Origin: Dictyostelium discoideum
Lineage: Eukaryota
Length of the DNA: 64,000 nt
Reading direction: 5' to 3'
Assembly: GCA_000004695.1 (NCBI GenBank)
Contig: CM000152.2
Span: 1,376,001 to 1,440,000 of the forward strand
Part shown: piece by piece, positions 1 through 64,000 of the stretch
How positions within the stretch are numbered: position 1 is the first letter of the stretch
Layout of the letters: each line of letters begins with the position of its first letter
Translations under genes and position numbers: made by a program
The notes under the pieces: generated by a model
What the model was told of the DNA's origin: nothing
What the model saw: the letters and a program-made list of their open reading frames with translations, nothing else
Database searches by the model: none

Positions 1-13107: not shown

Positions 13108-15685
13108 ATGTCAAGTGGTGATAGTAATTTAAAGAGAAGAAGAGGAGGAAATACTGGTCAATCATCAAAATCATATAATACATGGACTGATTATGAAGAA
13201 GATTTAGAAGAATCTGGTGAATTTAATCAATGTATGTTTTATTTTAATTATTTTAATTTTTTATTTTTTTTTTCATAAATTATAAAATAAAATAATAAAA
13301 TAATAAAATAAAATAAAACTATATAAGAAAAAAAATAAATTTTTTTAATAAATTATTAATAAAATTATTATAATAATAATTTTTATTTTTTTATTTTTTT
13401 TTTTAGCAATAAAAAAAACAACAAATACATCAAGTGCAACATTAACATCATCAGAAGAAAAAGGATCACTTTTAGATTATTCAAAGAGGTGTATATTAAA
13501 ACAAGATAATAAATCAAGACCAATTTGGGTTTGTCCAGATGGTCATATATTTTTAGAGACATTTTCAGCAATTTATAAACAAGCATCAGATTTTTTAGTT
13601 GCAATTGCAGAACCAGTTTGTAGACCACAAAATATACATGAATATCAATTAACACCTTATTCATTGTATGCAGCGGTCTCTGTTGGATTAGAAACCAATG
13701 ATATTATTACAGTTTTAGGGAGATTATCAAAATTAGCACTACCAAAAGAGGTTGAACAATTTGTTAGACAATGTACACAAAGTTATGGTAAAGTGAAGTT
13801 AGTATTACAAAAGAATAAATATTTTGTGGAATCTGCATACCCAGAGGTATTGGAATTCCTCTTGAAAGATTCATCAATTGCAACAGCAAGAATAAAACCA
13901 ACATTGGAAGAATCTGTGGTGGATCCAAAAACTGGTTTCATCATTAATAAAGAGGTTGTTACAGGTGCACAGATTTCAGGTGGTTTACAAGCGAATCAAT
14001 CATTGGATCCAGTTTTAAAGAATGATGCACTCTCTAATCTATTGGAGGAGGAGGAAGAGGATACAGTAAATAATTCAGATCAACATTTTCATTCATTTGA
14101 AATTGATCCACAACAAGTGGAAGAAGTGAAAAAACGTTGTATTCAATTGGATTATCCAGTGTTGGAAGAATATGATTTTCGTAATGATACAGTGAATCCA
14201 AATTTAAATATAGATTTAAAGCCAACAACAATGATTCGTCCATATCAAGAGAAATCTTTATCGAAAATGTTTGGTAATGGTCGTGCTCGTTCTGGTATTA
14301 TTGTATTGCCATGTGGTGCTGGTAAATCACTAAGTGGTATTACTGCAGCATGTACAGTGAAAAAGAGTATTCTGGTGTTGTGTACAAGTGCAGTGTCGGT
14401 GGAACAATGGAAATATCAATTTAAACTTTGGAGTAATATAGAGGAGAGACAAATTTCAAAATTCACAAGTGACAATAAGGAAAAGATTAGTAATGTTGCA
14501 GGTGTTACCATTACCACCTATACAATGGTTGCATTTGGTGGTAGACGTTCAGCAGAATCGTTAAAGATTATGAATGAAATTACCAATAGGGAATGGGGTT
14601 TGGTATTATTGGACGAGGTACATGTAGTACCAGCAGCAATGTTTAGAAAGGTTTTAACAGTGACAAAAGCCCATTGTAAATTGGGTTTAACAGCAACATT
14701 GTTACGTGAAGATGAAAAGATTCAAGATTTGAATTTCCTTATTGGTCCAAAACTTTATGAGGCAAATTGGTTGGATTTACAAAAAGCAGGTTTCCTTGCA
14801 AATGTTTCATGTTCAGAAGTTTGGTGTCCAATGACAGCGGAATTTTATAAAGAATATTTAATCAATGATTCTCAAGGAAAGAAGAAACTTCTATATACAA
14901 TGAATCCAAATAAATTCCGTGCTTGTGAATATTTAATTAGATTCCATGAACAAAGAGGTGATAAGATCATTGTTTTCTCTGATAATGTTTATGCACTTCA
15001 AAAGTATGCCAAAGGATTGGGTAGATATTTCATTTATGGACCAACATCAGGCCATGAAAGAATGAGTATTCTCTCGAAATTTCAACATGATCCAACCGTA
15101 AGAACCATTTTCATTTCAAAGGTTGGTGATACCTCTATCGATATTCCAGAGGCAACCGTTATCATTCAAGTTTCATCACATTATGGTTCACGTCGTCAAG
15201 AGGCACAACGTTTAGGTCGTATTCTTCGTCCAAAACCAAAATCTGATGGTCTTTACAATGCTTTCTTTTATTCTTTGGTTTCAAAAGATACTCAAGAAAT
15301 GTATTACAGTACAAAGAGACAACAGTTTTTAATTGATCAAGGTTATAGTTTTAAGGTCATTTCAGAGTTACCTGGTATTGATCAAGAAGTAAACTTAAAA
15401 TATTCTTCAAAACAAGATCAACTCGATCTATTGGCTCAAGTATTGGGTGAAGGTGAAGATAGTGGTAAAAATGAAATTTTAGAAGAAGATTTCGATGATA
15501 TTACTCGTGGTGCAAAGAAATCAAAATCTTCTGCTCCAACAGTTTCAAGAACTACTGGTGGTTCAACTAGAGCATTATCTGGTGGTAATGATATGAACTA
15601 TATGGAATATCAAGCTCCTGCAATTTATAAAAGTATTCCAACTCAACATGCATTATTTAAACAACGTGCTAAAAATAAACAATAA
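13108..15685 (+). CDS. repB: TFIIH helicase XPB/ERCC3, 2 exons (13108..13231, 13407..15685)
   Basis: Exon 1 is [14 protein letters not shown]...EFNQ with a GTATGT donor at 13232. The acceptor is TTTTAG at 13405-13406. Exon 2 reads ..[74 protein letters not shown].., matching XPB residue for residue. It continues with the helicase Walker A (GAGKS), DEVH and downstream SF2 motifs. About 800 aa. Confidence 0.9.
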
Positions 15686-15720
15686 AAAATAAATCAAAAA
15701 AATAAATCAAAAAAATAAAT

Positions 15721-15758
<38 letters not shown>

Positions 15759-16136
15759 AAAAGAAAAACTAAAAAAAAAAAGAAAAAAAAACTAAAAAAA
15801 AAAAAAAGAAAAAAGGAAATTTCCAAAAAAAAAAATCAATTATTTATTTGTATCTTATTTTTCAATCAATATTTTTTTTTTTTTTTTTTAATAATAAATA
15901 AATAATTATTATTTTTTTTTTATTATTTTTTTTTTAAATTAATATTTGTTTTCTTTTTTTCAATTTTTTTCATTTATTTTTGTTAAAAAAAAAAAAATTA
16001 GTAATAAAAAATAATTTCTAAGAATTATTTAAAAAAAAAAAAACATCAATTTTTTTTTAAACTTTTTTTTTTTTTTTATTAAAAAACACTCGTTTTTGAT
16101 TTTTTTTTTTTTTTTTTTTTTACCTCCCACCAGAAA

Positions 16137-18101
16137 ATGGATAACTCCAAATTATTTTTTAAAGTTTGGAAAAATGTTGTAATAAAACAAAGAATATTTT
16201 ATCATACAAGATTATATAATCTACATAGACTTGAAATATTTATTGATAATATTTCTGAACAAGTTCGACCAATAAAATCTTATCCATTCAAACAATACAT
16301 CCAATCAGTTAGTTTAATGATAGTTAATGATAAATCTCTAGTATTATCAATTATCAATGATTTATTAATTTCAACTGATGGTAATTGTAAATTCTCAATA
16401 TTTTTAGATAATGATGAAAGTGATGATGAAAAGAGTGATGACGAAAATGAAAATGAAAATGAAAATGAAAATGAAAATGAAAATGAAAATGAAAATGAAA
16501 ATGAAAATGAAAATGAAAATGAAAATGAAAATGAAAATGAAAATAAAATATCAAATAATATTATAAAAGTTCCAAGTAATTTTAAAAATTTTGTTTCAAC
16601 TTTTTTAAGTGAAAAAGATTTTCAAGTAGAAATTGATAAAACATTACCTTTGATTAAAATTAATAAATTGGATATTCCAGATTCTATTCAAATTAAACCG
16701 ATTAAAACAAATCTTTTCCCAAATGATATAAATTCAATTTCAATGAGTTTTAATTATGAAAAAGAATTAAAAAATTTACCAAAACAATTAAAACAGTTAT
16801 TCCTTTTCAATAGTTTTTCATTGAATAATGAATCTTTACCAGATGGGTTAGAAAAAATTGAATTTTATGGTGAACAAAAGTTTGAATTTAAAAATGGAAT
16901 TCTACCACAATCAGTTAAACATATTGGCTTTTTTAATGGATTGAAACAATTAATATCAAGTGATTGGTTACCACAAAATCTAGAATCAATCACATTCACA
17001 AAACCTTGTAAGTTAAATGAAAATAGTTTATTACCATTAAAAAATTTAAAATCAATTATATTTGGCCCATCATTTTCAGTCAATGAAGTTTTCGATTTTG
17101 AGAATAGAAAAAGCCTAATTCCAAACTCTGTTACAAATTTATCTATAAAATGTCCATTTGATAATTTATTTCCAAATGTTTTTCCAACTGAATTATTAGT
17201 TTTAAAAACATATCCCAAAGGAGGACCCAGAGCTACTGCCACTGCTAATAATGGTGACAACAACAATAATAATAATAATAATAATAAAAAAGAAATATTA
17301 ACAATTGAAAGTGATGTATTACCTAAAAAATTAATATCATTTACAATGGGACCAAATCAATATTTTAAATCCACAAATTCAATTCCACCAAGTTTAATTA
17401 AAATACATGGTATTAATTCTTTGGAACAATTAAATTTATTACCAAATAGTGTGGTTAATATTTCTTTATCCCGTCAAATACAAAATTTTAAAGCTGGTGA
17501 TATTCCATCACATATTCAAAAATTAAAAATTTTAACAAAAAATGATGGTATATTACAAAAAGGTATATTAAATGATTGTTTATCATTAAAATCTTTAAAC
17601 CTCATTCCAAATATAAAATATATTGAGATTGGAGCATTGCCACCAAAAATAGAGCAATTGGAAATCGGATTTTCTAATGACAAGCAATCACTTTCTTCAC
17701 AACATTCATTACCAGATTCATTGAAAATATTAATTTTAAGAGATGGATCATTTCCAAATAATTTATTTGAAACACCATTTAAAAATTTGGTAGCTTTAAA
17801 AATACATTCACTTTTAACTAAACCATTTCAATTTACTTGCCTTCCTCAATCATTAATGGTTTTAGATATTTCTACTCACAATCCAATTAAATGTAGTGAG
17901 CTTCCAATATCAATCAAATATTTAGTGGCTAGAGGAAATGGAGCACTTTTATTACCACTCCCACCATCTTTAAAATTAATTTTTGTTAATAGTTCTTTTC
18001 TTTATTTAAATAATCAACCAAAAATAGTTGAAACTATATTAAAAACTTTAAATTTTGCTCAAATGACAAAAATATTTGAAAAATTAATAAAATCTCTTTA
18101 A
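16137..18101 (+). CDS. FNIP-repeat-containing protein
   Basis: A single 654-aa ORF. It has repeated LPxSLxxLxFG..FNQ/FKNGxLPxSVK modules, the Dictyostelium-type FNIP repeat, and an (EN)17 tract encoded by (GAAAAT)n. Confidence 0.75.
   Translation: MDNSKLFFKVWKNVVIKQRIFYHTRLYNLHRLEIFIDNISEQVRPIKSYPFKQYIQSVSLMIVNDKSLVLSIINDLLISTDGNCKFSIFLDNDESDDEKSDDENENENENENENENENENENENENENENENENENKISNNIIKVPSNFKNFVSTFLSEKDFQVEIDKTLPLIKINKLDIPDSIQIKPIKTNLFPNDINSISMSFNYEKELKNLPKQLKQLFLFNSFSLNNESLPDGLEKIEFYGEQKFEFKNGILPQSVKHIGFFNGLKQLISSDWLPQNLESITFTKPCKLNENSLLPLKNLKSIIFGPSFSVNEVFDFENRKSLIPNSVTNLSIKCPFDNLFPNVFPTELLVLKTYPKGGPRATATANNGDNNNNNNNNNKKEILTIESDVLPKKLISFTMGPNQYFKSTNSIPPSLIKIHGINSLEQLNLLPNSVVNISLSRQIQNFKAGDIPSHIQKLKILTKNDGILQKGILNDCLSLKSLNLIPNIKYIEIGALPPKIEQLEIGFSNDKQSLSSQHSLPDSLKILILRDGSFPNNLFETPFKNLVALKIHSLLTKPFQFTCLPQSLMVLDISTHNPIKCSELPISIKYLVARGNGALLLPLPPSLKLIFVNSSFLYLNNQPKIVETILKTLNFAQMTKIFEKLIKSL
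16443..16544. repeat. (GAAAAT)17 coding (EN)n
   Basis: Read directly, inside the FNIP gene. Confidence 0.9.
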
Positions 18102-18182
18102 AATTATGTTAAAAAAATTTGTTTTTTTTTTTTTTATTGATACAAAAAATTTAAGGATAATTTTAAAAAATTTTATTTTATT

Positions 18183-18705
18183 TTATTTTCCATTGTAAAC
18201 TCTTAAGATGTATTTGATTCTGACTTGTTCAATTTTATAGACAATGAATTCATTGTGAGTACATGCTTTTGTTTAGAAAAAAAAAAAAAAAAAAGAAAGG
18301 AAAAGAAAAAAAAAAAAAAAAAGAAAGGAAAGAAAAAAAAAAAAAAAAAAAAAAAGTAAGTAAATTAGAGAATGAAATGATTAAAAAATATTTTAAAAAT
18401 GTAAACTTACAAGTTGAGAGACCAGTCTTTGAAATTTTACCTAATGGTACTACTAAACCATCAGAATCAGAAAGAGGATGATTACCATCTTTGTGAGGAG
18501 CAGCCATACCTAAAGCTTTTGTACTATGGAATGGATGTGGTGCCTCTTCCATATAGGTATCATGTTTCAATTCATTCATGTCACCAAGTGAAACTTCACA
18601 TAATAACATAAGTGCAGTTGGACAATCACTTGATGTGAAACAATAGCTGAATGATTTACTGTAATAAAAATAAAAAAATAAAGGTAAATAATTTGATAAT
18701 AATAA

Positions 18706-18804
<99 letters not shown>

Positions 18805-19481
18805 TAAAAAATAATAATAATAGTAATAATAAATAAATAAATAAATTACACTTACCTAATACAATCAGCAAAATAAATACCTTTACCAAATCTGTAACCA
18901 GTTTTTGGAGCAGATGGTGGAGCAATTCTTAATCCCTGCGAGACAATCGATACGAAATTAGTTAACCTACTACCATGCCATAAGAGTAATCTATTCTTAT
19001 CTTTTGCCCAAGGAGTGAAACGTTCACTTTCATTCTCTCTCTCAAGTGAAAGAATATCTTGAACACAGATATTGGTTCTAAATTGTTTATCTTGACTATT
19101 GGCAACATAATCTACCAAGGTTTTATAAACTACACTATCTTTATCAAGTGGAGTGAGTTTGGTTTTGAGTGTAATATATTGATTTTCAATCATGTTACCC
19201 TCGAGTGATTCAGTTTGCTTCTTAAGATTAGCGGCAATATCAACATCGATAAGAGTTTCAACCAATTGCATCTTGGCTTTAATTAGGTCGACTGTATCAA
19301 TTAATGGTGCAGTTTGATTACCAAAGTTATGAGGGATCAAAGTATAAAATCTAGTTGCACAATCTAAAAGTAAATTACGACTTGGATTAGCTGTGTTTAA
19401 AATGTCTTGAATTTCTGATAAAACCTTTTTAATAATAATAATAATAAAAATAGTTGGTAAATTTAAAATTATATTCAAAAT

Positions 19482-19512
<31 letters not shown>

Positions 19513-21588
19513 CTTACTTTATAACCTTCAATTAATTGTGATTTTTTAATTTTACCTAATGGCATTTTTTCAGTATCAACATTCATAGATTGTAATTGTT
19601 TTTTCATCATTTCAGGATCAAACATTAATTTAACTAAATCTAAAACTCTTTGTGGTAAACCTTCTTTCTTTGGTTCAATTTCTTGAGAGGTTGAAGTTGT
19701 TGTTGTTTCAGATTTCTTTCTCTTTAATACAGTTTCAACCAAGTTTTCTTCTTCCTCTTCATCATTACCATCATCTAAACTAATCATATAGTATTTACGT
19801 GGTAATTTTTTGAATTTATAACGATCTTCCCATTTTTGAGCAGTAAAGTATTCAAAACGCTCAGCAAACTCTGAAAGAGCAGACTCGTAAGAGGAGTAGG
19901 TTGTATCTTTTTGACCACCAATTTGATTGACACCAACACGACCCCATCTTAAATAGACGGTATATCTTTCTTTGCCTCTTTGTTTTAACATTTGAATTTG
20001 GTAGAATCTATTAGAGTTACTTTCAATATCCAAACTATTGAGCATAACATTCATTGCAGTATAGCCATATTTTTCATCATGATGAACATAGATTTCATAG
20101 CCACCATAATTAAAATCGTCATTAACTTTAAGAATGTTTGATCCTGGTTTTGGTTCTTTCTTTGGTACAATGGTTGGTTCTAACTCTCTCTTTTTGGATG
20201 AGGTGGTAGTGGTAGTGGTGGTTTGTCTTTTAACGACTTCAACTGGTTTGAAATATTTTTCAGTGAATAATAAAACATCATCAGCTAATTGAGATGGTGC
20301 AATAATAAATGGTTTTGAAACTAAAGTTTTTCTTAATTCAACACCTTTACCAGTTCTATTACATAAATCTTGAATCCAAGATGGTGGGAAAATTGGAATA
20401 TTATCAATAGCATTTTGAACCTTTTTAGTTTTTTTAGCCTTATTAACTTCCTCTTCACTTGAAATCATTAAAGTTGCATTTAATGGATCTTCAACAACTT
20501 CACCACCATGAGATTGAACTAAAGTTTTAATTTTCGTTGGGGCAATACCTAATACTTTTTCTGCACCAGCAATTGCAACTACCATATTAACACATTCATT
20601 ACCAACTGCTACTTCATCTTCATCTCTATTTGGATCTAAAGAAGATGTATCTTGAGTTTGTGCTTCTCCACTTGCATTTTCTTCAGTTTGTTGTTCCTTA
20701 TCTTGCTCTTGTTCCTCCTCTTCTTCTTCTTCCTCTTCTTCTTCACCAGCATCAGTATATTTTGTAGTTGATTTTGGATAATCTTTTGAATATTTAAAAG
20801 TTGAAAGGAATTTATTTTTTGAAAGATCATCAGGAAATTGAACAGCCCATCTTTCAATTGAATCACCTTTCCAATCACATTTTGTGAAACCTGAAATCCA
20901 ACCTTTACATTGATATTCGATACCATTGAAAAGTATATCGAAATTCTTACAAGTTGGACATCTACCTGGACGACCTTTTAACATCCAATCAGAGAGAGTA
21001 TGAAGTAAATGAACTGGTGATACCTTATCAACATAACCTTTATTATATTGAATGATGTTTTTAATTGCTGGTCCCTTCAAGTTATCGGCAATACTATCTT
21101 TAACTTCCCATAATGCCTTTAAATATTTCTCTCTTTGTACCTCTGATGCTGATTTTGGATCATACTTTTCAGATGAAAAATAAGTTGTTTTAATTGATAA
21201 TTGGTCTTCCCAACGAAGGTATTCCCAGTGAATTAAATCTGTAAATGATGGTACTTGTGGACATTTACATTTTAAATGATGCCATGATACATCCCTAATA
21301 ATAATAAAAAAAAAAATAAAAAAAAAAAAAAAATAAAAAAAAAATAATAATAATAAATAGTTAGTATAAAATAAAATAGGTTTTAAAAATTATCATATAA
21401 TATAAATGAATGATATCATTTGATAATTAAATAATATTAAATACAAACATTCCATCAAAGTGTTTTGATTTTGTTTTATAACCAATACGAACTGCTTCTT
21501 TATTAATACCTCTTTGACAGGTTGAACATGTTGATCTATCACTCTTTGCATATTCAATCTCATAAGGAGATGTATTTTTTGTTGCCAT
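18183..21588 (-). CDS. Poly(ADP-ribose) polymerase, PARP1-like, 5 exons (21588..21449, 21294..19518, 19424..18856, 18658..18411, 18265..18183)
   Basis: Exon 1 is MATKNTSPYEIEYAKSDRSTCSTCQRGINKEAVRIGYKTKSKHFDG(M), the first PARP zinc finger. Exon 2 continues DVSWHHLKCKCP.., then the second finger region, a BRCT-like segment, WGR (YTVYLRWGRVG), and the regulatory and catalytic domains (LLWHGSRLTNFVSIVSQGLRIAPP...GYRFGKGIYFAD). Downstream exons give ..SKSFSYCFTSSDCPTALMLLCEVSLGDMNELKH.. and ..SCTHNEFIVYKIEQVRIKYIL... All junctions are GTAAGT/AG or GTTTGT/AG. A 93-nt phase-0 intron (19517..19425) is read through in frame by ORF 18852..21080 as ..YKVSFFFFFFFFLIIL..IIIIIKKVLSE... Confidence 0.85.
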
Positions 21589-22093
21589 TTTTCTTTTGCT
21601 ATTAACAATGATTAAAAAAAAAAAAATAAAGAAAAAAAAAAAAAAAATTATTTTTTTTGTTTTTTTTTTTTTCAAATTTCAAAAAAATAAAATAATAATA
21701 AAAAAAAAAAAAGATATTTCTCCGAATTTTAAGATTTCAAAAATTGTCATTATTTAAAGATATTTTTTTTTTTTTTTTTTTCAAGTAAAAAAAACTTTTT
21801 TTTTTTTTTATTTTTAATTATTATTGTTCAAAAACATCTAAAAATTTCTTAATGTACAATAAAAAAAAACTTTTTTTAATTTTTTATTAATTTATTTATA
21901 ATTTAATCATATTTTGGCATTAAATTATTTTACATTTTTTTTTTTTTTTTTTTTAATTATTTTTTATAAAAAAAAGAAACTAACCAACTGAAATGAATTT
22001 CTATAATTATTTGATATTTTTCAATTTTCCTCATCTCTATTGGATCTAATAAATTATTTTGGAAATAATGAATACCATTCTTTGACATAACTT

Positions 22094-22639
22094 TTAAAAT
22101 TGGTAAATCAGTTTCAGTGAACTATTCCTTTGGAATGTTTGATTAAAATATGTTAATTCTATACCCTCTTCTAATAAAATTCTCACTGTACACGAACAGG
22201 TACCATTATATTTCCTAATTCTTAATTCTTTTCCTTTTTGAAATGTATAAATTTTTATTTTATGTGAATTAATTTGAGTGGGAATTAAAATTAAATTAAT
22301 TTCATTCTCAGCTATAGCTAAAAAATTATCATTTGAAACATCTTGAATTTCAATTTTATCATTTATAGATAAATCAATTAAATATTCACCTTTTTCAGTA
22401 TTTTTAATTGGACATTTAAAATAATGATATGATTTACATTTTCTAACAATTCCATATTCTTTTTCACCAATATTCTTTAATATTCTATTATTTCTATATA
22501 ATATATATGGTACTATTAAAAAAATTAATAAAACAAATATAAATAGTATTAAAATGTAAAATAAAAATGGTACTAATAATATCAATATTAATAATATTGA
22601 TAACACAATTATTAATCTAAGTGTTATTCCATTTATCAA
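22094..22639 (-). CDS. Hypothetical membrane protein (probable exon; the 5' exon or exons are unresolved)
   Basis: The 181-aa ORF has a hydrophobic N-terminal segment. Its first residue is a TTG, and the frame stays open upstream with no ATG. An adjacent open frame at 22640..22800 has no start. This suggests an upstream exon, but no consistent splice could be derived. Confidence 0.35.
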   Translation of the reverse strand: MINGITLRLIIVLSILLILILLVPFLFYILILFIFVLLIFLIVPYILYRNNRILKNIGEKEYGIVRKCKSYHYFKCPIKNTEKGEYLIDLSINDKIEIQDVSNDNFLAIAENEINLILIPTQINSHKIKIYTFQKGKELRIRKYNGTCSCTVRILLEEGIELTYFNQTFQRNSSLKLIYQF

Positions 22640-23102
22640 TGATTTCTTTTTCTAGTGTTGGAGCTACACTTGGTTCAATAATTAAATAATCATAAACTTT
22701 TCTACAACATTGATTTTTAGCTTCTTCTAAATTTATAAACCAATCTGATTTTATTGCTTTTATTGGTAAATTTCCAATTTCTAAACTAAATTTACCTTAA
22801 TATTTTTTTTTTCAAAAATTTAAAAAAAATAAATAATTAAGTAAATTTAAACAAAAAAAAAAAAAAAATAATTCAATCATATCATTATCATGTAAAAAAT
22901 TTCTTTCCTTTGATTTATTTTTTCTTCTTTTTCTATTATATTTAAGAATTATTTTAAATAATGAATTTTTCTTTCAATTACAAGATTGTTTAATAGTTTT
23001 TTGAAGTCCATAATTAAAAAATGAGATGTTATATATATAGTAATAGGTTTTTTTTACATTTACCACAATAAATTTGTAATTACAAATTTTAATTTTTTTT
23101 TT

Positions 23103-23144
<42 letters not shown>

Positions 23145-23680
23145 TTACACACAATGCGATAATTCAAAGTCCAAAAAAAAAAAAAATTCAAAAAATAATC
23201 ATATAAATATAAAAATTAAATATAGTTATCAATGTTTAATTTGGAATTTAATAATGGAACCACCAACTGTTATTAACTGTCCTCTGTTCTTTTGAGTGTG
23301 AAAATAAATGAAAATCTTTTTTTGATGTTTTTGGAAATAATGTTGTGATTTTTTTTTTTTTTTTAATTAATTTAAAAACGATATGCAATTCACGAGACAT
23401 TTTAGATATTTTCTGAAAAAAAATATCAACCGAAAATTAATCAATTTTTTTTTTTTTTTTTTTGTTTTTTTTTTGAAAAAAAAAATACACATCTAGATCA
23501 AAATAAAAAAGATTGGTTGCCGAAACTTTTTTTCTTTTTTTTTTAAAACAGATATTTTACACTGAGTTTTTTTTAAAAATTCGAAAAAAAATCAAAATAA
23601 ATCAGTTTTTTTTATTTTTTTCTTTTTTTTTTTATTTATTATTTTTTTTTTTTTTTTTTTTTCAACCATTATTTTTAAAA

Positions 23681-23866
<186 letters not shown>

Positions 23867-23876
23867 TAATAAAATA

Positions 23877-26800
23877 ATGAAAATAATAAATTTAATAATA
23901 TTATTTTTTATATTTTTTATAAATTTAATAAATTGCCAGTTTGAATATGATGGTATTAAAATTTATGATTTAACAGAAAAACAAACTTTAACAAATTATA
24001 AGAGTATACTAAATGTGGGATATTATTGTGGTTTTTATTTAAATTTATTAATCGTAGATGAAAGAGTTGATCAAAGTTTTTATGAAGCAACTTTTTCTTA
24101 TAGTAATTTAGAGGTAATGGTTAACAGTTATAATGTACTTTATGAAAATTCAACATCAAAATTATATCAAGTATTTATTCTTTCCTCGAAAATTGGTATT
24201 ATAGAATCATTATCATTACAAACTTTAATTGATGGTACAATACAATTTCAATATCCATTGGAAAATAATTTAACATGTATTGAAATTGATGTGGATAATT
24301 TAAATATAACAGTACTTCAAAATAATAATAATTTCGATTGGAATGCCTTTCAATCATTCTATGCATTCATTAAAATCCAAGGTTTAATATATCCAGTAGA
24401 AATTGTAATTGGTAATCCATTTTATATAGAACATATTTATAGTGATGTTTATAAAGTTACATTTTCAGAATATACTGGTATAGATTTAATTAAAGATGAT
24501 TTATATAAAGATTGGAATATTTCATTATTTTTCACTTTTGATCAAGTTGAACCAATAAATGTTTATATTCCATCATTCTATGGTAGTAATAATAATAATA
24601 ATATAAATCAAAATCAAATATTAAATTTTGAAACATTTCCAAAAGATACTTTAAATGTCATACAATGTATGGGTGAAAGGTATGGACCATTATTCAAGTT
24701 TACTTTAACTTCTCCAAATATAAAGAGACCATTACAATTTATAGATCAAAATTTTGCTTATCCAAATTTAATATCATCATTGGGTGGTGATAATTATTTT
24801 CAATATATTGGTTATTTCAATACTATGTATGCAAATTATATTTCAGCTACAAATTATACATTTAAAGTTCAAAATAATGATAAAATCCAAGATTTCAATA
24901 CAACTCCTTTAATGATTAAAGATAAATTTACTGGATCTACTAGTTTTCCAATGCATATAGATCCTCCAACTTATTTTATAAATGGACCAAATCTTTTAGT
25001 GGTTTCTATTAATGGTATAAATACAGCACAATATGGTTTGGGATTATTTCATTATCAATATGCTGAAAAAGATATTTACCCAAATGCACCATTTGGTTTT
25101 TCACTTGGTAATAATTTAAATTTTAATTATAATGTATCTTTACCATTCAATTATTTAACTGTATTAAATGACTTTCATCCAAATCTAATATTTCAAGAAT
25201 ATTCAAATTTACAAACTTCAATTGAAGTTTATGATCTTCAAAGAAGAAGTAAATATTATATTTAAACTTTATTTGTATATACATATTACAACAAATTGAA
25301 TATCAAATAACATAACAATATTAATAATTATTAATTTTATTTAAATATCTATAGATTTAACTCTTAAAATTCAATCAATTGATTCTTTAGAACTTATTCA
25401 TTTATATGATTCATTTTTTTTAGTTAGAATTTCTATAATTTCACCAAATGGATTATTTAAAATTGTAATAGATGATAGTATTGAATTTAAATCTTTAGAA
25501 TATTTAGTTTCTGGTACTATATATAATGGAAACTATGAATTTAAAATGAATTTATTTGGATCTTATCTCAAATTTGTTTTATATGATAATGTTGAATTTT
25601 CACAAACTTTTTATGAAGGTGATTATTATTCAATTAATCCTATTAAAAGAATTATTTTACCAGATTTAATTAGTAATGGTAGGTTTTTTTTTAAAAATCT
25701 AATTTATTTTATTAAAAAATTTTTTTTTTTTAATTAACATATTAATCATTATTCAACCCATATATATAGTTAATTTTGATATTTATAAAATTGAAAATTT
25801 TAAATTTTTAAAAATTGATAATCCAATTGATATTACAAATAAATCAATATCAAATAGATTATATTTTAATTATTCAAATATTGATAATGTTAATAGACCA
25901 ATTGGGTTTATATTATTGGATCCATTATCATTTGATACAGTTAATCCATTTTTATCCAATAAAATTTATTATGCGAAATGGGTAAAAGAAATTGGATTAT
26001 TTGTAGTTGATTTTATAATACCTGCAAATACTCAACCAGGTTTATTACCATGGATGTTATATTTTAATTACAATGTTCAATTATTTAGCTCAAATTTACC
26101 ATTGGAAAGTCAATATCAATTGAATGTAACTTCAGACAATGTAGATTTATATGGTCCAATCTTTTCAAAGATTCAAAAATACCCAGGAAATGGTGATTCA
26201 GGTGTTGGCTGGGATATTACAATCTCTGATCCAATTAATGGCTTCACCAATGGATTTATAGTTGTAATGGGGTCAATTGATAATTCAATTTATAATATTT
26301 CAATTGGATCACCAGTTAGAGGTACCCCTGGTATTCAATCATTTGACTATAGTTTAACAATTATTAAACCTGGTGAATCATGTATCAATCAAGATTATGT
26401 TATTACTCAAGTGATTTTATATGATTCTATGGGTGTAAATTCAACATTTTCAATACAAACTCTCTATCCAAATCCTATTAAGAATCCTTTTATAAATTAT
26501 TTAGATGACATTTCAATCAATAGTTTTACTACAACACGTTGTAATTCATTAGATAATACACCACCATCTATTTCAAGTTTTGTAGTTTCAAGAGAATCAA
26601 TTGACCTTTTTCAATCAAATAGAATTGTTGAATTTAATTTTACAATTACAGATGGTGAAAGTGGTATTAAAATAAACTCTCAACATCCAAAAATTTATCT
26701 AACTAGCAAAGATTTAACAATTTTAGAATGTCAAACAAATATTTCAACCATTATAAGTTTATATACTGTTTCCTATTATTGCAGTATTGAATTACCATTT

Positions 26801-28312
26801 AAAGGTAGTGATAGTGGTTATATAATTTCAATTTATGGTTTATTAAATAATGGTGGATCTTATAAAGGTTATTCTTCAGATGAACTAAATAGTTTAAATT
26901 TACCTTGGTATATTGATGTAATGAATTCAATTAATAATAATCCAGTACCCATAATTACCAATACTAGCTCAATCACTATTTATGGTGGTGATTTATGGGT
27001 ATTTGGTTTTGGATTTAATAACAGTCAAACGATTACAGTTGAAATCAATTCAAAACAAATTACAATACCAACAAATTCAATTACTTGTTATAACACTGCA
27101 TTATTAATTTCAAATTTACGACCAACAAATAATTCATTCACCATTAAAGTTGAAAATTCAAATACTTGGGTAGTTTTTCCAATTAATTATAATTTACCAC
27201 CTATAGTTGAAATTACTTCCTCTTCAGAATCTACTTCTTCTTCCTCCTCCTCCTCCTCTTCGGGTTCTGAAATCGAAGATCAATGTTCCATATTAAATTG
27301 TGGTAATAGTAGTCAAGGTTATTGTAATGTTTATTCATGTATTTGTTATAACCCATGGTCTGGAAAAGATTGCACTCAAAAACAAATTGTTATTTCACCT
27401 CCAACTATAAATACTACAGATCCAACATCTAATATTCCAACTTTAGATAATAATAATATTTTATATAATTCATTAATTTCTATTGTATCACTTAGAGAAT
27501 TGGATTTCAATGGAAAGAGTATTAAATCATTTACATTTGATAATAAATGGTTATTAACAGAATTAGGTAAAAACAAGAATCAATACTATACAAATATTAC
27601 AACATCCTCACTGTCAACTCCAAATTTAATGGTTACAACCAATATTACAGTAACATTGGAATGGTTTACTGAATTAACCAGTGTTATTTTTGCTAAAAAA
27701 AATCTAACAATGAATCCATTTTCTGTTAAATATACAATAGAAATTTCTAAATATGCATTTTCTGGCCAATTAAATCAACTTGAATTGGTAATGTCCGCTT
27801 TATTTGGATCTTCAAAAACTAAAGACGTTTGTGCATCTCAAGAATTTATAAGCGAAAATGAAAATGATTATTTAAAAATTCAAATTCAAGATCATTCTTT
27901 AAATGGTAGATTTATTAAACGTGCATATATTGATTCAAAAGTAGCAACTGTTTCAAATGTACTTTTAGATTCTTCTATGAATAAAATTGAACAATCCAAT
28001 GAAATATCACCAAACCAAGTTCAATCTTTTGTTGGAATTATAATACCAATTTACAGTTTTAAAGCATTGATCGACCCTGATTTTAGCGTTTTATTAGATA
28101 GTAATGAAAATACAAATGAAAATAATTCAAATTCTGTTTGTACTAGTGGTTCATCTGGTTTATCAAATTCTCAATTAGCTGGTATAGTTATTGGATCCTT
28201 TGGTTTTGCATCTGTTATTGCAATTTCAATTGCTTACTATTTTTATAAAAAGAGAAAAAATCAAAATTTCATTAAAAATGTTCAAACTAAATTAAAACCA
28301 ATGAACCAATAA
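23877..28312 (+). CDS. Large secreted / type I membrane glycoprotein with an EGF-like module, 3 exons (23877..25248, 25355..25678, 25770..28312)
   Basis: N-terminal signal peptide MKIINLIILFFIFFINLINC. A GTAAAT donor sits after 25248 and an AG at 25353-25354. A GTAGGT donor sits after 25678 and an AG at 25768-25769. All three track ORFs (23877.., 25546.., 25916..) are in phase after splicing. There are many N-glycosylation sequons, an EGF-like Cys cluster CSILNCGNSSQGYCNVYSCICYNPWSGKDC, and a C-terminal TM helix AGIVIGSFGFASVIAISIAYYFY plus a basic tail. Confidence 0.7.
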
Positions 28313-28419
28313 TAATAATAATAATTTGGTGAATAAAAATGGTTTTTATCGATAATAATTAAATAAATAAAAGCACACACACATGAATTTTTTATAAGGA
28401 TAAATAAAATTTTATTATA

Positions 28420-31320
<2,901 letters not shown>

Positions 31321-31660
31321 TTTGTTTTTATGAGTTTTGTTTTTTATAAAAATAAAAAAAAAAAAAAGTAAAAAAATAAGAAAATAAAAATTTCATTTTC
31401 AAAAAATTTAATAAAAAAAAAAATATTATTATTTTTTGTTAAATAAATAAAATAAATTTATTTATTTATTTTTTTATTTTTTATATTTTTATTTATATTA
31501 ATTTTTGTCCAATTTAATTTATAAATATTAAACTATATAAAATTAAAAAAAAATGAAACATTTGATATAATAATGATTTTCATCTCCATTCTTGTTTTTT
31601 AATTTAATTTTTCACTTATGGAATTGATGATTTCTCAAATTAAAAAAAAAAAAAAAGGAA

Positions 31661-31692
<32 letters not shown>

Positions 31693-31771
31693 TTTTATTA
31701 AATTAAAAATTTGTGTGATTTTCACATGGTTTAAATTATCCTTCAACAAAATAAATAAAATAAAATAAATA

Positions 31772-34150
31772 ATGATAAAAATAATATTATTAATTTTATT
31801 AATAACAATAATAAAATTAATTAATTGTATAGAAGTTGAAGGAAATTCAAATGATAAACAACTATTATTATTAGATAATAAATACCGAGAGAAGGAACCA
31901 ATTGGATTAGAGAATATATTATTTGCAAATAATGAAGATGTAATTAATAGAGGATTGGGTAAATTAAAAGATCAGGGTATTATTTGCAAGGGTGGTAATA
32001 AAGTTGAATTAGATATCGTTTGGGAATCACAATTAGCAAGTACGATTTCAAATACACCTTTAATAGTTGATTTATTCGGTACAGGTGATAAACAAATTAT
32101 TTACACCAATTCTCATACGTACATCGACGTTATCAATGGTATCGATGGTGATAGATTAATTAATGGTGGTGGTGGATGGCCATACATTTTACCATACTCA
32201 TCATTTTCAACAAGTCCATTAGTTTATGATATTGATGGTAATGGTGATTTAGATATAATGGTGGCAACAACAGATGCAGAGATATTATTCATAGATTCGA
32301 AGAAAGCAGTAGCGATTAAAGAGAAAACTCTTAAAGTACCACCATTAAAAGTTAAAAAGTTGTGGTATGATGGATTAGATGATAAACATGTTGATGCATC
32401 ATTTTCACTCTACAATAAAGATAATCAAAAATATCAAATTCAAAAACAAATTAAAGATAATCAAGAATTTGAAGAAATTCAAAAAAAAGAATATCAAATT
32501 AATGGTGGTAATGATAATAGTAAATTTCAAATTTTAAAACAAATTAGTTTAGATATTGAAAATGATCCACTTTATTCGGTATTATATGATAAATATTTAC
32601 AAGATAATAAGTGGTTTTCAAGAAAGACAAGTGAATATATTTGGGTTGATAGTCATATTCTATCTACACCAGTGATTGCAGATATTGATGGTGATGGTAT
32701 TAATGAATTGGTGGTGTCAGTATCTTATTATTATGACCCTGAGAAATATGAGAATCCACATTATAAGAGTCAATTAGATGATGGTGTACAAGTTGAAAAT
32801 TATGTGGCAGGTGGTATATCAGTATTTAATTTAGCAACTGGTGAAATTAAATGGCAAACTCATTTAGATTTAACCACTGATAAAACTGATTTCAAAGGAT
32901 TAGTATATGGTTCACCAACAGTTGTAGATTTAAATAATGATGGTAAATTAGAGATTATCATTGGTACTGCATTGGGATTCCTCTACGTTTTAGATTACCA
33001 AGGTGTACCATTAACTGGAAATTATCCATTAGTATTGGAATCAATATTCACTCAAATCGTAACTGAAGATTTAGATTCTGATGGTAGATTAGAGTTAATA
33101 GTAATCGATACTAAAGGAAATGTAGTTTGTTTCAATTCAGACGGTGATGAAATTTGGAGTCAACAAGTCACCGGTAAAACCGAATTCCCACCTTCAATTG
33201 GTGATTTAGATGGTGATGGTATATTGGATGTAGTTATGTCAACCTTTACAACTGGTATTTTCGCATGGAATGGTAAAACTGGTAAACCTTTACAAGGTTA
33301 TCCATTAAAATTCGAACCTTCAATCATCTCACCTTTACTATTATTAGAAACCAATGATAATAATGGTGGTTTAACAATATTCGTTCATGCAAATGATGGC
33401 ATATTATATTCAATCAATGATAATGGTAAATGTATTGGTAGGTTGGATATTGGTGATTTTTCAATTACTAAAATCTTAACAAATGATTTAACAGCAGATG
33501 GTAATTTAAATTTACTTTTATCAACGTTTGATCAAAAAGTTTATTGTTTATCAATAACCAGTGGTGGTGGTAATGTTAAATTTAATCCATTAAAAGTTGA
33601 AAATTCTTATAACATAAATGGTAATAAATTTTCAAGTTATTCAAAATCAACACCAATGGGAGTATTAATTACTCAACCAACAACAACAACAACCAGTGGT
33701 AGTGGTGGTATTGATTTACATTATAATTTTCAATATTCAAGAAATAGTATTGATATTTCTGGATCAGATTTTAATTTAGAAATTTTAATATTAGATCAAA
33801 AGAATATAAGTTTATCAACAATTGAAATTAAAAAAAAGTATACAATTTCAGTTTATTTTGGTGAAATTAGATTAAAGAAAGAGATTTATTATTCAACAGG
33901 TTTAAAACAATTATTAATTACAATACCACCATCAGTTAGTAGAAGTGATGTTAAATTGTTAATTGTAAAACTAGAGAATATCAATTCACAAATTTATCAA
34001 GATTCAATTCCAATATCTTTTAATTTTTATTTTTATAGATTTTTAAAATTCCTTATAATTTTACCAATTTTAATATCAACAATTTTATTATTAATTTATC
34101 AATCAAATAATTCAAAATCAAAAAATATTAAAAAAAATAGTTTATTATAA
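31772..34150 (+). CDS. FG-GAP / beta-propeller repeat membrane protein (DEX1-like)
   Basis: Signal peptide MIKIILLILLITIIKLINC. Repeated DxDGDG calcium-binding FG-GAP-like motifs (DIDGNGDLDIMV, DIDGDGINELVV, DLNNDGKLEIIIG, DLDSDGRLELIVID, DLDGDGILDVVMS). C-terminal TM helix FLIILPILISTILLLIY. 792 aa, single exon. Confidence 0.75.
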   Translation: MIKIILLILLITIIKLINCIEVEGNSNDKQLLLLDNKYREKEPIGLENILFANNEDVINRGLGKLKDQGIICKGGNKVELDIVWESQLASTISNTPLIVDLFGTGDKQIIYTNSHTYIDVINGIDGDRLINGGGGWPYILPYSSFSTSPLVYDIDGNGDLDIMVATTDAEILFIDSKKAVAIKEKTLKVPPLKVKKLWYDGLDDKHVDASFSLYNKDNQKYQIQKQIKDNQEFEEIQKKEYQINGGNDNSKFQILKQISLDIENDPLYSVLYDKYLQDNKWFSRKTSEYIWVDSHILSTPVIADIDGDGINELVVSVSYYYDPEKYENPHYKSQLDDGVQVENYVAGGISVFNLATGEIKWQTHLDLTTDKTDFKGLVYGSPTVVDLNNDGKLEIIIGTALGFLYVLDYQGVPLTGNYPLVLESIFTQIVTEDLDSDGRLELIVIDTKGNVVCFNSDGDEIWSQQVTGKTEFPPSIGDLDGDGILDVVMSTFTTGIFAWNGKTGKPLQGYPLKFEPSIISPLLLLETNDNNGGLTIFVHANDGILYSINDNGKCIGRLDIGDFSITKILTNDLTADGNLNLLLSTFDQKVYCLSITSGGGNVKFNPLKVENSYNINGNKFSSYSKSTPMGVLITQPTTTTTSGSGGIDLHYNFQYSRNSIDISGSDFNLEILILDQKNISLSTIEIKKKYTISVYFGEIRLKKEIYYSTGLKQLLITIPPSVSRSDVKLLIVKLENINSQIYQDSIPISFNFYFYRFLKFLIILPILISTILLLIYQSNNSKSKNIKKNSLL

Positions 34151-34370
34151 TTAAAAAAAAAAATATAAAAATAAAAAAAAAAATAAAAAAAAATAATAAA
34201 AAATAAAAAATTTCGTTCGTTTTTTTCAAAAAACTGATGAAAGTTAAAGCACTACGGTAAAAATCTTTTTTTTTTTTTTTAATTTTATTTTTTTTTTTTT
34301 TCATTTTCGAGTTTTTTTTTTTTTTTTTTTTTTTTTAATTATTTCGAAAACAAATAATCAAAATAATAAA

Positions 34371-36462
34371 ATGATTAGAGGATTATATAAATCATTTTCA
34401 AAATCATCATCATCATTATCAATTTGTTCATTTACAAATGAAAAGAGTAAATCTTTTTTAAATGCTGTTGTATCTCAATCATCAAGTATGTAAAAAAAAA
34501 AAATAAAAAAAAAATAATTTAAATTTATTTATACTCAAAATATTAATAATTCAAAATAAAAAAAAAAAAATAAAAAAAAAAAAATAAATAATAGGAAACT
34601 ATTGTACAACTAATGGAGAAGAAAAACCAAAATTAAGACATGTTTTAAAAAAGTTTTATTTAATGATTCATCCAGATACATTAACTCAATATCCAAATGA
34701 AAAGGTAAATAATTATTTATATTTATATTTTTTATTATTATTATTATTAATAATATTTAAAATTTTTTTTTTTTATTTTTTTTTTAGCATGTTAATTCAA
34801 ATAGTATGAAAGCACTTATGTCAATTGTTGATGAATATAAAAAAAGACCAACACCAGATTCACAAACAAAAAGAAATGTTCAAAAATTAACTTTTTATGT
34901 ACCAGAAGATAAAATATCAGGTGAAGAAGCACCAACATCAATTGGTGATCGTAAATTTAAAATTATTGAATCAGAATTTTGTCAATATTCAAATAATCCA
35001 AATCATATTCCAAATCAAATTAGATTATTATTTGAACAATGTAAATTACCAACTAATTTCCTTACAGAGATTGATAATGTTGATAATGTAATTCAACCAA
35101 CAATCGATGGATCATTACAAAATTTCATTTTAGATAATAAACATTACATTAAAAAAAAATTACAAATTTCAGAGAAACATAAATCTGAACTAGACGCATT
35201 GGTACGTAAAATCAAGAGAGATTTAAGAGTGGGTGTTACAATTGAAACCAATCCAGTTGACTCATCATTCACATTCCAAGAGAATTATCATGCATTATTA
35301 CACTTTCAAAATGTTGTTAAAGAGTGGAAAGACAAAGTGGCAGCTGACGCCAAAGACGGCTCAGAAATTGTAACAAGTGGTCAATTTAAATTTAATCTTA
35401 ATTACAATGACATCAATTTCACAGTACCAGAATTATGCTGTTATTTAGATCGTTCTTCACCAGATACTTGGGCTGAATATTTAAATAAATTAAATCTTTC
35501 ACTTATTAAAGAGGAGAATTTAGAATTTAGAAAATCTGAAGAAGCTAAATTTAAAATAATGAAAAAAGAATCTGAAGAAGCTAGATCCAATTTCACAATA
35601 CTTGAAAAATTATTAAAATGTCGTTCTTTCCAATTGGCTGAACATGATGATCCATCTGAAGATCCAAATCTTTATTTAGATACAAGTAAACAAATCACTC
35701 AATCATTAGCTTTCACTTCAATGTTAATCAAAAATAAATCCAAATTAGAAAATTTAATGAAAACAAGGTAATTATTTAAATAATTATTAGAAATTAATAA
35801 TTAAATATTTTCTAATTTTTTATTATATCATCATCACAATTATTATTAGATTAAAAAAAGTTAAATTTGGTAATATTGCAATTGTAGCAAATTTACATAA
35901 AAGTAAATTTTGGGTAGATATTGATGGTAATTTAAAGATTAATCCAAATGTTACATTTGAAGAATTTTGTGATATTTTAGAAAGTCAACATAAGATTGCA
36001 AATGAAAAAGATATATTATCACATAAATATGAATCAATTAGAGATTATGCTCAAGTTAGAATGGGTTTAAAGACTTTAAATGTTTTATCCGTATTCACTT
36101 ACACTCATGATCATCAAAAAGTATTTGATGCATATCAAAAATTATATGATGCTGCCGATCGTCTTCGTGATCTCGATTTAAGTGGTTTCTCAATCATCAT
36201 AGCTGATCATTATAATATTACAAAATCTGGAAATTTGATAATAAAATATGATTTCAATACTGAAGATTTAATTAAACAATTATCAGCTGCAACAAAAGAT
36301 GTAAAAGAAGAAGAAGAAGAAGAACAACCAATTAATGAAATAAAACAACAACAACAACAACAACAACAAGAGGATATTAAAATTGATTTAACAAATATTT
36401 CAAATGTTTTAGAACAATATGAAAATCAAAGTAAATCAAATAATAATAATAAAACTTTATAA
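34371..36462 (+). CDS. TCAIM-like (DUF4460/DUF4461) protein with mitochondrial presequence-like N-terminus, 4 exons (34371..34485, 34595..34704, 34788..35767, 35850..36462)
   Basis: Exon 1 is MIRGLYKSFSKSSSSLS.. with a GTATGT donor. Exon 2 is (R)NYCTTNGEEKPKLRHVLKKFYLMIHPDTLTQYPNEK with a GTAAAT donor. Exon 3 opens HVNSNSMKALMSIVDEY... These reproduce the DUF4460 signature (L+HxLKxFYxxxHPDxxxQxP..EK.VNxNSxKxLxxY). A GTAATT donor at 35768 and an AG at 35848-35849 join in frame to ORF 36061..36462. Confidence 0.65.
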
Positions 36463-36505
36463 AATTAAAATTAAATAAAATTTTAAAAAAATAATTTATT
36501 TTTTT

Positions 36506-37289
36506 TTATAATACTCTAAATGGTTTTGCTGATTGTAACCAATTATCATTTTCATAAATTACACCATTATCACCTTCAATGAAATGAAGTGTATAAGCAT
36601 GACGTGAATTTGGTGATGTATTTGGTTCACTATAATGTACAACTGAGCCATCCAATAGAATGATATCACCTTTTTTACATTCCAATGCAACGAAATCAGA
36701 TTTATTATATTGTTTATCTTCTGCTAATTTAATGAATGAACAACCACTTTCACTATTTGGATCTGTAATGAATCTTCTTGTAATTCCCTCTGTATGTGAT
36801 CCTGGTAATCCACGAAGACATCCATTCTCTATTGTTGAATCTTCAAATGCAAACCAAATTGCATGTGTTGTTAATGGTGTTGTATGAAGGAATGTACTAT
36901 CTTGATGAATATCAACTTCACCACCAATCTTTTGATTCTTGAAAATATACATACTTTGAACTAAAATAATTTTTTTTTTTTTTTTTTTTTTAATTGACTG
37001 ATTAAATAATTGTAATTTTTGAGAAAAAAAAAAAAAAAAAAAAAACAATTATTAAATATACATACCACTTAATGCTTTATTATAAATTCCCAAAGAATAA
37101 ATTAAATCATGTATTTTTTGAGAGTATGAAAATTCTTCAAATTTTGGATTTAAGTCATGCAATGCATGTCCTACTTTATTAAATGCCATATCTTTTGGTA
37201 CTATTAATTTACCATCTTCTATTGATCCTTTCTCAAAGAAATATCTAATTTTATCACCACTACCTAAAAAATAATCATCCACTTTTCTC

Positions 37290-37366
<77 letters not shown>

Positions 37367-37599
37367 GAAAATAGTTAATTTTCATATGTTTTTATTTTTA
37401 ATATTTTAATTAAGTAATAAATACAAACTTCTTGTTCTGATGTTGTAAAAATTGAAATTGTTGATGGTGTGTCTAATTCATCAATTAATTTTTTCATTTC
37501 ACCTCTAACTATATCAATCTCCTCAGTGGTATTGAAATTTCTTATTATTAAAAATCCATCTTTTTTATATTGTGCAACTTGTTCTTCTGTTAACTTCAT
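36506..37599 (-). CDS. Phytanoyl-CoA dioxygenase domain protein (PHYHD1-like), 3 exons (37599..37429, 37288..37066, 36960..36506)
   Basis: Exon 1 is MKLTEEQVAQYKKDGFLIIRNF... Exon 2 is RKVDDYFLGSGDKIRYFFEKG...KVGHALHDLNPKFEEF... Exon 3 is VQSMYIFKNQKIGGEVDIHQDSTFLHTTP..GCLRGLPGSHT..AYTLHFIE... These are collinear with PHYHD1, including the His-x-Asp...His iron ligands. Donors are GTTTGT and GTATGT, both with AG acceptors. An (ATT)n tract lies in intron 1. Confidence 0.85.
37292..37366. repeat. (ATT)n microsatellite inside intron 1 of the PHYHD1-like gene
   Basis: attattatt run, read directly. Confidence 0.9.
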
Positions 37600-38867
37600 T
37601 TATTAATTCTATTTAGACTAAAACTTTTTTTTTTTTAATGAAAAAAAAAAAAAAAAAAAAGATTAAAAAAAAAGTTTTTTTATTTTTTATTTTTTTTTTA
37701 ATTTTATTTTTTAATATATTATAACCCCACCCTTTTTATTTTTCATAATAATTTTTATTTTAAAAAATCCTTTTTAAATTGATTTAGTTTTTTTATTTTT
37801 AAAATATGGATTTTGTAAATATAGAACACTCAAAAACAATCAAATCACTATTTTTTTTTTTTTTTTATTATAAAATATATTCCCTCCTGTTTTTCCAAAA
37901 AAAAAAAAAAAATATTGATTTTATAGGTTTCATTTAAATCAAAAATAAAATAAAAAAAATAATTAAAAAAGGAAAAACATTTTGTTTATATTTTTTTATT
38001 ATTTTTTTTATATTTTTTTCCATATTTGTGGGGTTGGGGTTCATTGATTTTTAAAAATTATTCATTTATTAATGTGTTTACCTAATAATTATTTTATTTT
38101 ATTTTATTTTTTTTTATTATTTTTTTTTTTTTTTTTTTTTTTTTTAATAACAGATAAACAGATTTTTTTAAAATAATATTTTTAACCATACCACACTCAC
38201 ACTAAAAAAATTTACATATTTATATATATACATAAATTTATTATATATAAATATTTTAAATAAAAACACAAGGTAATAATTATTCTTTATTTGTCATTTT
38301 TTTTTTACTATTACTATTATTTTGTTTAAATAAAATATCAATAAATTTATCATTTATTTCAGTTCTATACCACTACTATTACCATGTGGTATTTATAGCA
38401 TAATTAATCAATAATTTTTTAACTTTTTATTTTATTGATCAACTATTTTTTAATACTAACTTTATTTATTTTATTTTATTTTATTATTTTAAAATGGATT
38501 ATTTTGGGGTTATTGTTTTTAATATAGCGAACCAAATAAAGGTATAGATATCATCATGTTAAAATAGTGAACCATCCACACAAATAAATACACATTTTTA
38601 TAGGTTTTTGTAATAATTTTTATATTATTTATTTTATTTTTTTTTATTTTTATTTTTTTTTTTTTTTCAAAATTTTATTTATTTGTTTTTATTATTTTTT
38701 ATTTTATCATTTTAAATAAAAAACCAAAGTTACTTGTAATATAACCAAATTTTCATACATAAACAAAAAATAAAAAAATAAAATAAATTAAAATAAAATA
38801 AAAAAGTCTAATATTTACACTTTTATTTTTTTAGTTTTAAAAAAAAAAAAAATAAAAATATAAAAAA

Positions 38868-39206
38868 ATGGCAACTCTTCAACTTCCACAACATTTTCAA
38901 ACTACAATAAATAATAATAATGCAAATAATATAAACATTTCAAAAAGTTTACCACAATCACCAATTACAACTACAAGAAATCAATATTATTTTTACTCGA
39001 AATCACAACATAACTCACCATGTATATTATCACAAATCCAACAAGCTAGAGAATTATTAAATACACTTGAACAACAATATAAAAATAAAAATAAATGTAC
39101 AATTGAATATGATAGTAGTAGTTTAAATAGTTTAAAAGATGTTCAAAATAGTATTATAGAATTAAATAAAAATTTAAATAGTACCGAAAATAATAATAAT
39201 AATAAT

Positions 39207-39294
<88 letters not shown>

Positions 39295-40175
39295 TTAAGA
39301 ATAATAATAATAATATTAATATATACAATAGTAATTATAGTAACAATATAAATAGTATCACCAACCACCCAACTGTAAATAATTTAAAAAGTAACGAATT
39401 ACAAAATAATAATCCTTTTAACAATGTATCACCATTGATAATTAGTGAGGGAAATCCTATAATTTTAGCAAATAATTATAATTATAATAATAATAACAAC
39501 AATAGTAAAGATTATATCAATAATAACGAACATGTAATTGAAATGAATACTATTTTATCGAATAATAATAATAATAATAATAATAACACAAATAATAATA
39601 ATAATAATAATAGTAACAATTTGAGAAATGATGATTTTAGTGATTTAGTTGATATTGATGTGAGCGAGAATCAACCACAAACACAACAACAGCAACAGCA
39701 ACAACAACAACTAGAAGAAGGAGAAGAAGAAATTACAGAAGCACAAAGAATTAGAGAAGAAAGAATTCAAGAGATTAGAATTAGAATTCAAAATGAAACT
39801 TTATTAAAGAATTTTACAAGATGGAATATTGTTTATGGTTTATTTGGTTTATTAACTGTGGTATCTACAGTTTGTATGTTTATATTAGGTTTTGTAAATA
39901 CAAAAGATAATATAATTTACGCTGGAATTGGTCTTAGTACATTGGGTTTCATTGTAATCAATCATTCAATTCATATAGCCTATAGAAAATCTAGAAGAAA
40001 TATTGAAAACTTTCAAGAGGAATTCATTAGAATTCATGAACAAAATATAAATGACTCTGATTTTGATCCAACTTCAATTCCTTCAAAATTAGAAAAATTA
40101 ACTATTGGTATCTTGTCTTCCCCAAATTTCAATCAAATCACCCCAATATTATCCCCAATTAATTCTAAATTATTA

Positions 40176-40233
<58 letters not shown>

Positions 40234-40355
40234 GCAATCAAAACAGTAATAATAATAATCAAAATAATAATAATAATAATAATAATCAAAATGATATTGA
40301 TAATAATAATAATAATAATAATAATGATAATGGAGCCAATGTTACAACCCCTTAG
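38868..40355 (+). CDS. Hypothetical Asn-rich protein with two predicted TM helices
   Basis: 495-aa ORF. It has roughly 45-Asn, roughly 10-Asn and roughly 60-Asn tracts. The central non-repetitive core contains WNIVYGLFGLLTVVSTVCMFILGF and AGIGLSTLGFIVI hydrophobic segments. Confidence 0.55.
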
Positions 40356-41022
40356 AGTTTTTAGTTCATCACAACAAATAGATAACTATTTGTTATAATT
40401 ACCATGGTTATAATTAAAAAAAAATAAAAAAAAATAAAACCATTTGGATATTTGGAAAACTGGAAAATTAAGTTTTTTTTTTTTTTTTTTTTGATTCGGA
40501 AATGCAATTGTTAGTTGCTTCTCCTTTGGACCTTAATTTTTATACAGCCTTAAGATGCTGCTTTTTTTGTTGCTTTTTTGTTTTTGTTATTGCATGTGGG
40601 GAGAAGAAAACTGATTTTTTTTTTTTTTTTTTTTTTGGCCTTCAATATGTTCAATTTATTTTTTTTATTTTTTTATTCAGTTTAAATACATTTTAATACA
40701 AATAATTTAATAAAAAAAATAATAAAAAAAAACCAAATGTTATTTTTTAATATAAATATTATATTTTTTTGATTTTAAACACTAAAAAAAACAATAATAA
40801 TAAATAAATAAATAAATAACTGAAAATAAAAAAAGGTTAATTCAAAAAAATATTAATCTTGAATGATCTTCCAATTTTAAAAATTTCGACAACAGCAATA
40901 AAAAAAATAAAAAAAAATAAAAAAATAAAAATAAAAAAAAAATACCAAAAAACATCCTTTTTTTTATTATTTTTAAAATTTCATTTTTATTTACAACTAT
41001 TTCATTTTTTGTAAAACTTCAA

Positions 41023-41165
41023 ATGGATATTAATAACCTTTCAAAATTAAAAGTTCCAGAACTTAAAAAGGAATTGGAAAATAGAGGTTTCACTAAAACT
41101 GCTGGTTTATTAAAAGCGGATTTAATTGAAAAATTAAAATCTCTATTAGAGAATGAAAATAATTC

Positions 41166-41206
<41 letters not shown>

Positions 41207-41631
41207 CCACTACAACCAATGATAAACAACCAACTCAAAGTATTATAATAAATAATGAACCACAACAAGAACAAATTCAACAAAAACAAATAAATAAAGA
41301 TGAAGATGATAATGCTAATATACCACCTCCACCACCAACCAAAGAAGAATTACCACCTCCACCACCAAATAAAGCAGAATTACCACCACCTCCGCCACCA
41401 CCATCTATTAATAATAATAATAATAATATAGATATTAATCAAAAGTACAATAAAATGGATATTGATATTGAAAATAAAATAATTAAAGAAGAAGTTAAAG
41501 AAATATTTAAATCAAAAGAAAGAGAAGATGAAGAAAAAGATAAAGAAAAAAAAGTTTTAAATATTTTAACTGAAAATAAAAATAATGAACAAATTATTAT
41601 TAAACCAAAAGAAGATATAATTTTAACTTCA

Positions 41632-41717
<86 letters not shown>

Positions 41718-43179
41718 TAGCAATAATAATGGTGAAGAAAAAAAAAGAAAAATTAATGATGACGAAAATGATGATGATGATGATGATTTTGATATTGCAA
41801 CATATAAATTAAAAAAAAAACAAATTAAAACTAGAAAAGATTGTCCATATTTAGATACAGTTAATAGGGATGTATTAGATTTTGATTTTGAAAAAGTTTG
41901 TTCAGTATCATTTCATAATCATAATGTTTATGCATGTTTAGTTTGTGGTAAATATTTTCAAGGTAAAAGTCAAGATTCACATGCAAATTATCATTGTCTT
42001 CAAATGGATCATCATGTTTTTATAAATTTAAAAACTCAACAAATCTATTGTTTACCAGATGATTATGAAGTTATAGATTCATCATTGGATGATATTAAAT
42101 ATTTATTAAATCCAACATTTACAAATGACCAAATTAAAGAATTAGATAGAAATAGTAAACTTTCAAGAGCATTAGATGATTCAAAATATTTACCAGGTAT
42201 AGTTGGTTTAAATAATATTAAAAATACTGCATATGTAAATGTAATAATTCAATCGTTGGCTAGAATACCAACAATTCGTAATTTCCTTTTAAATGTTGAC
42301 AATATTAAAACAAATAAATCACCATTAGTCCTAACATTATCTGAATTGTTAAGAAAAATTTGGAATCCAAAGAATTTCAAAGCTCAAGTTTCACCTCATG
42401 AATTACTTCAAGCAATTCAAAATTCAAGTCAAAAAAGATTCAATATTCGCGAAAGTTCTGATCCTTTAGATTTTTTACCTTGGTTTTTAAATACACTTCA
42501 TAAAGATTTAGGTGGTACAAAACAACCAAATTCAAGTATAATCTATAAAGCATTTAGTGGTGAAATTCAAATTACAACTGATAAACCAATTCCAAAATCA
42601 GTTGATGATGATAGTAGTGATTATGATAATGATGATGGTGAAAATAAAAAATTAAAAACCAAATATTCAAATTCAACTTCAAAACAACCATTTTTATTTT
42701 TAACATTAGATTTACCACCAAAACCAATATTTAAAGATGATCAAGATAAAAGTATTATACCTCAAATTCCATTATTTAATTTACTTTCAAAATATGATGG
42801 TACAACTGAAACTATTTTACCAAATGGTGAAATTAAAAAATATAAAATCCTCTCACTTCCAAATTATTTAATTCTATGTGTTAAAAGATTCTCTAAAAAT
42901 AATTTCTTTATTGAAAAGGAACCTACAATCGTAAATTTTCCAATTAAAAATTTAGACTTAAATGATTATTTACCACCTGGCTCTCCAAAATCAAAATTCA
43001 ATCTATTAGCTACCATTAAACATGAAGGTGACCCAAATAGTGGTAATTTCTCAGTTTATATCAATCATAAAGGTAATGATAAATGGTTTGAAATGCATGA
43101 TTTATCAATTAAAGAAACAATGCCACAATTAATTGCAGTTTCTGAGTGTTTCTTTTTAATTTATGAAAAAATTAATTAA
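41023..43179 (+). CDS. U4/U6.U5 tri-snRNP protein USP39/Sad1-like (SAP domain + ZnF-UBP + catalytically inactive USP fold)
   Basis: The N-terminal KLKVPELKKELENRGFTKTAGLLKADLIEKLK is a SAP motif. CPYLDTVNRDVLDFDFEKVCSVSFHNHNVYACLVCGKYFQGKSQDSHANYHCLQMDHHVFINL is a ZnF-UBP collinear with human USP39. The USP Cys box is GLNNIKNTAYVNVIIQSL, with Ala in place of the catalytic Cys. The C-terminal segment LPNYLILCVKRFSKNNFFIEKEPTIVNFPI is also conserved. Confidence 0.85.
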
Positions 43180-43442
43180 TTATAAAATAATAAAAAATAT
43201 AAAAAAAAAAAAAATAAAAATCAATTTCCAATCAATTTTAAAATTAATACATTCATTTATCTTTAAAAAATAAAAAATGATTATTATGGGGAAATTTGTT
43301 TGTGTTTTTGTTTTATTTTTATTTTTATTTTTTGGACTAATTATATTTGAAATATTAAAACTGATGAAAATAATAATTTTAATCACAATTTATACAAGAC
43401 AACATAATTTTTATTTTTTGTTTCAATAACCTTCAATGTCAT

Positions 43443-43499
<57 letters not shown>

Positions 43500-43533
43500 G
43501 TTTTAATAAAAACAAATGATCAAATAATATAAT

Positions 43534-59302: not shown

Positions 59303-59389
59303 ATACTTTTTTTTTGACTTTCAAACCTTTTAAAACATTTTTTTCTATTTTTTTTTTTTTTTTTTTCGTGTCTTTTTTGAAACTTTTTT

Positions 59390-59449
<60 letters not shown>

Positions 59450-59463
59450 TATAATTTTAAAAA

Positions 59464-61785
59464 ATGACAACAATTGATATATTATTTAAAAAAGTTTTCA
59501 AAAATAAAATTTTATTTAATTTAATTTATGGATATGTTCATTGTAAAGAAAGTGTATTAGATTGGACAATTAAAAGTTTATTAGAAAGAAAAGAATTTAA
59601 AAAATTTGAAGAAATTATTAATTGTAATTTACATTCAAAAATAACTCAAGATAATTGGTATTTTGAATTGAAACCAAAAGAAAGTGACATAATACCTTTA
59701 CTAAATTATAGAGGATTAAAATCATCAACTCTAATACTATTTTATTGTAAATTTAAACACCTTTTTTTTAAAAACAAATTAAAGAATAAAATCATCAGTG
59801 AATCATTAAAAGGTGGAAATTTAGAAATTGTCATGTTTTTACTTGAACAAGGATTTCAATACAAGTTCAGTAAATTTAATGACCATGCTGCTAAATTCCA
59901 TAGCGGATTATTTGAACAGGTTTTAGATTGTGGTAATAGTTTAGATTGTTATAATTTCATTTTGTCAATTCTTCCAAATTTGATAACACCAACACTTTAC
60001 AACCAAGATAGAACAGTTTCATGGCTAATAAAATATTTCTCTGGAAAAAGGTATTATAATATTTATCCAATAATAATACCATTAATAAATACTGCAATTG
60101 GTCTTGCATATGCAATTAAAATTAGTTTTCAAAATTTAGATCTCAAATTATCAAATCAAATCATTATTCAAAATAATAAATTAAATTTAATAACAAAATC
60201 ATCAATTATTATAATGATTGCAAAAGATTCAAATTTTATAATGAATAATAAATATTTTAAAATATTTTCAAACTATATATCAAACACCACCACTAATACC
60301 ACTAATACCACCACTGATAATCACTATAATATAAATTTATTTGAAAGAGTTAAAAAAAGTTCATTTTTTAAAGATAAAGTAGTTTATAGTTTAAAATTAT
60401 GGCAAGTTAATGAAGACTTATTAGGATTGATTTGTGGTTGTTATGTACCAAATTCACTTGAGGAATTTAAATTTATGTTAAAGAATGTTTCAAAATTTAA
60501 AACTTGTTTCAGTTCGAGGTATAATCTAATTTTATTAGCTCGACATATATCAAGTGACTTATTGGATTTAGAATATTCAAAATACTTTATCAATGAATAT
60601 TTTCATAATGGTTTTACTATCGATAATAGTGAAAATACAAATCAAGATTATTCAATTTGTGTTCGAATTTTTTGTGATAGTACACCTGAAATTTCATGTT
60701 ATTTTTTAAAAGAGAAAATATCAAAAAGAATGATACCATTAATTTCATCTAGTGATTTATTTTTAAGAGGATCTAGTAGTTCAAATTTTGGTAATTTAAA
60801 AATTTTAAAATATGCTGAAAAGAATTATTCAGTAAAGCCAACTATAGATACTTTACATTCCGCTGTATTAAATGGTTATACGGAAATAATTAAATATCTT
60901 TGTGAAACGTTACCACCGATCTCGTCATTTCCACCACCATTAAGAGTACCTCAATTACAACAAGTATTAATGATGTTAATGACATGTGAAAAAAACAATG
61001 ATTTTCAATCATTTACCACTATTATACAATCTAAATCTATAACGTTTTTTAGATTTGTAGAATCTAAATCTGTTTTAGAATATAAGTTACTTGAAAATAA
61101 AGTAAATTTTAAATCTAAATTTTTAAATCACCTTTTTAAAGAGAAATTAATAGATAGTAAAGCTATATTTAAAAGGTATTGTAAAATTGATTTAAATTTA
61201 TTTTTATTATTTAAATATAATCAAGATTGGATTAATCAAGAATACTTTTTTCAATTAATTCAAGATTCAAATATTCAAATTTTTAATAATATTATACTTG
61301 ATGAATTGTTTTTATCAACTTTTTTAATAACTGATAAATTAAAAGATAAATTTATAATTACATTAATTTCAAATTGTCCAAGAAGATTATTATATTTTAT
61401 TTTAAATTCAAATTATTTATTAGAAATTGGTTTTAATAGAATTTTTAAATATTTAATTTTATTTTCAAATTCACCATCAATCACTATAAATCAATTATTA
61501 TCAATTACCACCATCACCACCGCCAATAATAATAATTTTTATAATAGTTTACTACTTAATTTAATATTATTTTATGATAAAAATTTAAATTTAATTAAAG
61601 AAATTAAATTTTCAAATCAATCTAATAATAATAACAATAATAATAATAATAATTATTATTTTAAAAATTTTAAAGATTTTCTAAATCAAACATTATCTGA
61701 AAAGAGTCAAAAAAAATTTAAAGATAATTATTTTAAAATTTTAAATTCTTCAAATATTTTAAATCAAATTGGTTTTAATTATTAA
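59464..61785 (+). CDS. Hypothetical protein, possibly ankyrin-like, from a lineage-specific family
   Basis: 773-aa uninterrupted ORF of moderate complexity. Segments such as LKGGNLEIVMFLLEQGFQ and LHSAVLNGYTEIIKYLCE resemble ankyrin repeats. There is no other recognisable domain. Confidence 0.5.
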   Translation: MTTIDILFKKVFKNKILFNLIYGYVHCKESVLDWTIKSLLERKEFKKFEEIINCNLHSKITQDNWYFELKPKESDIIPLLNYRGLKSSTLILFYCKFKHLFFKNKLKNKIISESLKGGNLEIVMFLLEQGFQYKFSKFNDHAAKFHSGLFEQVLDCGNSLDCYNFILSILPNLITPTLYNQDRTVSWLIKYFSGKRYYNIYPIIIPLINTAIGLAYAIKISFQNLDLKLSNQIIIQNNKLNLITKSSIIIMIAKDSNFIMNNKYFKIFSNYISNTTTNTTNTTTDNHYNINLFERVKKSSFFKDKVVYSLKLWQVNEDLLGLICGCYVPNSLEEFKFMLKNVSKFKTCFSSRYNLILLARHISSDLLDLEYSKYFINEYFHNGFTIDNSENTNQDYSICVRIFCDSTPEISCYFLKEKISKRMIPLISSSDLFLRGSSSSNFGNLKILKYAEKNYSVKPTIDTLHSAVLNGYTEIIKYLCETLPPISSFPPPLRVPQLQQVLMMLMTCEKNNDFQSFTTIIQSKSITFFRFVESKSVLEYKLLENKVNFKSKFLNHLFKEKLIDSKAIFKRYCKIDLNLFLLFKYNQDWINQEYFFQLIQDSNIQIFNNIILDELFLSTFLITDKLKDKFIITLISNCPRRLLYFILNSNYLLEIGFNRIFKYLILFSNSPSITINQLLSITTITTANNNNFYNSLLLNLILFYDKNLNLIKEIKFSNQSNNNNNNNNNNYYFKNFKDFLNQTLSEKSQKKFKDNYFKILNSSNILNQIGFNY

Positions 61786-61806
61786 AAACTAATTTTTAAA
61801 TAAATA

Positions 61807-61858
<52 letters not shown>

Positions 61859-61953
61859 ATTAAATTATTAAATTTGGTTTTAATATGAAATTAATTATTT
61901 TTATTAATTATTTGTTTATTTTTTTTTTTTTTTTTTTTTTTTTTAATAATTTA

Positions 61954-63078
61954 TTAAAGTTCTGAAGTTGGATTTATTTTTTTCTCAATTCTAATACCTT
62001 CTTGGGAATGTTCTTTAATTTCTTCTTCACCAACTGGATTAATGATTGTTGGTTTATGGAAATGATTTTCTAAAATGATTGGTTCATTATTATTGAGGAC
62101 AATCTTATTACTAATTTCATGGTTAACTAAACGATGATCGGATTCGTCTTGTCTAATTACCAAGATTAAGTCTCTTAAAGTTGCGTCTTCTGGAAGACCC
62201 CAATATTCAATGGCGATTTGTGGAGCTTTATAATTTGGAACTTTACCAGAATCAATATCTTCCAACATATGAGTATAGGTAACTACTGCTTGTTCTTCAA
62301 GATAACCTGTGAAACGATGTGCTGTCTTTGGTGATAATACATAAAATACCAAGAATAAATTCCAATAAATTGCTTGAGTAACTGCTACCATACCTCTTTC
62401 AAGTAATGTTGGTTTGGTAAGCTCCATAAATGATAAAAGATGCATTCTCTCATTCTCCATTTCATCCATTAATATTTTAATCCAATTATTACTTTGCATA
62501 TTTCTTAATGTTTTTAAATGTAAAAACATACCAGCAACTAAACCTGGAACAGCTATTTTAATTTTTAAAAAAAAAAAAATAAAAATAAAAAAAAAAAAAA
62601 AAAAATTAAAAAATTAATATATTAAATATTTAAATAATAATAAATTATAAATAATAAACTTACCAGCAACAGTTTCTAAAACAATTGCATAATGTAAAAA
62701 CTTTTCTTTAAAGAATAAATTTGAAAATTTTCTTAAAAATAAAACAGAGAATTTTGCAAAGTTATCAGATAAACTTTTAGCTTCATAGGATGGTGGCATT
62801 ACGAAATCTTTTTCAATTTTAATTAAAACATCACGTGGAGTAAAGGAATACAATGTTGAATTTCTATGGTAAAGTGGATTTTGAGGCTTTTCACTTCTTT
62901 TATCGAGCATTACTTTACTTGATGAGAATGATGAAAAACTTCTAATTGAACTATTAATTGAAATACTGGTTGAAGCTAATCCATTATTACTATTTAAGGT
63001 ATTACCTTTTGAAATTGAATTTAATAATAATTTATTTAAATTATTATTTTTATTTAAAACTGTTACGTATTTGAACAT
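61954..63078 (-). CDS. aoxA: Alternative oxidase, mitochondrial, 2 exons (63078..62664, 62552..61954)
   Basis: Exon 1 ends ..HYAIVLETVA+g at a GTAAGT donor. The acceptor is AAAATAG (AG at 62554-62553). Spliced, it reads [50 protein letters not shown]...YLEEQAVVTYTH...VIRQDESDHRLVNHEI. These are the AOX di-iron motifs (LET, NERMHL, LEEEA-like, RADE..H). Confidence 0.9.
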
Positions 63079-64000
63079 TTTCTTTTTTTTTTTTTTTTTT
63101 TTTTTTTATTTATATATATCTTTGATTATGTTTTTTTTTTTTTTTTTTTTTAAGTTTTTAGGAGAAAAAAAAAAAAAAAATTTACTTATAAATAATTTTA
63201 TTAATAAACCGATTATTTATTTTTATTTGTATTTTAATAAAATGAAAAAAAAAAAAAATTATCGGGCCTTAAATATTTTCATCATAAATTGTTTTTTTTT
63301 TTTAATTTATTAAAAATTAATTAAAAAATTATTTTTTTTATTTTTTTTTTTTTTAATTGGTTATTAATCAACATGACACGAAATTTTTGGTTGTGGTTTG
63401 AAAATAGATATTTTTATGGTTTTTTTTTTTATTGGTTAATAAAAAATATAAAAAAAATGAAAAAAAAAAAAAAATAAAAAAAAAAATATAACTTTTGCAG
63501 ATCAACACTGCTTATTTAATCGAAAGAGTATAAATTTTTTAATTTCGAAGGTAGATAAAAAGTCAAAACTATCCAAACCGTAAAAATTTTTTTCATTTTT
63601 TTTTTTTTTTTTTTTTTTGGGACAAGTCACTGAAATTTCATATTTTATTTTATGGAATATGATTCTATAAATAAATATGTTTTTTAATTATTCCACAAAT
63701 AAATAAATAAATAGAAGAAGCGAATAGAATAGAATCAAAATCAAAATCAAAACAATAAAAATAAAAAATTAACTGGGGGTATATTTTGCAATAATAACAA
63801 CACATTTCCTTTTTTAATCTTTTTTTTTTTCTCTCTATTCATCCTTTAAAATTAAATTTATTTTTTATTTTTTATTTTTTTATTTAATTTACAAATATTT
63901 TTTTTTATTACTTTTTTTAAAATGAATAAAAAAAAAAAGAAAAAAATAAAATAATACATTATTATTGCTACTATCATTAATATTATTATTATTATTATTA

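Follow-up and report, generated by a model that had tools for sequence, protein, structure and literature searches.

The window analysed here (the whole 64-kb stretch of Dictyostelium discoideum DNA) carries, on its forward strand at 41023..43179, a single unbroken ORF of 718 codons that, with its stop, forms the complete, intronless CDS of a USP39/Sad1 orthologue. The DNA around this ORF is very AT-rich, as is typical of Dictyostelium, with intergenic flanks of 12–15% G+C. In yeast and human, Sad1/USP39 is an inactive ubiquitin-protease look-alike and a structural constituent of the U4/U6.U5 tri-snRNP, and yeast genetics and human cryo-EM structures have established that it holds the tri-snRNP together before spliceosome activation.

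The assignment rests on the carboxy-terminal two thirds of the protein. Residues 247–715 align with residues 79–553 of human USP39 at E = 1.7e-148 (499 bits, few gaps), the best match in the PDB, where the human protein is represented by tri-snRNP structures 6QW6 and 3JCR; yeast Sad1 (4MSX) matches at E = 3.8e-38, and active USPs match at E = 5e-24 at best (USP15). The family match list was filled by orthologues named U4/U6.U5 tri-snRNP-associated protein 2. An earlier note, made from the DNA letters, had called this gene a USP39/Sad1 orthologue, and an alignment to human USP39 that continues to the C-terminal end with few gaps bears this out: on these matches, the gene encodes the Dictyostelium orthologue of Sad1/USP39. 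By orthology, the body of the protein should act as a non-catalytic structural factor of the tri-snRNP.

Pfam places three domains on the window protein, all above their curated cut-offs: SAP (PF02037; aa 5–43, 41035..41151; 26.3 bits vs. cut-off 23.9, E = 5.4e-6), zf-UBP (PF02148, the ZnF-UBP; aa 293–354, 41899..42084; 64.6 bits vs. 22.7), and UCH (PF00443, a catalytically dead USP fold; aa 394–702, 42202..43128; 133.8 bits vs. 23.9). Human USP39 and yeast Sad1 share the ZnF-UBP–USP architecture and, like the window protein, have both catalytic residues replaced. It is in front of this core that the proteins part company—the N-terminal region of human USP39 comprises about 100 Arg/Ser/Glu-rich residues with no recognised domain (PMC3424538 and the sequence itself), whereas the window protein has 273 residues ahead of the CPYL motif (family median 105) and begins with a folded SAP domain.

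The N-terminus reads MDINNLSKLKVPELKKELENRGFTKTAGLLKADLIEKLK and is followed by a succession of low-complexity segments, all on the forward strand. A poly-Thr tract (aa 49–65, 41167..41217) precedes a proline-rich segment (aa 101–128, 41323..41406) with three poly-Pro runs, IPPPPPTKEELPPPPPNKAELPPPPPPPS (aa 100–129 as written), in which the unit K-x-E-L-PPPPP is present twice; the proline-rich ELPPPPP repeat that the earlier note had placed downstream of the SAP is thus present. Next comes a long, single K/E-rich helix (aa 140–183, 41440..41571; AlphaFold2 pLDDT about 58–81), whose K/E-rich block starts at a conserved Met146 (codon at about 41458; MDIDIENK) and aligns with MEIDIKNK...EEKEKEEKVKEIL in D. 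purpureum, and then a poly-Asn tract (aa 205–236, 41635..41730). AlphaFold2 predicts disorder on both sides of the helix, at residues 48–143 (poly-Thr and poly-Pro) and 182–267 (poly-Asn and acidic). The tracts differ in their persistence: the poly-Thr tract is shorter in P0001 (D. discoideum) and P0002 (D. citrinum) and absent from D. purpureum, and the poly-Asn tract differs in length among relatives; the poly-Pro runs are retained in D. citrinum, D. dimigraforme, and D. purpureum.

Catalytic residues across the family

The earlier note had also reported Ala at the catalytic Cys position, within a Cys box NTAYVNVIIQ. Alignment to USP15 places Ala403 (codon 42229..42231) on the catalytic Cys (GNTCFMNS in USP15 vs. 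KNTAYVNV in the window protein), so the reading was right, and the family alignment places Asn675 (codon 43045..43047) at the position of the catalytic His. The corresponding residues of human USP39 are Asp (Cys site) and Ser (His site). In a census of 121 aligned sequences (the window protein plus the top 120 of the family), the Cys column holds Asp in 109, Ser in 5, Ala in 4, and Glu in 3, and the His column holds Ser, Phe, Cys, Asn, Thr, and others, with His in none. The four Ala-bearing sequences are the window protein, P0001, P0002, and a EukProt protein (P0008); the remaining dictyostelids have Ser. As Cys and His are missing family-wide, catalytic loss is a condition of the family and Ala only a local variant of it. 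By this census, the Cys-to-Ala change is correctly described and ordinary, since the whole family lacks both Cys and His.

The USP fold is well conserved, and this conservation is what could be said for an enzyme that is still an active deubiquitinase in spite of its substitutions. We give that idea almost no credence, as Ala403 stands in for the nucleophile Cys and Asn675 for the general-base His, and the residues at the two sites vary freely between orthologues (A/S/D/E and N/S/T/F/C, respectively), as is typical once a site has ceased to serve catalysis.

An N-terminal SAP domain under constraint

The motif L..LKV.ELK.EL..RG....G..K..LIEKL is complete in the window protein. The N-terminal SAP that the earlier note had recognised is Pfam-significant not only here; the D. 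purpureum orthologue (32.9 bits) and a D. purpureum Acinus paralogue (29.5 bits) also pass the curated cut-off of 23.9. Given an alignment of orthologues, AlphaFold2 predicts the domain with pLDDT 84–94 as two helices (residues 11–20 and 31–48) and an extended loop, RGFTKTAGLL, containing the conserved Gly; run without the alignment, it returned a pLDDT of 73.

Substitution patterns set this segment apart from its surroundings. Between the window protein and D. citrinum, the 46 SAP codons carry seven synonymous and no non-synonymous changes (dN/dS 0), and the probability under neutrality that all seven would be synonymous, calculated from site counts, is about 1e-5; between the window protein and D. 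purpureum, the SAP dN/dS is about 0.17. For the rest of the extension, the ratio is about 0.48 vs. D. citrinum and about 0.47 vs. D. purpureum, compared with about 0.03 and about 0.05 for the ZnF-UBP region and, vs. D. citrinum, about 0.10 for the USP fold. These ratios indicate that the SAP is under strong purifying selection, and dN/dS and the AlphaFold2 models together describe the extension as a constrained, predicted folded head on a fast-evolving, flexible tether.

Two readings would deprive the SAP of this standing. One takes the match for a chance likeness, i.e., a Lys/Glu-rich helical stretch in a low-complexity, AT-rich genome; it can point to a Pfam score that exceeds the cut-off by a mere 2.4 bits, to the label "weak" on the precomputed SAP match of the relatives, and to fold searches with the small SAP model, which retrieved no SAP structures. 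We find it scarcely credible, given three related sequences that each exceed the curated cut-off with the motif intact, high AlphaFold2 confidence in the expected topology, conservation far above that of the low-complexity surroundings, and 86% identity to the SAP of a bona fide Acinus. The other, highly improbable though not to the same degree, assigns the SAP segment to a small gene of its own upstream, or to an untranslated leader, and takes the long ORF for accidental read-through. Existing gene models lend it some colour. The deposited D. purpureum model (472 aa) lacks the SAP, as it starts at an internal Met downstream of it, and the D. dimigraforme annotation makes the extension a gene of its own, 227 aa long and ending 28 bp ahead of the USP39 model. 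The DNA tells otherwise. In D. purpureum, the ORF (L001 5428..6354) encodes MLDVNNLQKLKVAELKKELEDRGITKTTGLLKADLIEKLK, followed by a pair of poly-Pro runs and a segment rich in K/E, and continues without a break into the ZnF-UBP. The break in D. dimigraforme comes down to one base in an A-homopolymer (A8, at about 2950–2965 of L008, vs. A9 in the window), with the other frame encoding the orthologous EEKKRKIN...DDFDIATYKL; either the assembly may be faulty at this point or the gene may really be disrupted. The N-terminus recurs in the nearest two database proteins, which derive from a second D. discoideum assembly and from D. citrinum and are likewise encoded by intronless genes. Three species, in four independent assemblies (the window, the second D. 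discoideum assembly, D. citrinum, and D. purpureum), thus have SAP and ZnF-UBP in a single unbroken frame, the many repeat-length changes between assemblies are every one frame-preserving, and the linker shows dN/dS < 1 and conserved islands. The first ~40 codons, which the earlier note had allowed might belong to an intron or an upstream gene, accordingly belong to the same ORF as the body.

Distribution and origin of the SAP domain

Within the dictyostelids, we found the SAP on USP39 of D. discoideum, D. citrinum, D. dimigraforme, and D. purpureum, and in the last two it had been hidden by the deposited gene models. Searches by tblastn found no SAP-coding sequence within 6 kb of the USP39 gene in Polysphondylium violaceum, Tieghemostelium lacteum, or Acytostelium subglobosum; an uncorrected tblastn with the whole extension returned hundreds of poly-Asn and poly-Thr matches, and only the SAP sub-query was usable. 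A divergent His_Phos_1 gene lies about 340 bp upstream of USP39 in P. violaceum and 117 bp upstream in T. lacteum, so near that there is no space for an extension. In group 4, other genes occupy this upstream position, and this change of neighbour shows that the interval of the SAP gain also saw a rearrangement of the 5' flank. Rfam gave no match in the long introns that the gene has in D. purpureum and P. violaceum.

Beyond the dictyostelids, PF02037 or coverage of the SAP columns was confined to two Dictyostelium proteins among the best 120 family members. The earlier note regarded metazoan USP39 as not known to carry a SAP; this agrees with the best 120 and with a structural survey of the human spliceosome that lists only zf-UBP and UCH as USP39 domains (PMC3424538). 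The comparison of N-termini it had proposed across Amoebozoa came out divided, with the SAP present in group-4 Dictyostelium and yet not a general amoebozoan feature.

In the accepted dictyostelid phylogeny, P. violaceum branches beside group 4. Given that phylogeny, the simplest reading is a single SAP gain in the stem of group-4 Dictyostelium. The gain is real, but it is modest and lineage-restricted.

Where the domain came from can be asked of its closest relatives. Acinus (ACIN1) is the SAP–RRM–RSB subunit of the ASAP complex and a splicing and exon-junction factor, and in animals its SAP is N-terminal. An exhaustive phmmer search with residues 1–50 against 1.84 billion representative proteins (E ≤ 0.001) returned 32 matches, of which the sole close one outside the USP39 cluster was P0126 (DICPUDRAFT_155741 of D. 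purpureum), aligned from its residue 2 at 58.4 bits and 80% identity. The other matches were tandem-SAP proteins (with summed repeats), bacterial Rho_N-like repeats, and single domains whose scores lie near 36 bits and whose identities reach 56% at most. P0126 has an RRM that matches that of human Acinus (6G6S, E = 5.9e-8) and a C-terminal RNPS1–SAP18-binding (RSB) motif that scores 27.2 bits vs. a cut-off of 27.1; an N-terminal SAP, an Acinus-type RRM, and an RSB motif together give P0126 the architecture of Acinus.

The likeness between the two proteins is confined to the SAP. Over 43 aligned residues, the D. discoideum USP39 domain has 37 residues identical to D. purpureum Acinus and 36 identical to D. 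purpureum USP39, and the two D. purpureum domains have 32 identical to each other. Acinus and the window protein have the start context M(L)DINNLSKLKV in common, and in both the SAP loop is two residues longer than is typical (i.e., two one-residue gaps vs. 1ZRJ, and a Pfam match of 39 residues on 37 profile positions). Because the proteins of both kinds begin M(L)D[IV]NNL, the start codon appears to have travelled with the domain. Pfam finds neither an RRM nor an RSB match on the window protein, which, judged by this domain content, is not itself an Acinus. Composition-corrected BLAST of the extension against Acinus found no similarity beyond about residue 36–40; by-eye comparison of the AT-rich 200-nt flanks upstream of the ATG found no convincing similarity between USP39 and Acinus; and D. 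purpureum Acinus, stripped of its EKLEK repeat and used as the query of a word-indexed search, matched only itself.

Synonymous differences in the SAP are near saturation in every cross-species pair (pS about 0.49–0.59), which makes the copy an old one. Recent gene conversion between Acinus and USP39 was considered and rejected, as the D. purpureum paralogues (32/43) are less alike than the cross-species pairs and pS is ~0.5–0.6.

In Arabidopsis ACINUS, too, the SAP lies at the very N-terminus (bioRxiv 10.1101/2023.08.07.552250). This position suggests that Acinus had the SAP ancestrally and that USP39 acquired it later, and the sequence comparisons make it probable that USP39 received a duplicate of the acinus 5' end, with the case for the donor consisting of one paralogue (D. 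purpureum) and 43 residues. That same narrow base—43 residues, one Acinus sequence, and near-saturated synonymous sites that give no timing—is what would favour a SAP that is part of the protein but of another origin, i.e., ancestral and repeatedly lost, taken from another SAP gene, or passed from USP39 to Acinus. We judge such an origin to be rather improbable, because nothing else close appeared among the 1.84 billion representatives, because the SAP is absent from the USP39 of three other dictyostelid lineages, of human, and of the other best-120 members, because Acinus is the older SAP carrier (in plants and in animals), and because the common M(L)D[IV]NNL start indicates that the start codon was copied too.

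Our preferred explanation of the locus as a whole, which we consider likely, is therefore that of a USP39/Sad1 orthologue that gained its SAP in the ancestor of group-4 Dictyostelium, probably by copying from acinus. Under this explanation, after the split from P. violaceum and before that between D. discoideum and D. purpureum, the USP39 gene would have acquired an N-terminal extension of about 200–270 codons. The first ~45 residues of this extension would be the SAP, most likely copied, start codon included, from the acinus 5' end, and the remainder would be a mostly disordered, faster-evolving tether (poly-Thr, poly-Pro, one long charged helix, and poly-Asn).

Possible roles and significance of the extension

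Addition of a SAP to a core splicing protein in some lineages and not in others has a precedent in human SF3a60, which has a SAP insertion beside its zinc-finger counterpart relative to yeast Prp9 (PMC3424538). The host protein and the position of the SAP differ from those in the window protein, and the likeness drawn here is one of architecture. Automated annotation had already precomputed PF02037 on the D. discoideum and D. citrinum proteins, and the T. lacteum orthologue, which has no SAP, bears the name "SAP DNA-binding domain-containing protein," presumably transferred from the D. discoideum reference annotation. Our literature search on USP39 with a SAP domain or in Dictyostelium found no paper on the SAP of this protein. 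New here are the restriction to group 4, the SAPs that gene models had hidden in D. dimigraforme and D. purpureum, the strength of the constraint, and a probable origin from Acinus.

SAP domains are small modules that bind nucleic acids, and this one is probably a tethered RNA/DNA anchor. On a leash of ~200 residues, it would most plausibly give the tri-snRNP an added, low-specificity contact with pre-mRNA, snRNA, or chromatin, in a role that may resemble that of the RS-like N-terminus of human USP39. The conserved poly-Pro runs, in turn, may be docking sites for spliceosomal WW or GYF domains, which occur in several spliceosomal proteins.

Spliceosome assembly depends on USP39/Sad1, an essential and conserved factor whose N-terminal region varies and has a poorly understood role. 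While the scope is narrow—one small clade, a common domain, and a SAP already in automated annotation, which make this a useful detail and no surprise—a lineage in which a strongly selected, folded nucleic-acid-binding module has taken the place of the usual charged tail gives a simple way to study, in a genetically tractable amoeba, what that tail does, and the apparent Acinus origin would make it a clean, datable case of domain transfer between two splicing proteins. The function of the Acinus SAP is itself still poorly defined. More speculatively, and in our estimation more doubtful than probable, the locus may be a natural "Rosetta stone," in which a SAP moved from Acinus onto a tri-snRNP core protein and kept there under strong constraint acts at the spliceosome itself. 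If this were true, the Acinus SAP would bind pre-mRNA, snRNA, or a shared partner and would not be a generic chromatin- or matrix-attachment module, and group-4 Dictyostelium would use the SAP to recruit or retain the tri-snRNP.

Gene models and names around the SAP extension

The deposited start of the D. purpureum USP39 model (DICPUDRAFT_41968; P0004, 472 aa; GL871361.1) is an internal Met, and the ~190 in-frame codons 5' of it that are left out of the model code for a SAP, poly-Pro and K/E-rich extension (open reading frame at 5428..6354 of the D. purpureum locus, L001). In D. dimigraforme (JBTAPM010000007.1), a separate 227-aa gene has been annotated for the extension (extension region 2290..3050 of the D. 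dimigraforme locus, L008), and the frame is broken directly 5' of the USP39 body by one base in an A-homopolymer, which is A8 there versus A9 in the window. This break could reflect either an assembly error or a genuine frameshift.

The T. lacteum orthologue (P0010; 6001..7691 of its locus, L003) is named "SAP DNA-binding domain-containing protein," but SAP is absent from its sequence, its Pfam list and its upstream DNA, and the name looks to have been transferred from the D. discoideum orthologue.

A predicted long charged helix begins at the internal Met146 (MDIDIENK; 41458..41481). D. purpureum (with MEIDIKNK), D. citrinum and D. dimigraforme all retain this Met, which could be an alternative start codon that gives rise to a SAP-less isoform.

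Sequence divergence and intron content

The exact window USP39 protein was absent from a collection of 15 billion proteins. When compared with the copy in the nearest "D. discoideum" assembly (GCA_054859385.1; 5001..7034 of its locus, L006), the window gene (41023..43179) differed at a pS of ~0.03–0.09, and repeat-length changes also separate the two; the window thus derives from another strain, or from a very close relative, of that assembly. USP39 is intronless in the window and in D. citrinum; the orthologues of D. purpureum (L001 6001..8818) and P. violaceum (6001..8507 of its locus, L002) have several introns, including one of roughly 0.5–1.4 kb ahead of the last exons that is unusually long for a dictyostelid. 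An Rfam search of these two loci returned no match.

The 5' flank of USP39

A divergent His_Phos_1 gene lies directly upstream of USP39 in P. violaceum (L002 4161..5662) and T. lacteum (L003 4289..5884). In group-4 Dictyostelium, the upstream neighbor is another gene: a WD40 gene in D. purpureum (L001 1480..5225) and an extremely Asn-rich 495-aa ORF in the window (38868..40355, + strand). The latter has a hydrophobic stretch near residues 325–365. The other D. discoideum assembly and D. citrinum each carry a syntenic ORF without any Pfam match. Because the upstream neighbor differs between P. violaceum and T. lacteum on the one hand and group 4 on the other, the 5' flank of USP39 was rearranged in the same interval as the extension was gained.
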